A stretch of 64,000 bases of DNA. Origin: Caulobacter sp. Its GTDB lineage: Bacteria; Pseudomonadota; Alphaproteobacteria; Caulobacterales; Caulobacteraceae. Shown here in pieces: positions 1 through 64,000 of the stretch. A program made the position numbers and the translations under genes. Location of the stretch: assembly GCA_021741355.1 (NCBI GenBank), contig JAIOXZ010000012.1, forward strand, positions 18,409 to 82,408. The letters run 5' to 3'. How positions within the stretch are numbered: position 1 is the first letter of the stretch; each line of letters opens with the position of its first letter. The notes beneath the pieces were generated by a model. The model did not search any database. It had not been told where the DNA came from and saw only the letters and a list, made by a program, of their open reading frames with translations.

Positions 1-668
1 GCCAGGCCGATGGCCTCCGACACGCAGGCCATGGTGTTGGCGGTGAACATCCCGCCACAGGCGCCGTCGCCCGGACAAGCGTGCTGCTCGACCTGACACA
101 GGCGCTCTTCGGTGATGGACCCGGCGGAGAACTGGCCGACGGCCTCGAACACGTCCTGGACCGTCAGGTCCTTGCCGTCGAGCCGGCCGGGCAGGATCGA
201 GCCGCCATAGAGGAACACGCTCGGCACGTTGAGGCGCAGCATCGCCATCATCATTCCCGGCAGCGACTTGTCGCAGCCCGCGACGCCCACGAGCGCGTCA
301 TAGCCGTGGCCGCGCATGGTCAGCTCGACCGTGTCGGCGATGGCGTCGCGGCTGACCAGCGAGCTACGCATGCCCTCATGGCCCATGGCGATGCCGTCGG
401 TGACGGTGATGGTGCAGAACTCGCGCGGCGTGCCGCCGGCCTTCTTCACGCCCTCGGCGACCGCATGCGCCTGGCGCATCAGGGTCGTGTTGCAGGGCGC
501 CGCCTCGTTCCAGCAGCTGGCCACGCCGACGAACGGCTGGGCGATCTCCCGCGTGCCCAGGCCCATGGCGTAATAGTAGGAGCGATGCGGCGCGCGGGCC
601 GGGCCCTCGGTCACATGCCGGCTGGGCAGTTTCGACTTGTCCCAGCTTCCGTCCGGCTTCCTGGCCAT
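1..668 (-). CDS. ilvD: dihydroxy-acid dehydratase (5' part; runs off the left edge)
   Basis: Manual translation from ATG 668: MARKPDGSWDKSKLPSRHVTEGPARAPHRSYYYAMG...VASCWNEAAPCN...TVTDGIAMGHEGM...GCDKSLPG, which are IlvD motifs. Not listed in the ORF track (open-ended). Confidence 0.95.
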   Translation of the reverse strand, partial: MARKPDGSWDKSKLPSRHVTEGPARAPHRSYYYAMGLGTREIAQPFVGVASCWNEAAPCNTTLMRQAHAVAEGVKKAGGTPREFCTITVTDGIAMGHEGMRSSLVSRDAIADTVELTMRGHGYDALVGVAGCDKSLPGMMMAMLRLNVPSVFLYGGSILPGRLDGKDLTVQDVFEAVGQFSAGSITEERLCQVEQHACPGDGACGGMFTANTMACVSEAIGL

Positions 669-729
669 GGTTCTCGCTCCCGATTTTCGCGCGTTGGGGT
701 TAGCGCAGCAGGCGTCCGGGCGAAAGAGC

Positions 730-1845
730 CTAGGCGAGGAAGGCGTCAGCGATCCGCTGGGCGGGCTGCAGGGGATCGACGTCGATCTGGCCGAGGTTGG
801 TCAGAACGGTGACCGCCAGCGCCTCGTCCGGCAGCATCATGACGATGGACCGGCCGCCGACAATGCTGCCGGCATGCCAGGCGCGGCGACGCCCCTGCCC
901 GTCGGTGTCGACCTCCCAGGCGATGCCGAAATTGCCGCCGCCGGGCGTCCGGGCGCGATTGACGGTGAACATCCCGGCGCGGGCCTCAGGGCCCAGATAG
1001 CCGGGCCGGGTCAGGGCGCCGCAGAATCGCACCACGTCCGGCGCCGCGCCCAGCAGGCCGCCGGCCGGCCACTTGTAGGCCGGATTGATCGGCGGACAGC
1101 GGATGATGTTGGTCAGGTCCGGATAGACCGGCTGGTAGTCGCTGACCCGGCTGGCGACCGCGGCGCCGCGCACTTCCGGCGCGATACTGGCCAGGGCGAG
1201 CGGGCGGGTGACCTCCTCCGACAGCAGGCGGGGAAAGGCCTTGCCCGTCGCGGACTCCAGAACGGCGCCGAGCAGCACATAGCCGAAGCTGGAATACCGC
1301 ATCATCTCGCCGGGAGGGGCGATCAGCGGATCGTCGATGAAGATCGCCAGCTTGTCTTCGGTGTGAAGGTAGGTGCGAGCGTCGATCGCGCCGCCGGGCG
1401 CCGCCGGGTCGACGTCCCTTGGAATGTAGTGACGGATCCCCGCCTGATGGCTGGCGAGCTGGCGCAGCGTGGTGTTCTGGTGGGCCGGCGGCAGGTCCGG
1501 GCGATAGCGGCTGATCGGCGCGTCGAGGTCGATCACCCCCTGCTCCGCCAGGCGCATGACAAGCGCGCCGGTCATCACCTTGGAGACACTGGCCAGCCGG
1601 AACCGGTCCTCGGACGTCGCCGGCAAGCGCGCCTCGAGATCGGCCATGCCGAACGCTTCGCTCCAGACCAGCCCGCCGTCGTGCCAGACCGATACGGACG
1701 CCGCGGGGAACGGCGCGCGCGCCATCAGCTCGCCTGCGACCGCCCGCGCGCGGTCAGCCGCGTCCGTCTGCGCCCGCGCCAGGCCGGGGCCGGCGAGCGT
1801 CAGGGCGGCCGGAACCGCCAGAAGGGAGCGCCTGGAGATCTTCAC
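730..1845 (-). CDS. serine hydrolase, beta-lactamase class C/AmpC-like family, Tat-exported
   Basis: SRRSLL twin-Arg signal; FRLASVSK (SxxK), YSSFGY (YxN-like) and WHAGSIVG motifs. Confidence 0.88.
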   Translation of the reverse strand: MKISRRSLLAVPAALTLAGPGLARAQTDAADRARAVAGELMARAPFPAASVSVWHDGGLVWSEAFGMADLEARLPATSEDRFRLASVSKVMTGALVMRLAEQGVIDLDAPISRYRPDLPPAHQNTTLRQLASHQAGIRHYIPRDVDPAAPGGAIDARTYLHTEDKLAIFIDDPLIAPPGEMMRYSSFGYVLLGAVLESATGKAFPRLLSEEVTRPLALASIAPEVRGAAVASRVSDYQPVYPDLTNIIRCPPINPAYKWPAGGLLGAAPDVVRFCGALTRPGYLGPEARAGMFTVNRARTPGGGNFGIAWEVDTDGQGRRRAWHAGSIVGGRSIVMMLPDEALAVTVLTNLGQIDVDPLQPAQRIADAFLA

Positions 1846-1848
1846 CGC

Positions 1849-2325
1849 CTACAGCGCGCCCTCGATCGCGGCTTTCAGCTCGGCGTCGTCCGGCGTGGTG
1901 CGCGGGCCGAACACGTTGATCAGCGACCCGTCCTTGCCGACCAGCAGCTTGTGGAAGTTCCACACCGGCTCGGCCGGCTCGCCGACCTCGGCCACCGCCC
2001 ATTTGTAGAACGGGTGCGCGCCGTCGCCCTTCACGTCGACCTTGCTGGTCATCGGGAAGTCGACGCCGAAGTTGGTGCGGCAGAATTCCTGGATGTCCGC
2101 TTCCGTGCCCGGCTCCTGCCCGGCGAACTGGTTGCAGGGCACGCCCAGCACCACCAGCCCCTGGTCGCGGTAGTCCTTGTAGAGCCGCTCCAGCCCGTCG
2201 TACTGCGGCGTCAGCCCGCAGGCGCTGGCCACATTGACCACCAGCACCACCTTGTCCCTGAAGGTCGTCATCGGCAGAGCCGAGCCGTCGATGGCGGTGA
2301 AGTCGTAGTCGTAGGCGGTGGTCAT
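1849..2325 (-). CDS. glutathione peroxidase
   Basis: VNVASACGLTPQY, GVPCNQF, WNFHK motifs; start taken at MTTAYDYDF (ATG 2325, GGAG upstream). Confidence 0.95.
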   Translation of the reverse strand: MTTAYDYDFTAIDGSALPMTTFRDKVVLVVNVASACGLTPQYDGLERLYKDYRDQGLVVLGVPCNQFAGQEPGTEADIQEFCRTNFGVDFPMTSKVDVKGDGAHPFYKWAVAEVGEPAEPVWNFHKLLVGKDGSLINVFGPRTTPDDAELKAAIEGAL

Positions 2326-2392
2326 GCGAGGGGCTCCGTGGCTCTGCGGGACTATACCCGCCCGATCACGAAGACCAATGCCCCCCAAAACC

Positions 2393-2490
2393 CCGCTCAT
2401 CCTCGCGGAAGCGAGGACCCAGGTTTACGGCAGGTGCACTCACTTCAAGGGATGCCTGGCTCCCGGACGGGACATATGCTCGGGATTGCT
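2393..2490. repeat. REP-like palindrome doublet (copy A 2393-2439 plus degenerate inverted partner 2455-2490)
   Basis: CCGCTCATCCTCGC-GGAA-GCGAGGACCCAGG hairpin; partner CCTGGCTCCCG...CGGGATTGC. Confidence 0.85.
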
Positions 2491-2514
2491 AAAAGTGGAC
2501 CTACTTCTTATAAT
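2486..2514 (+). promoter_or_regulatory. sigma70-type promoter for the GIY-YIG gene
   Basis: TTGCTA (2486-2491), 17-nt spacer, TATAAT (2509-2514), 35 nt upstream of ATG 2550. Confidence 0.7.
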
Positions 2515-2549
2515 TGTATTTCTGGCAGTCGCGCGCGCTTGAGCCCCCT

Positions 2550-2834
2550 ATGCCCTTCTACGTCTACATCCTCGCAAGCCAGCGGATCGGCACCCTCTAC
2601 ATCGGGTCCACCGACAACCTCGTGCGACGGGTCGGTGAACACCGCGAAGGGCTGATCCCGGGGTTCACCAGCCGCTACCGCGTGAAGATGCTGGTCTGGT
2701 ACGCGGTATTCGAGACCCGCGACGACGCCTTCCGCCGCGAGCGGCAGATGAAGGTCTGGCGCAGGGCCTGGAAGATCGAACTGATCGAGAAGACCAACCC
2801 CGGATGGCGGGACCTGTATCCGGAGATTTGCTGA
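2550..2834 (+). CDS. small stand-alone GIY-YIG nuclease
   Basis: MPFYVYILAS...TLYIGSTDNLVRRVGEH...FETRDDAFRRERQMKVWRRAWK; 94 aa with YVY/YIG motif and conserved R and E. Confidence 0.92.
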   Translation: MPFYVYILASQRIGTLYIGSTDNLVRRVGEHREGLIPGFTSRYRVKMLVWYAVFETRDDAFRRERQMKVWRRAWKIELIEKTNPGWRDLYPEIC

Positions 2835-2847
2835 GCGCCCAAGAAGC

Positions 2848-2977
2848 CCGCTCATCCTCGTGCAAGCAAGGACCCAGGCTTTTCGATGCAGCAGCTCGCC
2901 GCGGTGATTGGCGAACAGCGGCTGACGTGCGTGCACCGGCCGTAAACCTGGGTCCTCGCTTCCGCGAGGATGAGCGG
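2848..2977. repeat. REP-like palindrome doublet (degenerate forward copy B 2848-2883, inverted copy C 2931-2977)
   Basis: Reverse complement of 2931-2977 matches copy A at 46/47 nt. Confidence 0.9.
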
Positions 2978-3083
2978 AAAAAAGGGGGAAGTCAGCAGCC
3001 CGTCAGCTGTTCGCGTGAGGGGCAAAGGTCAGGAAGGGGCTTAAAGCGGTCCCCCTGCGAGAAGCGCAACAACCCCCTAAACT

Positions 3084-3160
3084 CCGCTCATCCTCGCGGA
3101 AGCGAGGACCCAGGTTTACGGCAGGTGCAATCACCTCAAGGCCGATGCACTCACCTCAAG
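3084..3160 (+). repeat. REP-like palindrome copy D with a short internal tandem duplication
   Basis: 3084-3130 matches copy A at 46/47 nt; followed by TCACCTCAAGG twice (from 3131 and 3151). Confidence 0.9.
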
Positions 3161-3224
3161 GAATGTGTGGCGCCAGCAGGGCCAAACCATCGATGGCGGT
3201 GAAGTCGTAGTCCGAGGCGCTCAT
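3156..3224 (-). pseudogene. 5' stub of glutathione peroxidase (MSASDYDFTAIDGLAL...stop)
   Basis: 3190-3212 is identical to 2288-2310 (23 nt); its ATG overlaps the upstream ORF stop (ATGA); the frame stops inside repeat D. Confidence 0.75.
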
Positions 3225-3703
3225 GGATGGCTCTTCAGCGGGCTCCCGCTTCGCCGGCGCAGAGACATGGGCCAAGGCTCGTCGGGGAATAGTTCAACCT
3301 TAACACCGGCGCTGGTCACGGCGACCGGACTCCAGCCCGGGCACTCGTGGGCGTTTCGTCTTGAACCAAACTTGAACACGATGAGATGCCCGGTGGGCTT
3401 GTCCGCCACCGCGTAGGCCACCCCCTCCGGATCCCCTCGGTCGCAACCGGGATACTCTTCGAGCACCGCCGCCAAGGCTTCGCCAATCCGGGAATAGACA
3501 GCCTGATCCCTCGTCGGGAGGTAGAATTTGATCGGCGTCTCGCCATCGACGGAGGCGTTCACGGCGAACAGGTCGTTCATGTTCGCAACGACGGACTCGC
3601 TGGGATACAGCGCGAGTTGCGGCTCAGACGCGCGGGCAGGCGGGGTCGCCAGGATCACGAATGCCATAATGGGAAGCGCCAACGGGCGTTGACGGCCGAC
3701 CAT
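3221..3703 (-). CDS. hypothetical protein with probable signal peptide
   Basis: ATG 1 nt after the Gfo stop; N-terminus RQRPLALPIMAFVILATPPARA; two Cys; no motif recognised. Confidence 0.55.
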   Translation of the reverse strand: MVGRQRPLALPIMAFVILATPPARASEPQLALYPSESVVANMNDLFAVNASVDGETPIKFYLPTRDQAVYSRIGEALAAVLEEYPGCDRGDPEGVAYAVADKPTGHLIVFKFGSRRNAHECPGWSPVAVTSAGVKVELFPDEPWPMSLRRRSGSPLKSHP

Positions 3704-3704
3704 G

Positions 3705-4604
3705 CTAGAACCCCGCAGCCTGCTCAACCGCCAACGCCAGGTCCAGAGCCCTCGCCGCTTCCTGGCCCGTCACCACCGGCCGTGGCGACAGCCCCCGCAC
3801 CGCCGCCACGAACCCGGCGACGCTGGTTCCCAGCGGGTCCTTGCCCGCCGGCGTCTCCGTGAACGCCTCGTTCAGCGGGAACGGGGTGCTGTTCTTGAAG
3901 GCCCGGGTGACGAAGTCGATCTCCAGGACGCCCGACGGATAGACGATCCGCATGGTCCGCTCGCGCGCCTGCGCGTTGCGGGCGGCGGTGAAGATGGCGG
4001 TGAAGCCGTCGCCGAAGATCGCCTCGGCGCGGATGTCGTTTCCGTCGCCCTCGGCCTCGACGGCCAGCGGCTCAGCGTCGGTCAGCGACAGGGCGAGATC
4101 AATGTCGTGGATCATCAGGTCGAGCACCACCGACACGTCCTTGCTGCGGATCGACGGCGTGCCTTTTCGAACGGCCTCCAGCAGCAGGGGTTTTTCCGGG
4201 ATGTCGAGCAGGCCCATGGCCTGGGACACCACCCGCTCCTGATGGCCGCAGGCCAGCACCAGACCGCCTTTGGTCGCCGCGGCGATCAGGGCGTCGGCGT
4301 CCTCCAGGGTCGTGGCCAGGGGCTTTTCGACATAGACCGACCTGCCCGCCTTCAGGCAGGCCAGGGCCGCCGCGGCATGGGTCGTGGCCGGCGAGGCAAT
4401 TGTGACGATGTCGCAGGCGGCCAGCAGGTCATCCAGATCGCCCCAAGCCTCGACTCCGTGCTGTTCGGCCATGGCGAAACAGCGCTCGGGATGGACATCA
4501 TAGATGCCGGCGAGCTGGACCCCGTCCATCTCGGCGTACTTTTTCGCGTGATAGCCGCCGAACACGCCCGACCCGACGACTCCGGCCTTGAGTACCTTTT
4601 CCAT
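3705..4604 (-). CDS. Gfo/Idh/MocA family oxidoreductase
   Basis: GVVGSGVFG Rossmann motif, YVEKPLA, DLMIHDID. Confidence 0.92.
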   Translation of the reverse strand: MEKVLKAGVVGSGVFGGYHAKKYAEMDGVQLAGIYDVHPERCFAMAEQHGVEAWGDLDDLLAACDIVTIASPATTHAAAALACLKAGRSVYVEKPLATTLEDADALIAAATKGGLVLACGHQERVVSQAMGLLDIPEKPLLLEAVRKGTPSIRSKDVSVVLDLMIHDIDLALSLTDAEPLAVEAEGDGNDIRAEAIFGDGFTAIFTAARNAQARERTMRIVYPSGVLEIDFVTRAFKNSTPFPLNEAFTETPAGKDPLGTSVAGFVAAVRGLSPRPVVTGQEAARALDLALAVEQAAGF

Positions 4605-4697
4605 GGCCCGCTTCTAGCGCGGTTCGAAGGCTTCCGCGAGACCGGCAAAGGGCCTAAACAGTCGTTTGAAATTACACCGAAAATCGGGAGACCAACC

Positions 4698-5699
4698 ATG
4701 ACCGTGTCGCGCGAGATCCGCCTCAAGAGCCGCCCCGTCGGCGTGCCGACCGCTGACAACTTCGAGCTGGCGACCGTCGAGCTGCCCGCGCCGGGCGCCG
4801 GCGAGGTCCAGGTGCGCAACACCTGGATGACCGTCGATCCCTACATGCGCGGCCGCATGAACGACGTGAAGAGCTACAGCCCGCCCTTCCAGCTGGGCAA
4901 GGTGATGGACGGCGGCGCGGTCGGCGAGGTGATCGCCTCCAATGACCCGTCGTTCACCGTCGGTGATCTGGTCCAGAGCGGCTTCGGCTGGCGCGAGGCG
5001 TTCAACGCCCCGGCCTCGGCCGTGCAGAAGCTCAACACCTTCGGCCTGCCGCCGCAGACCTTCCTCGGCATCGCCGGCATGCCGGGCATGACCGCCTGGG
5101 TCGGCCTGCTGAAGATCGCCGCACTGAAGGACGGCGACGTCGTCTTCGTGTCCGGGGCTGCCGGCGCTGTGGGTTCGGTCGTGGTGCAGATCGCCAAGAT
5201 CAAGGGCCACACGGTCATCGGCTCGGCCGGCGGCGCGGAGAAGGTCGCCTTCCTCAAGTCGATCGGCTGCGATGAGGTCATCGACTACAAGGCCGAAGCG
5301 GACCTGACCGCCGCCCTCGCCCGCGTCGCGCCCAAGGGCATCGACGTCTATTTCGAGAATGTCGGCGGCGAGCACATGGACGCGGCCATCGCCAACGCCC
5401 GCCCGTTCGCCCGCTTCGCCCTGTGCGGCATGATCAGCCAGTACAATTCGACCGGCGAGATGCACGGCACGAAGAACCTGATCCAGGCGGTCGGCAAGAG
5501 CCTGAAGCTGGAAGGCTTCATCGTCTCCAACCACTTCCAGCACATGCCCGAGTTCCTGCAGGACATGTCCGGCTGGATCAACGACGGCAAGCTGAAGTGG
5601 ACCGAGACCATCGACGAGGGCATCGAGAACGCCCCCGGCGCCTTCCTCAAGCTGTTCAAGGGCGAAAACACCGGCAAGATGCTGGTCAAGCTGAGCTGA
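4698..5699 (+). CDS. NADP-dependent oxidoreductase (MDR, prostaglandin dehydrogenase/CurA-like)
   Basis: TVDPYMRGRM, GMPGMTAWVGL, VSGAAGAVGS, YFENVGG, NTGKMLV. Confidence 0.92.
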   Translation: MTVSREIRLKSRPVGVPTADNFELATVELPAPGAGEVQVRNTWMTVDPYMRGRMNDVKSYSPPFQLGKVMDGGAVGEVIASNDPSFTVGDLVQSGFGWREAFNAPASAVQKLNTFGLPPQTFLGIAGMPGMTAWVGLLKIAALKDGDVVFVSGAAGAVGSVVVQIAKIKGHTVIGSAGGAEKVAFLKSIGCDEVIDYKAEADLTAALARVAPKGIDVYFENVGGEHMDAAIANARPFARFALCGMISQYNSTGEMHGTKNLIQAVGKSLKLEGFIVSNHFQHMPEFLQDMSGWINDGKLKWTETIDEGIENAPGAFLKLFKGENTGKMLVKLS

Positions 5700-5705
5700 C
5701 GGCGC

Positions 5706-5783
5706 GGGGACATGTACCAAAGGTACGTGTCCCCCAATCGAGCAGTCTGGTTTAGGGGACACGTACCTTTGGTACATGTCCCC
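5706..5783. repeat. inverted doublet of 29-bp palindromes, probably terminator-acting
   Basis: GGGGACATGTACCAAAGGTACGTGTCCCC (5706-5734) and its exact reverse complement (5755-5783); 20-nt spacer. Confidence 0.9.
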
Positions 5784-5882
5784 GACGGCTTCCCCATCAC
5801 GAACGCGCGGGTTGTGAAGGCCGCGCTTCCTACGGCGGCCCGCGAAGGCTAAAAGCCCCGCCAATCTTTGGAGGGATAGCCC

Positions 5883-6788
5883 GTGTCGCGCCTTTTCAGC
5901 GCCTATGTGATGGTCGACTGGAGCGCCGCCGCCGCACCGCGGACGGGCAAGGATTCCATCTGGATCGGCGTCATCAAGCGCGACATCCGTTTTCGCCCGA
6001 CGTTCGAGGCGTTCAATCCGGCCACCCGCGACGAGGCGATGAAGGTGCTCGGCGATGTCCTCGCCGACCTGCGCCGCCGCAACGAGCGGGTGCTGGTCGG
6101 GTTCGACTTCGCCCTGGGCTATCCGGAAGGCACGGCGGCGAAGCTGGCGCTGAAGTCGCCGGACTGGAGCGGCCTGTGGGCGTTCATGGCCTCGAACGTC
6201 GTCGACAAGCCGACCAACGTGAACAACCGCTTCGCCGTCGCCGCCAAGATGAACCGGCTGATGACCGACCAGCCCTGGCCGTTCTGGGGCTGCCCGGCCA
6301 ATGACGCCCAGCGCTGGCTGACGACCACCAAGCCGGAGGCCGACGCCAGCGGCCTGCCGCAGCTGCGTCGCGCCGAGACGCTGACCCCGAGCAAGGGCAA
6401 GGGCGGCGCGAAGACCGTCTGGCAGGTGTTCGGCAACGGCACCGTCGGCAGCCAGGCCATCGTCGGCATCCCGCGCGTCAAGGCGCTGGCCGACCAGATG
6501 GGCGACAAGGCGAAGGTCTGGCCGTTCCAGACCGGCTGGAAAACCCTCACCGCTGCCGACGTCGAGGGCCTGGAAGCCGTGTTCGCCGAAGTCTACCCGG
6601 CGCTGGTCGAGGCCCGACCTGAGCCCGGCGAGGTCCCCGACCGCGCCCAGGTCCGCGCCCTGTGCGAGCACTTCCTCAAGCTCGACGAAGCCGGCGAACT
6701 GGGCGCCGCCTTCGGACCGGGCGCCGGCGCCGAGCCGGACGTGGTCGCGGTGGTCGAGGCCGAAGAAGGCTGGATCCTCGGGGTCTGA
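5883..6788 (+). CDS. conserved hypothetical, DUF429-like predicted RNase H-fold nuclease
   Basis: VDWS near the N-terminus, VGFDFALGYP, AEVYP motifs; GTG start. Confidence 0.5.
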   Translation: MSRLFSAYVMVDWSAAAAPRTGKDSIWIGVIKRDIRFRPTFEAFNPATRDEAMKVLGDVLADLRRRNERVLVGFDFALGYPEGTAAKLALKSPDWSGLWAFMASNVVDKPTNVNNRFAVAAKMNRLMTDQPWPFWGCPANDAQRWLTTTKPEADASGLPQLRRAETLTPSKGKGGAKTVWQVFGNGTVGSQAIVGIPRVKALADQMGDKAKVWPFQTGWKTLTAADVEGLEAVFAEVYPALVEARPEPGEVPDRAQVRALCEHFLKLDEAGELGAAFGPGAGAEPDVVAVVEAEEGWILGV

Positions 6789-6868
6789 CCCGAATGCGGC
6801 GCGTCGGCGATTGACTTCCGCCGACCGCCGTTCACCCTCCCCGCATCATCGCCTGGGGAGGCGCGCCG

Positions 6869-8104
6869 ATGACCACCGCCACTGAACGCTTCGGATCCAT
6901 TGACGCCGTCCGCGGCTTCGCGGTGCTGGGCATCCTGCTGATGAACATCGTCGGCATGGGGATGCCGACGTTCGCCTACGTCGATCCGACCTACTACGGC
7001 GACCTGACCGGCGCGAACTTCTGGGCCTGGGCGATCAACTTCGTCGTCACCGACGGCAAGATGCGGGCGCTGTTCACCATGCTGTTCGGGGCCAGCATGC
7101 TGCTGATCGCCGACCGGGCGGAAGGGCGTACGCCGGGTCCGGCCGCAACTCACTACCGCCGGGCGTTCTGGCTATTCGTGATCGGCATGATCCACGCCTA
7201 CTTCCTGTTCTTCGGCGACATCCTGGTCTGCTACGCCATCGCAGGCGCGATCGCGTTCGGCTTCCGCAAGCTGGGGCCGCGCGCTCTGATCCTGCTGGGC
7301 GTGCTGATCCTGGCGGGGCTGCTGGCCTACAAGATCATCGACGCGCAGCACCTCCACGCCCTGCAGGCGGCGGTCGCGGCGAACACCGCCGACGCCACCC
7401 AGCTCGCCCAGTGGAAGGAGGCGCAGCTGTTCCTGAACGCCCCTGCGGAGATGGGCGCCACGGAAATCGTCAAGATGCGGGGCGACTTCTTCGACGCGCT
7501 GGAGAGCCGGGCGTATGCGGCGCTGATCGTCCAGCTGGGCTACCTGCCGCTGGACGCCATCCCGGAGGCCGTCGGCCAGATGCTGATCGGCGCGGGCCTG
7601 TTCCGGCTGGGCTTTTTCACCCTCGGCTGGTCGAGCCGGGCTTACGCGGCGATGATCGCGGTCGGCTACCTGATCGGCGTGCCGGTGACGGCCTGGCTGT
7701 GCTGGTCGACCGTCGCGGCCGACTTCGAACCGGTGCGGCAGCACAGCCTGTTCGTGCTCACCGCCGCCCCTCGCCCGTTCATCGCCCTGGCCCACGCCAG
7801 CGTGCTGATGCTGGTCATCCGGGCCGGCGCTCTCAAGGTCCTGACCAACCGGCTGGAGGCCGCCGGGCGGATGGCGTTCAGCAACTACCTGATGACCTCG
7901 ATCATCACGACCTTCGTCTTCTGCGGCTTCGGCTTTGGCCTCTACGGCCAGCTGGAGCGGCATGAGCTCTACTATGTGGTGCTCGGCGTCTGGGCGTTCA
8001 TCCTGTTGTGGAGCCGGCCGTGGCTGGCGCGGTTCCAGTACGGGCCGTTCGAGTGGATCTGGCGCTCGCTGGTGATGTGGAAGCGCCAGCCGTTCCTGAA
8101 ATAG
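6869..8104 (+). CDS. DUF418 (YeiB-like) membrane protein
   Basis: IDAVRGFAVLGILLMNI; GRMAFSNYL; QYGPFEWIWR; multiple TM segments. Confidence 0.9.
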   Translation: MTTATERFGSIDAVRGFAVLGILLMNIVGMGMPTFAYVDPTYYGDLTGANFWAWAINFVVTDGKMRALFTMLFGASMLLIADRAEGRTPGPAATHYRRAFWLFVIGMIHAYFLFFGDILVCYAIAGAIAFGFRKLGPRALILLGVLILAGLLAYKIIDAQHLHALQAAVAANTADATQLAQWKEAQLFLNAPAEMGATEIVKMRGDFFDALESRAYAALIVQLGYLPLDAIPEAVGQMLIGAGLFRLGFFTLGWSSRAYAAMIAVGYLIGVPVTAWLCWSTVAADFEPVRQHSLFVLTAAPRPFIALAHASVLMLVIRAGALKVLTNRLEAAGRMAFSNYLMTSIITTFVFCGFGFGLYGQLERHELYYVVLGVWAFILLWSRPWLARFQYGPFEWIWRSLVMWKRQPFLK

Positions 8105-8115
8105 GGCGGCCTGAC

Positions 8116-8259
8116 CTCCCTCCCCTTCATGGGGAGGGACAGACCGCGAAGCGGTCAGGGTGGGGAAGTAACGGGCCGTTCTGGATGCATCCGGGCAGCG
8201 GGCGACTCCCCCACCCGTCCGGCCTTCGGCCGTCCACCCTCCCCATGAAGGGGAGGGAG
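8116..8259. repeat. CIR-type intergenic palindromic repeat
   Basis: Perfect 23-bp terminal inverted repeats CTCCCTCCCCTTCATGGGGAGGG; inner hairpins; GACTC at 8204. Confidence 0.88.
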
Positions 8260-8264
8260 AATGG

Positions 8265-9638
8265 TCAGCTCGCCTCGCGCAGGCTGTCGCGGCCGGCCTT
8301 GAGGCGTTCGGCCACCAGGAAGGCCAGCTCCAGCGCCTGTTCGCCGTTCAGACGCGGGTCGCAGTGGGTGTGGTAGCGGTCGCCGAGCTCGCCCTCGAGC
8401 ACCGCGCGGGCGCCGCCCGTGCATTCGGTGACGTTCTGGCCGGTCATTTCCAGATGTACGCCGCCGGGGTGAACCCCCTCGGCCTCGGCGACATCGACGA
8501 AGCCCTTCACCTCGGCGAGGATCTTGTCGAACGGCCGGGTCTTGTAGCCGTTGCCGGCCTTCAGCGTGTTGCCGTGCATCGGGTCGGTGGCCCAGACCAC
8601 CGAGCGGCCGGCCTTCTTGGTCGCGGCCATCAGGCGCGGCAGGCGTTCGGCGATCTTGTCGGCGCCGAACCGGCCGATCAGCGTCAGCCGCCCGGGCTCG
8701 TTGGCCGGGTTCAGGGTATCGATCAGCCGCAGCAGGTCGTCCGGCTCCAGCGTCGGGCCGACCTTCATGCCGATGGGGTTCTTGACCCCGCGGGCGAACT
8801 CGATGTGCGCCCCGTCCAGCTGGCGCGTGCGCTCGCCGATCCACAGCATGTGGGCCGAGGTGTCGTACCAGTCGCCCGAGGTCGAATCGATCCGCGTCAT
8901 CGCCTCCTCGAAGCCGAGCAGCAGCGACTCGTGGCTGGTGAAGAACTCCACCTGCTTCATGCCCGGATGGCTCTCGGGCGTGACCCCGATGGCGGCCATG
9001 AAGGCCAGGCTCTCGCTGATCTTGTCCGACAGCTCGCGGTAGCGCGCGCCCTGCGGACTGTCCGCGACAAAGCCCAGCGTCCAGCGGTGGATGTTGTGCA
9101 GGTCGGCGTAACCGCCGCCGGCGAAGGCCCGCAGCAGGTTCAGCGTCGAGGACGCCTGGCCGTAGGCCTTCAGCAGCCGCTCGGGGTCCGGCGCCCGCTC
9201 GGCTTCATTGAAGTCCATGCCGTTGATGTTGTCGCCGCGATAGGACGGCAGTGTCACCCCGTCGATCGTCTCGATCGGCTCGGAGCGCGGCTTGGCGAAC
9301 TGGCCGGCGATGCGGCCGACCTTCACCACCGGCTTGCCGCCGGCGAACGTCAGCACCACCGCCATCTGCAGGATCAGGCGGAAGGTGTCGCGGATGTTGT
9401 CCGCGTGGAATTCCTTGAAGCTCTCGGCGCAGTCGCCGCCCTGCAGCAGGAAGGCCTTGCCCGCCGCCACATCGCCCAGCAGGCTCTTCAGCCGCCGCGC
9501 CTCGCCGGCGAACACCAGCGGCGGCATCCGCCGCAGTTCGGCCTCGACACGCTCCACCGCCCCCGCATCCGGATAATCCGTCGGCAGGTGCTTGGCGGGC
9601 TTGGCTCTCCAGGACGACGGGGTCCAGCGCTCGGTCAT
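8265..9638 (-). CDS. class II 3-deoxy-7-phosphoheptulonate (DAHP) synthase
   Basis: [49 protein letters not shown]. Confidence 0.96.
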
Positions 9639-10240
9639 GATCTCAAACTCAAAAAGTGGACGCCGTCCTTATCGCACTGCGGCATTGAAGGCAAAATAAT
9701 GCGCCCGGCGGGTGTGAGGGGCGCGACCGAGGCATGGCCATGCGCGAAGGTTGCGGATGCAACGACTGTTGCGGTGGAGATGGGGTGCCGCGGCTCCGGC
9801 GGAAGGGCGCAGGGGGCAGACTGTATCGGTTTCACGAAAGCACCCTCTTTACCGACCCGGACAGCGACGCCGGAAGGCGCGCCCTCCCCTATTGTACGCC
9901 CGTGGCCGGTGGCGGGGGATTGAGGCGAAGGAGTTGAGGGAAAACAGGGTGTTGCGGGGGTGGAGGCGAGGCTCGGGGCCTACCTGGTTGGGCGCCGGCG
10001 GTTCTGGCCGGGAGGCCGGCCGCAGCCGGGGACAGGCCGCGAACGGGGAGTCGATTGTCCCGCGATGTCTCGTGTTGTCTCGTGACTATACATCTCGGGA
10101 GTCTCGCATTGAGGCCAATAGCGCTCCAGACTTCTGGCCGGCGTTCGAACCATCTGCCCGGTCGGTTGATGGTGGGTGCAGCGGCGGTGGAGCAGGTTGC
10201 AGCCTGGCAGGTATATGAGCCCTATGGCGGGGGGCGATGA

Positions 10241-11758
10241 ATGAAGGATCGCGAGCGAGGAGTTTTACGGGCCGGAATCGCGTCCGGATACGTCGCCGCC
10301 CTCGGCCTGGTCGTGGCGACCAACGGCATCGCCTGGGCCGCCGGGCCGCGACTGGCCGGCGCCAACCTGGCGATGCTGTTCCTGGCGCCGGTGCTCGTCA
10401 GCGCGGTCGGCTTTGGCCTGGGCCCAGCCCTGCTGGCGGCCTTTGCGGCGGCGGTGAGCTTCAACTTCCTGTTCATCGAGCCCCGGTTCACCTTCTGGAT
10501 CGGCCATCCGGCGGATCTGCTGACCTTCAGCATGTTTTTCGCCGTGGCGATGGCCACCGGCTGGCTTGCCGGCCGGGAGCGGGATCAGGCGCAGATGGCC
10601 CGCCGTCACGCCGCCACGGTCGGAACACTGCTGGCGGCCAGCCGGGCGCTGGCGGCGGCCACCACCCCGGACGAAGTGGCCCAGGCTCTGGCCGACCAGT
10701 TGATGTCTGTCGGCGCCGGCGCCGCCGTGGTGGTTCTGCCCTCGGCGGCGGGGCCGCGCATCGCCGGCGGACCGGCAGGGCTGGACCGGCTGGGGCCCGC
10801 CGCCGCCGAGGCCGCCCGGGACGTGCTGGAAGCCGGGCGCGCGACCGACGACACCGCGACAGGGTATCGCTTCCAGGCGCTCGACGGCGCCGGCGGACGG
10901 GTCGCGGCAATCGGCCTCCGCGCGTCCACACCCAGGACCGATACGGCCGCCGAGGCGCTGGTATCCGGCCTGCTGCGGCAGGGTGCGGTCGCGCTGGAGC
11001 GGGCGGAACTGGCGGCGGCCACCGTCGAGAACCAGGCGCTTCGTCGCGCCGACGACCTGCGCTCGGCGCTGCTGAACTCGATCAGCCATGATTTCCGTAC
11101 GCCGCTGTCGACGGTGCTGGGCTCGGTGACCACCCTGCAGGACTACGGCGACCAGCTGAAGCCGGCGGTGCGACGGGACCTGCTCGACAGCATCCGCGAG
11201 GAGGCGCAGCGGTTGAACCGCTACGTCGGCGACCTGCTGGACATGGCCCGGCTGGAGGCCGGCGCCCTGACGCCGAAGCGGGAGTGGGCCGACGTGCGAG
11301 AAATAGTCGCCTCGGCCCTGGCGCGGATCGGTGATCGGATGGGAAGCCGGCGCGTCGTGCGCGACTTCGCCATCGACCTGTCACGGGTGAAGCTGGACCG
11401 CACGCTGCTTGAACAGGCGATCCTCAATGTGCTGGAAAATGCCGTCGCCTACGGACAGGACGGCACGCGCATCGAGGTCGCGGCCTACGAAGACGCCGGT
11501 CAGGTGATGATCGCCATCGAGGACGAGGGGCCGGGCATCGGGGCGGACGCGGTGAAAGTGATCTTCGACAGGTTCCGGCGGCTGGAACGGGCCAGTGACC
11601 GGGGCGAGGGTCTGGGGCTCGGACTGTCGATAGCAAAAGGCTTCATCGAAGCCATGGGCGGACGAATCGCCGCAACCAGTCCGGTAGCCGATGGCCGGGG
11701 GACCCGGTTCCTGATCTCCCTGCCGAAATCCATTCACACGCCGAAGGGGCTGCTGTGA
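10241..11758 (+). CDS. kdpD: KdpD-like sensor histidine kinase lacking the N-terminal KdpD/Usp domains
   Basis: DUF4118-type TM block (AAVSFNFLFIEPRFTF), GAF-like linker, H-box SISHDFRTPL, ENAVAY/DEGPGI/GLGLGLSI. Confidence 0.85.
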   Translation: MKDRERGVLRAGIASGYVAALGLVVATNGIAWAAGPRLAGANLAMLFLAPVLVSAVGFGLGPALLAAFAAAVSFNFLFIEPRFTFWIGHPADLLTFSMFFAVAMATGWLAGRERDQAQMARRHAATVGTLLAASRALAAATTPDEVAQALADQLMSVGAGAAVVVLPSAAGPRIAGGPAGLDRLGPAAAEAARDVLEAGRATDDTATGYRFQALDGAGGRVAAIGLRASTPRTDTAAEALVSGLLRQGAVALERAELAAATVENQALRRADDLRSALLNSISHDFRTPLSTVLGSVTTLQDYGDQLKPAVRRDLLDSIREEAQRLNRYVGDLLDMARLEAGALTPKREWADVREIVASALARIGDRMGSRRVVRDFAIDLSRVKLDRTLLEQAILNVLENAVAYGQDGTRIEVAAYEDAGQVMIAIEDEGPGIGADAVKVIFDRFRRLERASDRGEGLGLGLSIAKGFIEAMGGRIAATSPVADGRGTRFLISLPKSIHTPKGLL

Positions 11759-12447
11759 CGACCCATCGCCCGCGCATCCTGGTCATCGACGACGAGCCGC
11801 AGATCCACCGATTCCTGACTCCGGCGCTCGAGGCGGCAGGTTATGAGCCAATACGCGCCGACTCCGGCGAGGCCGGACTGCGGGAGCTGGCCCGGCGAGC
11901 TCCGGACGCGGTGGTGCTGGACCTCGGCCTCCCTGACATGGACGGGAAGGATGCCCTGGAGCGGGCGCGGCGCTTCTACGAAGGTCCTGTCCTGATCCTG
12001 TCGGCCCGACACCTCGAGAAGGAAAAGATCGACGCATTCGACCTGGGCGCCGACGACTATGTGGAAAAGCCCTTCAGCGTCGGCGAGCTGCTGGCGCGGC
12101 TGCGGGCGGTACTGAGGCGGGGCCCGCATGTGGAGGCGGCGCCGCAGACCGTGGTGGCCGGAGATCTGGAAATCGATCTGGCCATGCGCATCGTTCGCCG
12201 GAGCGGGACCCTGGTGCGGCTATCCCCCAAGGAATTCGAGCTGCTGCGCGGCCTGGTCGCGGCCGGGGGGCGGGTGGTCACCCACCGCCAGCTGTTGACC
12301 GCCGTCTGGGGACCGGCGCATGCCCAGGATGTGCAGTACCTGCGCGTTTTCGTCGGCCAGCTGCGCCAAAAGCTCGAGGCCGATCCGGCCGCGCCCCGGC
12401 ATTTCGTCACCGAGCCGGGAGTGGGCTACCGCTTCCTGGCCGGCTAG
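11755..12447 (+). CDS. kdpE: KdpE-type OmpR-family response regulator
   Basis: IDDEPQIHRFL, DLGLPDMDG, QYLRVFVGQLRQKLEADP, TEPGVGYRF; 4-nt overlap with the kinase stop. Confidence 0.92.
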   Translation: MTTHRPRILVIDDEPQIHRFLTPALEAAGYEPIRADSGEAGLRELARRAPDAVVLDLGLPDMDGKDALERARRFYEGPVLILSARHLEKEKIDAFDLGADDYVEKPFSVGELLARLRAVLRRGPHVEAAPQTVVAGDLEIDLAMRIVRRSGTLVRLSPKEFELLRGLVAAGGRVVTHRQLLTAVWGPAHAQDVQYLRVFVGQLRQKLEADPAAPRHFVTEPGVGYRFLAG

Positions 12448-12707
12448 TCGGTCGCCCGCAGCAGCTCGGCCGCCCGGTTGAAGAAGCGCTCGGCGGGCGT
12501 TTCAGGATGATCGACGGGCGTCGACAGGGCCGCCGCCAATTCGACACCCGCGAGGATCGCGGTCAGGTCGCCCCTCTGGCGAGCCTCGTCGCGAATGCCC
12601 TGCGTCATGACCTCCAGCGCCACAGTCAAATCGACGCCCGCCTCGGCCCTGGCGAACAACTGATCGAGACGGAAGACGCAGTCGCTGACGACACCCGGCG
12701 CAGCCAT
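12444..12707 (-). CDS. small hypothetical protein (87 aa)
   Basis: AGGAGCAGGACC-ATG ribosome site; GC-rich third positions; 28 nt downstream of kup. Confidence 0.6.
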   Translation of the reverse strand: MAAPGVVSDCVFRLDQLFARAEAGVDLTVALEVMTQGIRDEARQRGDLTAILAGVELAAALSTPVDHPETPAERFFNRAAELLRATD

Positions 12708-12735
12708 GGTCCTGCTCCTGTCGCGAAAGGTCGGG

Positions 12736-14637
12736 CTAGACGGACACCTGGGTTCCCATCTCGACCACGCGCCCGGGAGGGATGCTGAAGAAGTCCGTCG
12801 GGTTGGCGGCGTTGCGCATCAGGAAGATGAACAGCTTGTCCTGCCACAGCGGCATGCCGCTGTGGGCCGAGGCGATCACCGAGCGGCGGCCGAGGAAGAA
12901 GGACGTCGACATGATGTCGAACTTCATTCCCTTCTGCCGGCACAGACCCAGCGCCTTGGGCACGTTGGGCGTCTCCATGAAGCCGTAGTGCAGCGTCACC
13001 CGGCGGAAGTCCTCGTTGATCGGCCCGAGTTCCACCCGGTCCTCCGGCGGCACGCGCGGAATGTCGGCTGTCTGGACCGTGAGGATGACGTTCTGCCGGT
13101 GCAGCACGCGGTTGTGCTTGAGGTTGTGCATCAGGGCGACCGGGGCCACCGTCGGGTCGGAGGTCAGGAACATGGCCGTACCCTCGACCCGGTGCGGCGT
13201 ACGCGCCTTGAGGGTCTCGGCCAGGTCGGCCATCGGAATGGAGTCCCGGTGGGCCTTGGCGGAGAGAATTCGCGTCCCGCTGATCCAGGTCCACATGATC
13301 AGCACAAGACCCAGTCCAAGGACGATCGGGAACCATCCGCCCTGGGCGAATTTCAGGGTGTTGGCCCCGAGGAAAATCAGGTCGATCGCCAGAAACGGCG
13401 CGCAGAGAGCGGCAGCCGCCCACAGCGGCCACTGCCAGTGCCGGCGCGTGATGATGAACAACAGCAGCACAGTGATGACCATCGTGGCGGTGATGGCGAT
13501 ACCGTAGGCGGCGGCCAGGTTGGACGAGTTGCGGAAGATGACCAGCAGGGCCAGAACCCCGACCATCAACATCGTGTTGATCGCCGGCACGAAGATCTGT
13601 CCGGCGATGGTTTCGCTGGTGCGCTTGATGGTCATCCGCGGCAGCAGTCCCAGCTGCACGGCCTGCTGGGTGACCGAGAAGGCGCCGGTGATCACCGCCT
13701 GGCTGGCGATCACCGTCGCAGCCGTTGTCAGGATCAGCACCGGCCAGTAAGCGAATTGCGGGATCATCCTGAAGAACGGATTGGCCGCCGCCGCCGGATC
13801 AGCCAGCACCAGGGCGCCCTGGCCCAGGTAGTTGATCATCAGGCAGGGGAAGGCCACCGTCAGCCAGGCCGTCCGGATCGGACCCTTGCCGAAATGGCCG
13901 ACGTCGGCATAGAGCGCCTCCGCCCCGGTCACCACCAGGAACACGCTGCCGAGCACGGCCGTCCCCAGCACCCAGTTGTGGAGGAACAGGTTGATCCCGT
14001 AGTGCGGGCTGAGGCCCAGCAGGATCGAGGGTTCGCGGACGATGTGGTTCAGGCCCATGGCCGCCAGCACGACGAACCAGACCAGGGTGATCGGGCCGAA
14101 ATAGCGACCGACGCTGGCCGTCCCCCGCGACTGGACCATGAACAGGGCCACCAGGATGACGGCGGCCGTCGGCAGGACGAAGGGCCGGAAGGCTTCGCCG
14201 ACGCCGGGAGCGTCGACCACCCCCTCGGCCGCCGACAGCACCGAGATGGCCGGGGTGATCAGGCCGTCGCCGTAGAACAGCGCCGCGCCGATGATGCCCA
14301 GCAGGAAGACCATTCCGGACCGCCGGCCCATGGCCTGCTGCGCCAGGGCCATCATCGCCAGGGTTCCGCCCTCGCCCTTGTTGTCGGCCCGCAGGACCAC
14401 GACCAGATACTTGATCGTCACGATCAGGGTCAGGGCCCAGAACACGAGCGACACCACCCCCAGGGCGGCCATGTCGACGGGAATTCCCTTCGTATGGGCC
14501 AGCGCTTCGCGCATGGCGTACAAAGGACTCGTGCCGATGTCGCCGAAAACAACCCCGACGGATCCGAGCGTCAGCGCCCAGAACCCGGGATGTCTGGAAG
14601 CCACTGCCGTGGGGCTGGCTGCAGGGGAAACGCTCAT
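12736..14637 (-). CDS. kup: potassium transporter Kup
   Basis: GVVFGDIGTSPLY, DNKGEGG, GAEALYADVGHFG, LAAAYGIAIT, VVEMGTQVSV. Confidence 0.97.
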   Translation of the reverse strand: MSVSPAASPTAVASRHPGFWALTLGSVGVVFGDIGTSPLYAMREALAHTKGIPVDMAALGVVSLVFWALTLIVTIKYLVVVLRADNKGEGGTLAMMALAQQAMGRRSGMVFLLGIIGAALFYGDGLITPAISVLSAAEGVVDAPGVGEAFRPFVLPTAAVILVALFMVQSRGTASVGRYFGPITLVWFVVLAAMGLNHIVREPSILLGLSPHYGINLFLHNWVLGTAVLGSVFLVVTGAEALYADVGHFGKGPIRTAWLTVAFPCLMINYLGQGALVLADPAAAANPFFRMIPQFAYWPVLILTTAATVIASQAVITGAFSVTQQAVQLGLLPRMTIKRTSETIAGQIFVPAINTMLMVGVLALLVIFRNSSNLAAAYGIAITATMVITVLLLFIITRRHWQWPLWAAAALCAPFLAIDLIFLGANTLKFAQGGWFPIVLGLGLVLIMWTWISGTRILSAKAHRDSIPMADLAETLKARTPHRVEGTAMFLTSDPTVAPVALMHNLKHNRVLHRQNVILTVQTADIPRVPPEDRVELGPINEDFRRVTLHYGFMETPNVPKALGLCRQKGMKFDIMSTSFFLGRRSVIASAHSGMPLWQDKLFIFLMRNAANPTDFFSIPPGRVVEMGTQVSV

Positions 14638-14728
14638 GACAGGCTCCGGCCGCCCCGAGAGTCAGGGCGTGGTGGAGTCTGTTCTGGCGCCGGGCCGCGT
14701 TGGGTTTCGATTGGGAAGACGGGTCACG

Positions 14729-14750
14729 CGCATAAGGACCGCATAAAGAC
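14729..14750 (-). promoter_or_regulatory. candidate KdpE/OmpR-family box upstream of kup
   Basis: Tandem 11-mer CGCATAAGGAC/CGCATAAAGAC (10/11 identical); minus strand GTCTTTATGCG-GTCCTTATGCG; about 92 nt before the kup ATG. Confidence 0.65.
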
Positions 14751-14783
14751 TGCGGGTGACCGAGCTCGCTCGCCCCCCTCCCC

Positions 14784-16166
14784 CTACCCCAACTCCGCCG
14801 GCACATACTTCTCGCGCATGGTCACCAGTTCCTCCGCCGCCGTCGGGTGAACGGCACACGTCGAGTCCCACTGCTGTTTGGTCACGCCCATCTTCACGGC
14901 GATGGCGGCCATCTGGATCATTTCCGGGGAGTCGGGGCCGACGACGTGGACGCCGACGACCTGCTGGGTGTCCTGGCGGACCAGCAGCTTCATCAGGGAG
15001 CGTTCCTCGCCGCCGTAGAAGGTGACCTTCATCGGGCGGAACACGGCGCGGTAGACGTCGATGGGGCCGTAGGCCTTGCGGGCCTCGGCCTCGCCCATGC
15101 CGACCGTGCCGATCGGCGGCTGGGAGAAGACGGCGGTGGCGACCATGTCGTGGTCGAAGGTGGTCGGGTTGTTGCGGAACTCGGTCTCGGCGAAAGCGGC
15201 GCCCTCGCGGATGGCGACCGGGGTCAGGTTGATCCGGTCGGTCACGTCGCCGACGGCCCAGATGTTGTCGACGCTGGTCTTGCTGAATTTGTCGACCTTG
15301 ATCGCGCCGCGTTCGTTGAGCTCGACGCCGGCGGTTTCGAGGCCCAGGCCCTTGACGTAGGGCTCGCGGCCGGTAGCGAACATCACCTGCTCGCTGGTGA
15401 ACTTCATGCCGTTGTTGAGGGTGCTGACAATGCCGGCGTCGGTCTTTTCGAGGCTGTCGTGCTGGCAGCCCAGGACCACGGTGATGCCGCGGCGCTCCAT
15501 CTCGCGCTCCAGGTGGGCGCGGATGTCGTCGTCGAAGCCGCGCAGGACGTTGGCCCCGCGATAGAGCAGCGTCACCTTGCTGCCCAGGCCCGCGTAGATG
15601 CCGGCGAACTCCACCGCGATATAGCCGCCGCCGACGATCAGGATGCTTTCGGGCAGATGGTCGAGGTGGAAGGCCTCGTCCGAGCTGATCGCGTGCTCGA
15701 TGCCCGGGAGGTCCGCCGGATAGGTCGGCCGGCCGCCGGTGGCGATGAGGATCTTCTCGGCGGTCACCATGCGGGCGTGGTCGCCGAGGATTTCGACAGT
15801 GTGGGTGTCCTTCAGCACGGCGCGGCCGTGCAGAAGATCGGCGCCGGCCTTCTGCAGGTTGGTGACATAGATGCCCGACAGGCGCGCGATCTCGATGTCC
15901 TTGGCCTGGAGGAAGGTCGGCCAGTCGAAGGTCGGCTCCTGGACGGTCCAGCCGAAGCCGCGGGCGGTCTTGACCTGGTGGGAGAATTCGCTGGCGTAGA
16001 CCATGAACTTCTTGGGCACGCAGCCGCGGATCACGCAGGTGCCGCCGACCCGGTACTCCTCGGCGACCCCGACGCGGGCGCCGGTCATGGCGGCCAGCCG
16101 CGCGGCGCGCACCCCGCCGGAGCCTGCGCCGATGACGAAGAGGTCGTAGTCGTACTTGCTGGCCAT
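14784..16166 (-). CDS. gor: glutathione-disulfide reductase
   Basis: GAGSGG, GGTCVIRGCVPKK, GGGYIAVEF, HPTAAEE. Confidence 0.96.
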   Translation of the reverse strand: MASKYDYDLFVIGAGSGGVRAARLAAMTGARVGVAEEYRVGGTCVIRGCVPKKFMVYASEFSHQVKTARGFGWTVQEPTFDWPTFLQAKDIEIARLSGIYVTNLQKAGADLLHGRAVLKDTHTVEILGDHARMVTAEKILIATGGRPTYPADLPGIEHAISSDEAFHLDHLPESILIVGGGYIAVEFAGIYAGLGSKVTLLYRGANVLRGFDDDIRAHLEREMERRGITVVLGCQHDSLEKTDAGIVSTLNNGMKFTSEQVMFATGREPYVKGLGLETAGVELNERGAIKVDKFSKTSVDNIWAVGDVTDRINLTPVAIREGAAFAETEFRNNPTTFDHDMVATAVFSQPPIGTVGMGEAEARKAYGPIDVYRAVFRPMKVTFYGGEERSLMKLLVRQDTQQVVGVHVVGPDSPEMIQMAAIAVKMGVTKQQWDSTCAVHPTAAEELVTMREKYVPAELG

Positions 16167-16204
16167 CAGGGGCTCCCGGCGGATTTGTCGGGTGGGATAT
16201 GGCC

Positions 16205-16888
16205 CTAGGGAACCAGCTTGACCACCCCTTCGTCCGTGCCGATCAGCGCCTCGTCGGCCAGATCGAGGAACAGGCCGTGGTCGACCACCCCGGTGATGCT
16301 CTTGAGCGCCGCGCCGAGGGCCGCCGGGTCGTCGATGCCGCCGGAGCCCAGGTCGTAGATCACGTTGCCGCCGTCGGTGACCACCACGCCCCGGTCGGCC
16401 GTGCGCAGGCGCGGCGGCGGCAGGTCGAACTCGGCGGCGATGTCGGCCAGCCGCCGGCCGGTGTGCGGGTGGCCGAAGCGGACCACCTCGATCGGCAGGG
16501 CGAAGGCCTGGCCGAGTTTCTTCACCTGCTTGCCGGCGTCGGCGATGACCACACAGCGGTGCGAGGCCTCCCAGACCAGCTTCTCGCGCAGCAGGGCCGC
16601 GCCCGCGCCCTTGATCAGCGACAGGCCCGGCCCGATCTCGTCGGCGCCGTCCACGGTCAGGTCGATGGTCTTGACGTCGTCCAGCCCGACCAGCGGGATG
16701 CCCAGCTCGCGGGCCAGGTTGGCGGTGTTCTCCGAGGTCGGCACGCCGCGGATGTCCAGCCCGCGCGCGGCCAGCGCCCTGACGAACCAGACGGCCGTCG
16801 AGCCTGTGCCAAGGCCCACGACCATGCCGGCCTCGACGAGGTCAGCGGCGGCGGCGCCGGAGATGCGTTTCTGGTCGTCAGGGGTCAT
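16205..16888 (-). CDS. rpiA: ribose-5-phosphate isomerase A
   Basis: GLGTGST, DLTVDGADE, IKGAGAALLREK, TDGGN, GVVDHGLF. Confidence 0.96.
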   Translation of the reverse strand: MTPDDQKRISGAAAADLVEAGMVVGLGTGSTAVWFVRALAARGLDIRGVPTSENTANLARELGIPLVGLDDVKTIDLTVDGADEIGPGLSLIKGAGAALLREKLVWEASHRCVVIADAGKQVKKLGQAFALPIEVVRFGHPHTGRRLADIAAEFDLPPPRLRTADRGVVVTDGGNVIYDLGSGGIDDPAALGAALKSITGVVDHGLFLDLADEALIGTDEGVVKLVP

Positions 16889-17466
16889 GGGGTGCTCTTG
16901 GGGGCTAGCGCCCGCGTGACGGCAAAGCTCGTCTGACCGGGCTCATCCTGGATCATGAAGGCAACGAGTTCACCGGCCAGGGCGGCCGCCTTGACCTGAT
17001 CATCGTCGTTTGCGGGAAACGCCGTTCTGCCACTGACCATGTTCCGGAACACGTACAGGGATCCACCACTGTTCTCGGTCGCAGGGACGCCGGCGATCCA
17101 TCCGCGTGCGTCATCGACGGCGACGGCATCGCGCTTGCCACTGACGCTGCACACGACAGCGTCGACCGAGGGCACGCCGAAGCCCGCAGGCTGCCGGGCG
17201 AGGATCAGCAGGCGGGTCGGAGCGGACGGCGATCCCAGCATGAAAATCCGGGCGCCTGACAGGCCGTCGGCATCGACCACGGCTCCCTCGGGCTCCACGA
17301 AGCCCAATCGCCTGGCCTCCGCCGCCGCCGTCTCGACGTCGAGGCGCGTAGCCATGCAGACCGACTGGAAAGCAGCGAACATCCCGGAGGTTTCGGCCGC
17401 CCCCGCCATGACCGGCGCCGCCAACAGGACGACGGCCCCTGCCCCTGCCATGAGCAGGCCCCTCAC
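16885..17466 (-). CDS. exported hypothetical protein (tandem paralog 1)
   Basis: GTG 17466 (or ATG 17451) overlaps the upstream stop; signal peptide; its stop overlaps the rpiA ATG; aligns with 17463-18044. Confidence 0.7.
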   Translation of the reverse strand: MRGLLMAGAGAVVLLAAPVMAGAAETSGMFAAFQSVCMATRLDVETAAAEARRLGFVEPEGAVVDADGLSGARIFMLGSPSAPTRLLILARQPAGFGVPSVDAVVCSVSGKRDAVAVDDARGWIAGVPATENSGGSLYVFRNMVSGRTAFPANDDDQVKAAALAGELVAFMIQDEPGQTSFAVTRALAPKSTP

Positions 17467-18044
17467 GACGCCGCCTTCGTGCGGCTGAGCATCAGCAGGC
17501 TGACGCCGCCGAGGCCGGAGACGGTCAGGACGTTCATGTCCGAGGCCAGCAGCGCCGCCTTGACGGCCGGCTTGTCGTCGAACGACAGGGGCGCGCGGCC
17601 GCCGCCGGTCTGGCGGAAGCCGTGGAAGCCGATGCCCATGACGGTCTTCGATGCCGGCACGCCGATCCACTTGCGTCCGGCGGCGAGGCCCGCGTCGTCC
17701 TCGCCCTTAACCCCGACGCCGCAGGCGATGGTCGTCGAGGCCGGCATCCCGTCCTTCGGCTTGCCCTTGCCGCGGCCGGCCAGGACGAAGAACTCGCGGC
17801 CGTCGACGGTCTTCTCGTAGCCCTGCATGTCGTCCATCCCGCCGACCCTGGCCTTCTTCTTCGCCGGGGCGAAGCCATTGGCCGCCGCGCGGGCGGCGCT
17901 GCGCTCAGGGTCGAGCTCAGGGCCGCAGATGGTTGTGAAATAGCCGAACAAGCCGGCGTCACCGGCGGCCAGCGCGGGCCGCGAAGGCGTGGTGGCGGCC
18001 ACGGCCAGCGTCGCCAGGATCAGGACTGTCGGAACAGGGCGCAT
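17463..18044 (-). CDS. exported hypothetical protein (tandem paralog 2)
   Basis: Signal peptide MRPVPTVLILATLAVAATTPSRPALA; two conserved Cys shared with paralog 1. Confidence 0.75.
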   Translation of the reverse strand: MRPVPTVLILATLAVAATTPSRPALAAGDAGLFGYFTTICGPELDPERSAARAAANGFAPAKKKARVGGMDDMQGYEKTVDGREFFVLAGRGKGKPKDGMPASTTIACGVGVKGEDDAGLAAGRKWIGVPASKTVMGIGFHGFRQTGGGRAPLSFDDKPAVKAALLASDMNVLTVSGLGGVSLLMLSRTKAAS

Positions 18045-18098
18045 GCACCTTGAATGCCATGGCGCGACCAGACCCGCCAGCCGCCGCGTGGTCTGCGC

Positions 18099-18485
18099 CT
18101 ACCAGGCCAGCAGCTTCAGGTTCGGAATGTCACTGAAATCGGCGGGGTTCAGTGTAACGAGCGTCGCGCCATGGACCAATGCCTGGGCGGCGATCATGCG
18201 GTCGAGGATTTTGCGGCGGGAATAGCCGGTCGAAGCCAGAATGGCGCGATACGCGTCAGCGGCGGGGTCGTCGAACTGCAGAACGGGCACGGATTCCAGC
18301 AGCGCGCGGAGGCGTGGCAAGCGAACAGCGGTCTGGAGAGTGTCAGCGAAAACTCCGCTCTCAAGTTCGATCCGCGTCGCCATGGCGAGGAAAAGATCCT
18401 CCTTTAGAGCGAAGACCCGTCGGGTGATTTCGACATCACCGTCGCGCAGGTGAATGGCGACGCTGGTGTCCAGAACGACGGCCAC
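18099..18485 (-). CDS. vapC: VapC PIN-domain toxin
   Basis: VLDTSVAI, RIELESG, DRMIAAQA, TLNPADF acidic PIN motifs. Confidence 0.92.
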   Translation of the reverse strand: MAVVLDTSVAIHLRDGDVEITRRVFALKEDLFLAMATRIELESGVFADTLQTAVRLPRLRALLESVPVLQFDDPAADAYRAILASTGYSRRKILDRMIAAQALVHGATLVTLNPADFSDIPNLKLLAW

Positions 18486-18488
18486 TGG

Positions 18489-18728
18489 CTACAAACCGGG
18501 GCGGTCGGCAAAGATGTCGCTGTCCCGCTCCTGAATGGAGGGAGGCTTGGGAAGCGCATCCAGCTTCGCGATCATTTCGGCGACCGACGGGCGTTTGGGA
18601 CAGATGGTGATCACATCCCCGGAGCGAACGATGGTGAGCTCGATGCCATCATCGTAGGCGATTTTGCGGGGCAGCCGGACGGCCTGGCTGTTGCCGCTCC
18701 TGAAGGTCTTGCTGGTGACGGTGGTCAT
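18489..18728 (-). CDS. vapB: VapB antitoxin (AbrB/MazE/SpoVT fold)
   Basis: TFRSGNSQAVRLP; 79 aa; GGAGA ribosome site. Confidence 0.92.
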   Translation of the reverse strand: MTTVTSKTFRSGNSQAVRLPRKIAYDDGIELTIVRSGDVITICPKRPSVAEMIAKLDALPKPPSIQERDSDIFADRPGL

Positions 18729-18740
18729 GGGATCGTCTCC

Positions 18741-18758
18741 GTATGCACACGTATATAC
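18741..18758. promoter_or_regulatory. probable vapBC operator/-10 region
   Basis: GTATGCACACGTATATAC: GTAT/ATAC inverted ends plus a GTATATAC palindrome, 12 nt before vapB. Confidence 0.5.
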
Positions 18759-18781
18759 CAAAAGACTGCGCGCTCGAAAAG

Positions 18782-20128
18782 CTACCCCTTCTTCCGTGCA
18801 ATCTTCATTGCCCTGAACCGGGCCGCCCAGCCGGGCTTTTCGGCCTGCACGCCGCGTTCGAGGGCCAGGGCGTCCGGGGCCACGTCCTTGGTGATCACCG
18901 AGCCGGAGCCGGTGTAGGCGCCGGCGCCGATGGTCACCGGGGCGACCAGCGAGGAGTTGGAGCCGACGAAGGCCCCCTCGCCCACATGGGTGTCGAATTT
19001 GTCGAAGCCGTCGTAGTTGCAGAAGATCGTCCCGGCGCCGATGTTGGCCTTCGCGCCGATCGTGCCGTCGCCCAGATAGGACAGGTGGTTGGCCTTGGCG
19101 CCCTTGCCGACCTTGACCTTCTTCACCTCGACGAAGTTGCCGATATGGGCGTCCTCGCCGATGTCCGCGCCGGGCCGCAGGCGGGCGTAGGGGCCGACGA
19201 TCGCGCCGCTGCGGACGATGGCGCCCTCCAGATGGCTGAAGGCGCGGATCACCGCGCCGGTCTCGACCGTCACCCCCGGCCCGAACACCAGGTTGGGCTC
19301 CAGGGTCACGCCGCCGGCGATCTGCGTGTCGAAGGACAGGAACACCGTCTCCGGCGCGGTCATCGTCACGCCCTCGGCCAGCAGGGCTGAGCGGGCGCGG
19401 GCCTGCCACAGCGCCTCGGCGCGGGCGACGCCGGCCTGGTCGTCGGCGCCCATGACGGCGGTTTCGGAAGTGAAGGCCACCCCCACCCGCTTGCCGGCCG
19501 CATTGGCGATGCCGACGATGCTGGTGATGTAGTACTCGGCCTTGACGTTGTTGTTGTCGACGGCGGCCAGCCAGTCGAACAGCGGCCCGGCCGGCGCGCA
19601 GAGAATGCCGGAGTAGCAGGCGCGGACGGCCTTCTCCTCAGGCGACGCGTCGCGGGCCTCGACGATGCGCAGCAGTCGGCCGTCCGCGTCCTGGATCATC
19701 CGGCCATAGAGCGCCGGATCGGCCGCCTCGAAGGCCAGCATAACCAGATCGTCCCCGGCCGCGCGGCGCTCGAACAGCGGGGCGAAGTCGCCGGCCGTCA
19801 GCAGCGGGCAGTCTGCGTTGGTGACGATCACCTCGCCGGTGAACCCGGCCAGGGCGTCCTTCGCCGACAGCACAGCATGGGCCGTGCCCAGCGGCGGGTC
19901 CTGGATCGCGACGGCGGCCTCGCCCAGCCGCTTGCGCACATGCTCGGCGACGGCCGGGCTGTGGGTCCCGCAGACCACGACCACGCGGTCGCAGCCGGCG
20001 GCCTGAACCGCGTCGATGGCCCGGTCGAGCATGGTCCGGCCGCCGATCCGGTGCAGGACCTTCGGGGTCGGGGATTTCATACGGGTGCCCTGGCCGGCGG
20101 CCATGATCACCGCGGCGCGCTGGCTCAT
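18782..20128 (-). CDS. glmU: bifunctional UDP-GlcNAc pyrophosphorylase / GlcN-1-P acetyltransferase
   Basis: [40 protein letters not shown]; hexapeptide repeats. Confidence 0.97.
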
Positions 20129-20182
20129 CGGTTCGACTCGTAACGTTGCATTCCGGTGAGCTTTACCCGAAAGCCTGTGACG

Positions 20183-20899
20183 ATGCATGACCTGAGCAAG
20201 CCCCTCGCCGGCTGGACCATCGCCTTCGACCTCGACGGCACCCTCGTGGAGACCGCGCCCGACCTTGTCGGCGCGCTGAACGTCATCCTCATCGAGCAGG
20301 GCATGGCTCCCGCGCCGATGACGGCGGTGCGGCAACTGGTCGGCCACGGGCTGCGGGGCATGCTGCTTCGCGCCTTCGCCATGGCCGACCGGACCATCAC
20401 CGAAGAGCAGATCGCGAAGCTTCGGCCGCGGATCGTTGAGGTCTACCGCGCCCGGATCGCGCAGGAGAGCCGCCCCTTCCCCGGTTGCCTGGAGGCGTTG
20501 GCCGATCTGCGGGCGGATGGGGCAAGGCTGGCGGTCTGCACCAACAAGCCCGAGGCGCTGGCCCGGCTGCTGCTGGACAAACTCGACATGACCCGCCTGT
20601 TCGACGCCATCGTCGGCGGCGACACCCTGCCGGTGCAGAAGCCTGATCCAGCGCCGCTGCTGGCGGCCATCGCGGGCGCCGGCGGCGATCCGGCGCGGGC
20701 GGTTCTGGTCGGCGACGCCTCGCCGGATGTCGGCGCGGCGAAGGCGGCGGGCGTCCCCTGCGTGATCTGCGCGTTCGGCTACAACGACCTGCCGCCGGAC
20801 GAACTGGGCGGCGATGTCGTGATCAGCCACTTCGACGCCCTGGCCGGCGCAGTCGCCGACATCGCGGCGTCTTGCCCGACGGCGGCCGAGTCGCTATAG
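20183..20899 (+). CDS. gph: HAD-family hydrolase, phosphoglycolate phosphatase-like
   Basis: [26 protein letters not shown]. Confidence 0.85.
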
Positions 20900-20929
20900 A
20901 CGCCGCCTCCCGGGCGAGAGCCTTGGAAC

Positions 20930-21004
20930 GGATGCGTAGCTCAGCGGGAGAGCACCTCGTTCACACCGAGGGGGTCACAGGTTCAATCCCTGTCGCATCC
21001 ACCA
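20930..21004 (+). tRNA. tRNA-Val (anticodon CAC)
   Basis: GGATGCG/CGCATCC acceptor stem, CCTCG-TTCACAC-CGAGG anticodon arm, GGTTCAATCC T arm, encoded CCA. Confidence 0.97.
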
Positions 21005-21090
21005 TTCTGCTTCGCCCTCCGGGCTTTGCAGAACAAGCCCTGCCCCTTCATTCGAAGCAGAATGCCCTCCGAAGCCTCGGCGAAGGCGGG
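21003..21090. repeat. tRNA-adjacent hairpin element
   Basis: 12-bp perfect inverted repeat CATTCTGCTTCG (21003-21014)/CGAAGCAGAATG (21053-21064), then CCCTCCGAAGCCTCGGCGAAGGCGGG. Confidence 0.55.
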
Positions 21091-21130
21091 CGGGCGGCGG
21101 CGCCACAATGCACACTTTCACACACCAATC

Positions 21131-21162
21131 TTGAATTCAGCCGGTCGTGTGTATAAATACAC
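21131..21162 (+). promoter_or_regulatory. hicAB promoter with overlapping palindromic operator
   Basis: TTGAAT (21131) then TATAAATA; palindrome GTGTAT-AA-ATACAC (21149-21162) ends 2 nt before the GTG start. Confidence 0.65.
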
Positions 21163-21164
21163 CC

Positions 21165-21353
21165 GTGAACAGCCGCGAAATCATCTTGGCCATCGAAGCC
21201 GACGGGTGGGTCGAGGTGGCCCAGAAGGGCTCGCATAAGCAGTTCAAACACCCGACGAAGAAGGGCCGCGTCACGGTCCCGCATCCGAAGAGAGATTTCA
21301 CCATCGGCACCCTGCGCTCTATCGAAAAGCAGGCCGGCCTGAAACTGAGGTAG
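21165..21353 (+). CDS. hicA: HicA toxin
   Basis: DGWVEVAQKGSHKQFKHP...VTVPHPKRD...GTLRSIEKQAG; 62 aa. Confidence 0.93.
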   Translation: MNSREIILAIEADGWVEVAQKGSHKQFKHPTKKGRVTVPHPKRDFTIGTLRSIEKQAGLKLR

Positions 21354-21356
21354 TCC

Positions 21357-21749
21357 GTGGCCCACTATATCGCCCTGATCCACAAGGACGCTGACAGCGA
21401 CTACGGCGTCTCGTTTCCCGATTTCCCCGGCTGCATTTCCGCCGGGGTGACCCTGGACGAGGCCCGCGACATGGCCGCCGAGGCGCTGGCCTTCCATATC
21501 GAGGGTATGGTCGAGGATGGCGAGGCTATTCCCGAGCCGTCATCGCTGGAACAGGTCATGGCCGATCACGAGAATCGCGACGGTGTGGCGATCCTCGTCG
21601 CGACCGAGATCCGGTCGAAGACCGTGCGGGTGAACATCACCCTGCCCGAAGACACATTGCGCGACGTCGACCGCTACGCGGAAGCCCACGGGTTTACGCG
21701 GTCGGGGTTTCTGGTTCAGGCGGCAAAGCGGGTGATGGAGAAGGCGTGA
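21357..21749 (+). CDS. hicB: HicB antitoxin with C-terminal RHH domain
   Basis: YGVSFPDFPGCISAG, VRVNITLPE, TRSGFL. Confidence 0.93.
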   Translation: MAHYIALIHKDADSDYGVSFPDFPGCISAGVTLDEARDMAAEALAFHIEGMVEDGEAIPEPSSLEQVMADHENRDGVAILVATEIRSKTVRVNITLPEDTLRDVDRYAEAHGFTRSGFLVQAAKRVMEKA

Positions 21750-21780
21750 GTCATCTCCATTAAAGCCGGAGCTTCGACGC

Positions 21781-23568
21781 CTAGTCTGGATTGACCCGCT
21801 CCCATGTCGGCTGCCCTCGGTCGGGTTGGCCGGCGCTTTCAGGACAAGCCTGCGGTTCAATGTTCAGCGGAACCCTTCGCCCGCTGACCGACAGATCGGC
21901 CCAGATGTTCGGCAGCGTCGCGACCTTGCCGGAGCCAACGGCAACGCCATCCCCGTTGCAGTTCAAGGCATCGGTCCGCCCCACGACCTGCCACTTACCG
22001 GGCGAGACCTCCTGGTAGACCGTCACGATGCCATTGAAAGCGAGCAGGATCTCCTCGTGCTTGTCGCCATTCATGTCCGCAAAGGTCGCTTCACATTTGT
22101 CGGACTTGCCGTCGCAGGCCGGCTCCGGCCGGACATCATCGTCCCAAGCTCGTGTCAGGAACGCGGCCGGGAGGGTCCGGTCCTTCGGCCAGACCAGGAT
22201 CTGTTTCACGCCGCCAGACTCGGGCGCCTGGGCGTCGCGGCCCCATTTGTTTGTCCAATTCAGCGCCTCGGCCGCCCGCTTGCCGACGTCGCCGCCCTTC
22301 TTGACCAGCCGTTGCAGCGCCGCATGGCCGTATTTCTCGCCATCGAAGCGCAGGAATCGGTAGTCGACCTTGTCGGGCTTGACCCGGCCGTCGGCGATCC
22401 GCGCCATCTGGTCGTTCACCGACAACCGCGCCGGGTCCGCCAGCGGCGAGAACAGGGCCAGGATCAGGCCGACCGTGACGAAGGCGGTGACGACGTTGGC
22501 GGTCTCCAGACGCTTCATCCAGACGCCCGGCAGCACGGCCGCCAGACTGTAGCCGACCGCGTAGAAGATGCCCGCCACCACGCAGGCGGCGGCGATGATC
22601 CGGTCCGGTGTCAGGCCGTACTGGCCGATCCGCAAGCTGAGCGCATAGGCCGCGACCCCGACCAGCGGGAGCAGCAGCAACCCGCCGATCCGGCCGGCCC
22701 AGCGCAGGACCAGCGGCGTCGGCGTGTCCGGCTCGCCGTCCTGGTAGGCGGCGTTGATCAGCACGATCATCACCGCCGCGGCGCTGAGCAGGATGGCGGC
22801 GGCGCTGCGGGTCTTCCACAGTGGCTCCAGGCCCGTGAACGGCAGGGCCAGCATGAAGGCGCCGGTCAGGAACACCAGCACCGGCAGCAGCCAGGACAGC
22901 AGCGTCAGCGCCACCGTCCGGATGCCGCGGATCAGGCCGTGGCGGACGTCGGTCAGCTGTACGGCGGCGGCGAACATCGTCGTGGTGGCCGGAATGGCGA
23001 ACCAGGATTTCCGCGTCAGTTCTTCTACGAATTCAATGCCGATCAGCTTGAACAGCGCCGCGCCGAGGAACAGCACCAGCCAGAAGACGCCGACAAAGCC
23101 GGCCGACATGACCAGTTGCACGCCGTGCTTCCAGGCCTGGTCGAAATAGGTCGGGAACCGGGCGATCAGCCTGCGGTCGCTGTCCGCGGCCGAGACCAGA
23201 TGGTGGGTGATGAACAGGACTGCGGCGAGGAACACCATCGCCTGGCCCGAAATCCACTCGACGACCTCGTGCGCCGCGCGCCGGTCGATATCGTGGGCCC
23301 CAAGGGCCGCCAGACCGGCCGCCGCGGCGAGGGTCCAGATCACCAGGGTGCGGCGGCGCATGTCCGCCAGCCCACCCAGCACGACGAAGGGCGTGAACAG
23401 GACCACGGCCGCGAGGACCCCGAACAGCACCCCGCTGGTCGCCGGCCAGACCTTGTTGTCCGCCGCCTCGGTCAGGGCCCAGAGAGCGACGCCCTGCACC
23501 AGTCCCGTGCCGATCCGCGCCAGACCGATCGTGCGGGTCTGGCCTTCATCGTCCATGCCGTAGGCCAT
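21781..23568 (-). CDS. DUF4153-like multi-pass membrane protein
   Basis: About 10 TM segments, RIGQYGLTPDRI, DPARLSVNDQ; C-terminal soluble domain. Confidence 0.75.
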   Translation of the reverse strand: MAYGMDDEGQTRTIGLARIGTGLVQGVALWALTEAADNKVWPATSGVLFGVLAAVVLFTPFVVLGGLADMRRRTLVIWTLAAAAGLAALGAHDIDRRAAHEVVEWISGQAMVFLAAVLFITHHLVSAADSDRRLIARFPTYFDQAWKHGVQLVMSAGFVGVFWLVLFLGAALFKLIGIEFVEELTRKSWFAIPATTTMFAAAVQLTDVRHGLIRGIRTVALTLLSWLLPVLVFLTGAFMLALPFTGLEPLWKTRSAAAILLSAAAVMIVLINAAYQDGEPDTPTPLVLRWAGRIGGLLLLPLVGVAAYALSLRIGQYGLTPDRIIAAACVVAGIFYAVGYSLAAVLPGVWMKRLETANVVTAFVTVGLILALFSPLADPARLSVNDQMARIADGRVKPDKVDYRFLRFDGEKYGHAALQRLVKKGGDVGKRAAEALNWTNKWGRDAQAPESGGVKQILVWPKDRTLPAAFLTRAWDDDVRPEPACDGKSDKCEATFADMNGDKHEEILLAFNGIVTVYQEVSPGKWQVVGRTDALNCNGDGVAVGSGKVATLPNIWADLSVSGRRVPLNIEPQACPESAGQPDRGQPTWERVNPD

Positions 23569-23708
23569 TGGAGTCCCCCCCTAATGGGTGAGAGCGTTAC
23601 GCAACACAGGGGCGAATACAATCTCGCGCAACGCGCACGCGCGCTTTGCGTTAGGATGAACGCGTGGCAGGGTTCTGGCGCGACCCAAAGGACCATTGCG
23701 ATCCCCGC

Positions 23709-24824
23709 ATGAGCAAGCCCGCCGACTTCAAGCTCCAGCAGGGGGACACAGGCGCTACGGTGGTCCTGTCCGGCGACTGGACAGCCGAAGGCATGGGCGA
23801 CGCCGACAACCGCCTGGCCGGTATCCTGGATGGCTCGAAGGCCATCTCCGTCGATTTGATGGCCATGGGACGCTGCGACACCGCCGGCGCCTATGCCATT
23901 CTACGGGCCGTTGAAGGCTGCGCGAGCGGCGGGGCGATCGTCGCCAAGCCCGAGACCCGGCGTCTGCTGGACCTGGTCGCGGCCGCCGTCGAGGCGGAGC
24001 CGACGCCGACCGTGCGCGAGATCGGCATCTACAACCTGCTGGTCCGGGTGGGTCAGGGCGTCTTCAACATCATCAACGAGGTGATCGAGACCTTCGCCTT
24101 CATCGGGCGGCTGACGATGTCCGGCCTGCGGGGGATCGCCCGGCCTGGCAAGGTCCGCTGGGCGCCGATCTTCGCCCAGTGCGAGCGCGCGGGCCTGGAC
24201 GCCCTGCCGATCGTGGCGACCGGCACCGCCTTCATCGGCGCGGTCGTGGCGCTGATCGGGATCAATACGTTGAGCGACTTCGGCGCGACGGTGTTCGTGG
24301 TCGAGACGATCGGCATCGCCGTGCTGCGCGAGTTCGGCATCGTCATCACCGCCGTCCTGATCGCCGGCCGTTCGGCCTCGGCCTTCGCCGCCGAGATCGG
24401 GGCGATGAAGATGCGCCAGGAGATCGACGCCATGCAGGTCATGGGCGTGGACCCGTTCGACGCCCTGGTCCTGCCCCGCTTCATCGCGCTGTTGATGATG
24501 ATGCCGCTGCTGACGTTCGTGGCGGACCTTTCGGGGATGGTCGGCGGGATGCTGGTCACCTGGAGCATGCTCGACCTGTCGCCGACCTTCTTCATGCAGC
24601 GGATCGTCGACAACGTCGGGGCGACCCACTTCTGGGTCGGGATCTCCAAGGCGCCGATCATGGCCGCCGTCATTGCCGGCATCGGCTCGCGTCAGGGCAT
24701 GGAGGTCGGCGGCGACGTCATCTCGCTCGGCCAGCGGGTCACCTCCGCCGTGGTCCAGGCGATTTTCACCATCATCGTCATCGATGCGATTTTCGCCGTT
24801 CTCTACATGAAGCTGGACGTATGA
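23709..24824 (+). CDS. mlaE: MlaE-type ABC permease with N-terminal STAS-like domain
   Basis: LREFG...GRSASAFAAEIGAMKMRQEIDA; TSAVVQAIF. Confidence 0.92.
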   Translation: MSKPADFKLQQGDTGATVVLSGDWTAEGMGDADNRLAGILDGSKAISVDLMAMGRCDTAGAYAILRAVEGCASGGAIVAKPETRRLLDLVAAAVEAEPTPTVREIGIYNLLVRVGQGVFNIINEVIETFAFIGRLTMSGLRGIARPGKVRWAPIFAQCERAGLDALPIVATGTAFIGAVVALIGINTLSDFGATVFVVETIGIAVLREFGIVITAVLIAGRSASAFAAEIGAMKMRQEIDAMQVMGVDPFDALVLPRFIALLMMMPLLTFVADLSGMVGGMLVTWSMLDLSPTFFMQRIVDNVGATHFWVGISKAPIMAAVIAGIGSRQGMEVGGDVISLGQRVTSAVVQAIFTIIVIDAIFAVLYMKLDV

Positions 24825-25633
24825 ACGGCCTGGTCGACGAGCATGACACCGACGTCGCGCCGATCGAGATCATCGGTCTGCGCTCGCAGTTCGGCGACCA
24901 CGTGATCCATGAGGATCTCGATCTGACGGTCAATCGCGGCGAAATCCTCGGCGTCGTCGGCGGGTCCGGCTCAGGCAAGTCGGTGCTGATGAACTCCATC
25001 ATCGGCCTCAAGACGCCCGACGGCGGCACCATCAAACTGTTCGGCCAGGATATCGACACCGCCACCCGCCAGAACTGGACGTCGATCGAGCGCCGCTGGG
25101 GCGTGTTGTTCCAGCAGGGCGCGCTGTTCTCGTCCCTGACTGTGCGCGAGAACGTCGCCGCGCCGCTGTTCGAGCACACGCGCCTGTCGCGCGCCGAGAT
25201 CTACGAACTGGCGGACCTGAAGATCGCCCTGTCAGGCCTGCCGTCCCGCGCGGGAGCCCTGCGGCCGGCGGAGCTGTCCGGCGGGATGATCAAGCGGGCG
25301 GCGCTCGCCCGTGCGCTGGCGCTGGACCCGCAACTGCTGTTTCTCGACGAGCCGACCGCCGGACTGGATCCGATCGGCGCGGCGGCCTTCGACGATCTCA
25401 TCGCCGACCTGTCGTCGAGCCTCAACCTCACGGTTTTCATGATCACCCACGACCTCGATACGCTTTACGCCATCACCACCCGTGTGGCGGTGCTGGCCGA
25501 CCGGAAGGTCGTCGCCGCCGCGCCGGTGCGTGAACTGGAGCATTCCAGCCACCCGTGGATTCAGGAATACTTCCTGGGACCGCGAGGTCGTGCCGCAGCA
25601 GGGTCACGGGCAATGACGGGACACAGCGTCTGA
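24821..25633 (+). CDS. mlaF: MlaF-type ABC ATP-binding protein
   Basis: GGSGSGKS, LFQQGALFSSL, LSGGMIKR, FLDEPTAGLDP. Confidence 0.92.
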   Translation: MNGLVDEHDTDVAPIEIIGLRSQFGDHVIHEDLDLTVNRGEILGVVGGSGSGKSVLMNSIIGLKTPDGGTIKLFGQDIDTATRQNWTSIERRWGVLFQQGALFSSLTVRENVAAPLFEHTRLSRAEIYELADLKIALSGLPSRAGALRPAELSGGMIKRAALARALALDPQLLFLDEPTAGLDPIGAAAFDDLIADLSSSLNLTVFMITHDLDTLYAITTRVAVLADRKVVAAAPVRELEHSSHPWIQEYFLGPRGRAAAGSRAMTGHSV

Positions 25634-26571
25634 TGGAACGAAACGCCAATTACGCCCTGGTGGGCGTCGCCTCCCTGGCCCTCGTCATCGGGCTCGTGGT
25701 GTTCATCGTCTGGCTGGCGCGCCTCCAGGTGAACCGTGACTTCGACGAGTACGACATCCTGTTCATCGGCCCGGTCCGCGGCCTGTCCGAAGGCGGTGAG
25801 GTGCACTTCAACGGCATCAAGGTCGGGGAGGTCACCAAGATCGCGCTTGATAGCCGCGACCCCAACCGGGTGATGGCGCGGGCGCGGATCACGTCCGACG
25901 TCCCGATCCGAGAGGACTCCTTCGCAACCCTCGAGCCGCAGGGGATCACGGGCGTCAACTATGTGCAGATCACCGCGGGAACGCCGTCCAAGCGGTTGCT
26001 GAAGACAACCGTGGAAAGCGGCGAAATACCTATCATCCGGAGCCAGAACAGCGCGCTGTCGGACCTGCTCCAGGGCGGCGGCACGGTGCTGTCGCGAACC
26101 ATCGAGGCGCTGGATCGGGTCAACCGGGTGCTGTCGGACGAGAACGTCAAGGTCTTCGGCGCCGCGCTCAACGACGTCCAGGCGATCACCGCCGAGGCCC
26201 GCGAGCGCAAGGCGATCATCGCCGACGCCCAGAAGGCCCTGCAGAGCATCGATGCGGCGGCGACCGAAATCACCGAGCTGAGCCGATCGACCAAGGGCCT
26301 GGTGGACGGAGACGGCCGGCGCACCCTGGCCGAACTCAGCGAAGCCGCGGCTGAACTGAAGGCCGCGACGCGCGACGCCCGCGCCATGATCGGCAAGCTC
26401 GACGGCCCGACCACCGAGTTCGCCGACACCGGCCTGCCGCAACTGACCCGGGCGATCACCTCGCTCCAGGCCACCGCAGAGTCCCTCGACCGGCTGGTCG
26501 GTGAGGTTGAACAGAATCCGCAGGGCGTCGTCTCCAAGGCGCCTGCCAGAGAAGTGGAGGTTCAGCCGTGA
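25633..26571 (+). CDS. mlaD: MlaD/MCE-domain protein
   Basis: N-terminal TM, GLSEGGEVHFNGIKVGEV, QGITGVNY; helical C-terminus. Confidence 0.9.
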   Translation: MERNANYALVGVASLALVIGLVVFIVWLARLQVNRDFDEYDILFIGPVRGLSEGGEVHFNGIKVGEVTKIALDSRDPNRVMARARITSDVPIREDSFATLEPQGITGVNYVQITAGTPSKRLLKTTVESGEIPIIRSQNSALSDLLQGGGTVLSRTIEALDRVNRVLSDENVKVFGAALNDVQAITAEARERKAIIADAQKALQSIDAAATEITELSRSTKGLVDGDGRRTLAELSEAAAELKAATRDARAMIGKLDGPTTEFADTGLPQLTRAITSLQATAESLDRLVGEVEQNPQGVVSKAPAREVEVQP

Positions 26572-27194
26572 ACCGTCGCCTGACCGCCGCCGCGCTCGCG
26601 CTGGCCGCCATCGCCCTGTCGGGCTGTATCTCGCTGTTTCCCAAGGCCGAGCCGGCGCAACTGTATCGCTTCGAGGCCCGGCCGCAGCCCCAGTCGGCGC
26701 CGGCGCCGGCGGGGCCGCTGTTCGGGGTGCTGCGGCTGGGCACAAGCTTTCCACGCGCCTCCGGGGGCGACCGCATCCTGACCATCAACGACCGGGGCGA
26801 GGCCGCCTATATCGCGGGCGCCCGCTGGGTCTCGCCGGCGTCAGTGCTGTTCGACGAGCAGGTGTCCACGGCCTTCCAGGGCGCCGGACGGGCGCGGCTG
26901 ATCAGCCGCGGCGAGGTGATCAAGGCCGACTTCTCGCTCAAGCTCGATGTCCAGGTCTTCGAGACCCTCTACGATCGGGGGCCCAAGGCCGCCCCGGAAA
27001 TCGTCGTGTCGGTCCGGGGCGTGGTCACCCGCAATCGCGACCGCGCGCTGATCGGCGACCGGGTCTTCGCCGCCCGCATCCGGGCCGGCGAGAACCGCGT
27101 CAGCGCGATCGTGCCGGCCTACAACGCCGCCCTCACCCAGGTGCTCGGCGAGCTCGTCGGCTGGGTCAATTCGGTGGATACGTCGGACGGCTAG
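26568..27194 (+). CDS. PqiC-like ABC auxiliary lipoprotein
   Basis: LSGC lipobox; ARWVSPA motif; fourth gene of the MCE operon. Confidence 0.85.
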   Translation: MNRRLTAAALALAAIALSGCISLFPKAEPAQLYRFEARPQPQSAPAPAGPLFGVLRLGTSFPRASGGDRILTINDRGEAAYIAGARWVSPASVLFDEQVSTAFQGAGRARLISRGEVIKADFSLKLDVQVFETLYDRGPKAAPEIVVSVRGVVTRNRDRALIGDRVFAARIRAGENRVSAIVPAYNAALTQVLGELVGWVNSVDTSDG

Positions 27195-27203
27195 GTATTG
27201 GAT

Positions 27204-27315
27204 GCTCCCCACTGCGTGGGGAGCTGTCACGCGGAGCGTGACTGAGGGGAGTTGAAGTGCGCCGACTCTCCTCCACCGCCTCCGGCGGTCCCCCTCCCCG
27301 CGAAGCGGGGAGGAT
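27204..27315. repeat. CIR-type repeat with non-matching (hybrid) arms
   Basis: Left arm GCTCCCCACTGCGTGGGGAGCTGTCAC...; right arm ...GGTCCCCCTCCCCGCGAAGCGGGGAGGAT; GACTC at 27264. Confidence 0.8.
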
Positions 27316-28718
27316 CAGCCGACGCCGAACAGCGTCTTCAGGTACGGATTGAGCAGCCGGCCGTCCGGGTCCAGCTCGCGGCGGATCTCGAGGAAGTCGT
27401 TCCAGCGCGGATAGAGGGCGGCGAGGTCCGGGCCCTTGAGCGAATGCAGCTTGCCCCAGTGGGGCCGGCCGCCGTGGCGGCGGAAGATCGGCTCGATCAG
27501 CTCGAAGAAGAACTGGTAGTCGTCGCGATAGTAGGCGTGGACGGCCACCGACCCGCGCGGCTCGCCCTGGAACGGCGACAGCCAGGCGTCGTCCGGCGCG
27601 ATGCGGCGGACCTCGATCGGGAAAAAGACGTCGGGACGGTGCTTCTCGATCGTCTCGACCACCTCTTTCAGCGCCGCCAGCTGGGTCTCGTGCGGCAGGT
27701 GGTATTCCATCTCGTTGAACCGGACCGGGCGTTCGGTTGAGAGCAGCTTCCAGCCCTCATCGACCGCCGTCTCGGGCTTTGTCCCGCCGAGCAGCGCCTT
27801 CGCGGCGGCCTTGCGCAGACCGGTCGAGAAGCCGAGCAGGTTGCGCAGGCCCTTCAGCGCATCGAGGAAGGCGTCGTCCTGACTGGACTCGCGCACCGTC
27901 GCCGGCTCGTCCGTCTCGTCATGAGAGATGTTGGCCGCGAGCCCGGTGAAGGGCACGGCGTAGAACTCGAAGTTACGGTGGTCCGCCCAGCGCTCCTCGG
28001 CCTTCGCCATCGCCTCCTCGAACGGCTCCAGCCACACCCGGCGGCGGAGGCGGCGGTTGGCCGTCGTCGACAGGCGCGCCTTCGAGATGATCCCCAGCGC
28101 GCCCAGGGACACCCTGGCGGCGCTGAACAGCTCCGGACGGGTCGTTGCGTCGCAATCCAGCACCGCGCCACCGGCAGTGACCAGGGTCAGGGCCGTCACG
28201 TCGCCGTGGATCGCCTTCAGCGTGCTGCCGGTGCCGTGGGTCGCGGTGCCGAGCGCGCCGCCGAGCGACTGTTTGTTGATGTCGGGCAGGTTGGCCATCG
28301 CCCGGCCCTTCGCGGCGAGCGCCGGGCCGAGCGCGCCGAGCCGGGTGCCGGCACGGACCGTGGCCTCGTCACCATCCCAGCCGACGACGCCGCTCATGGC
28401 GTCGAGCGAGACCAGTGTCCCGTCGGTGGCGCAGAGGCCGGTAAAGCTGTGGCCGGCTCCGGTGACGCGCACCGGCGCCGCGCCGGCCTTGAGCAGCGCG
28501 GACAGTTCCGTCTCGTCCTTCGGCGCGCTGCGCTGGGCCGGATAGCTGTGCTGGATGCCTGACCAGTTGCGCCAGACCGTGTGGCCCTTGCCGTCGGTCG
28601 AGGGCGGCGCGGGTGGTTCGGGCTTTTCCCGGTTGGCCCCACCGATGGCGACCGCGCCGCCTCCGATGACCGCGGTCGCCGCCCCGCCCGCGATCAGCGC
28701 TCGCCGCCTCGAGATCAT
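27315..28718 (-). CDS. Tat-exported FAD-linked oxidase (ALO/GULO family; SphC-like)
   Basis: SRRRALI Tat motif, WRNWSG, GAGHSF, THGTG, RPHWGK. Confidence 0.88.
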   Translation of the reverse strand: MISRRRALIAGGAATAVIGGGAVAIGGANREKPEPPAPPSTDGKGHTVWRNWSGIQHSYPAQRSAPKDETELSALLKAGAAPVRVTGAGHSFTGLCATDGTLVSLDAMSGVVGWDGDEATVRAGTRLGALGPALAAKGRAMANLPDINKQSLGGALGTATHGTGSTLKAIHGDVTALTLVTAGGAVLDCDATTRPELFSAARVSLGALGIISKARLSTTANRRLRRRVWLEPFEEAMAKAEERWADHRNFEFYAVPFTGLAANISHDETDEPATVRESSQDDAFLDALKGLRNLLGFSTGLRKAAAKALLGGTKPETAVDEGWKLLSTERPVRFNEMEYHLPHETQLAALKEVVETIEKHRPDVFFPIEVRRIAPDDAWLSPFQGEPRGSVAVHAYYRDDYQFFFELIEPIFRRHGGRPHWGKLHSLKGPDLAALYPRWNDFLEIRRELDPDGRLLNPYLKTLFGVG

Positions 28719-28731
28719 GTCGTCCCCCGAC

Positions 28732-29214
28732 CTAGCCGGCCGACTCTTCGTGGTCCGCCATGAAGCGTATGAGAGCCTCCAGATCGGCCGGGGTGCAAGT
28801 CGCACACTGCCCGCCGGCCGGCATGGCGTTGAATCCGAGGATGGTGTGGTCAACGAGCACCGGCATGCCCTGCTTCAGGCGCGGCGCCCAGGCGGCGGCG
28901 TCATGCACCATCGGCGCGCCGGACTCGGGTATGGCGTGGCAGGCCTTGCAGGAGGTGTCGTATAGCCCGGCAAGACGCGCGTCGGCAGGCTTCAGGAGGG
29001 CGGCCTGCTCCGGCGTGGGGGCGGGTTTGGGTGCGGGCGAGCAGGCGGCGAGTGTCGTTGCCAGCAGGGTCGCGCTGAGGGTGCGTGCGTGGTTCGAGAC
29101 GCGGCCTGACGGCCGCTCCTCACCATGACGAGCGGTTCTGCCATCCGACCATCTCGTCATCCTGAGGAGCGCGAAGCGCGTCTCGAAGGACGCACGAAGC
29201 CCATGCAATCCCAT
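28732..29214 (-). CDS. lipoprotein cytochrome c5 (SphB-like), with a palindrome inserted in-frame at the N-terminus
   Basis: LAAC lipobox, CKACH heme motif, MPAGGQCATC; GGAGG 7 nt before ATG 29214; no ATG/GTG/TTG between the repeat and the lipobox. Confidence 0.85.
   Translation of the reverse strand: MGLHGLRASFETRFALLRMTRWSDGRTARHGEERPSGRVSNHARTLSATLLATTLAACSPAPKPAPTPEQAALLKPADARLAGLYDTSCKACHAIPESGAPMVHDAAAWAPRLKQGMPVLVDHTILGFNAMPAGGQCATCTPADLEALIRFMADHEESAG
29084..29196. repeat. 113-bp bipartite palindromic element inside a CDS
   Basis: Arms of 49 and 44 nt in inverted orientation (CGTCATCCTGAGGAGCGCGAAGCGCGTCTCGAAGGACGCACG type); 20-nt spacer. Confidence 0.88.
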
Positions 29215-29216
29215 CC

Positions 29217-30113
29217 CTAGCCCTCCAGGCCGTGCAGCCGCCGTGCGGCCGTCAGGGTGTTCTGCAGCAGGCAGGCGATGGTCATCGGCCCGACCCCGCC
29301 CGGCACCGGCGTGATCCAGCCGGCGACCGCTTTCGCCTCGTCGAACGCCACGTCGCCGACCAGACGGGTCTTGCCCTCGGCGGCGCGAACCGGGTCGCGG
29401 GACGGAAAGCGGGTGATGCCGACATCGATCACGGCCGCGCCCGGCTTGATCCAGTCGCCCCGGACCATCTCGGCGCGTCCGACCGCGGCCACAAGGATAT
29501 CGGCCTGCCGGCAGATGCCGGGCAGGTCGCGACTGCGGCTGTGGGCGATCGTTACGGTGCAGTCCGCAGCCAGCAGGAGCTGGGCCATCGGCTTGCCCAT
29601 CAGGTTCGAGCGACCGATCACCACAGCGTTCAGCCCTCGCAAGTCGCCCAGCGCGTCCTTGAGCAGCATCATACAGCCGACCGGCGTGCAGGAGGTCAGG
29701 GCCGGCAGGCCGCTGGCCAGCCGGCCGGCGTTGGTCACGGTCAGGCCGTCGACATCCTTGTCCGGCGAGATGGCGGCGACGATTCGGGCCTGGCTGAGAT
29801 GATCGGGGACCGGGAACTGGACCAGCAGGCCGTGGATCGCCGGGTCGGCGTTCAGCCGGCCGACCAGCGCCAGCAGATCGGCCTCGCTGACATCGCCCGG
29901 CAGCTTGTGGGTTTCCGAATACATGCCGGCGGCTTCGGTCTGGACGCCCTTGTTGCGCACATAGACCTCGCTGGCCGGGTCTTCGCCGACCAGAACCACC
30001 GCCAGGCCGGGCGTGACTCCATGATCGGCCTTCAGCGCAGCGACCTCTGCAGCCACCTGCGCCCGAAGTCGTTCAGAGAACGCCTTGCCGTCGATGATCG
30101 TCGCATGCGTCAT
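29217..30113 (-). CDS. folD: methylenetetrahydrofolate dehydrogenase/cyclohydrolase
   Basis: YVRNK, KDVDG, PCTP-like [26 protein letters not shown]. Confidence 0.97.
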
Positions 30114-30182
30114 GCGAAACTGCCTCCCGCAACCTGGGTGGCCCCTACCCGTTCACTGCCCGCCGCGCAATCAGGACCCGCC

Positions 30183-30677
30183 ATGGACATCAACCGCCTC
30201 TTCACCCGCTTTGCAAACCAGGTCTCGAAATGGGCGGGGCGGCCCTTCTCGTTCGCCCTCTGTGTCGCCGGCGTGGTGGCCTGGGCATTGACCGGGCCGG
30301 CCTTCAACTATTCCTCGAACTGGCAGCTGGTGATCAACACCTCGACGACCATCATCACCTTCCTGATGGTGTTCCTGATCCAGAACACCCAGAACCGCGA
30401 CAACGCCGCCCTGCACGCCAAGCTGGACGAGCTGATCCGGGTCGGCGATTCCGACAACAGGTTCATCGGCATCGAGCATCTGACCGATCAGGAGCTGGAG
30501 GTGATCCTGGCGGAGTGCGAGCGCGCCGCGAAGGACCTGCACCAGGAACTGCACAACGAGCGGCGCAAAGCCGCCGCGGCCGGGACGGCCAAGGACGATG
30601 ACGCGCCCGGCCATCCCATGCCTGCCAGCGGAAAGCCTCCGGCGCGCAAGCGCGCGACGAAGCGCAAGCCCGCCTAG
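30183..30677 (+). CDS. low-affinity iron permease family (Fet4-like) protein
   Basis: WQLVINTSTTIITFLMVFLIQNTQNRD...KLDELI. Confidence 0.88.
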   Translation: MDINRLFTRFANQVSKWAGRPFSFALCVAGVVAWALTGPAFNYSSNWQLVINTSTTIITFLMVFLIQNTQNRDNAALHAKLDELIRVGDSDNRFIGIEHLTDQELEVILAECERAAKDLHQELHNERRKAAAAGTAKDDDAPGHPMPASGKPPARKRATKRKPA

Positions 30678-30708
30678 CCTTCGGGCGGGGGCGTGCTATC
30701 TGCGGGGG

Positions 30709-31890
30709 ATGGCCTCGACCTCCGCAACCTGTGCCGACGTCGTCCTGGTGGGCGGCGGGCTGGCCAACGGACTGATCGCCCTGCGCCTCAAGGCGCTGCG
30801 GCCGGCGCTCAAGGTCATCATCGTCGAGCATGGCGAAACCCTGGGCGGGCGGCACACCTGGAGCCATTTCGCGACGGACGTCAGTGCAGCGATCAGCACC
30901 TGGCTCGACCCGCTGATCGTGCACCGCTGGGAGGGCTATGACGTCCGCTTTCCGGCCCACCGCCGGACGCTGACGACGCCCTATCGCTCGGTGACCTCCG
31001 ACCGCTTCCACGAGGTCGTTCATGCGGCGCTCGGCGACGACGCCTGGACCGGTGTCGCCGTGACGGACGTGCGGCCCGATCGCGTGGTGCTGGAAGACCA
31101 GCGGGTGATTGAGGCCCGCTGCGTGATCGACGGCCGCGGGCCGCGCCCCAACTGGGACCTCGTGCTGGGATGGCAGAAGTTCGTCGGGCTGGAGGTGGAG
31201 CTCGCGGCGCCACACGGCCTGTCCCGCCCGATCATCATGGACGCCACGGTCGACCAGCTCGACGGCTACCGGTTCCTCTACGCCCTGCCCTTTTCACCGA
31301 CCCGGCTGCTGATCGAAGACACCCGCTACGCCGACGGCCACGATCTCGACCGCGAGACGCTGCGGCGGGACATAGAGGCCTACGCCGCCGCCCAGGGCTG
31401 GACCATCAAGTCCGTCGTGCGCGAGGAGATCGGGGTGCTGCCCATCGCCCTGGCCGGCGACATCGACGCCTACTGGCGGGCCTCCGATCTGCCAGAAGTC
31501 GGGCTGCGCGCCGCCCTGTTCCAGCCGATCACCGGCTATTCGCTGCCGGACGCCGCGCGACTGGCGGACGAGATCGCAGACTTGCCGGACCTGACCACGG
31601 CGACAGCGCGGGCCTGCGTCGAGGCGCGCTCGAAGCAGCGCTGGGCGGAGCGCGCCTACTACCGGCTGCTCAACCGAATGCTGTTCAAGGCCGCGCAGCC
31701 TGGTCGCCGCTATGTCGTGCTGGAGCGGTTCTACCGCCTGTCGCAGGGGCTGGTGGAGCGGTTCTACGCCGGGCGGATCACGCTGGCCGACAAGGCCCGC
31801 ATCCTGATAGGCAAGCCACCGGTGCCCGTCGCGGCTGCCCTGGCGGTGCTGTCCGAACGATCGGTAATTCCTGGGGACGCAGACACATGA
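30709..31890 (+). CDS. crtY: lycopene beta-cyclase
   Basis: VGGGLANGL, HTWS, QKFVG, MDATV.Q.DGYRF.Y, EDTRY, GYSLP. Confidence 0.95.
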   Translation: MASTSATCADVVLVGGGLANGLIALRLKALRPALKVIIVEHGETLGGRHTWSHFATDVSAAISTWLDPLIVHRWEGYDVRFPAHRRTLTTPYRSVTSDRFHEVVHAALGDDAWTGVAVTDVRPDRVVLEDQRVIEARCVIDGRGPRPNWDLVLGWQKFVGLEVELAAPHGLSRPIIMDATVDQLDGYRFLYALPFSPTRLLIEDTRYADGHDLDRETLRRDIEAYAAAQGWTIKSVVREEIGVLPIALAGDIDAYWRASDLPEVGLRAALFQPITGYSLPDAARLADEIADLPDLTTATARACVEARSKQRWAERAYYRLLNRMLFKAAQPGRRYVVLERFYRLSQGLVERFYAGRITLADKARILIGKPPVPVAAALAVLSERSVIPGDADT

Positions 31891-33374
31891 GCAAGCCGCG
31901 CGCGGCTGTTATCGGTTCCGGCTTCGGCGGCCTGGCCCTGGCCATCCGTCTGCAATCGGCCGGGATCGACGTCACGGTGTTCGAACGCCGCGACAAGCCG
32001 GGCGGCCGCGCCTACGTCTGGGAGGACGAGGGCTTCATCTTCGACGCGGGTCCCACGGTCATCACCGACCCGGACTGCCTGAAGGAGCTGTTCACGCTCA
32101 GCGGTCGCAAGATCGAGGACTATGTCGAGCTGCTGCCGGTCGACCCGTTCTATCGCCTCGTCTGGGAGGACGGCGACGTCTTCGACTACGTCAACGACCA
32201 GGACGAACTGGACCGTCAGATCGCCGCCCGCAACCCCGCCGATGTCGAGGGCTATCGCCGCTTCCACGCCTATTCCGAAGAGCTCTACCAGAAGGGCTAT
32301 GTCGAGCTCGGCGCCGTGCCGTTCCTCGACTTCGGCCGCATGATCGCCGCCGCGCCCGCGCTGATGAAGCTGCAGGCCTGGCGCAGCGTCTATGACAAGG
32401 TGGCGAGCTTCGTGAAGGACGAGCACGTTCGCCAGGCGCTGTCGTTCCACAGCCTGCTGGTGGGCGGCAGCCCGTTCGCCACCTCCTCCATCTATGCCCT
32501 GATCCATGCCCTGGAGCGGCGCGGCGGCGTGTGGTTCCCGCGCGGCGGAACCGGAGCGCTCATCCGGGCTCTGGTGAAGCTGTTCGAGGACCTCGGCGGC
32601 AGGATCGAGCTCGATGCGCCGATCTCGAAGATCACCACCGCCGGCGGCCGGGTGACCGGCGTCATTCGCCATGACGGCGAATTCGAAGCGTTCGACACCG
32701 TCGCCTCCAACGCCGACATCATGCACACCTACCGCGAGCTGCTGGTCGACGATCCGCGCGGCAAGGCGGCCAGCAAGGCGCTGGAGAAGAAGCGCTGGAG
32801 CCCCTCGCTGTTCGTCATCTACTTCGGGCTCAAGGCGGAACACCCGCAGATCCGGCACCACACCATCTGCTTCGGACCGCGCTATCGCGAGCTGATCGGG
32901 GACATCTACAACAAGGACACGCTGTCGGAGGACTTCTCCCTCTACCTGCACAATCCCTGCGCCACCGACCCCGGCATGGCGCCGCCCGGGGGCAGCGCCT
33001 TCTACGTGCTGTCAGTCGTGCCCAACCTGGAAACCGCCGACATCGACTGGGCGACGGAGGGTGAAGCCTATCGCGACAAGATCCTGAAATACCTCGAGGA
33101 TCGCTACATCCCCAACCTGGCGCGCGACCTCGTCACCTGCCGCATCTTCACGCCGGACGACTTCACAACAGAGCTGAACGCCTGGAACGGCGCGGCCTTC
33201 TCGCTGGAACCGATCCTCACCCAGAGCGCCTGGTTCCGCACCCACAATCGCGACGACAAGATCCCCAACCTCTACTTCGTCGGGGCCGGCACCCATCCGG
33301 GCGCGGGCATCCCGGGGGTCGTCGGGTCGGCCAAGGCGACCGCGGCGCTGATGATCCCGGACCTCACGCCGTGA
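31887..33374 (+). CDS. crtI: phytoene desaturase
   Basis: IGSGFGGLA, FDAGPTVIT, YFVGAGTHPGAGIPGVVGSAKATA. Confidence 0.96.
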   Translation: MSKPRAAVIGSGFGGLALAIRLQSAGIDVTVFERRDKPGGRAYVWEDEGFIFDAGPTVITDPDCLKELFTLSGRKIEDYVELLPVDPFYRLVWEDGDVFDYVNDQDELDRQIAARNPADVEGYRRFHAYSEELYQKGYVELGAVPFLDFGRMIAAAPALMKLQAWRSVYDKVASFVKDEHVRQALSFHSLLVGGSPFATSSIYALIHALERRGGVWFPRGGTGALIRALVKLFEDLGGRIELDAPISKITTAGGRVTGVIRHDGEFEAFDTVASNADIMHTYRELLVDDPRGKAASKALEKKRWSPSLFVIYFGLKAEHPQIRHHTICFGPRYRELIGDIYNKDTLSEDFSLYLHNPCATDPGMAPPGGSAFYVLSVVPNLETADIDWATEGEAYRDKILKYLEDRYIPNLARDLVTCRIFTPDDFTTELNAWNGAAFSLEPILTQSAWFRTHNRDDKIPNLYFVGAGTHPGAGIPGVVGSAKATAALMIPDLTP

Positions 33375-34324
33375 GCGAGGCGCTTCCCGGACCGGACCTG
33401 GTTCAGGCCAGCCGCGAGACCATCCAGAAGGGCTCGCAGAGCTTCGCCGCGGCCGCCGCGCTTTTCGATCCGCAGACCCGCGCCGACGCGGAGATGCTCT
33501 ACGCCTGGTGCCGGCATTGCGATGACGTCATCGACGGACAGACGCTCGGCCATGACCGCGAGGCGCTCGACCCGGCCGAGGTCGAGGAGCGGCTCGTCGG
33601 CCTCTACGCCCAGACCCGCGCGGCGCTGGCGGGCCATCCGACCGACGATCCCGCCTTCGCCGCCTTCCGCGAGGTGGCGGCCCGGCGCGACCTGCCCGAG
33701 CGCTATCCGATCGAGCTGATCGACGGCTTCGCCATGGACGTCGCGGGGCGTCGCTACGAGACGATCGAGGACACGCTCGACTACTGCTGGCACGTTGCCG
33801 GCGTCGTCGGGGTGATGATGGCCATCGTCATGGGCGTGCGGCCCGACGACCTGCAGACCCTGCGCCGGGCGCAGGATCTGGGCCTGGCCTTCCAGCTGAC
33901 CAATATCGCCCGCGACATCGTCGAGGACGCGCAGAACGACCGCATCTACCTGCCCGCCGACTGGCTGGCGGCGGCGAGCGTGCCGGAGGACGCGGTGGCC
34001 GCGCCGGAGCACCGCGCGGCCGTCGCCGGCCTCGCCAGGCGTCTGGTCGAGGCGGCCGAGCCCTACTACGCCTCCGCCCGCTGGGGCCTGCGCGGCTTGC
34101 CCTTCCGCTCGGCCTGGGCCGTGGCGGCGGCGCGGGGCGTCTATCGCGAGATCGGGGTCAAGGTGGTGGCGCGCGGCGCGAAGGCCTGGGACGAGCGGGT
34201 GTCGACCTCGACCGCGGAGAAGCTCGGCCTGGCCCTCGGCGGCGGCCTGATGGCCCTGCGCGGCGCGACGCTGGATCGCTGGCGCGCGCCGCCGGCGCGG
34301 CCGGCGCTGTGGAGCAAGATCTAG
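33371..34324 (+). CDS. crtB: phytoene synthase
   Basis: KGSQSF, YAWCRHCDDVID, YCWHVAGVVG, AFQLTNIARDIVED. Confidence 0.96.
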   Translation: MSEALPGPDLVQASRETIQKGSQSFAAAAALFDPQTRADAEMLYAWCRHCDDVIDGQTLGHDREALDPAEVEERLVGLYAQTRAALAGHPTDDPAFAAFREVAARRDLPERYPIELIDGFAMDVAGRRYETIEDTLDYCWHVAGVVGVMMAIVMGVRPDDLQTLRRAQDLGLAFQLTNIARDIVEDAQNDRIYLPADWLAAASVPEDAVAAPEHRAAVAGLARRLVEAAEPYYASARWGLRGLPFRSAWAVAAARGVYREIGVKVVARGAKAWDERVSTSTAEKLGLALGGGLMALRGATLDRWRAPPARPALWSKI

Positions 34325-34836
34325 AGCGGCGCTTCTGTGCCGTCGGGCGCGACGGTGCGGAGGTCGACATTGCGCGCCTCCAGCTGGGCTTTCAGCTGGC
34401 GCACCGGCGGCGCCATCAGGAAGCCGAAGGAGACGCACCCATCCTTCGTGTGAACCGCATGGTGGAAGCGGTGGGCCTGGATCAGGCGCTTCCAGAACGC
34501 CGACTTGCCGCTCAGCGGCACAGGGTAGCGGCGATGCACCAGCCCGTCGTGGAACATGAAGTAGATCGCGCCATAGGCGGTGATCCCGAGCCCGACCGGC
34601 AGCATCCAGTCCAGCGTGGTGTTCACGCCCAGCCAGATCGCCACGATCGCCGGCGCGGCGAACACCACGGCGAACAGGTCATTGAGCTCGAACAGGCCCT
34701 CGCGCGGCTCGTGATGCGACTTGTGCCAGACCCACATGAAGCCATGCATGACGTACTTGTGCATGACGAAGGCGAAGCCTTCCATGAAGGCCAGCGCGCC
34801 CAGGAACAGGGCCAGGCTGATCGCAAACTGCAGCAT
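34321..34836 (-). CDS. crtZ: beta-carotene 3-hydroxylase
   Basis: His boxes HKYVMHG, HKSHH, HDGLVH, HRFHH; ELNDLF. Confidence 0.95.
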   Translation of the reverse strand: MLQFAISLALFLGALAFMEGFAFVMHKYVMHGFMWVWHKSHHEPREGLFELNDLFAVVFAAPAIVAIWLGVNTTLDWMLPVGLGITAYGAIYFMFHDGLVHRRYPVPLSGKSAFWKRLIQAHRFHHAVHTKDGCVSFGFLMAPPVRQLKAQLEARNVDLRTVAPDGTEAPL

Positions 34837-34844
34837 CGTAATCC

Positions 34845-36035
34845 TCAGCGGACGAGGCGCGTCGCCGCCTGGGCCAGCATGAGACCGAGCAGGCCGGTGA
34901 CCGTCAGCACCGCCCAGGCAGGATACACCGCCGAGAGGCCCGCGTCCCGCCAGAGGATCGACTGATAGGCCTCAATCGTCCAGGCGTGGGGCGTCGCCCA
35001 GCCGGCCATCTGCAGCCACGGCGGCATCAGGAAGCGGGGCACCATGCTGCCGCCGATCGCCGCCAGGATCAGGATGATGAAGGTCGACAGCATCTGGCCC
35101 TGGTCGCGCGTCTTGCAGAACGACACGATCGCCAGCGCCAGACCCGCCGCGCAGATCGACGCGGCCACGACCGTGACCAGCCACGGCCCCACATGTTGCA
35201 GGACCGGAACGCCGTAGATCAGCTGCGCCGTGGCGAAGATGGCGAGGGCCTGGACCATGCCCTGGGCGACCAGGAACAGGAACTTTCCGGTCACCACCGG
35301 GCCCATGCCGCGCGTGCCGGCGAGGATGCGGTCGGCCACGCCGCTGCGGCGTTCGTCGATCAGCGACAGGGCGCCGGTCATGGCCGAGAACAGCGCGAAC
35401 AGGATGCTGACCGCGCCAGCGTAGTAGGCGATCGTGCCGCCGCCCTTCTTGGCGCCGGCGATGTCTTCGCGGGCGAACAGGGTCGGGCCGGCCGGCTTTG
35501 TCTCGCCCTTGGCCAGAACGGCCCCGGCGGCGGTCGACACGGCGATCTGCCGCTGGCTGTAGCCGCCGACGGCCGGGGCGGTCTCCACCAGCGTTCGGGC
35601 CAGCAGGACGTCCGGCATCGCACGGGCCATCGTCTGCTGCACGCGCGCCATGGTCAGGGGCGCGGCGACCGCGCGGCTGGGGTCGGAGACGACGAGGATC
35701 GGGGCGCCGGGCGCGCCGGGGTCGCCGGCGATGATCACCCCGGCGTCGGCCTTGCCGGCCTTCACCAGGCGCCGGACCTCCGCGCCGGTGTCCGGGGTCG
35801 TGCGCTCGGCGCGGACATCGGGATCGCTGAGCAGGGCGGTGGCGAGGCGCTGCGAGGCGGGCGTGCGGGCATCGTCGGCGATGGCGAGCTTGAGCCTCAC
35901 GTCCTCGCCGGTGGCGCCGGCGAACACCGCCGAGAAGATCAGGAACACCAGCGGCGGCAACAGGAAGGTCATCACCAGCGCGCCGCGGTCCCGCCACAGC
36001 CCGAGCGCCATGACGCGGAACATGGCCAGGATCAT
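34845..36035 (-). CDS. ABC-2 type exporter permease
   Basis: One N-terminal TM, large extracytoplasmic loop, five C-terminal TMs; GGSMVPRFLMP, TPHAW. Confidence 0.9.
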   Translation of the reverse strand: MILAMFRVMALGLWRDRGALVMTFLLPPLVFLIFSAVFAGATGEDVRLKLAIADDARTPASQRLATALLSDPDVRAERTTPDTGAEVRRLVKAGKADAGVIIAGDPGAPGAPILVVSDPSRAVAAPLTMARVQQTMARAMPDVLLARTLVETAPAVGGYSQRQIAVSTAAGAVLAKGETKPAGPTLFAREDIAGAKKGGGTIAYYAGAVSILFALFSAMTGALSLIDERRSGVADRILAGTRGMGPVVTGKFLFLVAQGMVQALAIFATAQLIYGVPVLQHVGPWLVTVVAASICAAGLALAIVSFCKTRDQGQMLSTFIILILAAIGGSMVPRFLMPPWLQMAGWATPHAWTIEAYQSILWRDAGLSAVYPAWAVLTVTGLLGLMLAQAATRLVR

Positions 36036-36970
36036 GCGGCGCGCCTCCAGTCGGCGACGAGGCTGAACAGGTTCTGCAATGACGGCGGCCGCACGCGGAT
36101 CTCCCGCGGGATCATCCCCAGACTCCGCAGGCGCCGATCGAGCTGCGCCGCGGCGCTGTAGCCGCCTTCGTCGAGGCGGGCCCAGAGATTGCCCTTGCGC
36201 CGCTCCAGCCCTTCGGAGGCGAGGATGCTCTCGCCGTCCATGTCGGGTTCGACGTCCATCTGGACGAGGATTTCCATCTCCTGACCGAAGGCCTGCTCGA
36301 TCAGGGCGCGGGGCGAGCCCTCGAGGACTTTGCGGCCCTCCTTGAGGAATCCGACGCGGTCGGCCAGGGCGCCCGCCTGCTCCAGGTCGTGGGTGACGAT
36401 CAGCACGGACACGCCGGTGTCGCGCAGACCGCGGATCACTGTGTCGAGCGCCTCGCGCGCATCGACGTCCACGCCAACGGTCGGCTCGTCGAGGATCAGC
36501 AGTTGCGGCTGATGCAGGATCGCGGCGGCGATGTTGACCCGCCGGCGATAGCCGCCGGACAAGTGCTTCACCGGCACGTGCTCGCGGTCGGCGGTTCTGG
36601 TGAGTCGCAGCGCGCGGACTACCGCGTCTCCCAGCGCGCGCCGTGGAACGCCGGACAGCCGCCCGAAGACCTGCAGGTTTTCGCGCACGGTCATATGGTC
36701 ATAGAGCGCGATCTCCTGGGGCACGAGGCCGAGGCGCGCGCGCGCGAGCGGCGAGGTGAAGGGATCGTGGCCATCCAGCGCCACCTCGCCGGAGGTCAGC
36801 TTCAACCGGCCACAGATGGCGCCGACGAGGGTCGACTTGCCTGCGCCGTTTGGGCCCAGCAGGGCGTAGATCTCGCCGGGCCGCACGGCGAGGTCCACGC
36901 CGCGAAGCACCTTGCGGCTGCCGTACTGGTGCTCGGCGCCCCAGACGTTGAGGATCGGGCGGTCGGTCAA
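36032..36970 (-). CDS. ABC-2 type exporter ATP-binding protein
   Basis: GPNGAGKS, LSGGYRRR, ILDEPTVGVD; TTG start overlapping the crtE stop. Confidence 0.9.
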   Translation of the reverse strand: MTDRPILNVWGAEHQYGSRKVLRGVDLAVRPGEIYALLGPNGAGKSTLVGAICGRLKLTSGEVALDGHDPFTSPLARARLGLVPQEIALYDHMTVRENLQVFGRLSGVPRRALGDAVVRALRLTRTADREHVPVKHLSGGYRRRVNIAAAILHQPQLLILDEPTVGVDVDAREALDTVIRGLRDTGVSVLIVTHDLEQAGALADRVGFLKEGRKVLEGSPRALIEQAFGQEMEILVQMDVEPDMDGESILASEGLERRKGNLWARLDEGGYSAAAQLDRRLRSLGMIPREIRVRPPSLQNLFSLVADWRRAA

Positions 36971-37851
36971 GCCGCCGCCCTTCTCGCTTCGAAGAGATCG
37001 TGAACGTAGCGCGCGAGGAGCCCCTGCCCCACGCCGGCTCTCGCCAGGCCGGCCCAAGAGGCCTGAAGGTGGGCGTCGCGGGCGGCCCGGGCGCCCTCCA
37101 GCCCGATCGCTGACACCAGCGTGGTCATGCCGGCGTCCTTGCCGACGTCCTTGCCGAGGTCGGCGCCGCCCTCGACGTCGAGGATGTCATCGTGGATCTG
37201 GAACGCCAGGCCGAGATGGGTGGCGAACTCGCCGACGCCCAGCACCGCCAGCGACGAGGCGCCGGCGATCAGGGCCCCGGCCTCGGCGGCGGCGACCATC
37301 AGGACGCCGGTCTTGCGATGATTGAGCATCTCCAGCTCATCTGCCGCGCGCTGGCGATCCCTGTCCTGCAGGTCCATCGCCTGACCGGCGACGAGGCCCG
37401 AGAAGCCGATGGCCCGGGACAGCCGCGCGGCCAGATCGGCCTTCAGCGGTCCCGCCAGTCCCGCCGCAGACGCGACAACGCCATAGGCGAGATTGAGCAG
37501 CCCCACCGAGGCGAGGATCGCCGTCGCCTCGTCGAAGGCCTTGTGCGTCGTGACCCGTCCGCGACGCAGGTCCGCATCGTCCATGCAGGGCAGGTCGTCG
37601 AGGATCAGGGACGCCGCGTGAACCATCTCACAGGCGCAGGCGACGTCCAGCGCGGCGGCCGGATCGCCGCCGAATTCACGGGCGGTCAGCAGGGTCAACA
37701 TCGGCCGGAACCGCTTGCCCGGCGACAGCAGGGCATAGCGCGCGGCCTCGGCCAGCCGCGCCGGTCGCGCGTCACGGTCCGGAGTCAGCTCCGCCAGGCG
37801 ACGCTCCACGGCGGCCTGGCATTGCTCGATAAAGGCGGCGTCGTCGTCCAT
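36967..37851 (-). CDS. crtE: geranylgeranyl diphosphate synthase
   Basis: GKRFRP, HAASLILDDLPCMDD..LRRG, KTG, FQIHDD; located in the crt cluster (alternative start 37881). Confidence 0.92.
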   Translation of the reverse strand: MDDDAAFIEQCQAAVERRLAELTPDRDARPARLAEAARYALLSPGKRFRPMLTLLTAREFGGDPAAALDVACACEMVHAASLILDDLPCMDDADLRRGRVTTHKAFDEATAILASVGLLNLAYGVVASAAGLAGPLKADLAARLSRAIGFSGLVAGQAMDLQDRDRQRAADELEMLNHRKTGVLMVAAAEAGALIAGASSLAVLGVGEFATHLGLAFQIHDDILDVEGGADLGKDVGKDAGMTTLVSAIGLEGARAARDAHLQASWAGLARAGVGQGLLARYVHDLFEARRAAA

Positions 37852-37965
37852 GCCCTGCAGCGCCGTCCGGCTGTCCCCCAAGCGGACGGCCCATTTGAGG
37901 GAGGCCGCACGGGAGCGTCAACCGGCGATGCAGTTCCTGTGCAGATGATCCACCGGCGGACCCGG

Positions 37966-38589
37966 TCAGGCCGCGACGGCCTCGCCCCACTCGCTCCAGC
38001 CGAGCACGCGGGGCGTGCCGGGCAGGTACATGCGTTCACTGCTGGTCACGGTGAAGCCGGCCCCCAACACCGAGGCGGTGATCGGTCGTGTCAGGTGACA
38101 ACCGCCGGCGATGGCCTTCCACATCGGCTCCAGCCGGCCCTGCCATTTCGCCACGCCGGCGTCGGGCGCCAGGCCGTGCTCGCAGAACAGGAACCGGCCG
38201 CCCGGCTTCAGCACCCGCTGCGCTTCCGCCAGCGCCGCGGTCGGCGACTGGACCGAGCAGAGGGTGAAGGTGCAGACCACGCAGTCGAAGCTGTCGTTCT
38301 CGAACGGCAGGGATTCGGCCGTGCCGGCCTGGATATCGACCTTGAGCCCCTCCGGCCGTTCCGCCGCCAGGGCGAAGGCGCGCAGTTCGTCCGAAGGGTC
38401 GACCCCGGACACGCTCGAGACCTTCGAGGGGTCGTAGTACTGCAGGTTCAGCCCGCCGCCGATGCCCAGCTCCAGCACCTTGCCGGCGGCCTTCGGCACG
38501 ACCTTCACGCGCTGCTTCATGATCGGCTTGCTTGCGCAGGCGCAGCCGATCAGCTTCGGCATGATGTGCCGGTCATAGAAAGACGTCAT
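37966..38589 (-). CDS. class I SAM-dependent methyltransferase
   Basis: VLELGIGGG, FDCVV, VLKPGG. Confidence 0.9.
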   Translation of the reverse strand: MTSFYDRHIMPKLIGCACASKPIMKQRVKVVPKAAGKVLELGIGGGLNLQYYDPSKVSSVSGVDPSDELRAFALAAERPEGLKVDIQAGTAESLPFENDSFDCVVCTFTLCSVQSPTAALAEAQRVLKPGGRFLFCEHGLAPDAGVAKWQGRLEPMWKAIAGGCHLTRPITASVLGAGFTVTSSERMYLPGTPRVLGWSEWGEAVAA

Positions 38590-38590
38590 C

Positions 38591-39037
38591 TCAGTCCTGC
38601 CCCCGCATCCATTTCGCCACCGCCCAGGCGTGGCCGTCGTGCCGCAGCCGACGGATCGCCTCGGTCGGATCGATCCACACCAGCGTGTGGTCGTCCTCGA
38701 TCTTGAGCCCCTCGTCCTCGCCTGTCACCTCGACCGCGTAGACGCCGGCGACGTTGTTGACCGGCTCGTCGTCGGACAGGACGAAATACTGGCGGATGCC
38801 GGTGATCCTGGGGCCGGCGGTCACGACCAGCCCGGTCTCCTCGCCGAACTCGCGGATCAGGGCCTGGACCTCGTCCTCGCCCGGATCGATCGCGCCGCCG
38901 GGCAGGTCGAAATAGTCGCTGCCTTCAGCCGTTCGGACGCGTACCAGGGCGATCGTCTGCCCGCGCCGCGCGATGCCGAAGGCCGCCGGACGCTCGCGAT
39001 GAATCGCGCCGTCGACCGGCCGGCCGAACTGCGGCAT
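38591..39037 (-). CDS. NUDIX hydrolase
   Basis: PGGAIDPGEDEVQALIREFGEETG Nudix box. Confidence 0.92.
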   Translation of the reverse strand: MPQFGRPVDGAIHRERPAAFGIARRGQTIALVRVRTAEGSDYFDLPGGAIDPGEDEVQALIREFGEETGLVVTAGPRITGIRQYFVLSDDEPVNNVAGVYAVEVTGEDEGLKIEDDHTLVWIDPTEAIRRLRHDGHAWAVAKWMRGQD

Positions 39038-40053
39038 CAGTCCGTGCCCACGATGTTGTCCCAGGGATCGGCGACCTTGCCGGACTCGATGTCCGCGACG
39101 CTCACCTGGGGCCAGCCAACCTTGACGGTTCCGCTCTCGCGCCAGGCCATGACGATCAGGTCACGCAACTCCGCCGCGCCGACGGCCAGACGACCGGTCG
39201 AGAACGTCGCGCCGCGCGGATCGCCTGGGGTGAAGGCGCCCTCCTTGATCATCCGGTACAGCGGTGTGACGAGGGCGTTGCTCGCTAGCAGATAGTCGAC
39301 CACCCGCTTGTTGATCGTGCAGTCGCAGGTCCGCACCGCCGGCATTTCGGCCAGGACGGCTTCACGCGTCACGCCGCTGAGCGCCGGCGCCGCGTCGACG
39401 CTCTGGTGGACCCGCTCGGTGGAGAAGCCCTCCGGGTTCGGATAGTCGCCCCAGCCGTTGTAGTGCGAGGTCACGTGCAGCGGCTGCGCGCCGTCGCCGA
39501 CGTAGTGCGCCAGGTTGCCGAGGTTGGCCAGCAGCAGCGCCTCGCGGCGCACGCGGTCGCGCTTGTACCAGGCCTTCTTTGCGCCCTTGGCCCGCTTGCC
39601 GGCGGCGACATCGACACGCCAGTAGGCGAAGTCCCGGACCATCTGCTGATAGCCGTCGATCATTGCGTACTGGAGGTAACCGGCCTTCCAGCTGTCGGTG
39701 CCGGCGGCGCGCAGGGCCGTCTCGTATTCGGCCCGCGTCGGCTGCATGTCCGTGAGCATCGGGCCGCCGAGGATCTTGCCGTCATCGTCCAGATCGACGA
39801 AGTGCGCCGAGTCGCGATTGTGATCGTGGATCCGGCCGGACCCCTTTGACCGGTCGGGCTCGCGGGCCAGTTCGCCCATGTCGACGACGGCCTGCTTGCT
39901 GCGCAGGAAGGCCGGAACCTCTTCGGGCAGCGTCTTCAGCGCCAGTTCACCGACGATCAGATGCCCAAGCCGCCCCCAGGCGGTCGCGGAGACGGGCGCC
40001 AGGCAAAGCGCCGCGGCGGCGGCGACGGCGGCGAAACGGAAGACTGGACGCAT
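39037..40053 (-). CDS. S1/P1 nuclease family protein, exported
   Basis: Signal peptide then WGRLGH; HYVGDGAQPLH; HFVD. Confidence 0.88.
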   Translation of the reverse strand: MRPVFRFAAVAAAAALCLAPVSATAWGRLGHLIVGELALKTLPEEVPAFLRSKQAVVDMGELAREPDRSKGSGRIHDHNRDSAHFVDLDDDGKILGGPMLTDMQPTRAEYETALRAAGTDSWKAGYLQYAMIDGYQQMVRDFAYWRVDVAAGKRAKGAKKAWYKRDRVRREALLLANLGNLAHYVGDGAQPLHVTSHYNGWGDYPNPEGFSTERVHQSVDAAPALSGVTREAVLAEMPAVRTCDCTINKRVVDYLLASNALVTPLYRMIKEGAFTPGDPRGATFSTGRLAVGAAELRDLIVMAWRESGTVKVGWPQVSVADIESGKVADPWDNIVGTD

Positions 40054-40077
40054 CGACGATCTCCAACGACGAGGCCG

Positions 40078-40662
40078 TCAGCTGATCCCCAGCGCGGCCT
40101 CCACGCGCCCGATCCAGGCGACCACCCGCGGATAGTCCGCCAGATCGAAACCGCCCTCGTGCGCCACCCGGGTATAGGCGACCAATGAGACGTCGGCGAG
40201 ACTAACCTGATCACCGACCAGGAAGGCCGTGTCCTCCAGCGCGTCCTCAAGCCGCTGCAGCGCCGCCCGGCCGCGCTCAACGAGCTTGGGATCGAGTTCC
40301 TCGCGCGGCTTGCCCAGGTAGGCCATCTGGAACCGGGCCACCGCGACGTAGGGCTCGTGGCTGTACTGCTCCCAGAACAGCCACTCGAACATCTTCGCCC
40401 GGTCATAGGGATCGGCGGGAATCAGCGCTGATCCCTCGGCCAGATGGACAATGATGGCGTTCGACTGGGCCAGCGCCCGGCCGTCCGGCAGGATGACCAG
40501 CGGCACCTGACCGGCCGGATTCAGGGCCAGGAAATCCGGCGTCCGCGTCTCGCTGCGCAGCACGTCCAGTTCGCGCCAACGGTATGGAATCGCGAGCTTT
40601 TCCGCCGTCCATTTGACCTTCAGACAGTTGCCGGACTTGCCGTCGCCGTAGATCGTCAGCAT
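40078..40662 (-). CDS. glutathione S-transferase family protein
   Basis: SGNCLK, NPAGQVP, QSNAI, SLADVSL. Confidence 0.92.
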   Translation of the reverse strand: MLTIYGDGKSGNCLKVKWTAEKLAIPYRWRELDVLRSETRTPDFLALNPAGQVPLVILPDGRALAQSNAIIVHLAEGSALIPADPYDRAKMFEWLFWEQYSHEPYVAVARFQMAYLGKPREELDPKLVERGRAALQRLEDALEDTAFLVGDQVSLADVSLVAYTRVAHEGGFDLADYPRVVAWIGRVEAALGIS

Positions 40663-40755
40663 CCCATCGTTCTCCTAAAGGTTGACCCGCTCGGGTTGTT
40701 TCTCGCGCCGATGGCGGCTAGACAGCGGCTCCGAGAAACAAACAGGGGGGCGCGT

Positions 40756-41271
40756 TTGAAACGCATCCTGCCATGCCTCGCCGCGCTGGCTCTGGGGACG
40801 TTTACCCCGCCGGCGTTTGCGCAGTCCGCGGTCGATCCGATCGCTGACCTGATCCAGAACGCCCTCCAGGACTCCGCCCCGCCCGCGCCCGAGCCCGCGC
40901 CGGACTGGGTCTTGAAGGCCAGCCTCTATCACACCGGCGCGCCGGGCGTCGGCGCCCGGGACTCGCTGGGCTGCCCGACGGTCGCCATGCGCACCGCCGC
41001 GATCGACCGGACGATGATCCCCCGGCGCACCATCCTGTTCATCAAGGAAACGGTCGGCATGCCGATGCCCGACGGCTCGGTTCACGACGGCTACTGGTAC
41101 GCCTCCGACGTCGGCGGGGCGATCAAGGGCAACCGCATCGACCTGTTCACCGGCTCGGGCCGCGGATCGATGGCGCCGATGATGAAGCTGAACATGCGCG
41201 CCGTGACCGTCTCGAAGGTCGGCACGTTCGAGGGCTGCCCCAAGGCTGACCGGAAGATCGCGGCCCGCTGA
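40756..41271 (+). CDS. 3D-domain (MltA/RlpA-like double-psi barrel) exported protein
   Basis: TTG start, signal peptide; AAIDR...IPRRT; ASDVGGAIKGNRIDLFTG. Confidence 0.82.
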   Translation: MKRILPCLAALALGTFTPPAFAQSAVDPIADLIQNALQDSAPPAPEPAPDWVLKASLYHTGAPGVGARDSLGCPTVAMRTAAIDRTMIPRRTILFIKETVGMPMPDGSVHDGYWYASDVGGAIKGNRIDLFTGSGRGSMAPMMKLNMRAVTVSKVGTFEGCPKADRKIAAR

Positions 41272-41272
41272 G

Positions 41273-41569
41273 ATGGTCGTCGTCACCGGCTGGATCCTCG
41301 CCAGGCCCGGGACGCTCGCCGAGCTGATCACCCTCTGCCAGGCGCACAGCCGTCGCTCCCGCGCCGAGCCCGGCTGCCTCAGCCATGACCTGTACATCGA
41401 CAGCAAGAACGGCCTGAAGCTGTTCTTCTTCGAGCGCTGGGCGGACCGCGCCGCGCTGGAGGCCCATTTCGCCGTGCCGGAGTCGAACGCGTTCATGCGG
41501 GCGGTTCGCGGCCTTTCGGCGGGCGGGTCGAAGGGGCCGGAGATTTTGGACATCATTCCCTCTCCCTGA
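41273..41569 (+). CDS. antibiotic biosynthesis monooxygenase (ABM) family protein
   Basis: SRAEPGCLSHD, FFERWADRAALEAHF; the last codons and stop lie in the repeat arm. Confidence 0.85.
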   Translation: MVVVTGWILARPGTLAELITLCQAHSRRSRAEPGCLSHDLYIDSKNGLKLFFFERWADRAALEAHFAVPESNAFMRAVRGLSAGGSKGPEILDIIPSP

Positions 41570-41713
41570 GGGGAGAGGGAGGGGCCCGCCGTGCAACGGC
41601 GGGAGGGTGAGGGGTTACGGCGTTCGCCGCATGTCCCCGACCGTCCCTAACCCCTCAACCTCCCACTCGCCTGCGGCTCGCGGGTCCCTCCTTCTCCCCT
41701 CCGGGAGAAGGGA
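41556..41713. repeat. CIR-type intergenic palindromic repeat (ends approximate)
   Basis: Left TCCCTCTCCC..GGGAGAGGG hairpin, right TCCTTCTCCC..GGGAGAAGGGA hairpin, GAGGGTGAGGGG/CCCCTCAACCTC inner arms. Confidence 0.8.
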
Positions 41714-41718
41714 AGTTC

Positions 41719-42456
41719 CTAAATATCCCCGCCCACATTCGGCGGCGACGGCGCGCGGGCGACGTGGATGCCGCACTCGGTCTTGTCCTGTCCGGCCCAG
41801 CGGCCCGCGCGGATGTCCTGGCCCTCTTCGACCGGATTGGTGCAGGGCCAGCAGCCGATCGACGGAAAGCCCTGCGCCACCAGCGGATGGGCCGGCAGAT
41901 CAAACTCGGCGATGTAGGCGTCGAGGTCGTCCTTGCCCCAGTTGGCCAGCGGATTGAACTTCAGCTGGTGCTCGGCCTCCTCGACGACCGACAGGCGCAG
42001 ACGGTCGCCGCCGTGGAAGCGCTTGCGCCCGGTGAGCCAGGCGTCGAAGCCCTCCAGCGCCTTGTCCAGCGGGATCACCTTGCGGATGTTGCAGCACGCG
42101 TCGGTGTCGGTCTTCCAGAGGTCGGCCTTGGGATCGTGCACGGCGATGTCGGCGAACCGCGGGCGCAGGTCGCGCACATCGGTCAGGCCGAGACGCGCGG
42201 CCAGCTGCTTGCGGTAGTCGAGGGTCTGGCCGAACAGCATGCCGGTGTCGAGGAACAGCACCGGGATATCTTTGCTGACCTGGCTGGCCAGGTGCAGCAG
42301 CACCGCCGACTCCGCCCCGAAGGACGAGACCAGGGCCAGCCGCGGCCCGAATTCCGCATAGGCCGCCTCGATGACCGTGCGCGGATGGGCCGCGCGCAGT
42401 TCGGCGTCCAGACGGGCCGCCAGGGAGAGCGACCGCTCGAGCTGATCGAAGGCCAT
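41719..42456 (-). CDS. cysH: phosphoadenylyl-sulfate/APS reductase
   Basis: SSFGAES, FLDTG, CCNIRK, SIGCWPCT, KTECGIH. Confidence 0.95.
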   Translation of the reverse strand: MAFDQLERSLSLAARLDAELRAAHPRTVIEAAYAEFGPRLALVSSFGAESAVLLHLASQVSKDIPVLFLDTGMLFGQTLDYRKQLAARLGLTDVRDLRPRFADIAVHDPKADLWKTDTDACCNIRKVIPLDKALEGFDAWLTGRKRFHGGDRLRLSVVEEAEHQLKFNPLANWGKDDLDAYIAEFDLPAHPLVAQGFPSIGCWPCTNPVEEGQDIRAGRWAGQDKTECGIHVARAPSPPNVGGDI

Positions 42457-42956
42457 CAGCCCCGCTCCTCGAAGACCGGCGGGCGGGCGTCGACCGCGCG
42501 CTGGTAGACATGACGGAACCGGCCGGCGGCGGCGGCCCAGTCCTCCGCCGTCGCGCCGTCGGCGGGCGCGAACGCGTCCATGCCGCAGCGGACCATGAAC
42601 CCGGCCTGCTCGCGCAGGACATCGCCGACCGCCCTCACCTCGCCGCCATAGCCCAGCCGCTGACGCAGCAGGGTGGCGGAGGTGTAGGCGCGGCCATCGC
42701 GGTATTTGGGGAAGACCACCGCGACCAGCGCCAGGCGCGGCAGGTCGTAGGCCAGGTCCTCGACCGCCTCGTCCGGCTGGACGCGCACGCCGACCGTCCG
42801 TCCGGCGCCGACCAGGGCGTCGCCCTCGGCCTGGAAGCGGGTCAGGGACAGGATCACGGCCCCGGCGGCGGGAATGGCGTCCTCGTCGGCGATATCGGTG
42901 AAGACGTCTTCGGCGGCCGAGAACCGGCCGTCGGCCAGCTTAATGAGCGTCGGCAT
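42456..42956 (-). CDS. DUF934 protein
   Basis: VFPKYRDGRAYT, EVRAVGDVL, MVRCGMDAF; usual position between cysI and cysH. Confidence 0.88.
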   Translation of the reverse strand: MPTLIKLADGRFSAAEDVFTDIADEDAIPAAGAVILSLTRFQAEGDALVGAGRTVGVRVQPDEAVEDLAYDLPRLALVAVVFPKYRDGRAYTSATLLRQRLGYGGEVRAVGDVLREQAGFMVRCGMDAFAPADGATAEDWAAAAGRFRHVYQRAVDARPPVFEERG

Positions 42957-44598
42957 AGACGGCCTCCTTGAACGGAGCCATGCCCAGGCGTCGGACCGTG
43001 TCGAGGAACCGCTCCTGGCCCGTGCGGGCAGAGAGATAGGTGTCGACCAGCGCCTCGATGGCGTCCGGCACCTTGTCGGCCGACATGCCCGGGCCGAGGA
43101 TCTGGGCCAGCGAGGCGTCTTCCTGGCCCGAGCCGCCGAGGCTGAGCTGGTAGAATTCCTCGCCCTTCTTGTCGACGCCCAGGATGCCGATGTTGCCGAC
43201 ATGGTGGTGGCCGCAGGCGTTGATGCAGCCGCTGATCTTGATCTTCAGCTCGCCGATCAGCTCGGCGCGGTCGGCGTCCTCGAACCGCTGGGCGATGGCC
43301 TGAGCGATCGGGATGGCCCGCGCATTGGCCAGGGCGCAGTAGTCCAGACCCGGGCAGGCGATGATGTCGCTGATCAGGCCGATATTCGGCGTGGCCAGAC
43401 CGGCCGCCTCCAGCGCCCCGTGCACGGCCGGCAGGTCGTCCAGCTTCACGTGCGGCAGCACCAGGTTCTGTTCGTGCGTCGCCCGCACATCGTCGAGGCT
43501 GTAGCGCTCGGCGAGATCGGCGACGGTCTCCATCTGTTCCGCGGAGGCGTCGCCGGGCGTTGCGTGATGGGCCTTCAGCGAGATCTCGACGATCGCGTAG
43601 CCGGGCTTCTTGTGCGGTTTGACGTTGTTGCGAGCGAACCGGGCCAGCGCGGGGCTGGCGGCCTTCGCGGCCTCGAACGTCTCGGATCTGGCAGGCAGGC
43701 TGTCGAACGCCAGCGGCGTGAAGGCGCCGCGGATCCGGGCGAGCTCCGTGTCGGGCAGATCGGCCGGGGCCGAGTCGATCTTGCTCCACTCCTCCTCGAC
43801 CTGACGGGCGAACTCCTCCTTGCCGAGGGCCGCGACGAGGATCTTGATCCGCGCCTTGTAGATGTTGTCCCGCCGGCCATGGCGGTTGTAGACGCGCAGG
43901 ATGGCCTGCAGGTAGCTGAGCAGGCTGCCGACCGGCAGATGCTCGCGGATGGTCGGGCCGACGTAGGGAGTGCGCCCCTGCCCGCCGCCGACGATCACCT
44001 CGAAGCCCAGCGCGCCATCGCGGCTGCGGCGCAGCACCAGGCCGATGTCGTGCACGCGGGCCGCCGTGCGGTCCTTCGCCGAGGCGGTGACCGCGAACTT
44101 GAACTTGCGCGGCAGGAAGCTGAACTCCGGGTGCAGCGTCGACCACTGGCGGATCACCTCGGACCAGACGCGCGGGTCGTCGATCTCCTCGGCGGTCGCG
44201 CCGGCGTAGGGATCGGCGGTCACGTTGCGGATGCAGTTGCCGCTGGTCTGGATGGCGTGCAGGTCGACCTCGGCCAGCTGGTCGAGGATGTCCGGCGTAT
44301 CGCCCAGCTTGATCCAGTTGAGCTGCAGGTTCTGGCGGGTGGTGAAGTGGCCGTAGCCCTTGTCGTAGGTGCGCGCGATGTGGGCCAGACGGCGCAGCTG
44401 GCGGCTGTCCATCGAGCCGTAGGGAATGGCGACCCGCAGCATGTAGGCGTGCAGCTGCAGGTACAGGCCGTTCATCAGCCGCAACGGCTTGAACTGGTCC
44501 TCGGTCAGCTCGCCGGCCAGTCGCCGGGCGACCTGGCCACGGAACTCCGCCGCCCGGTCGGCGACGAATTCCCTGTCGATGGCGTCGTAGCGATACAT
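42940..44598 (-). CDS. cysI: nitrite/sulfite reductase hemoprotein
   Basis: HFTTRQN, TSGNCIRN, LPRKFK, ACPGLDYC, KISGCINACG. Confidence 0.93.
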   Translation of the reverse strand: MYRYDAIDREFVADRAAEFRGQVARRLAGELTEDQFKPLRLMNGLYLQLHAYMLRVAIPYGSMDSRQLRRLAHIARTYDKGYGHFTTRQNLQLNWIKLGDTPDILDQLAEVDLHAIQTSGNCIRNVTADPYAGATAEEIDDPRVWSEVIRQWSTLHPEFSFLPRKFKFAVTASAKDRTAARVHDIGLVLRRSRDGALGFEVIVGGGQGRTPYVGPTIREHLPVGSLLSYLQAILRVYNRHGRRDNIYKARIKILVAALGKEEFARQVEEEWSKIDSAPADLPDTELARIRGAFTPLAFDSLPARSETFEAAKAASPALARFARNNVKPHKKPGYAIVEISLKAHHATPGDASAEQMETVADLAERYSLDDVRATHEQNLVLPHVKLDDLPAVHGALEAAGLATPNIGLISDIIACPGLDYCALANARAIPIAQAIAQRFEDADRAELIGELKIKISGCINACGHHHVGNIGILGVDKKGEEFYQLSLGGSGQEDASLAQILGPGMSADKVPDAIEALVDTYLSARTGQERFLDTVRRLGMAPFKEAVYADAH

Positions 44599-44603
44599 GC
44601 GGG

Positions 44604-44966
44604 CTACTTCCTGCGGATCAGATCGACGCGGCCGGTCGAGCGGGCCGCGCCGGCGGCGGCGCGAATGGCCTCGACCGATGCGCCGCCCTCGGCCTGCTTG
44701 CCGTGCGTGGGTTCGTTGGTGGGGCCGAGCGCGCGCAGGCGCTCGCGGTAGCTGACGGGCGCCCAGCCGCCGCCGGATTCGACGACGTCGATCAGGTAGG
44801 GGTCGACGATCACGGTGGGCTGACCCTTGGCGGTCTCGACCGCGGCGGCGCCGGCGGCGTCGTCATCGGCGAAGAACTGGGCGTCGGCGAAGCGTTCAAT
44901 CCAGGCGCCGGCCTTCCAGAACACGACCTCGCCGTCGATCAGGCGGTTGGCGGTAAGGGCTTTCAT
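44604..44966 (-). CDS. DUF2849 protein
   Basis: LTANRLIDGEVVF, RERLRALGPT; usual partner of cysI. Confidence 0.88.
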   Translation of the reverse strand: MKALTANRLIDGEVVFWKAGAWIERFADAQFFADDDAAGAAAVETAKGQPTVIVDPYLIDVVESGGGWAPVSYRERLRALGPTNEPTHGKQAEGGASVEAIRAAAGAARSTGRVDLIRRK

Positions 44967-45883
44967 TGGCCGGCTCCCGATCCTCCCCGCTTGCGGGGAG
45001 GGGGACCGCCGAAGGCGGTGGAGGGGAGACCGTGCACCGACTCCCCTCCACCATGCTCCGCATGGTCCCCCTCCCCAGCGACGCTGGGGAGGATTGAGGA
45101 AGGGAGGGCGAGGCTCATCGCCTCGCCCACGATCAGCAGCGCGGGGCCGGAGAGGCCTTCCGCCGTCGCGGCCAGTTGGCCGAGCGTCGTCGGATACCGC
45201 GCTTCATCGGCGCGGCTGGCGTTGACGACGATCAGGGCCGGGGTGGCGGCGTCGCGGCCAGCGGCGGTCAGGCGCTGTGCGATCAGGCCGGCGGTCGAGA
45301 GACCCATGTAGATGACGACGGTCTGGTTGGCGCGGGCCAGATGGTCCCAGTCCAGGTCCGGGTCGCCGTGCGCGGCGTGGCCGGTGACGAAGGTCACGGC
45401 CTGGGCCAGTCCACGATGCGTCAGCGGGGCGCCGGCGCCGGCGGCGGCGGCCAGGGCGGCGGTGACGCCGGGGACGACCTCGCAGACGATGCCGGCGGCG
45501 CGGCACTCTTCCAGCTCCTCGCCGCCACGGCCGAAGATGAACGGGTCGCCGCCCTTCAGGCGGACCACGTCGAGACCCTGGCGGGCGAAGGCGACCAGCA
45601 GGCGGTTGATGTCGTCCTGCGGCAGGGTGTGACGGCTCTTGCGCTTGGCCACATCGATCAGACGCGCGCCGGGCGCGGCCATGGCGAGGATGTCGGCGGA
45701 GACCAGTCCGTCGTGAACGATGACCCCGGCCGCCGCGATCAGCCGCGCGGCCTTGAGCGTCAGCAGCTCCGGATCGCCCGGACCGGCGCCGACCAGCCAG
45801 ACCTTGCCTGGCGCGGTCGCGGTCGTGACGCCATCAAGCGCGACGAGGCGACGGGGTTGGGATGCGCGGGAGACCCGGGACAT
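44963..45883 (-). CDS. cobA: uroporphyrinogen-III C-methyltransferase with a repeat-encoded C-terminal extension
   Basis: VGAGPGDPELLT, RLKGGDPFIFGRGGEE, VPGVTA, VTGH, IYMG. Confidence 0.93.
   Translation of the reverse strand: MSRVSRASQPRRLVALDGVTTATAPGKVWLVGAGPGDPELLTLKAARLIAAAGVIVHDGLVSADILAMAAPGARLIDVAKRKSRHTLPQDDINRLLVAFARQGLDVVRLKGGDPFIFGRGGEELEECRAAGIVCEVVPGVTAALAAAAGAGAPLTHRGLAQAVTFVTGHAAHGDPDLDWDHLARANQTVVIYMGLSTAGLIAQRLTAAGRDAATPALIVVNASRADEARYPTTLGQLAATAEGLSGPALLIVGEAMSLALPSSILPSVAGEGDHAEHGGGESVHGLPSTAFGGPPPRKRGGSGAGQ
44980..45094. repeat. CIR-type palindromic repeat lying in-frame within the 3' end of cobA
   Basis: ATCCTCCCC...GGGGAGGAT terminal inverted repeats, GGTGGAGGGG/CCCCTCCACC inner arms, GACTC at 45039. 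Confidence 0.9.
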
Positions 45884-45890
45884 GGTGCGA

Positions 45891-45903
45891 TAGTTTCTCT
45901 ATA
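45891..45903. promoter_or_regulatory. possible LysR-type T-N11-A box
   Basis: TAGTTTCTCTATA, within ATAG-N5-CTAT dyad symmetry, between divergent cobA and the LysR gene. Confidence 0.3.
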
Positions 45904-46056
45904 AGGTCAGACGAGTCGGGGCGGGACGAACCGGAACGGTCCGCCCCGCCACTCGTCCGCTGGCGAAAGGGCCGTTAAGCCACCGGACGCTTGCAAACTG
46001 GGTTCGCGGCGCCCACTTCGCAAACCAAGAGTTCTGCCGGGGGCCTCAGGATTTCT

Positions 46057-47013
46057 ATGGAACGATCAAACGAGCGCCGACGGCTTCCGCCGCTGAACGC
46101 CCTGCGCGCCTTCGAGGCCGCCGCACGCCACCTGAACTTCAGCCGCGCGGCCGACGAACTGTCGGTGACGCCGGGCGCCGTCAGCCAGCAGATCCAGAAC
46201 CTCGAGGACTACGTCGGCGCGGCGCTGTTCAAGCGCACGCCCAAGGGGCTGTTGCTCACCGACGCCGCCCAGACCGCCCTGCCCGCACTGCGCGAGGCGT
46301 TCGACCGGCTGGCGGAGGCCGCCGGCCTGCTGACCGCCGCCGTCGACGGGCGTCGCCTGACCCTGACCGCCGCCCCGTCCTTCGCCGCCAAGTGGCTGGT
46401 GCCGCGCCTGGGCAAGTTCGAGGAGGCGCAGCCGCAGGTCGACGTCTGGCTCAGCGCCGGCATGGAGGTCGTCGACTTCGCCAGCGGCGAGGTCGATCTG
46501 GCCATCCGCTACGGCGGCGGCCGCTACCCGGGCCTGGAGGTCACGCGCCTGCTCAGCGAGACGGTGATTCCGGTGATCAGCCCGGCCCTTCTGGCGACCC
46601 ATCCGCTGGATGATCCCTCGGAACTGACCAGCCATATCCTGCTGCACGACGGCTCGCCCGACGCCGACGATTCCTGCCCCGACTGGGCCATGTGGCTGGC
46701 CGCGCGCGGCATCAAGACGGTCGATGGCACGCGCGGTCCGCGCTTCAACCAGTCCAGCCTGGTGATCGAGGCGGCGGTCAACGGCCGGGGCGTCGCCCTC
46801 GCCAAACGCACCCTGGCCCAGGCCGACCTCGACGCGGGGCGGCTGGTGACGCCGTTTCCCATCGCCACCGCCGTGGACTTCGCCTATTACGTCGTCCACC
46901 CCAAGACCAAGGGACGACTGCCGCAGGTGAAGGCGTTCGTCTCCTGGCTTTCCTCGGAGGCCGCCGCCCATGAGGCGGCCCTCCAGACCATGGACAACGG
47001 CGCCGGTATCTGA
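46057..47013 (+). CDS. LysR-family regulator, GcvA-like
   Basis: LPPLNALRAFEAAARHLNFSRAADEL; KWLVPRL; VDLAIRYG. Confidence 0.93.
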   Translation: MERSNERRRLPPLNALRAFEAAARHLNFSRAADELSVTPGAVSQQIQNLEDYVGAALFKRTPKGLLLTDAAQTALPALREAFDRLAEAAGLLTAAVDGRRLTLTAAPSFAAKWLVPRLGKFEEAQPQVDVWLSAGMEVVDFASGEVDLAIRYGGGRYPGLEVTRLLSETVIPVISPALLATHPLDDPSELTSHILLHDGSPDADDSCPDWAMWLAARGIKTVDGTRGPRFNQSSLVIEAAVNGRGVALAKRTLAQADLDAGRLVTPFPIATAVDFAYYVVHPKTKGRLPQVKAFVSWLSSEAAAHEAALQTMDNGAGI

Positions 47014-47014
47014 C

Positions 47015-47347
47015 GTGGCCAGAGATGTTTTGAACGCGACGGGCGACCGCATCGCGCCCCTCGAATGCACTACCATGGCCGAGGTCCGGCAGGGTGTTGA
47101 CGCCCTCGACCGCGCCCTGGTCGCCCTGCTCGCCGAGCGTCAGGGCTATATGGACGCCGCCGCCCGCATCAAACCGGACCGCAATGTCGTGCGCGACGAG
47201 GCCCGCATCGAGGACGTTGTGACCAAGGTGAAGGCCGCCGCCCGCGAGGCCGGTCTGTCCGAAGCCATCGCCGAGCCGGTCTGGCGTACCCTGGTCGACC
47301 GCTGCATCGCCTACGAATTCGGCGTCTGGGACCGCACGCGGGGCTAG
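47015..47347 (+). CDS. chorismate mutase (AroQ/PchB-like)
   Basis: EVRQGVDALDRALVALLAER, ARIK, VRDEARIE; GTG start. Confidence 0.88.
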   Translation: MARDVLNATGDRIAPLECTTMAEVRQGVDALDRALVALLAERQGYMDAAARIKPDRNVVRDEARIEDVVTKVKAAAREAGLSEAIAEPVWRTLVDRCIAYEFGVWDRTRG

Positions 47348-47396
47348 ATCGAACGCGCAGAACCGCGCACCCTCCGGGTTCGTGGGGGGCCTCGGC

Positions 47397-49418
47397 ATGC
47401 GACGCTGGACAGCAGTTGTCATTGGATTGGTCGGCGTTGCGCTGATCGCCTGGGGCCTGACGCGCCGCCCGCCGGAAAAGCCGCAAGCCGTGGCGACCGG
47501 CGCCGCCTTCACGGTCGCGGACCTGCACCGCATCTCAGACGTCGCCGAGCCGGTGTTCGCCCCCGGCGGCGCGAGCCTCGTCTACAGCGTCACCACGGAC
47601 AATCTCGACACCGACGCCCAGGTCAGCGACCTCTGGCGCGTCGACTGGGCGACGGGCGAGGCCAGCGCACTGACCAAAACCCCGAAGGCCAGCGAATGGG
47701 CGCCATCGTTCAGCGCCGACGGGCGCTGGATCGTGTTCCTCGGCGACAAGGATGGCGAGAGCGACACCCAGCTCTGGCGCATGCCCGGCAAGGGCGGCCG
47801 CGCCCGGCAGGTCAGCGAGATCCCCGGCGGGGTCAGTGACTACGCCCTCTCGCCCGACGGCGGGAAGGCCGTCGTGGTCGCTGAGACGGGCGGCCCCAAA
47901 GCCAACGCCGCCGGCACCACGCCGCCGATCGTCATCGACCGCTACCAGTTCAAGGAAGACACGCGCGGCTACCTCGACACCCGCCGCCAGCAGCTGCTGA
48001 TCGTCGATCTGAAGACCGGCGAGACAACGCCCCTCACCCGCGGCGACTTCGACCACTGGCTGCCGGCGTGGTCGCCGGACGGCAAGTCGATCGCCTTCGT
48101 GTCCAAGCGCCGGGGTCCGGATCCCGACCGCAACATCGACTTCGACGTCTACGTGGTCCCGGCGAGTGGGGGCGAACCGCGCCGGATGGGCGATTTCGCC
48201 GGCGCCGACTCCGATCCCGCCTGGGAGTCGCGTCCCGACTGGTCGCCCGATTCGAAGCGGCTGGTCTGGCTGCGCTCGGCCGAGGACAAGTGGATCTACT
48301 ACAGCCCCTGGCAGATGGTCGTCGGCGATGTCGCCACGGGCCAGGCGGCGCCGGTGGCGTGGATTGACCGGTCGGTCAATCGCCCGCGCTGGTCGCCGGA
48401 TGGCAGGAGCCTGCTGGCCCTGATCGAGCAGGACCGGGACACGCTGCTGGCGCGGATCGACTCGGCCAGCGGCCGCATCGACTACCTGACCGGCGGCCCG
48501 CGCTTCGCCTACGACTTCGCCGCCGGCGCCGACGGACGCATCGCGGTGCTGGATGGCCCCTCCGACGCGCCCTACGAGTTGCGAACCGTGGGGCCGGGCT
48601 CCCGCCCGCTCACCCGCCACAACAGCTGGCTGGCCGGCCGCAAGCTCGCCACGACCCGCGATGTCAGCTTCCTCAGCGACGGGATCGAAATCCACGGCAT
48701 CCTGACGCTGCCGCCGGGCTACGACCCCGCCAAGCGCTACCCGACCATCGTCAGGCTCCACGGCGGGCCGGTCTATCAGTACAGCCACGAGTTCATGGCC
48801 GACTGGCAGCTCTATGCGGCCAAGGGCTACGTGGTGCTCGGCATCAATCCGCGCGGCTCCTCCGGACGGGGCTTCGACTTCGCCCGGGCCATCTACGCCG
48901 ACTGGGGCAATGTCGATGTCCGTGACATCAAGGCCGGCGTCGACTGGCTGATCGCGGCGAACATCGCCGATCCCGAGCGGCTTGGCGTCGGCGGCTGGAG
49001 CTATGGCGGCATCCTGACCAACTACGTCGTGGCCAGCGATCCGCGCTTCAAGGCTGCGATCAGCGGGGCCGGCATGTCCAACTTCCTCGGCGGCTACGGC
49101 GCCGACATGTACATCCGCGAGTACGAGCTCGAACTGGGGCTGCCCTGGCGCAACACCGAGACCTGGACGCGCCTGAGCTACCCCTTCCTGCACGCCGACC
49201 GGATCACCGCGGCGGTCATGTTCCAGTGCGCGGAGGAAGACACCAACGTGCCCTGTCTCGGCGCGGAGCAGATGTACCAGGCGCTGAAGTCCCGGGGTCT
49301 GAACACCCGCCTGGTGGTCTATCCGGGCGAGTTCCACGGCGTCTCGACGCCCAGCTACCGGGCCGACCGGCTGACGCGGAACCTCGCGTGGTATGACCGG
49401 TATCTGAAGACGCGGTAG
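47397..49418 (+). CDS. S9 family (prolyl oligopeptidase/acylaminoacyl) peptidase
   Basis: WD40-like WSPDG repeats, LHGGP, GWSYGG, EEDTNV, GEFHG. Confidence 0.93.
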   Translation: MRRWTAVVIGLVGVALIAWGLTRRPPEKPQAVATGAAFTVADLHRISDVAEPVFAPGGASLVYSVTTDNLDTDAQVSDLWRVDWATGEASALTKTPKASEWAPSFSADGRWIVFLGDKDGESDTQLWRMPGKGGRARQVSEIPGGVSDYALSPDGGKAVVVAETGGPKANAAGTTPPIVIDRYQFKEDTRGYLDTRRQQLLIVDLKTGETTPLTRGDFDHWLPAWSPDGKSIAFVSKRRGPDPDRNIDFDVYVVPASGGEPRRMGDFAGADSDPAWESRPDWSPDSKRLVWLRSAEDKWIYYSPWQMVVGDVATGQAAPVAWIDRSVNRPRWSPDGRSLLALIEQDRDTLLARIDSASGRIDYLTGGPRFAYDFAAGADGRIAVLDGPSDAPYELRTVGPGSRPLTRHNSWLAGRKLATTRDVSFLSDGIEIHGILTLPPGYDPAKRYPTIVRLHGGPVYQYSHEFMADWQLYAAKGYVVLGINPRGSSGRGFDFARAIYADWGNVDVRDIKAGVDWLIAANIADPERLGVGGWSYGGILTNYVVASDPRFKAAISGAGMSNFLGGYGADMYIREYELELGLPWRNTETWTRLSYPFLHADRITAAVMFQCAEEDTNVPCLGAEQMYQALKSRGLNTRLVVYPGEFHGVSTPSYRADRLTRNLAWYDRYLKTR

Positions 49419-49424
49419 GCCGCC

Positions 49425-49766
49425 CTACCCCTTCAGCGACTTCAACGCCCGTTCGTGGCGGTAGGCGGCGATGTCGAACAGGGCGGCGTCCAGCGCAGCG
49501 TGCACGTCGGGCAGCGCATGGACGCCCTGGATCTCCGCCCGCTCGCAGGCGTCGCCCAGGGCGTGGGCCCCGACGCCGCGCGCGGCGCCCTTCACGGTAT
49601 GGACCGCGTCGCGCCAGGTTTCGGAGGTCGAGCTGATCATCGGCGACCACATCTGGGCCTGTTCCTGGAACAGTCCGAGGACCTCGTCGATCACCTCTTC
49701 GTCGCCCGCGGCGAACTGTTCCAGATACGGAAAATCGACCGCCCCGGTAATGTCGCGTCTGGCCAT
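49425..49766 (-). CDS. shpA: single-domain histidine phosphotransferase (Hpt), ShpA-like
   Basis: MARRDITGAVDF...DAVHTVKGAARGVGA...LDAALFDIAAY; resembles Caulobacter ShpA as I recall it. Confidence 0.8.
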   Translation of the reverse strand: MARRDITGAVDFPYLEQFAAGDEEVIDEVLGLFQEQAQMWSPMISSTSETWRDAVHTVKGAARGVGAHALGDACERAEIQGVHALPDVHAALDAALFDIAAYRHERALKSLKG

Positions 49767-49850
49767 CAGTATCGCCCTTGCGTCCCCGGAACTTTCGGCT
49801 ATGTTCCGCGCCCTCGCCGCCGGGCCTCGCAGAGGCCTGTCCGTCGATAC

Positions 49851-49926
<76 letters not shown>

Positions 49927-49960
49927 CTTTTCTCTCGGAAAAGTAGCGGGATCGCTCAAC

Positions 49961-49984
49961 GGGGCGGCTTTCACAGGCCGCCCC
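49961..49984. terminator. GC hairpin between convergent tRNA-Lys and the monooxygenase
   Basis: GGGGCGGC-TTTCACAG-GCCGCCCC; no clear U-tract. Confidence 0.45.
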
Positions 49985-50017
49985 GCCGCGCGACTCGGCC
50001 CCGTCGCGGGGGCCGGC

Positions 50018-51520
50018 CTACCGGTACTGGAAGGCGCCGTCGTCGAGATCAATCGTCGGAAAGAGATCCTTCTCCGCCCAGTAGTCCTGGGTGTGCTGCC
50101 ATTCGGGCTTGTCGCCCTTCTTCGGCAGCAGATGCATGCCGCGCATCAGATAGCCCGGGTTGAAGTTCTCCGGATCCATCCAGTCGGACAGCGGCATGTC
50201 CTTGTCTTCCGGCCGCAGCGTGGGGGTGACCATGGTCGCCCTCTTCGCCTTCATGTGATTCAGCAGGCGGGCCACGAAGTCGCCGATCAGGTCCGCGCGC
50301 AGGGTCCAGCTGGCCCGGAAGTAGCCGAACACCCAGACCATGTTGGGAACGCCGGTGAACATCATGCCGCGGTAGGTCACCGTGTCGGCGAAGTTCAGCG
50401 GCTTGCCGTCGATGGTGAAGGCGATGTCGCCCAGGACGCTCAGGTTGAAGCCGGTCGCGGTGACGATGATGTCGGCTTCCAGTTCCTGGCCGGACTTCAG
50501 CAGAATGCCCTTCTCGGTGAAGCGCTCGATCTCGTCGGTAACGACCGACGCCTTGCCCGACACCACGCCCTGGAACAGGTCGCCGTCCGGCACGAACGCG
50601 ATCCGCTGCCGCCAGGGACGGTATTTCGGCGTGAAGTGCTTCTCGATGTCGAAGTCGGGGCCGACGAAGGCGCGGACGCCTTCCAGCAGCTCGTTCTTGA
50701 CCGCCTCGGACTCCTCGACGGCTCGCTTGGTGAAGGCGGCCTGGTCGAACAGGACCTTGCGGCGGACGATCTCGTGGATCCAGGTCTCGTCGATCTTGAG
50801 CTCGCGCAGCACGTTGGCCAGCTCGTTCTCGTTGCGGCCCGGAATGAAATAGGTCGGCGAGCGCTGCAGCAGGGTGGTGTGGGCGGTGTCTCCGGCGATG
50901 GCCGGCACCAGCGTCGCGGCGGTCGCGCCCGAGCCGATCACGATGACCTTCTTGTTCTTGTAGTCGAGGTCGTCCGGCCAGGTCTGCGGGTGGACGATCT
51001 TGCCCTTGAAGGTCTCCATCCCCTCCCACTCGGGCGTGTAGCCCTCCGAGTGGCGGTAGTAGCCCTGGCACATCCAGAGGAAGTTGCAGGTGAACCGGAC
51101 CGGCTGATTGGTGTCGGACCGGAAGCCCTCGACCGTCCAGCGGCGGTCCTCGGTGGACCAGGTGGCGGCGGTGATCTTGTGACCGTAGCGGATATGGCGA
51201 TCGAGATCGTTCTCCTCGATCACCTCGCCCATGTACTTGAGGATTTCCTCGGCGCTGGCGATCGGCGCGCCGACCCAGGGCTTGAACCGGTAGCCGAAGG
51301 TGTAGAGGTCGCTGTCCGAGCGAATGCCGGGATAGCGGTGCATCCACCAGGTCCCGCCGAAGTTCTCCAACCCTTCCAGCACCACATAGCTGGTTCCGGG
51401 ACACTGGGTCTTCAGATGGTAGGCCCCGCCTACGCCCGAAATCCCCGCGCCGACGATGAGGACGTCGAAATGCTCGGTGGTCGAGGCGGCAGGTTTCGTC
51501 AGGGTGTCGGTGGCGCTCAT
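50018..51520 (-). CDS. flavin-containing (Baeyer-Villiger-type, EthA/AlmA-like) monooxygenase
   Basis: GAGISG, GGTWWMHRYPGIRSDSD, HPQTWP, GSGATA, QRSPTY, TATG. Confidence 0.92.
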   Translation of the reverse strand: MSATDTLTKPAASTTEHFDVLIVGAGISGVGGAYHLKTQCPGTSYVVLEGLENFGGTWWMHRYPGIRSDSDLYTFGYRFKPWVGAPIASAEEILKYMGEVIEENDLDRHIRYGHKITAATWSTEDRRWTVEGFRSDTNQPVRFTCNFLWMCQGYYRHSEGYTPEWEGMETFKGKIVHPQTWPDDLDYKNKKVIVIGSGATAATLVPAIAGDTAHTTLLQRSPTYFIPGRNENELANVLRELKIDETWIHEIVRRKVLFDQAAFTKRAVEESEAVKNELLEGVRAFVGPDFDIEKHFTPKYRPWRQRIAFVPDGDLFQGVVSGKASVVTDEIERFTEKGILLKSGQELEADIIVTATGFNLSVLGDIAFTIDGKPLNFADTVTYRGMMFTGVPNMVWVFGYFRASWTLRADLIGDFVARLLNHMKAKRATMVTPTLRPEDKDMPLSDWMDPENFNPGYLMRGMHLLPKKGDKPEWQHTQDYWAEKDLFPTIDLDDGAFQYR

Positions 51521-51648
51521 GGACGTTTCCTCTGCCGGGTTCGTCCCGGACGCTATGGTTCGAAGCCAGAGTTCAATGCCCCGGCTATGTTATCGTTGAT
51601 CAGGATCAAGCCGCACTCAAGGACCCGCGGCGATTTTTACGCTCTTTG

Positions 51649-52434
51649 TCAGACCGGCTCGTCGTTGAAGCGGATGTTGCCGCGCTCGAGCCCCTTCAGC
51701 ACCACCTCGATGCCGCCGGAGCGGATCATCCACTCGAGACGGTGATCGCGGTACTGGCGCTTGAACAGGCCCGCGTCGACGATCCCGGCGACGGCGGTCA
51801 TCGCCTTGACCGCGTCGCGCGCAGCGTCAAAGGCCGCGGCGACCGACGACCTGCCTCGCGACCGCTCAAGCCAGGCGGCCAGAGGCGAGCCGTCCGCCGG
51901 TCCCATCCCGAACCCCGCCGCGCCCTGGACATAGGGAACCGCGCTCAGGTCGGCCCAGCCGAAGGTCTCGCCGCCGAACCAGGGGCCCTCGCCCAGCTGT
52001 TTCTCGAGCCAGACGTTCAGGCGGCCGATCTGGGCGCCGGCGTTGGCCAGCAGGGTCTGCGCCAGTTCGCCCTCTGCGCGGCGGAAATAGGTGATCTCCG
52101 ACAGACCCCAGTTGATCGCCTCATAGTGGGTGTCGCAGACCTCCTCGAGCATCCGGGCGCGGGCCCGCGCCAGCGGATCGGCGGGAAGCAGCGCGGGCGT
52201 CGGAAAGCGGTCCTCGATGAACTCCAGGATCACCGTGGAGTCGAAGATCGGGGCCCCGTCGACAAACAGCACGGGCACTTCGCCGCGCGGACTGGCCGCC
52301 CGGAAGTCACCCGGCGTGGCGCCTGAGCCGATGGCTTCCGGTGTGCGGACCGTGAAGGGAACGCCCTTCTCGGCCAGGGCGATCTTGACCTTCTGGGCGT
52401 AGGGCGACAGCGGATGTTCAAGGAGCTCGATCAT
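51649..52434 (-). CDS. glutathione S-transferase family protein
   Basis: HPLSPYAQKV, SPRGEVP, DSTVILEFIED, GWADL. Confidence 0.9.
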   Translation of the reverse strand: MIELLEHPLSPYAQKVKIALAEKGVPFTVRTPEAIGSGATPGDFRAASPRGEVPVLFVDGAPIFDSTVILEFIEDRFPTPALLPADPLARARARMLEEVCDTHYEAINWGLSEITYFRRAEGELAQTLLANAGAQIGRLNVWLEKQLGEGPWFGGETFGWADLSAVPYVQGAAGFGMGPADGSPLAAWLERSRGRSSVAAAFDAARDAVKAMTAVAGIVDAGLFKRQYRDHRLEWMIRSGGIEVVLKGLERGNIRFNDEPV

Positions 52435-52494
52435 GTCGCCATGGGGCGGGATCGGCGAACGGGCGTCAACGGGGACGCAAGGGAAGCCCGGCGC

Positions 52495-52533
52495 AAAAAA
52501 CGGACCCCGGCTCGATCACTCGAACCGGGGCCG
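52495..52533 (-). terminator. intrinsic terminator with no CDS immediately upstream
   Basis: Minus strand CGGCCCCGGTTCGA-GTGA-TCGAGCCGGGGTCCG-TTTTTT. Confidence 0.8.
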
Positions 52534-52620
52534 AATACGGCGGGTGGCCAGGACAGACCGACCCGCAGGGACCCCGGACCCCCTCCGACAGGAAACCAGG
52601 ACGCCCTATCCAGCCCGGGA
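52495..52620 (-). ncRNA. candidate small RNA (5' end unknown)
   Basis: Orphan terminator plus an upstream hairpin with a UGUCCU loop; G-U pairs work only on the minus strand. Confidence 0.45.
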
Positions 52621-52802
52621 ATGCGTCGCCGACCAGTGCGGAAGCGTGGCGGGCCGCGGAATCTTCCCAGTTCCCTTCGCACCTGCACAATTTGGCGGCG
52701 ACCTGCGCGTGCGCTGCGCAAGCGATAGCCACGGGATCAGGCTATTCCCGGCCCTGACCGCCGGTTGCGTCGTCCGGCTGATTTTGCGATGCAGCGTTCC
52801 AG

Positions 52803-53981
52803 ATGACCCAGCCCGCCCCCTCACAGCGTCGCGCTGACCTCGACTGGATCCGGGTGGCGGCCTTCGGCCTGCTGATCCTGTTCCACGTCAGCCTCGTCTA
52901 TGCGCCCTGGGACTGGCACGTTCACAGCACCCACACCTTCGGTTGGCTGGAAGAGGTCACCGCGATCACCGGCCCGTGGCGCCTCACGCTGCTGTTTCTC
53001 GTATCAGGCGCCGCGCTGCGGTTCATGAGCCGCCGCTACACGCCCGGTGAGGTTCTGAAGGCGCGGCTGGCGCGGCTCGCGCCGCCGCTGATCTTCGGCG
53101 TCCTGTTTCTCGTTCCGCCACAAGCCTGGCTGGAGGCGGTCTCGAAGGGCAGCTGGGACGCCGGCCTCCTCGCCTGGTGGCTCAAGGACTTCAGCCCTGC
53201 GGGGCTGGCCGACGGCGTGCCGCTGAACCACCTGTGGTTCGTCGAGTATATCGCGGTCTACAGCCTCGCCGCCGTCGCCCTGATGACCCGCCCCGGCTGG
53301 CTGGCGAAGCTTGAGACCGGTCTGGAACGGGTGCTGTCCGGATGGCGCCTGCTGGCCGTCCCGATCGTCTTCTTCATCCTCTCCCGCCAGCTGCTGTTCC
53401 CCTGGTTCGGCCAGACCAACCAGCTGTGGGGCGACTGGTACAACCACCTGATTTCCCTGGGCGTCTTCCTGTTCGGCTTCGCGGTCGCCGGACGGGAGAT
53501 GATCTGGAAGACCTTTGAGGCCCAGCGCTGGCGCGCGCTCGGCGTCGCCCTGGTCTCGATCCCGCTGCTGATGGCCATCACGGCCTCGCCCGACGGTCTG
53601 TTCTGGTTCGGCTGGCCCCGGCGCATCGCCTACGGCCTGGAGCAATGGTCGGTGATCGCCACCATCCTCGGCTTCGGAAGTCTGTACCTGCGCAAGACCG
53701 ACGGTCCGGTGCTGCGCTATCTGACCGACGCGGTGTTCCCCTGTTATCTGGCGCACCAGACGATCCTGGTGATCGTCGCCTTCCTGCTGAAGCCCGCGGG
53801 CCTGCCGGCGTTCGTCGAGGCGAGCCTACTGGTGACGGCGACACTGGGCGGCAGCGTGCTGGTCTATGAGCTGGTGCGACGCAGCGGCCCGATGCGACCG
53901 CTCTGGGGCCTCAAGCGCCATGCCGCGCCGAAGACAGTCGCGGACGCGTCCCCGGAACCCCGCCCGGCGGAGGTTGCGTGA
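52803..53981 (+). CDS. opgC: OpgC/MdoC-type glucan acyl(succinyl)transferase
   Basis: RRADLDWIRV, LFLVSG, HLWF, YLTDAVFPCYLAHQT; close to opgH. Confidence 0.8.
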   Translation: MTQPAPSQRRADLDWIRVAAFGLLILFHVSLVYAPWDWHVHSTHTFGWLEEVTAITGPWRLTLLFLVSGAALRFMSRRYTPGEVLKARLARLAPPLIFGVLFLVPPQAWLEAVSKGSWDAGLLAWWLKDFSPAGLADGVPLNHLWFVEYIAVYSLAAVALMTRPGWLAKLETGLERVLSGWRLLAVPIVFFILSRQLLFPWFGQTNQLWGDWYNHLISLGVFLFGFAVAGREMIWKTFEAQRWRALGVALVSIPLLMAITASPDGLFWFGWPRRIAYGLEQWSVIATILGFGSLYLRKTDGPVLRYLTDAVFPCYLAHQTILVIVAFLLKPAGLPAFVEASLLVTATLGGSVLVYELVRRSGPMRPLWGLKRHAAPKTVADASPEPRPAEVA

Positions 53982-54703
53982 CACCGTTTCGCCGCCGCCG
54001 GGTCCTGCTGCGTATCGGTATCGCTGCGCCGATCCTGGCGCTGGCCTGCACCCTGATCGCGGTCGCCCTGTTCCCGGGCTTCAACCACGCCACCCAGTTC
54101 CTCAGCGAACTGGGCGCCGGCGGCGCCAGACATCCGCAGGTGTTCAACGGCGGGGTCGCCTTTTCCGGGATCGGGGCGGGCATCGCCGGGATCGGCTTCG
54201 GCCTGGCGGTCATGGCGCTGGGCGGCTCGCGGATCGCCGCCGGCCTCATCGCCCTGGCGTTCGTGCTGGCGGCGATCGGGCTTGTGGTCGGGAGCATCTA
54301 TGTCTGGCCCGATCCCCGGCACCTGTTCATCAACCTCGGGCTCGGCATCCAGTTGGCGCCGTTGTTCCTGCTGTGGGGCCTGCGCCGCGCGGCGGGCGTC
54401 AGCAGGCTGCGCTGGTTCCTGGTCGCGGTCTTCGTGCTGATGGCGTTCCTGACGGTGATGACCAAACACCTCGTCCTGCCGGGCACGGTGAACCCGCAGA
54501 ATGTCGGCTGGTGGGAGCGGGCCTTCGCCATCGTGCTGGTCGGCTGGGTCGGGGTCGCAGCGTTTCTGCTCGAACGGCGACTCATCGCGCTGGCGCTGGA
54601 GAGCGCGGAGACTGTCCCTGACGATGCGACTCGTCTAGGGGACCGGGGCGCGCTGGTCACGGACGCCTCTCAATTGCGTGATGACCGCTCGATCACGAAC
54701 TGA
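53978..54703 (+). CDS. DUF998-like membrane protein
   Basis: FPGFNHATQFLSELGA, GWWER; multiple TMs; GTGA overlap with opgC. Confidence 0.7.
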   Translation: MTPFRRRRVLLRIGIAAPILALACTLIAVALFPGFNHATQFLSELGAGGARHPQVFNGGVAFSGIGAGIAGIGFGLAVMALGGSRIAAGLIALAFVLAAIGLVVGSIYVWPDPRHLFINLGLGIQLAPLFLLWGLRRAAGVSRLRWFLVAVFVLMAFLTVMTKHLVLPGTVNPQNVGWWERAFAIVLVGWVGVAAFLLERRLIALALESAETVPDDATRLGDRGALVTDASQLRDDRSITN

Positions 54704-54861
54704 TCACGACCGATTTTGCGGCGCCACCGCGAAAAAGCGCATTTTCTGCACGGGTTATCGACAAAACAGCTTGCGAGGTTGCACCGCAACATAACATAAG
54801 CGTGATCGCAATTCCCTGACCCGCTGGCTGCGGATTCTCCCTCTCGATCACGGCGACCAAG

Positions 54862-56799
54862 ATGGACGGTACGAGCAACCTGGCGATCCAGTACGACACC
54901 CCGGCCTACGCCGGGTCGTACGCCGCCGCGCCCGAGCGTGAACACCTGCCGGCGCCCGCCCCCCTGGCCATGCCGCGCCAGCCGCTGCTGGATGGCGGCG
55001 TCATGGCCGACCGCGCGCCGCTGACCTCGCCCGCCGACATCGTTCGCCGCCGCACCATCCTGTTCACCGCCACCCTGCTGCTGACGGCCCTCGCCTCGTG
55101 GGAGCCAGTCCGGCTCTACGCCAAGGACGGCTTCCTGCCGTTCGAGGTCCTGGGCCTGGGCCTGTTCCTGGTCCTGATCACCGCCATCTCCTGCTGGTTC
55201 TGCAGCGCCGTCATCGGCATGACCCTGCTGCTGACCCAAGGCGACAAGGATGAACTGGGCTTCGGCGACGTCGCGCCCCGGCCGACCGTGCGCACCGCCC
55301 TCTTGATGCCGCTCTACAATGAGGACGCCCAGGCCTCGTTCGGCCGCCTTGCGCAGATCGAGCGCTCGCTGTCCCAGCTGAGCGTGACCCAGGCGTTCGA
55401 CATCTTCGTCCTCAGCGACACCACCGACGACCGCGTCGCCGTCAGCGAGTGGGCGGCGTTCCAGACATTCCGCCTGCAGTCCAACTGCCGCGTCTATTAC
55501 CGCCGTCGCCGGGAGAATACCGAGCGCAAGGTCGGCAACCTGTCGGAGTGGGTCCGTCGTTTCGGCGGCGCCTACAGCCACATGATCGTGCTCGACGCCG
55601 ATAGCACCATGACCGGCGAGACCATCCTGCATCTGGTCGACGGCATGGAGCGTCATCCCGGCATCGGCCTGATCCAGACCACCCCGGCGATCGTCGAGGG
55701 CAAGACCCTGTTCGCCCGCGCCTCGCAGTTCGGCGTGCGTCTGTACGGCCGCGTCGCCTCCGCGGGCCTGGCCTGGTGGTCCGGTTCGGAGGCCAGCTAC
55801 TGGGGCCACAACGCGATCGTCCGCGTCCGCGCCTTCGCCGACTGCTGCGGCCTGCCCAGCCTGCCGGGCCGCAAGCCGTTCGGCGGCCACATCATGAGCC
55901 ACGATGTCGTCGAGGCCGGCCTGCTGCGCCGCGGCGGCTGGGGTGTGCATGTCACCCCGACCCTGACCGGCAGCTACGAAGAGACCCCGCCCAGCCTGCT
56001 GGAGTTCATGAAGCGCGAGCGCCGCTGGTGCCAGGGCAACCTGCAGCACATCGCCCTGCTCCGCGCGCCGGGCCTGCACTGGATGAGCCGCTTCCAGCTG
56101 GTCGTCGGCTTGATGGCCTATCTGGCCTCGCCGATCTGGCTGCTGTCGCTGATCGCCGGCCTGTACATCCAGATCCACAACAAGCCCGACTGGGGTTCGT
56201 GGTGGTACTTCCTGCATCCCGAGCTCAACCCGATGCTCTGGGCCTCCCTGCTGACCACCGGCATGCTGCTGGGCCCCAAGCTGATGGGCGTGGCCCTCGT
56301 GCTGAGCCGCCCGCAGGAGCGTCGCGCCTACGGCGGGACCAAGGTGCTGCTGAAGAGTGTCGTGGCCGAGATGGGCCTCTCCGCCCTGACCGCCCCGATC
56401 TACATGATCGGCAACACCCGGGCGGTGTTCGAAATCCTCATGGGCAAGGACGCCGGCTGGCACGCTCAGAACCGCGACGCTGACGGCCTGTCGCTGGCCG
56501 ACGCCAAGGTCAGCTTCCGCAACGAGTTCTTCGCCGGCATGTTCTTCCTGACCGCGCTGGCGATGCGGCCCGACCTGCTGCTGTGGATCTGGCCGATCTT
56601 CGTGCCGATGCTGCTCGCCCCGCGGATCGCCGCCTGGACCTCCAGCCGCGCCGCCGGCCAGAAGGCCTTCAACGCCGGCCTGCTGATCACCCCGGAAGAG
56701 CGCGCGGCGATGGCGGCCACGGTCGAAACGCACAAGGGCGCCGAAGTGGTCCCGATGCCGGTCCGCACGGTCAACCCGGCGCTGATGGCGGCGGAGTAG
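54862..56799 (+). CDS. opgH: glucans biosynthesis glucosyltransferase H
   Basis: MPLYNED, LSDT, RKVGN, VLDADS, YWGHNAI, SHDVVEA, RERRWCQGNLQH. Confidence 0.95.
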   Translation: MDGTSNLAIQYDTPAYAGSYAAAPEREHLPAPAPLAMPRQPLLDGGVMADRAPLTSPADIVRRRTILFTATLLLTALASWEPVRLYAKDGFLPFEVLGLGLFLVLITAISCWFCSAVIGMTLLLTQGDKDELGFGDVAPRPTVRTALLMPLYNEDAQASFGRLAQIERSLSQLSVTQAFDIFVLSDTTDDRVAVSEWAAFQTFRLQSNCRVYYRRRRENTERKVGNLSEWVRRFGGAYSHMIVLDADSTMTGETILHLVDGMERHPGIGLIQTTPAIVEGKTLFARASQFGVRLYGRVASAGLAWWSGSEASYWGHNAIVRVRAFADCCGLPSLPGRKPFGGHIMSHDVVEAGLLRRGGWGVHVTPTLTGSYEETPPSLLEFMKRERRWCQGNLQHIALLRAPGLHWMSRFQLVVGLMAYLASPIWLLSLIAGLYIQIHNKPDWGSWWYFLHPELNPMLWASLLTTGMLLGPKLMGVALVLSRPQERRAYGGTKVLLKSVVAEMGLSALTAPIYMIGNTRAVFEILMGKDAGWHAQNRDADGLSLADAKVSFRNEFFAGMFFLTALAMRPDLLLWIWPIFVPMLLAPRIAAWTSSRAAGQKAFNAGLLITPEERAAMAATVETHKGAEVVPMPVRTVNPALMAAE

Positions 56800-56805
56800 G
56801 CCCCC

Positions 56806-56985
56806 CTTCCTCTCCCTGTTGGGAGAGGGGGACCATGCGAAGCATGGTGGAGTGGGAAGCGCGGCCATGAGCCGGGCAATCGTGATGATCGAGATGCTGC
56901 GAAGCGCGCTGCAACGGGTCCGCCAGAGGCGTGTCCCTCACCACCACCCTGCGGGTGGTCCCCCTCTCCCAAGCGGGAGAGGAAG
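56806..56985. repeat. CIR-type repeat with a long central spacer
   Basis: CTTCCTCTCCC...GGGAGAGGAAG terminal inverted repeats; GGACCATGCGAAGCATGG inner hairpin. Confidence 0.85.
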
Positions 56986-56987
56986 AC

Positions 56988-58838
56988 TCAAGCCGGTTCG
57001 GCCACCTTCGCGCCGGCGCCTTCCAGCCGCGCCTTCAGGGCGTTCAGCTGGCTCCAGAGCTCGGCCGGCATGCGGTCGCCGAACTTCTCGTAGAAGGCCG
57101 GGATCAGCGAGGCTTCCTCGCGCCACACATCCACATCGACCGTCTTGAGCAGGCGGACCTGCGCCTCGGTGAGGCCGAGGCCGACCGTATCGAGCGAGCC
57201 CGGCGCCGGGACGCGGCCGATGGCGGTGTCGACCGCCTGGGCGTCGCCCTCAAGCCGCTCAAAGATCCACTTGAGCACCCGGCTGTTCTCGCCGTAGCCC
57301 GGCCAGACGAAGCGACCGTCCGCGCCCTTGCGGAACCAGTTGACCATGAAGATGCGCGGCAGCTTCTCGGGGTCGGCGTTGCCGCCGACCTTCAGCCAGT
57401 GGCCGAAGTAGTCGCCCATATTGTAGCCGCAGAACGGCAGCATCGCGAACGGGTCGCGGCGCAGCTCGCCGACCTTGTTCTCGGCCGCGGCGGTGCCTTC
57501 CGAGGCGACCGTCGAGCCCATGAACACGCCGTGCGCCCAGTCGAAGGCTTCGGTTACCAGCGGCACGGCGCTGGCGCGACGGCCGCCAAACAGGATCGCG
57601 CTGATCGGCACGCCCCGGGGATCATCCCACTCCGTCGCGATCACCGGACATTGCGCGGCGTCGACGGCGAAGCGGGCGTTCGGATGGGCGGCGGGCTCGG
57701 GGCTTTCGGGCGTCCAGGGCCGGCCGCGCCAGTCGGTCAGGTGCGCAGGCTTGTCGTCAGTCAGGCCTTCCCACCAGACGTCGCCGTCCTCGGTCATGGC
57801 CACGTTGGTGAAGATGACGTTCCGGTCGAGCGCCTCGATGGCGTTGCGGTTGGTGCCGATGCCGGTGCCCGGCGCCACGCCGAAGAAGCCGGCTTCCGGG
57901 TTGATCGCATAGAGCCGGCCGTCCTCGCCGAAACGCATCCAGCAGATGTCGTCGCCGATCGTCTCGGCCTTCCAGCCGGGAATCGTCGGCTGCAGCATGG
58001 CCAGGTTGGTCTTGCCGCAGGCGCTGGGGAAGGCCGCCGCCACGAAGCGCACCGCGCCCTTGGGGCTGGTCAGCTTGAGGATCAGCATGTGCTCGGCCAG
58101 CCATCCCTCGTCGCGGGCCATGACGCTGGCGATGCGCAGGGCGTAGCACTTCTTCCCGAGCAGGGCGTTGCCGCCATAGCCCGAGCCGTAGGACCAGATC
58201 TCGCGGGTCTCGGGATAGTGGACGATGTATTTGATCTCGTTGCAGGGCCACGGCACGTCGGCCTGGCCTTCCGCGAGCGGCGCACCCAGGGAATGGACGG
58301 CCGGCACGAAGAAGCCGTCCTCGCCCATCTGGTCCAGGGCCTGCTTGCCCATGCGGGTCATCACCCGCATCGAGACGGCGACATAGGCGCTGTCGGTGAT
58401 TTCAACGCCGAGCGCGCTGATCGGCGAGCCGATCGGACCCATGCTGAACGGTACGACGTACATGGTGCGGCCGCGCATGCAGCCGTCGAACAGCAGCTTC
58501 AGGTCGGCCCGCATTTCCGACGGGTCGAGCCAGTTGTTGGTCGGTCCGGCGTCGATCTCCTTCTCGGAGCAGATGAAGGTGCGGCTCTCGACCCGCGCCA
58601 CGTCCTTGGGATCGGAGGCGGCGTAGAAGCTGTTGGGGCGCTTTTCCGGATTCAGGCGCTTGAGCGTGCCGGCTTCGATCAGCAGTTCGGTCAGAGCGTC
58701 CCACTCCGCGTCCGACCCGTCGCACCAGTGTACGCGCGCCGGCTTCGTGAGCGCGGCGATCTCCCGCACCCAGGCGATCAGTCGTGCATGTCTGGTCGGA
58801 GCCTGGTCCAGGCCCGGAACAATTGATTCGCCGCCCAT
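56988..58838 (-). CDS. pckG: phosphoenolpyruvate carboxykinase (GTP)
   Basis: [60 protein letters not shown]. Confidence 0.96.
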
Positions 58839-59105
58839 CACCGGCGTCCTCCTTGTAACGGGCGTCTCGAAACCGGCCTTTGATGGCTCTTGTGTCGACG
58901 CCTTGCGCAGGGGTCTTCGGTAACGGGCGAGGGCCGCGCGGGCAAGCTGAAAGCGCTTGTGTCCATCGTCTGGACAAGGACTTTGGGTGGGAAATCACCG
59001 TTGCCGTAACGTCGCCCGCCCGGGCGTGGCACGCACAGGGCGATGTCCGTTGCGCCGCGCCGCGTCAGCGAACAGGATCGCCGCTGAACCATCCCGGGGA
59101 GTCGG

Positions 59106-61220
59106 ATGCGCTGGATCTGGAGAGGCCTGCTCGCTGTCGCGGGGCTGGCGCTGGGCGTTGTCGTCACGGTGCTGCTCGTCAGCGCGGTCGGCGCGCCGCG
59201 CAAGGCCGACCTGACGCCGCTGATCGAGACGGCGCGCAACTACGACGTGGTCATTCGCCGCGACCGGTTCGGGGTGCCGCATATCCTCGGCAAGACCGAT
59301 GCGGACGCGGCCTTCGGCCTGGCCTTCGCCCATTCGGAGGACGACTTCGAGACCATCCAGACCGTCGCCCTCGCCACGCGCGGAACCCTGGCCGCCAGCG
59401 AAGGCCTCAAGGCCGCGCCGGGCGACTACATTGTCAGCCTGCTGGGGGTCTGGAAGACGATCGACGCGAAGTACGACCGCGACCTACCCGCTGACGTGAA
59501 GGCGGTGCTGCAGGCCTACGCAGACGGGGTGAACTACTACGCCGCGCGCAATCCCGGGAAGGTGACGCCCGGCCTGCTGCCCCTGACCGGCAAGGACATC
59601 GCCGCCGGCTTCGTGTTCAAGACGCCGTTCTTCTACGGCCTGGACGGTGAACTGAAGCGACTGACCAACGCCACCGAGGACGGCCTGCCCAAGGGCTCCA
59701 ACGGCGTGGCGATCGCGCCGTCCCGGTCGTCGGACGGCGCGACGCGTCTGCTGGTCAACTCGCATCAGCCCTACAGCGGCCCGGTCGCATGGTACGAGGC
59801 GGTGGTCGAGAGCGGCGAAGGCTGGCACGTGGCCGGCGGGTTTTTCCCCGGCTCGCCGTTCATGCTGCACGGTCACAACGCTGACCTGGGGTGGGCCAAC
59901 ACGGTCAACAATCCCGATCTCGTCGACATCTACCGGCTGACGATCAATCCGGAGAACAAGGACGAGTACCGCCTCGACGGCAAATGGCGGAAGCTCGACA
60001 AGTCCACGGCGAAGCTGCGCGTCAAGCTGTGGGGGCCGTTCAGTTGGACGGTCAGCAAGGAGGTGCTGGGTTCCGCCCATGGCCCGGTGATGCGGACGAA
60101 GGGCGGAACGTTCGCGATCCGCTACGCCGGCATGGATACCGTCCGACAGCCGCTGCAGTACTGGCGGCTCGACAAGGCCCGCTCGCTCGAGGAGTGGAAG
60201 GCGGCGATGGCGCTGCAGGCCCTGCCGAGCATCAACTACGTCTACGCGGACGCGAAGGGCAACGTCGGCTACGTCTACAACGGCCTGTTCCCGAAGCGCC
60301 GCGAGGGCGTCAACTGGTCCGGCGTCCTGCCCGGCGACAGGTCGGACCTGATCTGGACCGGCTACCTGCCGTTCGACCAGGTCCCGCAGGTCTGGCAGCC
60401 GAAAGGCGGTCTGGTGTTCAACGCCAACAACACGCCGTTCGAGGCCACCGCGTTCGGCGATGGCCTGGACCCCTACGCCTTCAGCCCGACCATGGGCATC
60501 CAGACCAACATGACCAACCGTTCGCTGCGGCTGGTGGAGACCTTCGCGGCCGACGACCAGATCACGCCCGAAGAGTTCCGCGCCTGGAAGTTCGACACGG
60601 CCTACAGCCACCGCTCGTCGGTCGCGGCGGTGGTCGGCGAACTGCTGGCGCTGGATCCCAAGGGCGACGAGGAGATCATCGCCGCCCAGGCCATCCTCGC
60701 CCGCTGGGACTACACGACGAAGGTCACCAGCCGTGGCGCGGCGCTGGCCATCCTGACCGCCCAGCCGGTGATCACGGCCCGCGACAGCCACGATCCCAAA
60801 GGCCCGACCCCGCGCAAGGCACTGCTTGAGACGATCAAGCTGCTGAAGACCAACTTCGGCCGGCTCGACCCCGAATGGGGCAAGGTGAACCGCATCCGCC
60901 GCGGCCGGGTCGACCTGCCGATCGACGGCGGGCCGGACACCCTGCGCGCCGTCTATGGCAAGCCCGGCGACGACGGCCGGCTGACCGCGCTCGCGGGCGA
61001 CACCTTCATCATGTTCGTCAGCTGGGACCGCAACGGCGTCCTCTCCAGCCAGAGCATCCACCAGTTCGGCACGGCGACGATGGACGCTTCGAAGGCGCAC
61101 TACAGCGACCAGGCCCCGCTGTTCGCCGCGATGCGCTTCAAGCCGGTGCTGTTCACCGAAGCGCAGCTCGCGGGCAATGTGGTGGAGACCTATCGGCCGG
61201 GGCAGCGGGCGGCAAAGTAA
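59106..61220 (+). CDS. penicillin acylase family (Ntn hydrolase, S45)
   Basis: RDRFGVPHI, GSNGVAI catalytic Ser, NSHQP, GWANTVN, FNANN. Confidence 0.92.
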   Translation: MRWIWRGLLAVAGLALGVVVTVLLVSAVGAPRKADLTPLIETARNYDVVIRRDRFGVPHILGKTDADAAFGLAFAHSEDDFETIQTVALATRGTLAASEGLKAAPGDYIVSLLGVWKTIDAKYDRDLPADVKAVLQAYADGVNYYAARNPGKVTPGLLPLTGKDIAAGFVFKTPFFYGLDGELKRLTNATEDGLPKGSNGVAIAPSRSSDGATRLLVNSHQPYSGPVAWYEAVVESGEGWHVAGGFFPGSPFMLHGHNADLGWANTVNNPDLVDIYRLTINPENKDEYRLDGKWRKLDKSTAKLRVKLWGPFSWTVSKEVLGSAHGPVMRTKGGTFAIRYAGMDTVRQPLQYWRLDKARSLEEWKAAMALQALPSINYVYADAKGNVGYVYNGLFPKRREGVNWSGVLPGDRSDLIWTGYLPFDQVPQVWQPKGGLVFNANNTPFEATAFGDGLDPYAFSPTMGIQTNMTNRSLRLVETFAADDQITPEEFRAWKFDTAYSHRSSVAAVVGELLALDPKGDEEIIAAQAILARWDYTTKVTSRGAALAILTAQPVITARDSHDPKGPTPRKALLETIKLLKTNFGRLDPEWGKVNRIRRGRVDLPIDGGPDTLRAVYGKPGDDGRLTALAGDTFIMFVSWDRNGVLSSQSIHQFGTATMDASKAHYSDQAPLFAAMRFKPVLFTEAQLAGNVVETYRPGQRAAK

Positions 61221-61821
61221 TGAAGCTCTACTGGCACCCGGTTTCGCTGATGCCCTGGCGAGTGCGTATCGCCCTCGCCGAAAAGGGACTGGCGTACGAG
61301 GAGGTGGTCATCGACCTGCCGGGCGGCGGCTCTCACCAGCCTGAGTTCCTCGCCCTCAATCCGTCCGGCAGGTTCCGGTGCTGGAAGACGAGGGAATGGC
61401 GTTCGCGGAGTCGACCGCCATCCTGGAATATCTCGAGGACGAACACCCCGAGCCGCCCCTGATGCCCTCTTCCGCCCAGGCGCGGGCCGATGTTCGCCAG
61501 CTGATGTGCTGGAGCAACGGCCCCTGGATGATGTCGTGGAAGCGCTGGGTGGCGCCCGCCTCGATGGGATTCCCCGATACCGCCGAAATGCGGGCGCAGG
61601 GCCGCGCCGAACTCGAACACCATGTCGCCCTTCTGGCCGCCCGGCTGGAGCGGGCGCCCTGGCTGGCCGGCGACTACTCGCTTGCCGACATCTGCTATGC
61701 GCCGCTGGTGCTCATGGCGGAGCGGATGGGCCTGTCGGTCGAACCGGCCGTCGCTGACTGGCAGGACCGACTGCGCGCGCGGCCGGCGGTGCGGGCCGCG
61801 ATGGGCCCGATTCTCGGCTGA
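61220..61821 (+). pseudogene. glutathione S-transferase with a 1-nt frameshift near 61370
   Basis: Frame 1 MKLYWHPVS...LALNPSG; the expected VPVLEDEG..AESTAILEYLED continues in another frame. Confidence 0.8.
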
Positions 61822-61871
61822 CGCCGGGTCACGGTTGCGGCGGGACGCCAGATCGTTAGCGTCTGCCGGCG

Positions 61872-62951
61872 ATGACGCCGACCCAGAACCCCTACGCCGC
61901 GGTTGCGGACAGTCTGCAGTCCGCCCGGGCCCTGCCCGGCCCGGCCTATGTCGATCCGGCTGTGTTCGCCGAGGAGCGCCAGCGGGTATTCGCCGCGGGC
62001 TGGCTGCCCGTTGCGCGGGTCAGCGACCTTGCCGCGCCGGGCGACTACCGCTCCGCCGACCTGGCCGGAACGCCGGTGGTCGCGACCCGCGACAAGGCCG
62101 GGGACCTGCACGTCCTCTCGCGCGCGTGCCGGCATCGGGGCATGCCGGTTGTCCAGGGCGCCGGCAATGCGGCCAGCCTCAACTGCCCGTACCATCTCTG
62201 GCGCTACGGCCTCGACGGCCGGCTGCTCTCGGCGCCGGCGATGGACCAGTCGACGGCCTTCGACGTCGAAGCCTGCGCCCTGCCCGCCGTTCGTCATGAG
62301 GTCTGGGGCGGCTGGCTGTTCGCCAATCTCGACGGCGCCGCCCTGCCCTTGGCCGAAGCCCTGGCGCCGCTGGCCGAACGACTGGCGCCCCTGAACCCCG
62401 ACCGGCTCGTCACGGCCGGCGTGCTGACCTATGAATCGCCGTGGAACTGGAAGGTGATGGTCGAGAACTTCCTCGAGTCCTATCACCACATCGGACCGCA
62501 CGCGGCGAGCCTGCAGCAGACCAATCCAGGCCTTTCGACCCGGGCGACCAGCGACAGCGACCGGTTCAGCATCCTCGAGAACCCCGGCGCCTCCGACGAC
62601 ATCGGCAGCTTCGTGGTGGCCGTCGCCTTTCCCGCCACCCTGATGTTTTTCACCGAAGGCGTGGCGCCGTTCGGGGTCTGGTACGAGCTCTGCGACATCG
62701 GCCCGACGCGGTTCACGCTGAATATCCACATGCTGGCCCCGCCCGAACTGGCCGCCGTGCCCGAGATCGTGGCGGAATTCCGCGACCAGGTCGCCGCCGT
62801 GCATGGCGAGGACATTCCGGTCTGCGAGGGCGTCCAGAGGGGCGTCAGCGGCGACCTCTACACGCCAGGCCCGCTCAGCCACCTCGAAGCGGGTCTATGG
62901 GCCTTTCACCGGCATCTCGCCGCCTGTTTCAACTCCGGGAGTTCGACATGA
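61872..62951 (+). CDS. Rieske non-heme iron oxygenase alpha subunit
   Basis: CRHRG...CPYH Rieske motif; NWKVMVENFLESYHH; EDIPVCEGVQRG. Confidence 0.93.
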   Translation: MTPTQNPYAAVADSLQSARALPGPAYVDPAVFAEERQRVFAAGWLPVARVSDLAAPGDYRSADLAGTPVVATRDKAGDLHVLSRACRHRGMPVVQGAGNAASLNCPYHLWRYGLDGRLLSAPAMDQSTAFDVEACALPAVRHEVWGGWLFANLDGAALPLAEALAPLAERLAPLNPDRLVTAGVLTYESPWNWKVMVENFLESYHHIGPHAASLQQTNPGLSTRATSDSDRFSILENPGASDDIGSFVVAVAFPATLMFFTEGVAPFGVWYELCDIGPTRFTLNIHMLAPPELAAVPEIVAEFRDQVAAVHGEDIPVCEGVQRGVSGDLYTPGPLSHLEAGLWAFHRHLAACFNSGSST

Positions 62952-64000
62952 GCGACTACCATGACGTGGTCATCGTCGGCGGCGGCATCGGGGGTTCGGC
63001 CCTCGCCGCGAGCCTGGCGGCGGCCGGCGTCGACGTGCTGTTGCTGGAACAGACCGAGGTCTACCAGGACCGGGTTCGCGGCGAGTGGATCGCCCCCTGG
63101 GGCGTGACGGAGGTCCGTCGCATGGGACTGCTGGACGTTCTGCGGGACGCCGGCGGCCACTATGTCACCCGCCACGTCACCTACGACGAGACTCGCACGC
63201 CGGAAGAGGCCGAGGCCAGAACGCTGCCGCTGGGCATGTTCGCGCCCGAGGTGCCCGGTCCCCTGACCCTTGGCAATCCACACCACTGCCGGACCCTGTT
63301 CGACGAGGCGGCGCGCCGTGGCGCCACAACGCTGCGCGGGGCCATGGTCACGGCCGTGACGCCAGGCGCTACGCCGGCGGTCACCTTCCTGCACAACGAT
63401 ATCGAGAAAACGGTCCGCTGCCGGCTGATCGTCGGCGCCGATGGCCGCACCTCGCAGGTCCGGGAGGCCAGCGGCATCCATCTGAATCAGGACAAACCGC
63501 ACCACTGGTTCGCCGGCATGCTGGTCGACAAGGCCCCCGACTGGCCTGACGACCTGCAGGCGATTGGCACGGAAGACGACTTCAACTTCCTCGCCTTCCC
63601 CCAGGGTGACGGCAAGGTGCGCCTCTACGGCGGTTATCCGCTGGAACAGAACCGGCGGTTCTCCGGTCCCGAAGGCCCGCGCAAGTTCCTCGACGCCTTC
63701 CGCGTCAGCTGCAGCCCGATCAACGAGACCCTGGTCGCCGGCGAGCCGGCCGGGCCGGTGCTCAGCTTCTTCAACAACGACACCTGGACCGACCAGCCCT
63801 TTGCCGAGGGCGTGGTGCTGATCGGCGACGCGGCGGGCTGGAACGACCCGATCGTCGGCCTTGGCCAGTCAATCACCTACCGCGACGCCCGAACGGTGCG
63901 CGACGTGCTGGTCGGTGGAACCGACTGGTCGCCCGCCGCCTTCGCCGACTATGGCGCCGAGCGGACCGAACGCATGCGTCGCCTGCGGTTCTGCGCCTCG
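62948..64000 (+). CDS. FAD-dependent oxidoreductase/monooxygenase (3' end beyond window)
   Basis: Manual translation from ATG 62948 (ATGA overlap): VGGGIGGSALA, DRVRGEW, GADGRTS, LIGDAAGWNDP. Confidence 0.88.
   Translation, partial: MSDYHDVVIVGGGIGGSALAASLAAAGVDVLLLEQTEVYQDRVRGEWIAPWGVTEVRRMGLLDVLRDAGGHYVTRHVTYDETRTPEEAEARTLPLGMFAPEVPGPLTLGNPHHCRTLFDEAARRGATTLRGAMVTAVTPGATPAVTFLHNDIEKTVRCRLIVGADGRTSQVREASGIHLNQDKPHHWFAGMLVDKAPDWPDDLQAIGTEDDFNFLAFPQGDGKVRLYGGYPLEQNRRFSGPEGPRKFLDAFRVSCSPINETLVAGEPAGPVLSFFNNDTWTDQPFAEGVVLIGDAAGWNDPIVGLGQSITYRDARTVRDVLVGGTDWSPAAFADYGAERTERMRRLRFCAS

Follow-up and report, generated by a model that had tools for sequence, protein, structure and literature searches.

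A glutathione peroxidase gene stub beside a REP-bounded GIY-YIG unit in a variable Caulobacter locus: a probable recombination scar

In the Caulobacter sp. studied here, the glutathione peroxidase gene (gpx) is accompanied, about 900 bases upstream of its intact copy, by a stub holding the start of a second gpx allele, and a small GIY-YIG nuclease gene flanked by REPs lies between the two. The stub is probably (at a probability of about 0.6) a scar left when two naturally occurring forms of a highly variable Caulobacter locus recombined, i.e. an orf160-bearing haplotype with an MSAY-type gpx and a GIY-YIG-bearing haplotype with an MTTAY-type gpx, which would have been connected by one homologous and one illegitimate join. 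A preliminary description of the window (the whole stretch of 64 kb that was analysed) had proposed that an integrase-free GIY-YIG/REP element of ~900 bp had entered gpx at a 23-bp core and restored the gene with its own promoter and a substitute 5' end. Such a unit, a minimal mobile element repairing its target, would be of a new kind; the evidence favours something more ordinary that is still useful. The locus would offer a clean and datable scar of module swapping between two conserved genes of a free-living Caulobacter, in a slot that varies from strain to strain, and it illustrates that a 23-bp "direct repeat" can be just conserved coding sequence from two alleles. The haplotypes, at least eight in number, form a natural series for studying slot turnover, and the locus points to a REP-bounded GIY-YIG unit of which no description was found in the literature searched. 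The features are listed in Table 1.

Table 1. Features of the Gfo-gpx interval and its borders (positions in the window)
Feature	Position	Strand	Remarks
gpx, glutathione peroxidase gene, 158 aa	1849..2325	-	Pfam GSHPx 3.6e-38; MTTAY-type (class II) start ATGACCACCGCCTAC
Proximal 23-mer copy	2288..2310		codons 6-13 of intact gpx
Native gpx leader	2326..2362	-	GGAG at 2334-2337; TATAGT -10-like box at 2351-2356
REP A, head-outward left end of GIY-YIG unit	2357..2459	+	core CCGCTCATCCTCGCGGAAGCGAGGACCCAGG, 7-bp stem, GGAA loop
Promoter-like site of GIY-YIG gene	2486..2514	+	TTGCTA, 17 nt, TATAAT
GIY-YIG nuclease gene, single-domain, 94 aa	2550..2834	+	Pfam GIY-YIG (PF01541) 1.4e-15, residues 3-76
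REP B, degenerate copy	2835..2881	+	from repeat comparison
REP C, inverted right end of GIY-YIG unit	2923..2988	-	95% complementary to REP A over 55 nt
Flank outside REP C	2989..3060		common to L087, partly to L084
REP D, solo REP	3061..3175	+	internal 20-nt tandem duplication (3120-3141 / 3140-3161); tail abuts stub
Putative illegitimate junction, REP D tail / gpx codon 17/18	3174..3176		REP-tail homology stops and gpx homology starts (alignments)
gpx stub	3176..3224	-	first 16-17 codons of MSAY-type (class I) allele; 49 bases
Distal 23-mer copy	3190..3212		within gpx stub
orf160, ORFan, signal-peptide-like N-terminus	3221..3703	-	1 nt past Gfo stop; TGA overlaps stub ATG
Gfo/Idh/MocA oxidoreductase gene (Gfo)	3705..4604	-	conserved left border of variable slot

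A hypervariable slot with two kinds of gpx 5' end

Comparison of relatives at the sequence level shows that, in this Caulobacter species group, the slot between Gfo and gpx is hypervariable. Among strains whose Gfo is at least 90% identical, the contents of the slot (from the Gfo stop to about -20 to -40 of gpx) differ: an 85-aa ORF and a GIY-YIG gene in L084, ORF192 in L085/86, orf119 and orf157 with a GIY-YIG gene in L087/88, orf128 in L097 and a GST gene in L098/99. L002 has PNPOx with a REP doublet that contains no GIY-YIG gene, and the slot is empty in L005, L100 and L101. At least eight different states are thus found between the conserved flanks. In L084 and L085 both flanks are 95.7-95.9% identical and the slots have nothing in common. 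Pfam and PADLOC gave no function for any ORFan of the slot.

The gpx genes of these strains fall into two allele classes, as shown by their 5' ends. In the empty-slot loci L100 and L101 the Gfo stop is followed by 10-12 nt and then by a gpx of 157 aa with ATGAGCGCCTA(C/T) and an MSAY start (class I). In all six other haplotypes with a filled slot, an MTTAY-type start (class II) goes together with a GGAGCC-type leader whatever the slot contains (GIY-YIG unit, GST, ORFans or PNPOx), with L002 reading MSTAY; among the strains whose Gfo is at least 90% identical, every filled slot comes with this start and leader. The intact gpx of the window is of the second class: its protein begins MTTAYDYDFTAIDG, unlike the stub, and its start type is shared by L084, L085, L087, L097 and L098 and, among 119 database relatives, by 25. 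Across the Caulobacteraceae, MTTAY/MSNAY-type starts are the common gpx form. The leader could be aligned across relatives and carries the GGAGCC site, and the preliminary description was correct that the intact gene begins differently from the stub and has its own GGAG site and TATAGT box.

The start and the leader are not, however, a contribution of the cassette, as the preliminary description had claimed. Both are found in L085/L086, L097 and L098/L099, which are free of cassette and REPs (L002, with the MSTAY start, has the REP doublet), and window positions 2362-2204 are 91% identical to L085 2910-3070. An MTTAY start in cassette-free relatives had been named in the preliminary description as the observation that would speak against its model; with that start now found in such relatives, the model is largely refuted by its author's own criterion.

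The REP-bounded GIY-YIG unit

The limits of the GIY-YIG unit, too, are shown by sequence homology. A second copy of the REP-bounded unit lies beside a helicase gene, where its limits correspond to ~2357/2380-2988 of the window and no gpx sequence is found inside; the boundary of REP A was taken from this paralogous locus (alignments begin at 2357-2382), and REP C is where the homology ends. The two 23-mers, said to bracket the whole cassette, are located ~50-70 nt and ~200 nt outside the unit. The surroundings of the unit are collinear with those of stub-less relatives: positions 2992-2201 align with L084 (84%, 807 nt) and positions 3051-2201 with L087 (82%, 864 nt), both with GIY-YIG unit, outer flank, leader and gpx in the same order and the unit at the same place, and both lack the stub.

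The nuclease gene is found between inverted REPs in the window, L084, L087 and L089-L094; in L095/L096 the REPs and the GIY-YIG gene are arranged alike, with contigs that end inside the left REP. The TATAAT box is kept in the other units except L090/L094 (TAAGAT), and REP B is missing from L090-type units, with X2 contigs skipping 2839-2926. The REP family is high-copy, the word depth at the REP core being ~40-100x that of the flanks in runs X1 and X2, which are from the source lake water. The 90% cluster of the GIY-YIG protein has 47 members, including two loci within one MAG. Since the GIY-YIG gene of the window is closer to the helicase-locus paralogues than to the gpx-locus copies of L084/L087, strict orthology of the cassette is not certain. 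No integrase domain was detected between the stub and gpx, where the 94-aa GIY-YIG protein is encoded by the sole gene.

Two candidate features of the interval were rejected. REP D was considered as the truncated left end of a second GIY-YIG unit and dropped, as its 'spacer-like' tail is also present in right-end REPs (window 2388-2459 vs L090 3360-3289). Rfam matches (MIR8670, Dictyoglomi-1 and others) were all far below the gathering scores, artefacts of the long hairpin that the inverted pair REP C/REP D makes up.

The model of a gene-restoring element does agree with several observations, i.e. the stub is a real former start, extra DNA with its own leader lies between stub and intact gene, some close strains have the GIY-YIG unit and others lack it, the unit occupies more than one locus, and the likeness of the window GIY-YIG gene to the helicase-locus paralogues means that it could be a separate arrival. 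Against this stand the MTTAY start and leader in the loci without cassette or REP, the helicase-locus unit without gpx sequence, the stub-less L084 and L087, and the position of the 23-mers in conserved coding sequence outside the unit ends. Moreover, a duplicated gene start, expected at other GIY-YIG/REP cassettes, was seen in none of the nine other haplotype loci, and a second gpx 5' copy was absent from all other loci. We regard this model as very improbable.

A different role for the unit would make the REP-flanked 94-aa GIY-YIG gene the nuclease partner of the REP family, RAYT-like in function with a different catalytic fold, and the gpx stub a side effect of a break that the REP/GIY system had made or processed, with a cut at or near the REP tail or the gpx 5' end and one-ended repair from a cassette-bearing allele. 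This reading is improbable; if it were true, REP/GIY units would actively drive module turnover at the Gfo-gpx slot. No description of a GIY-YIG/REP or GIY-YIG/MITE pairing in bacteria was found in the full-text literature searched.

The gpx stub and its origin

The 23-mer TCGATGGCGGTGAAGTCGTAGTC has two exact occurrences in the window, as the preliminary description had reported; the count is still 2 with up to 3 mismatches allowed, and 0 matches were obtained in 100 shuffles. The similarity around the two copies reaches 44 nt at 86% identity (2274-2317 vs 3176-3219). Because the 23-mer is nearly invariant as gpx coding sequence among all close relatives, its exact identity is explained by conservation of two gpx alleles, and the pair is neither an element-made target duplication nor an att core.

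The distal copy belongs, again as first described, to a stub ending in REP D: the stub ORF (22 codons, 3156-3224, minus strand) reads MSASDYDFTAIDGLALLAPHIP up to a stop at 3156-3158 inside REP D, and the stub ATG and the TGA of the ORF upstream (3221-3703/3727) overlap in ATGA. The stub bears the diagnostic ATGAGCGCC, one codon shorter, as in the intact 157-aa alleles of L100/L101, and its sequence ATGAGCGCCT... is common to these two strains with 6-7 substitutions in 51 nt and no indel (hand count). By this comparison the stub is what is left of a true gpx start, and the allele class it belongs to is real; given the 6-7 changes against the known class I alleles, either its source allele is unsampled or the stub has decayed. 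The earlier proposal that the stub is the original start and that DNA entered later is therefore right about the former start and about the DNA between stub and gene being extra relative to an L100/L101-type haplotype; entry of a discrete cassette that brought a substitute promoter and 5' end is the part that found no support.

Decay is also a component of another explanation, a local tandem duplication (e.g. between the direct REPs A and D) giving two gpx 5' regions or genes, the upstream copy of which would have been cut by deletion and drifted. Unequal exchange could have taken place through REP A and REP D, direct repeats with 89% identity over 81 nt, and C to T changes account for four of the differences between stub and consensus, which fits neutral decay (hand count). 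The stub, however, has the class I signature of independent intact alleles rather than that of the resident class II start, two gpx copies, let alone tandem full paralogues, occur in no relative, a perfect 23-nt block amid ~30% divergence is unlike uniform decay, and at least two additional steps are required. A duplication of this kind is unlikely.

The joint between stub and REP D is non-homologous: an orphaned fragment of a flank gene (3176-3224) adjoins the REP D tail, with a microhomology of at most 1-3 nt. On the other side of the stub, the 20-45 nt upstream of its ATG were first read, from blastn extensions and a MAFFT alignment, as a remnant of the class II leader; this was dropped on the basis of shuffle-controlled local alignment, in which neither leaders nor Gfo 3' ends reached significance (p 0.07-0.64). 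Just 12 nt there, GAAGAGCCATCC, resemble GGAGAGCGAC of L101, a match too short for testing.

Further upstream, the Gfo stop and the gpx ATG are set apart by orf160, apparently a foreign ORFan. Its GC3 is 0.75, vs 0.87-0.96 in the neighbouring genes, and it has no match in Pfam, NCBIfam or PADLOC. Searches of 5.8e9 proteins returned only orf160 itself, and none was found in metagenome contigs, where a degenerate DNA pattern for MSASDYDFTAIDG also gave 0 matches. An exact-product look-up gave no match for the 160-aa form and, for the 148-aa form, only same-strain Logan contigs ending at REP D. The gene was found only in the source strain and, in run X3, in a ~97% relative; the X3 contig ends at 3214, an endpoint that carries no information at ~7x depth. 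The gpx of run X3 shares two stub-specific states. The preliminary description had predicted an empty site with the upstream ORF, or Gfo, coupled to a gpx starting MSASDYDF; L100/L101 come close in the Gfo version (Gfo, 10-12 nt, MSAY), whereas a Gfo-orf160-intact-gpx haplotype was not found in protein or metagenome contig searches, and since the orf160 searches returned only orf160 itself, no orf160-bearing empty site is available for comparison.

A mis-joined MAG contig, in which identical REP cores would have brought together a stub and a cassette that are not truly adjacent, is hardly credible. Logan contigs of X1 and X2 do break at REPs, so none reaches from REP C to REP D. Yet contigs L082 and L083 from two runs repeat orf160, stub and REP D tail (X1 3115-4868, X2 3100-4139; 0 differences) and contig L001 repeats REP A, leader and gpx; Gfo-orf160-stub-REP D and REP A-leader-gpx-blaC are each present in independent contigs at a similar depth (~21-29x in X1). 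All relatives have Gfo and gpx next to each other, X3 shows the REP C flank as far as 3053, a flank shared with L087, and the stub itself lies in unique sequence. A joint skipping the cassette was absent from the contigs of runs X1-X5 aligned to the locus.

A further alternative ascribes the structure to nuclease-triggered one-ended repair. A putative cut by the GIY-YIG protein or another nuclease near codon 17 of a cassette-less class I gpx would let the downstream end copy a cassette-bearing allele back through the gpx 5' region, leader and unit, after which the new strand would be end-joined upstream and the gene start duplicated, an imperfect form of intron-less homing. A GIY-YIG catalytic domain is present, and the duplication ends sharply within highly conserved sequence. 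Of the near-identical L084 and L085, one has the unit between conserved genes and the other lacks it; the adjacent gpx is 93.7% identical at the amino acid level vs 97-99.7% in the flanking genes, a pattern resembling co-conversion. But the 94-aa protein is a catalytic domain alone, with no recognisable DNA-binding module for a long target, the GIY-YIG gene is invariably associated with REPs and not with gpx, and a stub is found at no other unit; we consider such a repair event quite unlikely.

We prefer the recombination scar between two haplotypes, for which one-sided recombination and its direction are inferred as follows. Class I haplotypes have an empty slot and a gpx starting with ATGAGCGCC (MSAY, 157 aa) 10-12 nt past the Gfo stop, and class II haplotypes an occupied slot and a gpx with its own leader (GGAGCC, usually with a TATAGT-like box) and the start ATGACCACCGCC (MTTAY). 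The locus in the window would be a recombinant of the two classes: the left part would consist of Gfo, orf160 and 17 codons from the start of a class I gpx, and the right part, REP D, flank, REP C, GIY-YIG gene, REP A, leader and gpx, would be an ordinary L087/L084-type class II haplotype. An illegitimate join would have connected gpx codon 17/18 to the REP D tail. The other crossover would have been homologous, and the haplotype that gave the DNA would decide whether it took place in Gfo or in gpx and the sequence beyond it. Against this reading, sliding-window identity revealed no clear breakpoints in Gfo and gpx, the window Gfo is no closer to class I strains, and the points noted above also count: the orf160-bearing parental haplotype that was not found, the short microhomology at the joint, the changes in the stub and the likeness of the GIY-YIG gene to the helicase-locus paralogues. 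The stub would be the orphaned end of this event and would have drifted since.

Comparison with known systems

The locus resembles integrase-mediated att-site islands and prophages that carry a substitute gene end, in having a displaced stub, an intact gene and a short identity block on both sides. It differs from them in that the gpx locus is without an integrase, the identity block is not at the element ends, the substitute end is an ordinary allele found without the element, and the element occurs elsewhere without gpx sequence. Like free-standing GIY-YIG homing endonuclease genes (phage T4 Seg-type, intron-less homing), the nuclease gene lies between conserved genes, is found in some close strains but not in others, and is accompanied by reduced identity in the adjacent gene; unlike them, it has no DNA-binding extension (the catalytic domain fills residues 3-76 of 94 aa) and is REP-bounded and chromosomal rather than phage-borne.

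With REP/REPIN-RAYT systems the unit shares a high-copy hairpin repeat that flanks a small nuclease gene in inverted orientation and the existence of gene-less REP doublets, e.g. in L002. Its nuclease, however, is a 94-aa GIY-YIG protein (Pfam reports GIY-YIG only) and not a Y1/HUH RAYT transposase, and the unit is present in at least two copies per genome.

Homology-anchored illegitimate recombination has been defined (PMC3240628) and proposed for orphaned gene pieces at T6SS and Rhs loci (PMC5361080). The gpx orphan is a 17-codon 5' gene start, unlike the 3' toxin end and immunity gene of the T6SS/Rhs cases, and no competition or toxin function is involved at the gpx locus. The mechanism is read here from its product only, in a genus that is not among the species where the process was shown. 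The arrangement in the window is the outcome expected from homology-facilitated illegitimate recombination (HFIR): as in HFIR or 'sequential displacement' at T6SS effector-immunity arrays and Rhs/CDI orphan ends, a conserved anchor on one side is combined with a non-homologous join on the other (PMC3240628, PMC5361080), alternative modules occupy one slot, and an orphaned fragment of a conserved neighbour gene is left behind.

Duplicated gpx start and gene order

All relevant genes of the locus, which comes from an uncultured Caulobacter, lie on the minus strand except the GIY-YIG gene, and four copies (A-D) of one REP-type repeat are found between the intact gpx and a stub, i.e. a leftover gpx start (see the table). 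The preliminary description had noticed an exact 23-mer pair, and TCGATGGCGGTGAAGTCGTAGTC does occur exactly twice in the window (2288-2310 and 3190-3212), with no third match even at three mismatches and 0 in 100 shuffles. Around it, a stretch of 44 nt (2274-2317 vs 3176-3219) is 86% identical. Logan contigs of two lake-water runs independently contain both unique junctions; given depth, synteny and these contigs, misassembly at the REPs is hardly credible.

Features of the gpx locus (window coordinates unless a related locus is named)
Feature	Position	Strand	Remark
beta-lactamase-fold gene	730-1845	minus	
gpx, intact	1849-2325	minus	start MTTAYDYDF
GGAG	2334-2337		upstream of intact gpx
TATAGT	2351-2356		upstream of intact gpx
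REP-bounded GIY-YIG unit	2357-2988		L089 2835-3428; L090 2835-3376; L094 1064-1628
REP A	2357/2380-2459		
GIY-YIG gene	2550-2834	plus	94 aa
REP B	2835-2881		degenerate
REP C	2923-2988		inverted
REP D	3061-3175		
stub	3156-3224	minus	22 codons, MSASDYDFTAIDGLALLAPHIP, then stop
orf160	3221-3703	minus	TGA overlaps stub ATG
Gfo/Idh/MocA oxidoreductase gene (Gfo)	3705-4604	minus	TAG 1 nt from orf160 ATG

The Gfo-gpx slot and the two gpx starts

The Gfo-gpx regions of relatives were gathered via genome scan, members of the 90% Gfo cluster and gpx homologues. From the Gfo stop codon to ~20-40 nt before the gpx ATG, the content differs between nearly all lineages fetched: an 85-aa ORF and a GIY unit (L084), a 192-aa ORFan (L085/L086), two ORFans and a GIY unit (L087/L088), a 128-aa ORF (L097), a GST gene (L098/L099), a PNPOx-family gene with a REP doublet (L002), or nothing (L005, L100 and L101, with 45, 12 and 10 nt, respectively). 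The Gfo-gpx interval (window 2326-3704) is a hypervariable slot with at least eight contents in close Caulobacter strains. L084 and L085, two near-identical strains, differ at the slot only: their flanks are 95.7% (Gfo) and 95.9% (gpx-blaC) identical, and the homology is lost right at the stop codon of Gfo and restarts 40 nt upstream of the gpx ATG. On the other side of gpx, the window's beta-lactamase-fold protein is only ~71% identical to the L084, L085 and L087 versions, in contrast to 87-95% for ADH, Gfo and gpx, and the L087 copy is likewise ~73% identical to those of L084/L085. Because at least three deeply divergent alleles occupy this one syntenic position, it seems to be another hot spot of recombination.

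Occupied-slot haplotypes with Gfo at least 90% identical all begin gpx with ATGACCACCGCCTACGACTACG (MTTAY) behind a GGAGCC-type leader, whatever the slot content; window 2362-2204 is 91% identical to L085, which carries neither GIY gene nor REPs. The L002 start is MSTAY. Since MTTAYDYDF is the commonest start among 119 gpx relatives (25/119) and MTNAW, MSNAY, MTTAH and similar forms predominate, the MTTAY-type start is ancestral. The preliminary description had read this 5' end as a replacement brought by the cassette; it is the ordinary allele, present in relatives that have no cassette, a circumstance that the description itself had listed as refuting its reading.

The stub shares its first nine bases, ATGAGCGCC, and a one-codon-shorter N-terminus with a minority allele class, MSAYDY(D/A)FTAIDG (157 aa; proteins P0045, P0053 and P0055). 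It differs from L101 at 6/51 and from L100 at 7/51 positions with no indel (our own count on aligned sequences), whereas a 3-nt indel and ~8 substitutions separate it from the window's intact start; for this reason the stub was indeed once a gpx start, of the operon-coupled MSAY type, and here the preliminary description holds. Something close to its predicted empty site occurs in L100 and L101, where an intact MSAY-type gpx begins 12 and 10 nt, respectively, downstream of the Gfo stop codon; no site with both orf160 and an intact gpx was found. Local duplication of gpx, followed by deletion and decay, is an unlikely origin, as the stub bears the signature of the MSAY-type, empty-slot class and two gpx copies occur in no relative, so that the full tandem paralogues considered earlier were not found either. 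Neither L084 and L087 nor any other locus compared carries the gpx 5' region twice, and the segment orf160 - stub - REP D is present only in the window lineage. Over 2274-2290 the stub departs from the intact copy of the window in four states, and two of these, G at 2278 and A at 2284, recur in the intact gpx of a ~97% relative (run X3, contig over 2088-2346); they may reflect shared polymorphism or conversion between copies.

No homologues of orf160 were found in the metagenome contigs or protein databases searched, and its GC3 is 0.75 against 0.87-0.96 in its neighbours, which is consistent with its having been inserted from a foreign source between the stop codon of Gfo and the gpx ATG. Its N-terminus is signal-peptide-like (MVGRQRPLALPIMAFVILATPPARA) and it is tightly packed (1-nt gap to Gfo, 4-nt overlap with the stub); it may encode a secreted protein that was acquired recently or arose de novo. 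The ATGA overlap is weak evidence for evolved coupling, because all gpx alleles here begin ATGA and an in-frame incoming ORF stops there. No leader and no Gfo end is significantly similar to the 76 nt that precede the stub ATG. At the other end, REP D and the left REPs of all units match as far as ~3174 once an internal 20-nt tandem duplication is allowed for, and gpx homology begins at 3176; the break thus lies between gpx codon 17/18 and the REP tail, the two sides sharing no more than 1-3 nt. The duplication (3120-3161) reads GGCAGGTGCAATCACCTCAAGG / GGCCGATGCACTCACCTCAAGG, and the stub stop codon sits within its second copy.

The REP-bounded GIY-YIG unit

In several strains a second, conserved locus has a GIY paralogue (90-93% aa identity) next to a DinG-like helicase gene; one such paralogue shares a MAG with L084, and GCA_030645575 has at least two unit copies. 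Homology between the window and the helicase loci spans 2357/2382 to 2839 plus REP C (to 2978 for L089), with nothing beyond. Because it stops at these points, the alignments delimit a multi-copy unit of ~600 nt, REP - promoter - GIY-YIG - (REP B) - inverted REP, in most copies of which the TATAAT-type promoter box of the GIY-YIG gene is kept. The gpx leader, gpx start, REP D and stub all lie outside it, so the gpx 5' end is not cargo of the cassette. The window is collinear with L084 (2992-2201, 84% over 807 nt) and L087 (3051-2201, 82% over 864 nt), the alignments reaching 40-75 nt into the flank beyond REP C. That a ~900-bp element entered gpx and restored it with a new 5' end, as first proposed, is thus very improbable: the MTTAY start and leader occur without the cassette, the unit excludes gpx sequence, and the cassette-gpx linkage is common to L084 and L087 while the stub is not.

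The window GIY gene is 92% identical in nucleotides to the helicase-locus paralogues (L089/L090 3001-3285), with RYRVKMLVWY shared, and 89% identical to the gpx-locus copies (L084 7378-7662, L087 8203-8487), which are 94% identical to each other. Its greater similarity to the helicase-locus copies suggests that gene conversion or exchange has occurred between paralogous units. In X2 and X3, contigs without REP B have 13 other letters (AGACATCCCCAAC and variants) linking 2839 with 2926; they represent the shorter L090-type units, which are plentiful in these samples (depth ~130 vs 40). Word depth of the REP core (2392-2420, 3085-3115) is ~40x (X1) to ~100x (X2) that of flanking single-copy DNA, and the REP family is therefore high-copy in these lake metagenomes; all four copies in the 64-kb window are confined to this locus. 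REP C and REP D form a head-to-head pair (2927-3154; 88% complementary over 66 nt, 84 nt between arms), at which sub-threshold Rfam matches to MIR8670 (71 bits vs gathering 150), Dictyoglomi-1 and MIR1437 were rejected as spurious.

Proposed origin and comparison with known systems

The simplest account, to which we give a probability of roughly 0.6, is that the stub comes from a two-haplotype recombinant with one homologous and one illegitimate crossover. One parent would have been an MSAY-type haplotype with orf160 (Gfo - orf160 - gpx), the other an MTTAY-type one that carried the GIY unit in the order REP D - flank - unit - leader - gpx, and the illegitimate crossover would have joined gpx codon 17 to the REP D tail. 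This arrangement is the product expected of homology-facilitated illegitimate recombination (defined in PMC3240628), which has also been invoked to explain gene pieces orphaned at the variable loci of T6SS and Rhs (PMC5361080). On parsimony the cassette side would have been the resident haplotype, because cassette, flank and leader are common to three lineages, but sliding-identity scans of Gfo and gpx revealed no clear recombination breakpoint. One-ended repair triggered by the nuclease, i.e. an imperfect homing event, is speculative and improbable, the GIY-YIG protein having no DNA-binding extension. We read the stub as an ordinary recombination scar; the slot that holds it is unusually variable.

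The locus is not an att-type integrative element: it has no integrase, its identity block is not at the unit ends and its substitute gene end is not cargo. The more interesting object is the REP-bounded GIY-YIG unit, but this is a separate finding; full-text literature searches returned no description of bacterial GIY-YIG nucleases associated with REPs or MITEs. The unit resembles REP-RAYT systems in its high-copy hairpin repeat with inverted copies around a small nuclease gene, although the nuclease is GIY-YIG rather than Y1/HUH. Its protein differs from those of free-standing homing endonuclease genes in having no DNA-binding extension, but like these genes the unit is present or absent between conserved genes.

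Follow-up and report, generated by a model that had tools for sequence, protein, structure and literature searches.

We identified a locus in Caulobacter at which a small nuclease gene, ssn, is surrounded by copies of a single hairpin repeat. All positions given below refer to the window, which is the whole 64,000-nucleotide stretch of DNA that was analysed. The locus is very probably an ssn-SRM module, in which a single-domain GIY-YIG nuclease of the Ssn family is paired with copies of its cognate motif. This assignment is based on the collinear 60 % homology of the protein to a neisserial relative, its catalytic residues, the NTS-like architecture of the repeats, the co-varying stems beside homologues, the dispersal of the motif and the organisation of gene and repeats as a discrete cassette. 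The Ssn/SRM pairing is already known, biochemistry included, and the locus opens no new category.

The ssn gene and its product

The ssn gene is located at 2550-2834 on the forward strand and, in agreement with the preliminary description of this DNA, codes for a GIY-YIG protein of 94 aa, which we assign as a single-domain nuclease to the Ssn family. The Pfam domain PF01541 (GIY-YIG) was recognised in residues 3-76 with an E-value of 1.4e-15. Searches with the Pfam, NCBIfam and PADLOC models revealed no other domain in the protein, and as neither NCBIfam nor PADLOC has a model for it, ssn does not belong to the catalogued defence genes. An alignment of eight homologues, all of which open with M-x-x-x-x-Y-I, supports the start codon at 2550. 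The catalytic residues Y6, Y17, R27, H31, E64 and N83 were invariant across the eight aligned family members. No exact copy of the protein is on record in the assembly collection according to an exact look-up, and the protein collection contains more than 5000 relatives, mostly 94-96 aa long. Many of these relatives come from short contigs, which is what one expects of genes surrounded by repeats.

A PDB sequence search with the window protein found no solved Ssn structure and returned weak matches to the UPF0213 structures 1ZG2 and 1YWL and to SLX1 (E-values of 7e-4 to 2e-3). Proteins of the UPF0213 (YhbQ, BH0048, EF2693) and Slx1 groups are similar in size and have a single or core GIY-YIG domain, but the window protein resembles them only marginally (E about 1e-3). 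Such marginal similarity to UPF0213 would be consistent with Ssn being a separate subfamily. We know of no cognate repeat for the UPF0213 and Slx1 nucleases.

The promoter-like sequence TTGCTA-N17-TATAAT precedes ssn at 2486-2514 (forward strand), agrees with the consensus at 10 of 12 positions and is the sole such site within 2250-3300. In the five Caulobacter cassettes that we aligned (see below), the TTG of the -35 box and the TA of the -10 box do not vary, in contrast to the spacer between them, and this pattern supports a real ssn promoter. This promoter had been pointed out before, with its -35 box placed at the end of the upstream repeat. Its sequence and position were retained, but the -35 box lies some 16-24 nt past the end of the repeated, conserved part, which is reached at about 2462-2470.

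Hairpin repeats around ssn

Four copies of the hairpin repeat, with the core TCCTCGC-GGAA-GCGAGGA, surround the gene. Copy A (2380-2450, forward strand, with its tail extending to about 2470) forms the left end of the cassette, has its 5′ end facing outward and represents the left homology boundary in five cassettes. It is composed of a C-run (2381-2386), GCTCA (2395-2399), the first stem arm (2400-2406), the loop GGAA (2407-2410), the second stem arm (2411-2417) and CCCAGG (2418-2423), which is followed by a type-1 tail (TTTACGGCAGGTGCAC...). Copy B (2835-2881, forward strand) starts at the ssn stop codon and has a type-2 tail (CTTTTCGATGCAGC...). This copy is degenerate, as it reads TCCTCGT-GCAA-GCAAGGA, carries three mismatches in the 31-nt core and has a disrupted hairpin; its counterpart in the orthologous locus L095 is intact. 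Copy C (2923-2988, reverse strand) is inverted with respect to A and forms the right end of the cassette, also with its 5′ end outward; its core occupies 2947-2977, and then comes A6 G5. Copy D (3061-3141, forward strand, core at 3084-3114) again has a type-1 tail, and a tandemly duplicated piece of tail follows it at 3140-3181 on the same strand.

The exact 31-nt core common to copies A, C and D is CCGCTCATCCTCGCGGAAGCGAGGACCCAGG. The pairs A/C, C/D and A/D (the last by direct reading of the sequence) are each 46/47 identical, and the 7-bp stem with its GGAA loop folds as predicted in all three, so alignment and folding confirmed what had been stated about these copies in the preliminary description. 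The same description placed a palindrome doublet on each side of the gene. We could recognise the downstream doublet, formed by B and C, but on the upstream side there is only the single copy A and no second copy A′. The inverted B-C doublet (2848-2977) is a REPIN/BIME-like unit, which in single-stranded form adopts a 143-nt hairpin with an energy of -45.5 kcal/mol (z -6.4).

When up to three mismatches were allowed, the 31-nt core gave four matches in the window versus none in 100 shuffles. The core scan, BLAST and a generic hairpin scan (TCA-stem-loop-stem-CYRG) revealed no further copies in the other 63 kb, and the last of these recovered only A, C and D. All four copies present in the 64 kb lie within 760 bp of ssn. 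The hairpins belong to no known RNA family, since an Rfam scan of positions 1-8000 produced a single chance miRNA match well below the gathering score. We also considered the hairpins as intrinsic terminators, and this was ruled out, as there is no terminator site and no T-run after any copy.

Copy D is missing from the orthologous locus L095 and resembles the left end of a second cassette that breaks off ahead of any promoter or gene. Its duplicated tail abuts a 5′ remnant of a glutathione-peroxidase gene (gpx) of about 17 codons, located at about 3170-3224 on the reverse strand and sharing 86 % identity with the beginning of the intact gpx gene (2274-2317). The ATG of the remnant overlaps the stop codon of ORF168, a signal-peptide ORF of 160-168 aa (ATGA at 3221-3224). 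The point at which the gpx remnant meets the tail of copy D is a rearrangement junction located at an SRM. The next gene past the slot after copy C codes for a Gfo/Idh/MocA-like oxidoreductase (3705-4604, reverse strand).

Relationship to SsnA and its motif in Neisseria

Ssn nucleases and Ssn-related motifs (SRM/NTS) were described in March 2025 by Chenal et al. (Nat Commun 2025; PMC11893778). The family consists of single-domain GIY-YIG proteins (CDD cd10448, GIY-YIG_unchar_3) and its prototype is the 94-aa SsnA of N. meningitidis (PMC11893778). SsnA binds NTS (CGTCATTCCCGCGMAVGCGGGAATCYRG) solely as ssDNA and in one orientation, and it cuts a few nucleotides upstream of NTS while leaving dsDNA uncut; mutations of Y6, Y17 and E64 abolish cleavage, and the C after the palindrome is the base most important for binding (PMC11893778). 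Four Ssn proteins, from three Neisseria species and Wolbachia, were found to bind and cut ssDNA beside their own repeat in vitro (PMC11893778). With homology to SsnA defined by E < 1e-10, an SRM was reported near 71 % of Ssn homologues and on both sides in 42 % (PMC11893778). The authors also described motif variants (NTSvar) alongside NTS, attributed to Neisseria Ssn a role in the restriction of incoming transforming ssDNA, proposed ssDNA-tool applications for the enzymes, drew the analogy with IS200/IS605, RAYTs and REP/BIMEs and raised the Ssn-driven spread of SRMs as a hypothesis (PMC11893778). The preliminary description knew of no biochemical characterisation of such a pairing, a statement overturned by this publication, in which the RAYT analogy is included as well. 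There is no mention of Caulobacter in the main text of the paper (PMC11893778).

The best tblastn matches of the window protein in PLSDB were two N. gonorrhoeae chromosomes (60 % identity, E 5e-28). Pairwise BLASTP with the gonococcal ORF gave a gapless alignment with 54/90 identical residues and an E-value of 3e-39. The gonococcal ORF encodes 94 aa, including Y6, Y17 and E64, and has nine exact NTS matches around it within 3.3 kb. Its stop codon is followed directly by an NTS-like copy, and copy B of the window is placed likewise. We took the gonococcal ORF as the SsnA orthologue on the basis of its length, the residues Y6/Y17/E64 and the NTS flanks, and our comparison is therefore with this ORF and not with NMV_0044 of N. 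meningitidis. Measured on the gonococcal ORF, both E-values (3e-39, and 5e-28 in the database search) are well below the E < 1e-10 used in the paper for SsnA homology (PMC11893778).

Regarding the repeat, the window copies agree with the NTS consensus at 20 of 26 positions from TCAT onward. Two compensatory stem pairs, one changed from T-A to C-G and the other from C-G to T-A, account for four of the six differences, and the C after the palindrome is present. The published SRM and NTS regular expressions had no literal match in the window. The SRM search string, HGTCWYN(0-2)YYVSBRHN(0-5)WNVSBRGN(0-2)RNCYNB (PMC11893778), misses the window repeat because of GCTCA in place of CGTCA (xGTCA) and an A in the 3′ stem; this string is a search tool and not a definition.

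Both systems thus contain a 94-aa single-domain GIY-YIG protein with the same Y6/Y17/E64, the window protein being 60 % identical to the gonococcal orthologue, and a repeat copy right at the stop codon. In both, the gene is flanked on both sides by oriented hairpins (in the window by A upstream and by B, C and D downstream), the repeat follows the plan xxTCA, 7-bp stem, 4-nt G-rich/A-rich loop of the GNAA type, return stem and C-CYRG, and it is dispersed elsewhere, often in inverted pairs. The differences concern the motif, which in the window has GCTCA for CGTCA and a TCCTCGC stem, the copy number, which is about 10-20 in the Caulobacter source versus hundreds in Neisseria, and the host, which is a free-living freshwater Caulobacter.

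Homologues and dispersal of the motif

Four homologues with 62-70 % identity were fetched together with their flanks, and all of them are bordered by hairpins. Both stem arms of these hairpins change together and the flanks GCTCA and CCCAGG are kept. The stems found were TCCCCGC/GCGGGGA and TCCCGGC/GCCGGGA, then TCGCCCGC/GCGGGCGA, which has the canonical CGTCA as its flank, and TTCCCGC/GCGGGAA, which is the NTS stem itself. A check suggested in the preliminary description, namely whether homologues are hairpin-flanked with co-varying repeats, thus came out positive in all four. Along with the SsnA-type homology and the in vitro data on Ssn proteins (PMC11893778), the co-varying hairpins bear out the proposal that the nuclease is the dedicated partner of this palindrome family.

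We scanned one genome per species for the stem TCATCCTCGC-N4-GCGAGGACC and recovered at least 116 loci from Caulobacter, Lysobacter, Pleomorphomonas, Devosia, Sphaerotilus, Massilia and others, which means that the identical stem is present in Alpha-, Beta- and Gammaproteobacteria. Among the matches listed, an ssn homologue is present in 9 of 116 loci and lies 35-133 nt from the repeat in all nine. The other 107 listed loci lack ssn and are solitary repeats or inverted doublets with a spacing of about 48 or about 100-108 nt. Considering the 162 repeat instances among the matches listed, TCA is preceded by G in 70-79 %, which gives the GTCA of NTS, and the loops GCAG, GCAA, GAAA, GAAG and GGAA, the five most frequent ones, are GMAV-like and account for 124/162. 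Given this prevalence of G, the CTCA copies of Caulobacter represent a local sub-variant. Truncated ssn copies were found beside SRMs at three loci (L116, L025 and L014). Doublets of the B-C type without ssn occur at many loci in other Caulobacter genomes, and the conserved ends of many gene-less doublets coincide with SRM 5′ ends.

The cassette and its orthologous loci

Five Caulobacter cassettes were aligned, namely those of the window and the syntenic locus L095 plus three in unrelated contexts (L028, L004 and L102). The gene with its outward-facing SRMs forms a discrete cassette of 535-610 bp, which is bounded on the left by a C-run, a short A/T-rich stretch and CCGCTCA, and on the right by the mirror image of this arrangement. 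It is present in at least four unrelated contexts (window/L095, L028, L004 and L102). The short form, A(+)-ssn-C(-), measures about 535 bp and was found in L004 and L102; the long form, A(+)-ssn-B(+)...C(-), measures about 600 bp and was found in the window, L095 and L028. The cassette copies have 81-85 % DNA identity and are about as diverged as the flanking orthologous genes, so we see no sign of recent movement.

At the orthologous site in L036, gpx is followed by a doublet of B-type and C-type repeats without ssn. What sets the window apart from L036 is a segment of exactly one A-to-B period (455 nt), which includes ssn and has both its ends inside the hairpin. Insertion at the hairpin and a deletion through recombination of the direct repeats A and B fit this difference equally well. 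The slot between copy C and the oxidoreductase gene differs in all three loci: it is about 48 bp long in L095, contains a 273-aa dioxygenase-like ORF in L036, and in the window is filled with copy D, the duplicated tail, the 17-codon gpx remnant and the signal-peptide ORF of 160-168 aa. A flank match between L004 and L051 was considered as a possible empty site and rejected, as the match is inverted relative to the repeat.

The source organism in metagenomes

Two lake-water DNA metagenomes (X1 and X2) contain 88-89 % of the sampled words of window positions 1850-3750. The depth of the window in the two lake-water metagenomes is about 32 and about 21, and the unitigs break at the repeats. The unitig of the 35-nt core reaches depths of 600 and 286, which corresponds to about 19 and 14 copies per genome-equivalent; these copy numbers are upper bounds, as part of the depth may come from other members of the community. 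The same sample contained a second ssn variant, which has the 3′ end of the short form. We found neither excision nor cassette-less variants of the locus in X1 and X2. A 504-nt skip (from 2426 to 2931), seen in a low-depth contig of another metagenome (X6), was considered as an excision and rejected; most simply, it is another close-spaced doublet elsewhere. Wastewater metatranscriptomes, the only RNA runs, contained 11 % of the words.

Possible function and alternative explanations

By homology with the four tested Ssn proteins, the window protein would recognise the folded hairpin with its asymmetric flanks, in ssDNA and in one orientation, and would hydrolyse the strand a few nucleotides 5′ of GCTCA. 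For copies A and D the predicted cuts fall on the top strand, near 2389-2393 and 3080-3084, respectively, and for copy C the cut is predicted on the bottom strand, immediately to the right of 2977. By the same homology A, C and D are the predicted substrates, and copy B is probably a decayed, poor site. At the level of the cell, the consequence may be site-specific processing of SRM-bearing ssDNA, whether in incoming, replicating or recombining strands. Caulobacter is not known to be naturally competent, and the Neisseria phenotype, restriction of transformation, may therefore not carry over. A genome-structuring role like that in Neisseria is also doubtful, because the repeat is low-copy and absent from the other 63 kb.

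One could argue that the gene and the repeats are neighbours by coincidence, the hairpins being ordinary REP, terminator or regulatory elements and the nuclease an unlinked repair enzyme of the UPF0213/YhbQ or Slx1 type. Small GC-rich hairpins are indeed common in intergenic DNA, and the weak matches to 1ZG2, 1YWL and SLX1 agree with such an origin of the protein. However, this explanation is already contradicted by the data, namely by the clustering of all four copies within 760 bp of ssn, the lack of a T-run after any copy and of an Rfam family match, the stem co-variation beside homologues and the NTS-flanked Neisseria ORF, which is far more similar to the window protein (E 3e-39) than UPF0213 is. 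It is also at odds with the published association of 71 %, or 42 % for both sides (PMC11893778), and we regard it as extremely improbable. Very unlikely, too, is a free-standing homing-endonuclease-like gene, the product of which would cut SRM-adjacent DNA at gene-less sites so that recombinational repair copies the gene in. GIY-YIG domains are used by homing endonucleases such as I-TevI and the Seg proteins, with which the window protein has in common the catalytic fold and the residues Tyr, Tyr, Arg, His, Glu and Asn. Moreover, ssn always lies beside an SRM in the nine listed loci, and at one orthologous site the segment that distinguishes the state with ssn from the state without it has its ends inside the hairpin. 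On the other hand, the protein consists of nothing but a 94-aa catalytic domain and lacks the DNA-binding domains by which the GIY-YIG homing enzymes are defined, its context is chromosomal and intergenic with no intron or phage, and Ssn members tested in vitro, Neisseria SsnA among them, leave dsDNA uncut (PMC11893778). The great majority of the listed SRM sites are unoccupied, and occurrence in phages is rare, with one weak protein match in 50,697 phage records and three SRM stretches in the 2.9 million viral contigs of IMG/VR. A phage link of ssn and SRM was rejected on this near absence.

A further reading is compatible with membership in the Ssn family and concerns what the nuclease is for. 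According to it, the locus is an autonomous mobile element whose Ssn protein excises and spreads the SRM-ssn-SRM cassette, and the gene-less doublets are REPIN/MITE-like derivatives. We consider this possible but rather doubtful. It would account for a cassette that is bounded exactly by outward-facing SRMs in four unrelated contexts, for the truncated ssn copies beside SRMs, for the 107 of the 116 listed SRM loci that lack ssn, with many doublets ending where Ssn is expected to cut, for the L036 doublet that differs from the window by one 455-nt period with ssn, and for the identical stem across three classes of proteobacteria; the hypothesis was also raised by Chenal et al. (PMC11893778). 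However, we saw no target-site duplication, the cassettes are as diverged (81-85 %) as the flanking genes, no excision or empty-site variant was present in the two metagenomes with the source organism, and homologous recombination of the direct repeats A and B accounts just as well for the way in which the window differs from L036. The chemistry also speaks against it, as to our knowledge GIY-YIG nucleases hydrolyse DNA without a covalent intermediate and have no known strand-transfer step. Furthermore, the inverted flanking SRMs lead to predicted cuts on opposite strands, unlike IS200/IS605, both ends of which are cut on the same strand. The earlier suggestion that the nuclease spreads the repeat has not advanced beyond a hypothesis of the literature, to which the several cassette contexts and the gene-less doublets described here lend indirect support.

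The RAYT/REP-REPIN systems (REPtrons), reportedly described by Nunvar in 2010, Bertels and Rainey in 2011 and Ton-Hoang in 2012, are among the systems most similar to this locus, in which the preliminary description saw a GIY-YIG nuclease in place of a RAYT. The RAYT REPtrons and IS200/IS605 TnpA do resemble the locus in the single-copy nuclease gene flanked by hairpins which the nuclease recognises, in the inverted doublets folding as long hairpins and in the recognition of ssDNA, which for the window protein is predicted by homology. The resemblance does not extend to mechanism: the window enzyme is GIY-YIG only and not an HUH/Y1 transposase, GIY-YIG enzymes do not use covalent 5′-phosphotyrosine chemistry, and transposition is not demonstrated. 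Since the hydrolytic GIY-YIG enzymes have no known strand-transfer chemistry, the phrase holds as an architectural analogy only. We think it unlikely that the SRM-ssn-SRM cassette is a still-active selfish element with a new type of mechanism, in which a hydrolytic GIY-YIG ssDNA nickase together with host replication, repair or ligation would move both the cassette and the gene-less doublets, the latter as REPIN-like non-autonomous forms, and in which SRMs would serve as recombination junctions swapping neighbouring gene cassettes. The variable slot beside copy C and the fusion of the gpx remnant with copy D are suggestive of such swapping at SRM junctions.

Implications for the Ssn/SRM system

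With this ssn-SRM module, the known range of the Ssn/SRM system comes to include free-living Caulobacter, where the motif is a variant with GCTCA and a TCCTCGC stem. What is new here is that the Caulobacter motif, with GCTCA in place of CGTCA, escapes the published search string, and that the cassette occupies four unrelated contexts, with one relative carrying a gene-less doublet at the orthologous site. As the published string misses the Caulobacter variant, the association of 71 % is probably an underestimate. The nuclease and repeat of the window may provide a new candidate enzyme/site pair for ssDNA-tool applications. The orthologous loci, with the cassette, the gene-less doublet and the varied adjacent slot, could help to decide by what route SRMs spread and whether they serve as recombination hotspots.

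Organisation of more distant ssn homologues

We compared the placement of the Ssn-related motif (SRM), an oriented hairpin repeat, around the more distant homologues of ssn, the GIY-YIG nuclease gene. At two of these loci, L118 (1464-1840) and L122 (1464-1972), a promoter-like AT-rich stretch is followed by the upstream SRM, which ends up 13 nt ahead of the start codon (ATG), and the downstream SRM starts at the stop codon or at most one base from it. At these loci the minimal SRM-ssn-SRM unit measures about 355 bp and would not carry a promoter of its own. At a third locus, L117, both flanking SRMs are reversed, with their 5′ ends toward the gene. Two 2.17-Mb N. gonorrhoeae chromosomes, L123 (NZ_CP119140.1) and NZ_CP119142.1, are filed as plasmids in PLSDB, and through them the Neisseria ssn locus could be compared directly with the Caulobacter one.

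A second ssn variant and a second palindromic repeat

One of the two lake-water metagenomes in which the source organism is present (X1) contains a second ssn variant of similar depth, with 6 differences in 115 nt compared with window 2725-2926. It has a C-type inverted SRM directly after the stop codon and represents the short cassette form, without copy B. The variant is either a paralogue within the same genome or comes from a related strain.

A palindromic repeat unrelated to the SRM was found at window 5706-5783. It consists of two 29-nt arms (GGGGACATGTACCAAAGGTACGTGTCCCC), each nearly palindromic by itself, separated by a 20-nt spacer, and as ssDNA its predicted fold has −43.8 kcal/mol (z −11.6). 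In Caulobacter this repeat also occurs at L011, L038 and L055, each time at a distance of 0.4-3 kb from SRM doublets.

Gene remnants and variable content next to the SRMs

The tail of SRM copy D is fused to a 17-codon remnant of the 5′ end of a glutathione peroxidase gene (gpx; MSASDYDFTAIDGLAL..., 3170-3224, minus strand), which shares 86 % DNA identity with the start of the intact gpx of the window (2274-2317). Upstream of the remnant lies ORF168 (3221-3727, minus strand), which encodes a signal-peptide protein of 160-168 aa with no Pfam match, and its stop codon overlaps the ATG of the remnant in an ATGA coupling. This overlap, together with the fusion to copy D, points to a one-time ORF168-gpx operon that was broken at an SRM.

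The content of the slot between copy C and the oxidoreductase gene differs across three syntenic Caulobacter genomes: copy D, the gpx remnant and ORF168 in the window (2989-3705), about 48 bp in L095 (7115-7163), and an ORF for a 273-aa dioxygenase-like protein in L036 (4031-5561). This variation is reminiscent of Neisseria, where variable gene cassettes adjoin dRS3/NTS repeats.

Follow-up and report, generated by a model that had tools for sequence, protein, structure and literature searches.

A truncated KdpD-type kinase and a KdpE-type regulator predicted to control the K+ transporter gene kup in Caulobacteraceae

Textbooks present KdpD/KdpE as the two-component system dedicated to a single operon and Kup as the constitutive K+ transporter. 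Kup is classically regarded as a low-affinity system, whose benefit under K+ starvation is unproven; transcription of plant HAK5 is induced by K+ starvation.

The KdpE footprint in Escherichia coli lies at -72 to -50 (PMC3264566). KdpD's N-terminal domain is a serine kinase that acts on Ser162 of KdpB and thereby inhibits KdpB (PMC11018627), and engineered E. coli KdpD variants truncated at the N terminus retain a response to K+ limitation without being able to repress at high K+ (PMC2714519). In Caulobacter crescentus, the only relative studied, kup is required when K+ is abundant and controlled by ChvGI, its overexpression is harmful at low K+, and the gene was not among the reported KdpE targets (10.1101/2023.07.05.547876). 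Literature searches turned up no account of kup being controlled by KdpE. Here, we describe a three-gene locus which, judged from its sequence, probably makes Kup a K+-starvation-induced uptake system in a freshwater Caulobacter-family bacterium (Table 1).

Table 1. Features of the kup locus and the evidence for their assignment
Feature	Coordinates	Strand	Length	Evidence
Truncated KdpD-type sensor histidine kinase	10241..11758	+	505 aa	Pfam, NCBIfam, AlphaFold2, tree
KdpE-type OmpR-family response regulator	11755..12447	+	230 aa	NCBIfam, alignment, tree
Kup (KUP/HAK/KT) K+ transporter, predicted regulated target	12736..14637	-	633 aa	Pfam, NCBIfam
Predicted kup core promoter	14681..14710	-		In-register alignment of kup and kdpF promoters
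Predicted KdpE box, two 11-bp direct repeats	14729..14750	-		Sequence, conservation, kdpF likeness

The kinase, the regulator, and Kup

The kinase is composed of a four-TM DUF4118 block, a small alpha/beta (GAF-like) domain, a DHp domain with His283, and a CA domain (Pfam: DUF4118, residues 17 to 122; HisKA, 274 to 341; HATPase_c, 386 to 496). The DUF4118 block matched PF13493 with an E value of 1e-26 and forms four helices in the AlphaFold2 model (pLDDT 81), and the N terminus consists of 16 residues ahead of TM1. Pfam detected neither the N-terminal KdpD domain PF02702, the serine kinase with Walker A/B motifs, nor a Usp domain in this protein, and tblastn with the N-terminal domain of a Caulobacteraceae KdpD as query found no remnant of it in the window, the 64-kb stretch of DNA analyzed here. 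Both searches agree with a preliminary description of the locus, according to which the kinase starts directly at the four-TM block and lacks these two domains. The alpha/beta domain occupies residues 143 to 235 of the model, between membrane block and DHp, but gave no match to Pfam GAF; in a fold search with the model, all matches were of the generic DHp-CA kind. None of the H, N, G1, F, and G2 motifs is disrupted, and the sequence SHDFRTPL could be aligned with 6lgq_C, the structure of E. coli KdpD. Kinases of this type are annotated merely as "DUF4118 domain-containing protein" or "sensor histidine kinase."

Compared with the 895-position NCBIfam KdpD model, the kinase covers positions 400 to 883 with 219.9 bits and stays below the equivalog cut-off of 1123 bits, which is uninformative for this lineage because a canonical Caulobacter KdpD fails it as well (696 bits). 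In a neighbor-joining tree, the truncated kinases are monophyletic, with full-length Caulobacteraceae KdpD as their sister clade, and are placed within alphaproteobacterial KdpD. Caulobacter and Phenylobacterium are represented in both clades, pointing to an old duplication. The kinase is 52 to 58% identical to the C-terminal halves of Caulobacteraceae KdpD; only five clade-specific substitutions distinguish truncated from canonical proteins of this family, and the consensus of the TM block, the Arg-rich stretch that follows TM4, and the cytoplasmic core is near-identical in the two groups. A scan of the sequence collection with the kinase alignment yielded, among the matches listed, only full-length KdpD loci with at most 58% identity. 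The same scan supplied kdpF promoters for comparison.

The regulator ORF overlaps the kinase stop codon by 4 nt and is translationally coupled to it. Its product contains a Response_reg receiver and a Trans_reg_C OmpR-type winged helix (Pfam). KdpE was the best NCBIfam family (234.6 bits, with 168.8 bits for the next family), at a score below the KdpE equivalog cut-off of 325; since KdpE proteins encoded within Caulobacteraceae kdpFABCDE operons also reach just 240 to 247 bits with this model, the shortfall is a lineage effect. In a gapless alignment with E. coli KdpE (6lgq_D), D56, R197, R204, and T219 correspond to D52, R193, R200, and T215, the last three of which are DNA-binding residues of the E. 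coli protein (PMC3264566). The regulator nests among canonical Caulobacteraceae KdpE proteins in the tree, with 65 to 73% identity to them, and shares their recognition-helix consensus; no residue discriminates the two groups.

The kup gene is convergent with the regulator gene. Kup matched K_trans with 574 bits and K_trans_C with 173 bits in Pfam and the NCBIfam Kup model with 677 bits, and plant HAK5 was its best match of solved structure. Apart from the kinase and the regulator themselves, tblastn with KdpA, KdpB, and KdpC detected no kdpABC genes in the 64-kb window; the initial observations that no kdpFABC is adjacent and that the kdpDE-type pair converges on kup are thus borne out by the searches and the gene coordinates.

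The direct repeat and predicted promoter upstream of kup

Upstream of kup, on the minus strand, the 11-mers GTCTTTATGCG (14750-14740) and GTCCTTATGCG (14739-14729) are arranged in tandem and identical at 10 of 11 positions, with the half-site hexamers TTTATG (14747-14742) and CTTATG (14736-14731). The box begins 33 nt past the stop codon of the upstream glutathione reductase gene, gor, and its end is 92 nt from the kup ATG. Its half-sites match TTTATA-N5-TTTACA of E. coli (PMC3264566). The pattern YTTAYRC-N4-YTTAYRC, with up to one mismatch allowed, occurs once in the window compared with 0.06 expected from shuffles, which makes the tandem repeat pointed out in the preliminary description the only site of this kind there. 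A strict box regular expression matched 15 times in 2.5 Mb of collected sequence, where a base-composition estimate predicts roughly 0.1. Four of these matches lie upstream of a trio kup (see below) and nine upstream of kdpF or kdpA in full kdpFABCDE loci, the remaining two being minus-strand sites adjoining kdp loci. Of the small ORFs that follow additional KdpE-like boxes in the neighborhood of kdp loci, Pfam recognized only one product, an ECF sigma factor (L059).

The combination of kinase, regulator, and convergent kup occurs in genomes of the Caulobacter/Phenylobacterium type at nine loci (the window, L001-L003, L085-L088, and L090), with kinase identities from 59 to 84%, Kup orthologs that are 71 to 93% identical, and unrelated flanking genes. 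Cultured carriers are Caulobacter sp. 17J80-11 (GCA_014349105.1) and Phenylobacterium terrae (GCA_042681205.1); further carriers are GCA_030645575.1, GCA_049323695.1, a 4.48-Mb contig of ERZ25039495, a 3.21-Mb contig of ERZ25074234, and a 3.11-Mb contig of JGI 3300048598. One of the loci is situated between type IV secretion/conjugation genes. Conservation of the box, proposed at the outset as a check, held throughout: all nine kup genes are preceded by a YTTAYGC repeat with an 11-bp period, placed at the same distance from a TCGAA/GCTAGA-like promoter, even though the gene upstream of kup differs at every locus. At the eight loci other than the window, no kdp genes were present within 6 to 8 kb. 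In one relative (L007), a boxed kup is divergent from a full kdpFABCDE operon, which suggests KdpE-type control of kup beside the canonical system as well.

Promoters of kup and kdpF can be aligned gap-free from the box through the -10-like element, and the spacing of the TCGAA and GCTAGA-like elements relative to the box is constant in the two sets. In the window, these elements are TCGAAA (14710-14705, -35-like) and, after an 18-nt spacer, GCCAGAAC (14688-14681, -10-like), which we take to be the -35 and -10 regions on the strength of the Caulobacter consensus TTGACGS/GCtANAWC. A scan for E. coli-type promoters upstream of kup found none. A transcription start near 14674 would follow, with the box at about -76 to -55, ahead of the -35-like element and clear of both promoter elements and the 5' UTR. 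The presence of the same element in the same promoter register ahead of kdpF in canonical operons substantiates the idea that the repeat is of KdpE type. A role of the box as an RNA element was considered and rejected: since the RNA around it folded no better than shuffles (z = +1.1) and Rfam gave no match, it is neither a terminator nor a riboswitch. The two-component genes are not located downstream of their target kup, and no box precedes them, so that autoregulation by read-through is unlikely.

Proposed circuit and alternative readings

Taken together, the sequences make it quite likely that a KdpD/KdpE paralog devoid of the KdpB-directed serine-kinase module activates kup at limiting K+. 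The three genes would constitute a self-contained K+ uptake module, in which the membrane/GAF-like/kinase core of the truncated kinase may sense K+ limitation and phosphorylate the KdpE-type regulator. KdpE~P would bind the tandem YTTAYGC repeats, centered about 65 bp upstream of the putative kup start site; because the KdpE site has the same position at kdpFABC promoters, binding should activate transcription. Conservation of the KdpE DNA-contact residues and the place of the regulator among canonical KdpE proteins support the KdpE-type control of kup first put forward from the sequence of the locus. Kup would hence occupy the place of KdpFABC in the classical circuit, and the KdpB-silencing domain may be dispensable for lack of a pump under its control. 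Its designation in the preliminary description as the input region of KdpD is dated, given its action as a serine kinase inhibiting KdpB (PMC11018627), which renders its loss from a pump-less module more understandable. By analogy with the truncated E. coli variants that do not repress at high K+, regulation of kup may be leaky or differently tuned.

Whether Kup is controlled instead of the Kdp pump, as originally proposed, or in addition to it depends on the remainder of the genome. A canonical kdpFABCDE operon might be located elsewhere, and both pairs might share signal and box and jointly induce Kdp and a Kup paralog, the trio being an accessory branch, which we regard as possible though somewhat doubtful. 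With regulators of trio and canonical loci indistinguishable and kinases nearly so, two such pathways would not be insulated from each other; the old duplication indicated by the kinase tree, the boxed kup beside kdpFABCDE at L007, and the report of TM/GAF/DHpCA-only KdpD variants in species with a Kdp pump (PMC11018627) are likewise in line with it. Against this stand the absence of kdpABC from the window, the absence of kdp genes from the vicinity of the other trio loci, and the read depths in the source metagenome (run X1). Contigs of the window have depths of 31 to 34, whereas those at least 80% alike on a kdpB stretch that is 83 to 89% identical among 16 Caulobacteraceae reach a summed depth of only 22 to 26 in most bins, with depths of 2 to 15 for the longest pieces; none at the depth of the organism covers this stretch. 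Contigs aligned on the whole kdpFABCDE locus are ambiguous, many organisms contributing to them, and only the conserved kdpB stretch was usable. These depths suggest that the source organism lacks kdpB and fall short of proof. The "instead" of the original proposal is only suggestively backed by the window and the metagenome, with L007 as a caveat. An apparent 5.6-kb joint in the metagenome contigs (9436/15077) was treated as an artifact, with one side of 21 nt and 9 bp of shared sequence.

Other readings concern the sign, the stimulus, and the reality of the link. The same wiring might serve a signal other than K+ limitation: devoid of its N-terminal domains, the kinase might respond to turgor, pH, or osmotic or ionic stress and thereby induce Kup for osmoprotective K+ uptake. 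This would fit C. crescentus, in which Kup is tied to hyperosmotic conditions and induced by ChvGI (10.1101/2023.07.05.547876), and the stimulus of KdpD is still debated (PMC2714519); we nevertheless consider it unlikely in view of the near-identical sensory and cytoplasmic consensus of truncated and canonical Caulobacteraceae KdpD and of the K+-limitation response kept by truncated E. coli variants (PMC2714519). Less probable still is that KdpE~P at the box shuts kup off when K+ is scarce and a low-affinity K+/H+ symporter is possibly harmful, although overexpression of kup was detrimental to C. crescentus at limiting K+ and the authors suggested its downregulation by a mechanism not known to them (10.1101/2023.07.05.547876). 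The box, clear of the promoter elements and the 5' UTR, keeps the exact register of kdpF promoters, where KdpE activates, and the position of the activating site in E. coli (PMC3264566), and a dedicated kinase/regulator/transporter module that merely silences its own transporter would be unparsimonious. Finally, gene adjacency might be coincidental and the repeat a chance or structural element, such as a gor terminator, considering its proximity to the gor stop codon and the flanking GGTCAC...GTGACC in the window. This inverted repeat is not kept at the other trio loci, where the box stays as the upstream gene varies; no T-run follows the repeat, its folding does not exceed that of shuffles, and its single occurrence in the window compares with 0.06 expected. 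Conservation of the box already contradicts this explanation, which we deem extremely improbable.

If KdpE-type activation of kup holds, the trio represents a conserved natural circuit in which the KdpE box was moved to kup and the KdpB-directed serine-kinase half of KdpD was dropped. It would lend independent evolutionary support to the view that the N-terminal domain serves pump control and not K+ sensing, and a natural minimal KdpD might help in locating the K+-sensing site. It also suggests that some bacteria meet low K+ with an inducible Kup and not with an ATP-driven pump, and would correct the annotation of such kup genes, which would otherwise be taken as unregulated. We only tentatively extend this to a trio that, in a Caulobacteraceae lineage of fresh water and soil, fully replaces KdpFABC as the K+ starvation response, with the linked Kup as a high-affinity inducible scavenger, the counterpart of HAK5, and the whole as a portable unit and natural minimal K+ sensor. 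The TM/GAF/kinase core alone would then be enough for physiological K+ sensing. As to portability, the trio occurs in unrelated neighborhoods.

Comparison with known systems

The plant HAK5-type KUP/HAK/KT transporters belong to the same family as Kup but are eukaryotic and under unrelated regulators, and a high K+ affinity of the bacterial Kup is hypothetical here. C. crescentus, from the same family of organisms, likewise relies on Kup and KdpDE as main players, with phosphorylation of KdpE via D56; in contrast to the trio, its kup stands alone and its KdpD is full length and encoded with kdpABC (10.1101/2023.07.05.547876). Mutation of A87, G253, or S456 in C. crescentus Kup leads to better growth when K+ is low. 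The MEME motif from C. crescentus KdpE ChIP-seq, TCGAMRACGCSMKC, 113 bp upstream of kdpA, differs from the direct repeat and is similar, in its first half, to the conserved TCGAA element.

Among the split or shortened KdpD variants of Silberberg et al. (2024), a comparable histidine kinase of TM/GAF/DHpCA-only architecture is found, but in species with an annotated Kdp pump and usually with a separate KdpD/Usp serine kinase, and neither a link to kup nor a kup-proximal KdpE box was described there (PMC11018627). In the truncated E. coli KdpD engineered by Heermann, Jung, Kuhn, and co-workers, a membrane-anchored C-terminal part is likewise enough for the K+-limitation response; these are laboratory constructs without repression at high K+, whereas the trio kinases form a natural, conserved lineage (PMC2714519).

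The E. coli system itself shares the kinase core (TM-GAF-DHp-CA, with a GAF-like domain in the trio kinase) and an OmpR-family regulator with the same DNA-contact residues, and its kdpFABC promoter carries two 6-bp TTTAYR half-sites with an 11-bp period at about -72 to -50 (PMC3264566). It differs from the trio, where the kinase is devoid of the KdpD and Usp domains and kup, not a P-type pump, is the predicted controlled gene. The canonical alphaproteobacterial kdpFABCDE operons (L005-L021 and others), including those of Caulobacteraceae, have the same box consensus, tCYTTATGC-N4-YTTAYGC, and the same succession of box, TCGAA, and -10-like element. Their kinase is full length, with about 860 to 900 amino acids, and their target is kdpFABC, the truncated kinases forming a separate sister clade.

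Gene layout and distribution of the trio

The window encodes a KdpD-type kinase and a KdpE-type regulator whose genes converge on kup, a trio arrangement common to nine loci. The kinase contains only DUF4118, HisKA, and HATPase_c domains (Pfam); on the NCBIfam KdpD model, which has 895 positions, its alignment covers 400-883. [quoted passage not shown] An AlphaFold2 model (pLDDT 81) predicts four membrane helices, two long DHp helices, and a CA domain, with an alpha/beta domain at residues 143-235.

Features of the window and extra KdpE-type boxes near canonical kdp loci
Locus	Feature	Position	Strand	Basis
Window	Class II DAHP synthase	8265-9638	-	
Window	Gene-free spacer	9639-10240		
Window	Truncated KdpD-type kinase	10241-11758	+	
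Window	KdpE-type regulator	11755-12447	+	
Window	87-aa ORF	12444-12707	-	
Window	kup	12736-14637	-	
Window	Predicted -10 element, GCCAGAAC	14688-14681	-	inference
Window	Predicted -35 element, TCGAAA	14710-14705	-	inference
Window	Predicted KdpE box, GTCTTTATGCG GTCCTTATGCG	14750-14729	-	sequence
Window	Glutathione reductase (gor)	14784-16166	-	
L006	Extra box	68	+	
L016	Extra box	1424	-	
L020	Extra box	1705	-	
L023	Extra box	774	+	
L030	Extra box	1386	-	
L031	Extra boxes	1000, 967	-	
L059	Extra boxes	3648, 3450	-	

Seven truncated homologues of the window's kinase, at 59-84% identity, are all encoded in the same arrangement, with the regulator gene overlapping or abutting the kinase gene and kup convergent; the window, these seven loci, and one further trio from a metagenome scan (L090) make up the nine. 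Among the seven, flanking genes differ at every locus, and in L086 two unrelated genes are inserted between regulator and kup. The trio of Phenylobacterium terrae (L087, 1-13530) lies amid type IV secretion/conjugation genes (TraG/VirD4-like and T2SSE upstream; TrbC, VirB3, and VirB4 downstream), suggesting that an integrative or conjugative element carries it.

The 600-bp spacer separating the divergent DAHP synthase and kinase genes holds no KdpE box, Rfam match, or KdpD N-terminal remnant; thus, box-mediated autoregulation of the two-component operon is unlikely. Between the stops of regulator and kup lies the 87-aa ORF, which may be cotranscribed with kup. Its protein is kept in the closest trio loci only (69-71% identity in L001 and L090; 47% over 64 aa in L085) and was not found in the remaining ones; the L001 orthologue is a called gene with no Pfam family in the gene table.

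G+C content of the window is 64-72%, and the nearest relatives of its proteins belong to Caulobacter, Phenylobacterium, and unclassified Caulobacteraceae. Full word share was restricted to two lake-water metagenome runs, which places the source among uncultured freshwater Caulobacteraceae. A 9436/15077 junction skipping 5,640 bp, and with it the whole trio, occurred in one short contig in each of metagenome runs X1 and X2; given its 21-nt side, 9 bp of common sequence, and two genes cut internally, an artefact of mapping is the most likely cause.

Predicted KdpE box upstream of kup

The tandem repeat previously noted about 92 nt upstream of kup ends 92 nt before the ATG and begins 33 nt after the gor stop, flanked by GGTCAC and GTGACC. 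Even at a tolerance of one mismatch, the degenerate pattern YTTAYRC-N4-YTTAYRC has a single occurrence in the window, versus 0.06 expected. The repeat is present upstream of kup in 9/9 trio loci, with TTA cores exactly 11 bp apart, and is followed at fixed distances by conserved (A)TCGAA and GCTAGA-like elements. A terminator reading was rejected: the RNA fold was no better than that of shuffled sequence, no terminator-like site fits, and Rfam gave no match at the box.

A strict expression for the box had only 15 matches on both strands of 2.5 Mb of compared loci, the chance expectation estimated from base composition being ~0.1. Four lie upstream of trio kup, nine precede kdpF/kdpA in complete kdpFABCDE loci (compare ATCCTTATGCGGCCCTTATGCGCG in Caulobacter sp. 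L008 with GTCTTTATGCGGTCCTTATGCGCG in the window), and two are on the opposite strand adjoining kdp loci; the remaining trio loci were outside this set or match a looser pattern only. The looser pattern was detected at 22 kdpF promoters across Alphaproteobacteria, and kdpF and kup promoters align without gaps from the box through the -10-like element. The -35 and Caulobacter-type -10 elements are predictions based on the Caulobacter promoter consensus.

Additional boxes were observed elsewhere. In L007, a Caulobacteraceae MAG (1985-2230), a kup 54% identical to that of the window is divergent from kdpFABCDE, and the intergenic region carries two back-to-back boxes, one toward each gene; a boxed kup can therefore neighbour a full kdp operon. 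Extra boxes near canonical kdp loci either face in the direction opposite to kdpF or lie in front of other small ORFs, the majority of which lack a Pfam family; one in L059 lies upstream of an ECF/PhyR-type sigma factor gene. The alphaproteobacterial KdpE regulon may be wider than kdpFABC. In the alphaproteobacterial MAG L044 (10210-10300), kup lies behind kdpE in the same orientation, and between them are TTTAC and TTTAT motifs 21 bp apart, then TATCGAAC; this may be a KdpE site that is degenerate or has another spacing.

Relationship to canonical KdpD and KdpE

The truncated kinases group in a single clade whose sister comprises the C-terminal parts of full-length KdpD from Caulobacteraceae. 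Caulobacter and Phenylobacterium are represented in both clades, which indicates an old duplication with subsequent loss of the N-terminal half rather than a series of recent truncations. Just five positions tell the clades apart (A55/G, R227/E, F285/L, A377/P, and L458/A), the consensus being otherwise equal in the membrane block, in the DHp helix, and in the Arg-rich segment that follows TM4; a common signal and partner specificity would therefore be the economical expectation.

The regulator matches KdpE best among NCBIfam families; its score is 234.6 bits and the cut-off 325 bits. This shortfall is a lineage effect, since KdpE from Caulobacteraceae kdpFABCDE operons score just 240-247 bits. 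Its D56, R197, R204, and T219 align gaplessly with E. coli KdpE D52, R193, R200, and T215; R193, R200, and T215 are residues whose mutation eliminates both binding to DNA and induction of kdpFABC (PMC3264566). In a neighbour-joining tree, canonical Caulobacteraceae KdpE enclose the trio regulators, and no alignment column separates the two. This lack of insulating divergence between trio and canonical pairs would fit either no co-occurrence or tolerated cross-talk.

The Kdp pump and known systems

In run X1, word depth of the window contigs was 31-34. A 601-bp kdpB stretch, 83-89% identical among 16 Caulobacteraceae, was matched at at least 80% likeness by contigs of depth 2-8 and one of 15, summing to 22-26 in most bins. 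The sole contig with the depth signature of the window was the trio itself, which matched the reference at kdpE and the C-terminal portion of kdpD. This suggests an organism without kdpB, contig depths being no proof of absence.

Strong comparative evidence supports the trio as a putative KdpD/KdpE paralogue without the pump-directed domain, wired to Kup; its regulator would bind the box and activate kup, with K+ as the predicted signal. The preliminary claim of rewiring to Kup is supported to this extent, and replacement of the Kdp pump by this circuit is probable.

Literature searches found neither a KdpE box at kup nor this trio reported. In C. crescentus, kup is needed when K+ is abundant and is under positive control of ChvGI, its overexpression is harmful at low K+, and it is not among the reported KdpE targets; KdpE is also phosphorylated there by a second, unidentified kinase (10.1101/2023.07.05.547876). 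That study reported TCGAMRACGCSMKC, derived by MEME from ChIP-seq, as the KdpE motif, and not the direct repeats; the conserved TCGAA element (window 14710-14706) resembles the start of TCGAMRACGCSMKC and lies in the kup and kdpF promoters of every locus at a constant offset, ~19 bp downstream from the second half-site. [quoted passage not shown] Truncated derivatives of E. coli KdpD kept the response to K+ limitation and lost repression at high K+ (PMC2714519). The E. coli KdpE half-sites TTTATA and TTTACA, 5 bp apart, correspond to those of the window, and the box would lie at about -76 to -55 on our promoter reading, compared with the E. coli footprint at -72 to -50 (PMC3264566).

Follow-up and report, generated by a model that had tools for sequence, protein, structure and literature searches.

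A palindromic repeat has probably been inserted just after the second codon of a cytochrome c5-family lipoprotein gene in the window (the whole 64-kb stretch of Caulobacter DNA that was analyzed), where it would be translated from the ATG at 29214 and removed along with the signal peptide. An in-frame insertion of a repeat within the region coding for the signal peptide had been put forward in the original prediction, and it was borne out by the homology of the start, by the frame kept in 14 of the 14 loci carrying the element, by a deletion derivative in locus L202 and by the dispersed nature of the repeat family. The locus comprises the following features.

29217..30113, minus strand: folD (methylene-THF dehydrogenase/cyclohydrolase), the upstream gene (ORF and Pfam).
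29222..29226, minus strand: Shine-Dalgarno sequence GGAGG within the 3′ end of folD, 7 nt 5′ of the ATG at 29214.
28732..29214, minus strand: cytochrome c5-family lipoprotein gene, 160 aa from the ATG at 29212-29214 (ORF, Pfam and orthologous start).
29041..29085, minus strand: ancestral part of the signal peptide, i.e., R44, the h-region TLSATLLATT and the lipobox LAAC, with Cys58 at 29041-29043 (orthologue alignment).
28936..28950, minus strand: haem-binding CKACH motif of the mature cytochrome (translation; invariant across the alignment).

The folD product matched Pfam THF_DHG_CYH and THF_DHG_CYH_C (E 1e-39 to 1e-64), and the gene ends in ...CTGGAGGGCTAG (...CTG GAG GGC TAG) with its stop codon at 29217-29219 of the minus strand. 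The ATG of the cytochrome gene lies 2 nt past this stop. The ORF reads MGLHGL-RASFETRFALLRMTRWSDGRTARHGEERPSGRVSNHA-RTLSATLLATTLAAC and ends at 28732; a cytochrome c domain (Pfam Cytochrome_CBB3, PF13442, E 7e-11) takes up its last 100 residues, and "cytochrome c5" is the name given to its homologues in the database sources. The CxxCH haem site, the cytochrome c domain and the conserved Cys pair of a cytochrome c5 were all present, with GQCxxC invariant. The gene is under purifying selection, the mature part differing between the two clades described below by 0.16/0.19/0.35 at the first, second and third codon positions. The stretch R44-TLSATLLATT-LAAC aligned with the entire 17-18-aa signal peptides of element-free orthologues, and the alignment identified the positive n-region, the h-region and the lipobox ([LVI][ASTVI][GAS]C) of a lipoprotein signal, with an n-region of 43 aa that is atypical. 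The cytochrome gene is followed on its 3′ side by an ALO/FAD-binding oxidase gene (27315-28724). Beside folD, carotenoid genes are placed divergently (30598-33374, plus strand) as a 430-aa ORF and an overlapping ORF, the later part of which resembles phytoene desaturase; L202 harbors a Lycopene_cycl gene at the equivalent position.

The insert has a nested structure, with the parts given below.

29086..29194, minus strand: canonical nested-palindrome repeat, 109 nt, TGCGTCC...CCACGCA (family termini, paralogues and fold).
29156..29194, minus strand: left hairpin unit of the CC/GG type, 39 nt, TGCGTCCTTCGAGACG-CGCTTCGCG-CTCCTCAGGATGAC (covariation).
29130..29155, minus strand: spacer (loop), 26 nt, a variable stretch covering codons 21-28 (divergence between clades).
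29086..29129, minus strand: right hairpin unit, inverted, of the GG/CC type, 44 nt, GTCATGGTGAGGAG-CGGCCGTCAGGCCG-CGTCTCGAACCACGCA (palindrome analysis and family arms).
29195..29208, minus strand: a locus-specific stretch of 14 nt (TTGCATGGGCTTCG) that separates codon 2 from the canonical element.

The ends of the repeat family are sharp (TGC/G[TG]SSTTCGA ... TCGAASS[AC]C/GCA in 54 metagenome copies among the matches listed), and the canonical element was therefore placed at 29086-29194. The 14 nt preceding it fall outside the family consensus and are absent in the element-free loci L009 and L006 (ATGGGACGA...); they are homologous in clade B and in the type-1 loci of clade A. Together, the 14 nt and the 109-nt element amount to 123 nt, a multiple of three. 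The original prediction had described a stop-free palindrome of 113 bp and 37 codons; the in-frame palindrome stands, but with a canonical length of 109 nt and, in all, 123 nt (41 codons) of added DNA. The ORF opens with 20 nt (29195-29214), ATGGGATTGC ATGGGCTTCG, in which the start region seems to have been duplicated imperfectly in tandem as a 10-nt unit (8 of 10 positions identical). Such a duplication may have been the source of the 14 nt, and it is not clear in the clade A loci.

The outer arms (29079-29103 and 29177-29201) are 25 nt long and 84% complementary, and the inner arms (29114-29132 and 29153-29171) are 19 nt long and 89% complementary. The predicted RNA fold of the palindrome reached -74.3 kcal/mol as compared with -50.9 ± 3.7 for shuffled sequences (z = -6.36), none of the 200 shuffles being as stable. 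A long hairpin pairing arm with arm was predicted at -69 kcal/mol, against about -44 for two separate hairpins, and would be the more stable RNA form. Each arm motif occurred twice in the window, where 0.02-0.12 occurrences were expected, and no further copy of the element was found in the 64 kb. Rfam gave no match to the element either at the gathering score (whole window, two tRNAs only) or at E ≤ 10 (28950-29350). A role as terminator or promoter was considered and set aside, as no promoter-like or terminator-like site was predicted for the element.

The status of the insert was evaluated in 80 orthologous loci, which were chosen by the mature domain alone since predicted proteins depend on start calls; folD lies 5′ of the cytochrome gene in most of them. 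Homologues fall into many of 154-160 aa (Caulobacter-type), which have in common ASFETRFALLRMT-(8 variable residues)-RHGEERPSGRVSNHA, and many of 112-124 aa in which the signal is of the usual M(x)R...LAAC form. In the element-free loci, the folD stop is separated from the lipobox Cys codon by 44-51 nt, and this stop overlaps the ATG or is 1 nt away from it. Loci L009, L006 and L005, which are element-free, read GGAGGcc-TGA-g-ATG GGA CGA ACC, followed in L009 by CTT, and L009 has a signal of 17 aa (MGRTLII...VGC). The window reads GGAGGgc-TAG-gg-ATG GGA [123 nt] CGC ACC CTC, and thus differs from its closest element-free orthologues by an additional 123 nt (41 codons) after codon 2. The motif GGAGG, carried by the last codons of folD, is found at the same spacing in element-bearing and element-free orthologues. 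By this homology, the SD and ATG 29214 are the ancestral start, because element-free relatives use the same SD and ATG beside the folD stop. This agrees with the original prediction, in which ATG 29214 was the start preceded by an SD, GGAGG, 7 nt upstream.

The ancestral signal was more likely 17 aa long (MGRT...), and the extra DNA would therefore comprise 41 codons and not 37. An ancestral signal of 21 aa with an insert of 111 nt, as had been assumed earlier, appears less likely, as MGLHGL is present in no element-free relative. It had also been expected that orthologues would lack the extra residues. Element-free relatives are indeed short, but a whole clade has the long N-terminus, and the insertion is therefore old; this distribution does not refute an insertion. 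The long N-terminus could alternatively be an ancestral extension of this gene, or even the source of the repeat family, with no insertion at all; many orthologues, down to 62% identity, share it. This reading is extremely improbable and appears already contradicted by the comparison, since the outgroup and some ingroup orthologues have a plain signal of 15-18 aa abutting the folD stop, and since copies of this element, sharply bounded by TGC...GCA, are also found in unrelated surroundings between flanks that have nothing in common.

The element is present at this site in 14 loci (the window, L001, L002, L003, L004, L008, L030, L033, L039, L040, L043, L045, L055 and L059). All 14 are open from a start adjacent to folD up to the lipobox Cys, over 51-62 codons; the starts lie 0-6 nt from the folD stop and comprise 12 ATG and one TTG, with L002 having ATG or an adjacent GTG. 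Independent indels among the carriers always sum to a multiple of three: L004 is 4 nt longer in the arm and 13 nt shorter in the loop, L008 is 15 nt longer, and L059 exceeds L033 by 3 nt. The left arm of type 2 is read in a frame other than that of type 1, which is corrected by a hairpin 4 nt longer. Among unrelated copies of the family, about 26% of the six frames per copy are free of stops. The arm also contains a second candidate start.

29158..29160, minus strand: internal in-frame ATG in the left unit, the start chosen by a gene caller for the 142-aa protein P0003.

Gene-caller starts vary, with 142 aa for P0003 and 141 aa for P0014 (both from the internal ATG) against 160 aa. The choice of ATG 29160 for the protein of the window and for P0014 raises the alternative that the element is an untranslated or partly translated leader, with the protein starting at the internal ATG (142 aa) and the upstream frame open by accident. 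The left arm is free of stops in two of three frames, so that an open frame at one locus would not be very improbable. However, no SD was found in the sequence before ATG 29160, and the codon lies within the hairpin stem. Its equivalents are ATA in L001 (the closest genome, which has no other usable start), ATC in L030 and GTG in L002, and it is out of frame in L004. Locus L202 (1500-1520), the mature protein of which is 94% identical, reads TAGggATGGGC-TCGAACCACGCA-ATC and encodes MGSNHAIC...; it retains the same ATG joined straight to only the last 12 nt of the element and is an in-frame deletion derivative. Together with the ancestral state of the upstream ATG and SD, these observations make a leader quite improbable; the internal ATG is dispensable and is probably not the true start.

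Read-through from ATG 29214 is thus the best-supported reading, because the frame is conserved, the internal ATG is dispensable, the deletions are in frame and the gene is under purifying selection; translation itself is deduced from these comparisons. The window offered no in-frame ATG, GTG or TTG between ATG 29160 and the lipobox Cys at which translation could begin downstream of the repeat, in keeping with the original prediction. In the GTGTC subtype (L004, L033, L059 and L040), an in-frame GTG is present in the right terminus, and L030 has an ATG there; a start at this position, giving a normal 20-aa signal, is possible in these five loci. Locus L010 (9899-9971) carries a 24-nt in-frame scar derived from both termini of the element, CCTTCGACACG..CGAACC. 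The scars in L010 and L202 show that the element can be lost by internal deletion with the gene left unbroken.

The element belongs to a repeat family which, on the evidence of its copies, is real and dispersed. A profile built from the 14 site copies and run on the Caulobacter loci identified six paralogues elsewhere in these loci, and a motif scan of metagenome contigs found at least 120 stretches. In the lake-water metagenomes from which the assembly was derived, the depth rose from 18-34 to 144-408 over the element, at the borders of which many metagenome contigs diverge; assemblies of metagenomes are broken up by the repeat. Runs X1 and X2 showed an 8- to 12-fold increase in contig depth over window positions 29081-29191, and one assembly breaks inside the element (records 9 and 11). 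No conserved flank or target duplication was found beyond TGC...GCA in the 54 metagenome copies among the matches listed.

Each unit has conserved flanks, invariant among unrelated copies, around a variable G+C-rich hairpin. In 46 units of equal length, 98.2% of the cells of the hairpin were paired, as compared with 82.8% in shuffles and 32-58% in slid controls; compensatory changes were present in 8 of the 16 pairs, with 83 double-change cells against 21.6 in shuffles. The earlier observation of a swap between arms (CC..GG in one, GG..CC in the other) was confirmed by covariation: among 61 full elements, the free arm was CC/GG in 17, GG/CC in 29 and GC/GC in 15, and was discordant in none. 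Covariation within the arm units likewise upheld the view that each arm folds by its own hairpin. An inverted partner within 13-43 nt, the range of spacer lengths in the family, was found for 59 of 142 units. The sequence GANTC is absent from the window copy and was present in 4 of 60 family copies, against 31% expected from shuffles.

Other copies of the family are mostly intergenic and often lie directly 5′ of a gene start. In L102 (451-4145), a GTA-like or phage-like head-tail cluster, four motif matches and three paired elements were all located in spacers, between the genes for prohead protease, capsid, head-tail connector, tail completion and tail tube. A census of the repeat inside coding sequences, which had been called for, yielded one further case: in L139 (159-263), a 105-nt copy (35 codons) is in frame within queA, and the Pfam Queuosine_synth match spans the insert. 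The queA copy is, from this match, a second intragenic case and one located in a mature enzyme. Candidate intragenic copies in L101, L118, L181 and L200 were rejected, being on inspection just upstream of the real starts.

Searches for related sequences and names had the following outcome. A tblastn search with E. coli RayT over about 2 Mb of loci gave no match. The 41-aa peptide of the element yielded no candidates as a query, and an exhaustive HMMER search of 1.84 billion representatives, for which the query is too short to be sensitive, matched cytochrome c5 cluster P0027 alone. Because only this cluster was matched, the exact repeat peptide does not appear to be common in predicted proteins, as far as so insensitive a query can indicate. 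Spurious ORFs in Bradyrhizobium and related bacteria probably often encode similar repeat-derived peptides (...LLRMT, ...PQDE, ...RLEGR). A plasmid collection gave one short, uninformative match to a Roseibium plasmid, and a text search of the literature with motif strings returned unrelated primers alone. The accessible literature, including that on RAYT/REPIN and on palindromes in signal peptides, gave no name, function or mobilizing enzyme for the family, which seems to be an abundant alphaproteobacterial nested-hairpin repeat.

A tree from flanking proteins placed the carriers in two sister Caulobacteraceae clades: in clade A, 8 of 8 loci have the element, and in clade B its distribution is patchy. 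L003, with the element, and L009, without it, are nearest neighbors whose flanking proteins are 93.2% identical. We favor a single ancient insertion, with subsequent losses or allelic replacement, because clade B and the type-1 loci of clade A have homologous sequence in the 14-20 nt 5′ of the element. Several independent gains at a hotspot, in place of a single gain with later losses and exchanges, seem somewhat unlikely. The patchiness in clade B, the different left flanks of types 1 and 2, the different REP-like hairpin lying in frame at the same place in L007 and the similar repeat peptides in L018 and P0044 are compatible with such gains; against them stand the homologous 14-20 nt and the scars in L010 and L202, which point to loss by deletion. 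The question is one of history alone and does not touch the nature of the element.

Two structural versions occupy the same site, one in L033/L030/L059/L040 and the other in L039/L043/L045/L055, although the flanking proteins are 95% identical. The alternative version is found as a paralogue a few kb away, type-2-like in L055b (4632-4734) and type-1-like in L059b (8303-8442), which suggests exchange or gene conversion between copies. With regard to the insertion site, L007 (9900-9960) carries a shorter and different REP-like hairpin, CCCTTCCCCC..GGGGAAAGGG, read as PFPLPLEGKGLG in frame right after MGR; the motif of this hairpin occurred seven times in about 2 Mb of loci. PLQGEGL-related peptides are present at the same position of the signal in L018 (3-80) and P0044. 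Beside the folD stop, the n-region of the signal peptide appears to be a place where such elements land repeatedly.

The single old insertion fits the following course of events. The 109-nt nested palindrome, consisting of two inverted REP-like hairpin units with a spacer and derived from the dispersed family, would have entered just past codon 2 in the common ancestor of the two sister clades. An element that is normally intergenic would have come to lie inside a coding sequence because the ATG abuts the folD stop and leaves no intergenic space. The element and the 14 nt would add 123 nt, read in the element's one stop-free frame, and translation from the ancestral SD and ATG 29214 would pass through the element to give a 57-aa signal peptide with an n-region of 43 aa and a net charge of about +5. 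In the Sec/Lgt/Lsp pathway, the signal of a lipoprotein is cleaved ahead of the lipidated Cys, and the predicted removal of the extension has this basis: once the precursor had been exported by Sec and lipidated at Cys58, the entire extension would be cut away by signal peptidase II, leaving the mature cytochrome unchanged. The insertion and the in-frame losses would have been tolerated because the extension is cleaved off and the mature protein is unaffected. The extra peptide is hence most likely an n-region extension of a cleaved signal, export and cleavage being deduced from the signal itself. On the other side, an n-region of 43 aa is very unusual for a lipoprotein, and gene callers sometimes take the internal ATG (P0003, P0014). 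In the original prediction, the insertion was taken as a route to new peptide sequence, as in the Rickettsia elements; the in-frame insertion holds, but probably nothing was added to the mature protein, as the peptide lies in the cleaved part.

The pattern of divergence within the element differs from that of the gene. Between clades, the left arm diverged by 0.05-0.08 per site and the right arm by 0.13-0.18 per site at all three codon positions, as compared with 0.33-0.56 in the loop and 0.35 at the third positions of the mature gene. Divergence in the arms is thus 3- to 8-fold lower than at the third codon positions of this gene, and codon periodicity is absent. On these values, a purely neutral passenger does not explain the conservation of the arms; they would be held near the family consensus either by exchange with other genomic copies or by constraint on the motif. 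A contig from a run labelled RNA covers the folD end and the element (29083-29294), which hints at co-transcription of folD and the cytochrome gene.

It is therefore to be asked whether the element is kept for a function of its RNA or DNA at this locus, with translation as a side effect, a reading compatible with the proposed removal along with the signal peptide. Located 20 nt past the start of the ORF, the stable hairpin might adjust the expression of cytochrome c5 relative to that of folD through slower early elongation, RNase processing or stabilization of the upstream mRNA; alternatively, the element might be a protein-binding site. Such a function would accord with the conservation of the arms at all codon positions, the invariance of the motif flanks in unrelated copies, the retention of the element at the site in two clades and the RNA-labelled contig. 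Nevertheless, no harm is visible in the related lineages, at least five in number (L005, L006, L009, L010 and L202), from which the element has disappeared wholly or almost wholly, its presence differs between the nearest neighbors L003 and L009, and neither a terminator or promoter nor an Rfam match was found. The predicted accessibility of the SD and AUG was the same in carriers and non-carriers, on which ground masking of the ribosome-binding site by the element was rejected. Exchange between paralogues can also conserve the arms, since genomes with 95% identity differ in element type and paralogues of both types exist. A function at this locus is hence unlikely. We likewise doubt that the element is a selected cis-acting module within the coding sequence whose arm conservation reflects function; such a module could set cytochrome c5 output relative to folD through the predicted -69 kcal/mol hairpin, or act through binding of this widespread alphaproteobacterial motif by a host protein. 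On this doubtful reading, the long, basic n-region might also alter lipoprotein targeting.

The removal of a tolerated insert with the signal peptide remains the preferred explanation, and the case provides unusually clean comparative evidence for an intergenic-type repeat surviving within a gene. At the folD/cytochrome junction, which lacks intergenic space, the sole tolerant target would be the portion of the protein that the cell discards once it has been exported. The case also carries a warning for annotation, as gene callers place the start differently (160 aa vs 142 aa) and N-termini are lengthened by the peptides that repeats encode. It documents, furthermore, an abundant alphaproteobacterial nested-hairpin family, the unit structure of which is strongly backed by covariation. 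If the arms were selected at this locus, a structured nucleic-acid element and a coding sequence would share the same bases.

Several known systems are comparable to the element. The extended signal peptide region (ESPR) of autotransporters is a very long, charged n-region before a normal h-region and is a conserved protein motif. The extension described here is likewise very long and charged ahead of a normal h-region, but it shows no constraint at the codon level and would be a by-product of a DNA repeat. With the REPIN/BIME elements of gamma-proteobacteria, the family shares a conserved, imperfect-hairpin unit of 20-45 nt and inverted pairing around a spacer to form a larger hairpin of about 100 nt; its copies, too, are mostly extragenic and found within operons, e.g., in the GTA-like cluster of L102. 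It differs from REPINs in its unit motif, which lacks the GTAG head, and the search of about 2 Mb of loci yielded no RAYT transposase; the family seems to be alphaproteobacterial, and the window copy is intragenic.

[quoted passage not shown] From these descriptions, CIR is the nearest named Caulobacter family to the element: both are about 110 bp long with two inverted-repeat arms and a linker (here 109 nt, with units of 39 and 44 nt and a 26-nt spacer) and occur in the same bacterial class. By the same descriptions the element is set apart from CIR, having no copy of the GANTC methylation site that is conserved in a terminal loop of CIR, one open frame and an intragenic position.

ERIC/RU elements, Correia elements and Coxiella MITEs are small repeats with open frames that are occasionally fused in frame to genes, often at the ends (PMC2759123; PMC2229807; PMC5896051). 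The element shares the in-frame fusion; however, those repeats have terminal inverted repeats with duplications of TA or other targets, whereas no target-site duplication was detected in the 54 copies among the matches listed.

The Rickettsia palindromic elements (RPEs) are described as palindromic repeats of about 100-150 bp that lie free of stops inside protein-coding genes (Ogata et al., 2000; Claverie and Ogata, 2003; PMC2229807). By these descriptions, such insertions are tolerated since the protein is not disturbed by the peptide they add, and the element resembles them in being a palindromic repeat in a coding gene, in its stop-free frame and in probably leaving the protein undisturbed. 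It is RPE-like as a member of a palindromic repeat family that is in frame and free of stops in a functional coding sequence, with translation deduced from the frame, and that is absent from some orthologues; it is not an RPE proper, as the host belongs to the Caulobacteraceae and not to Rickettsia. The host here is free-living with 68% G+C, the sequence family is, going by description, unrelated, most copies are intergenic, and the window copy lies in a cleaved signal peptide and not on the surface of a mature protein. The phenomenon is thus already known from RPEs and from intragenic ERIC, Correia and Coxiella elements, and the element at the folD/cytochrome c5 junction is a fairly ordinary case of it.
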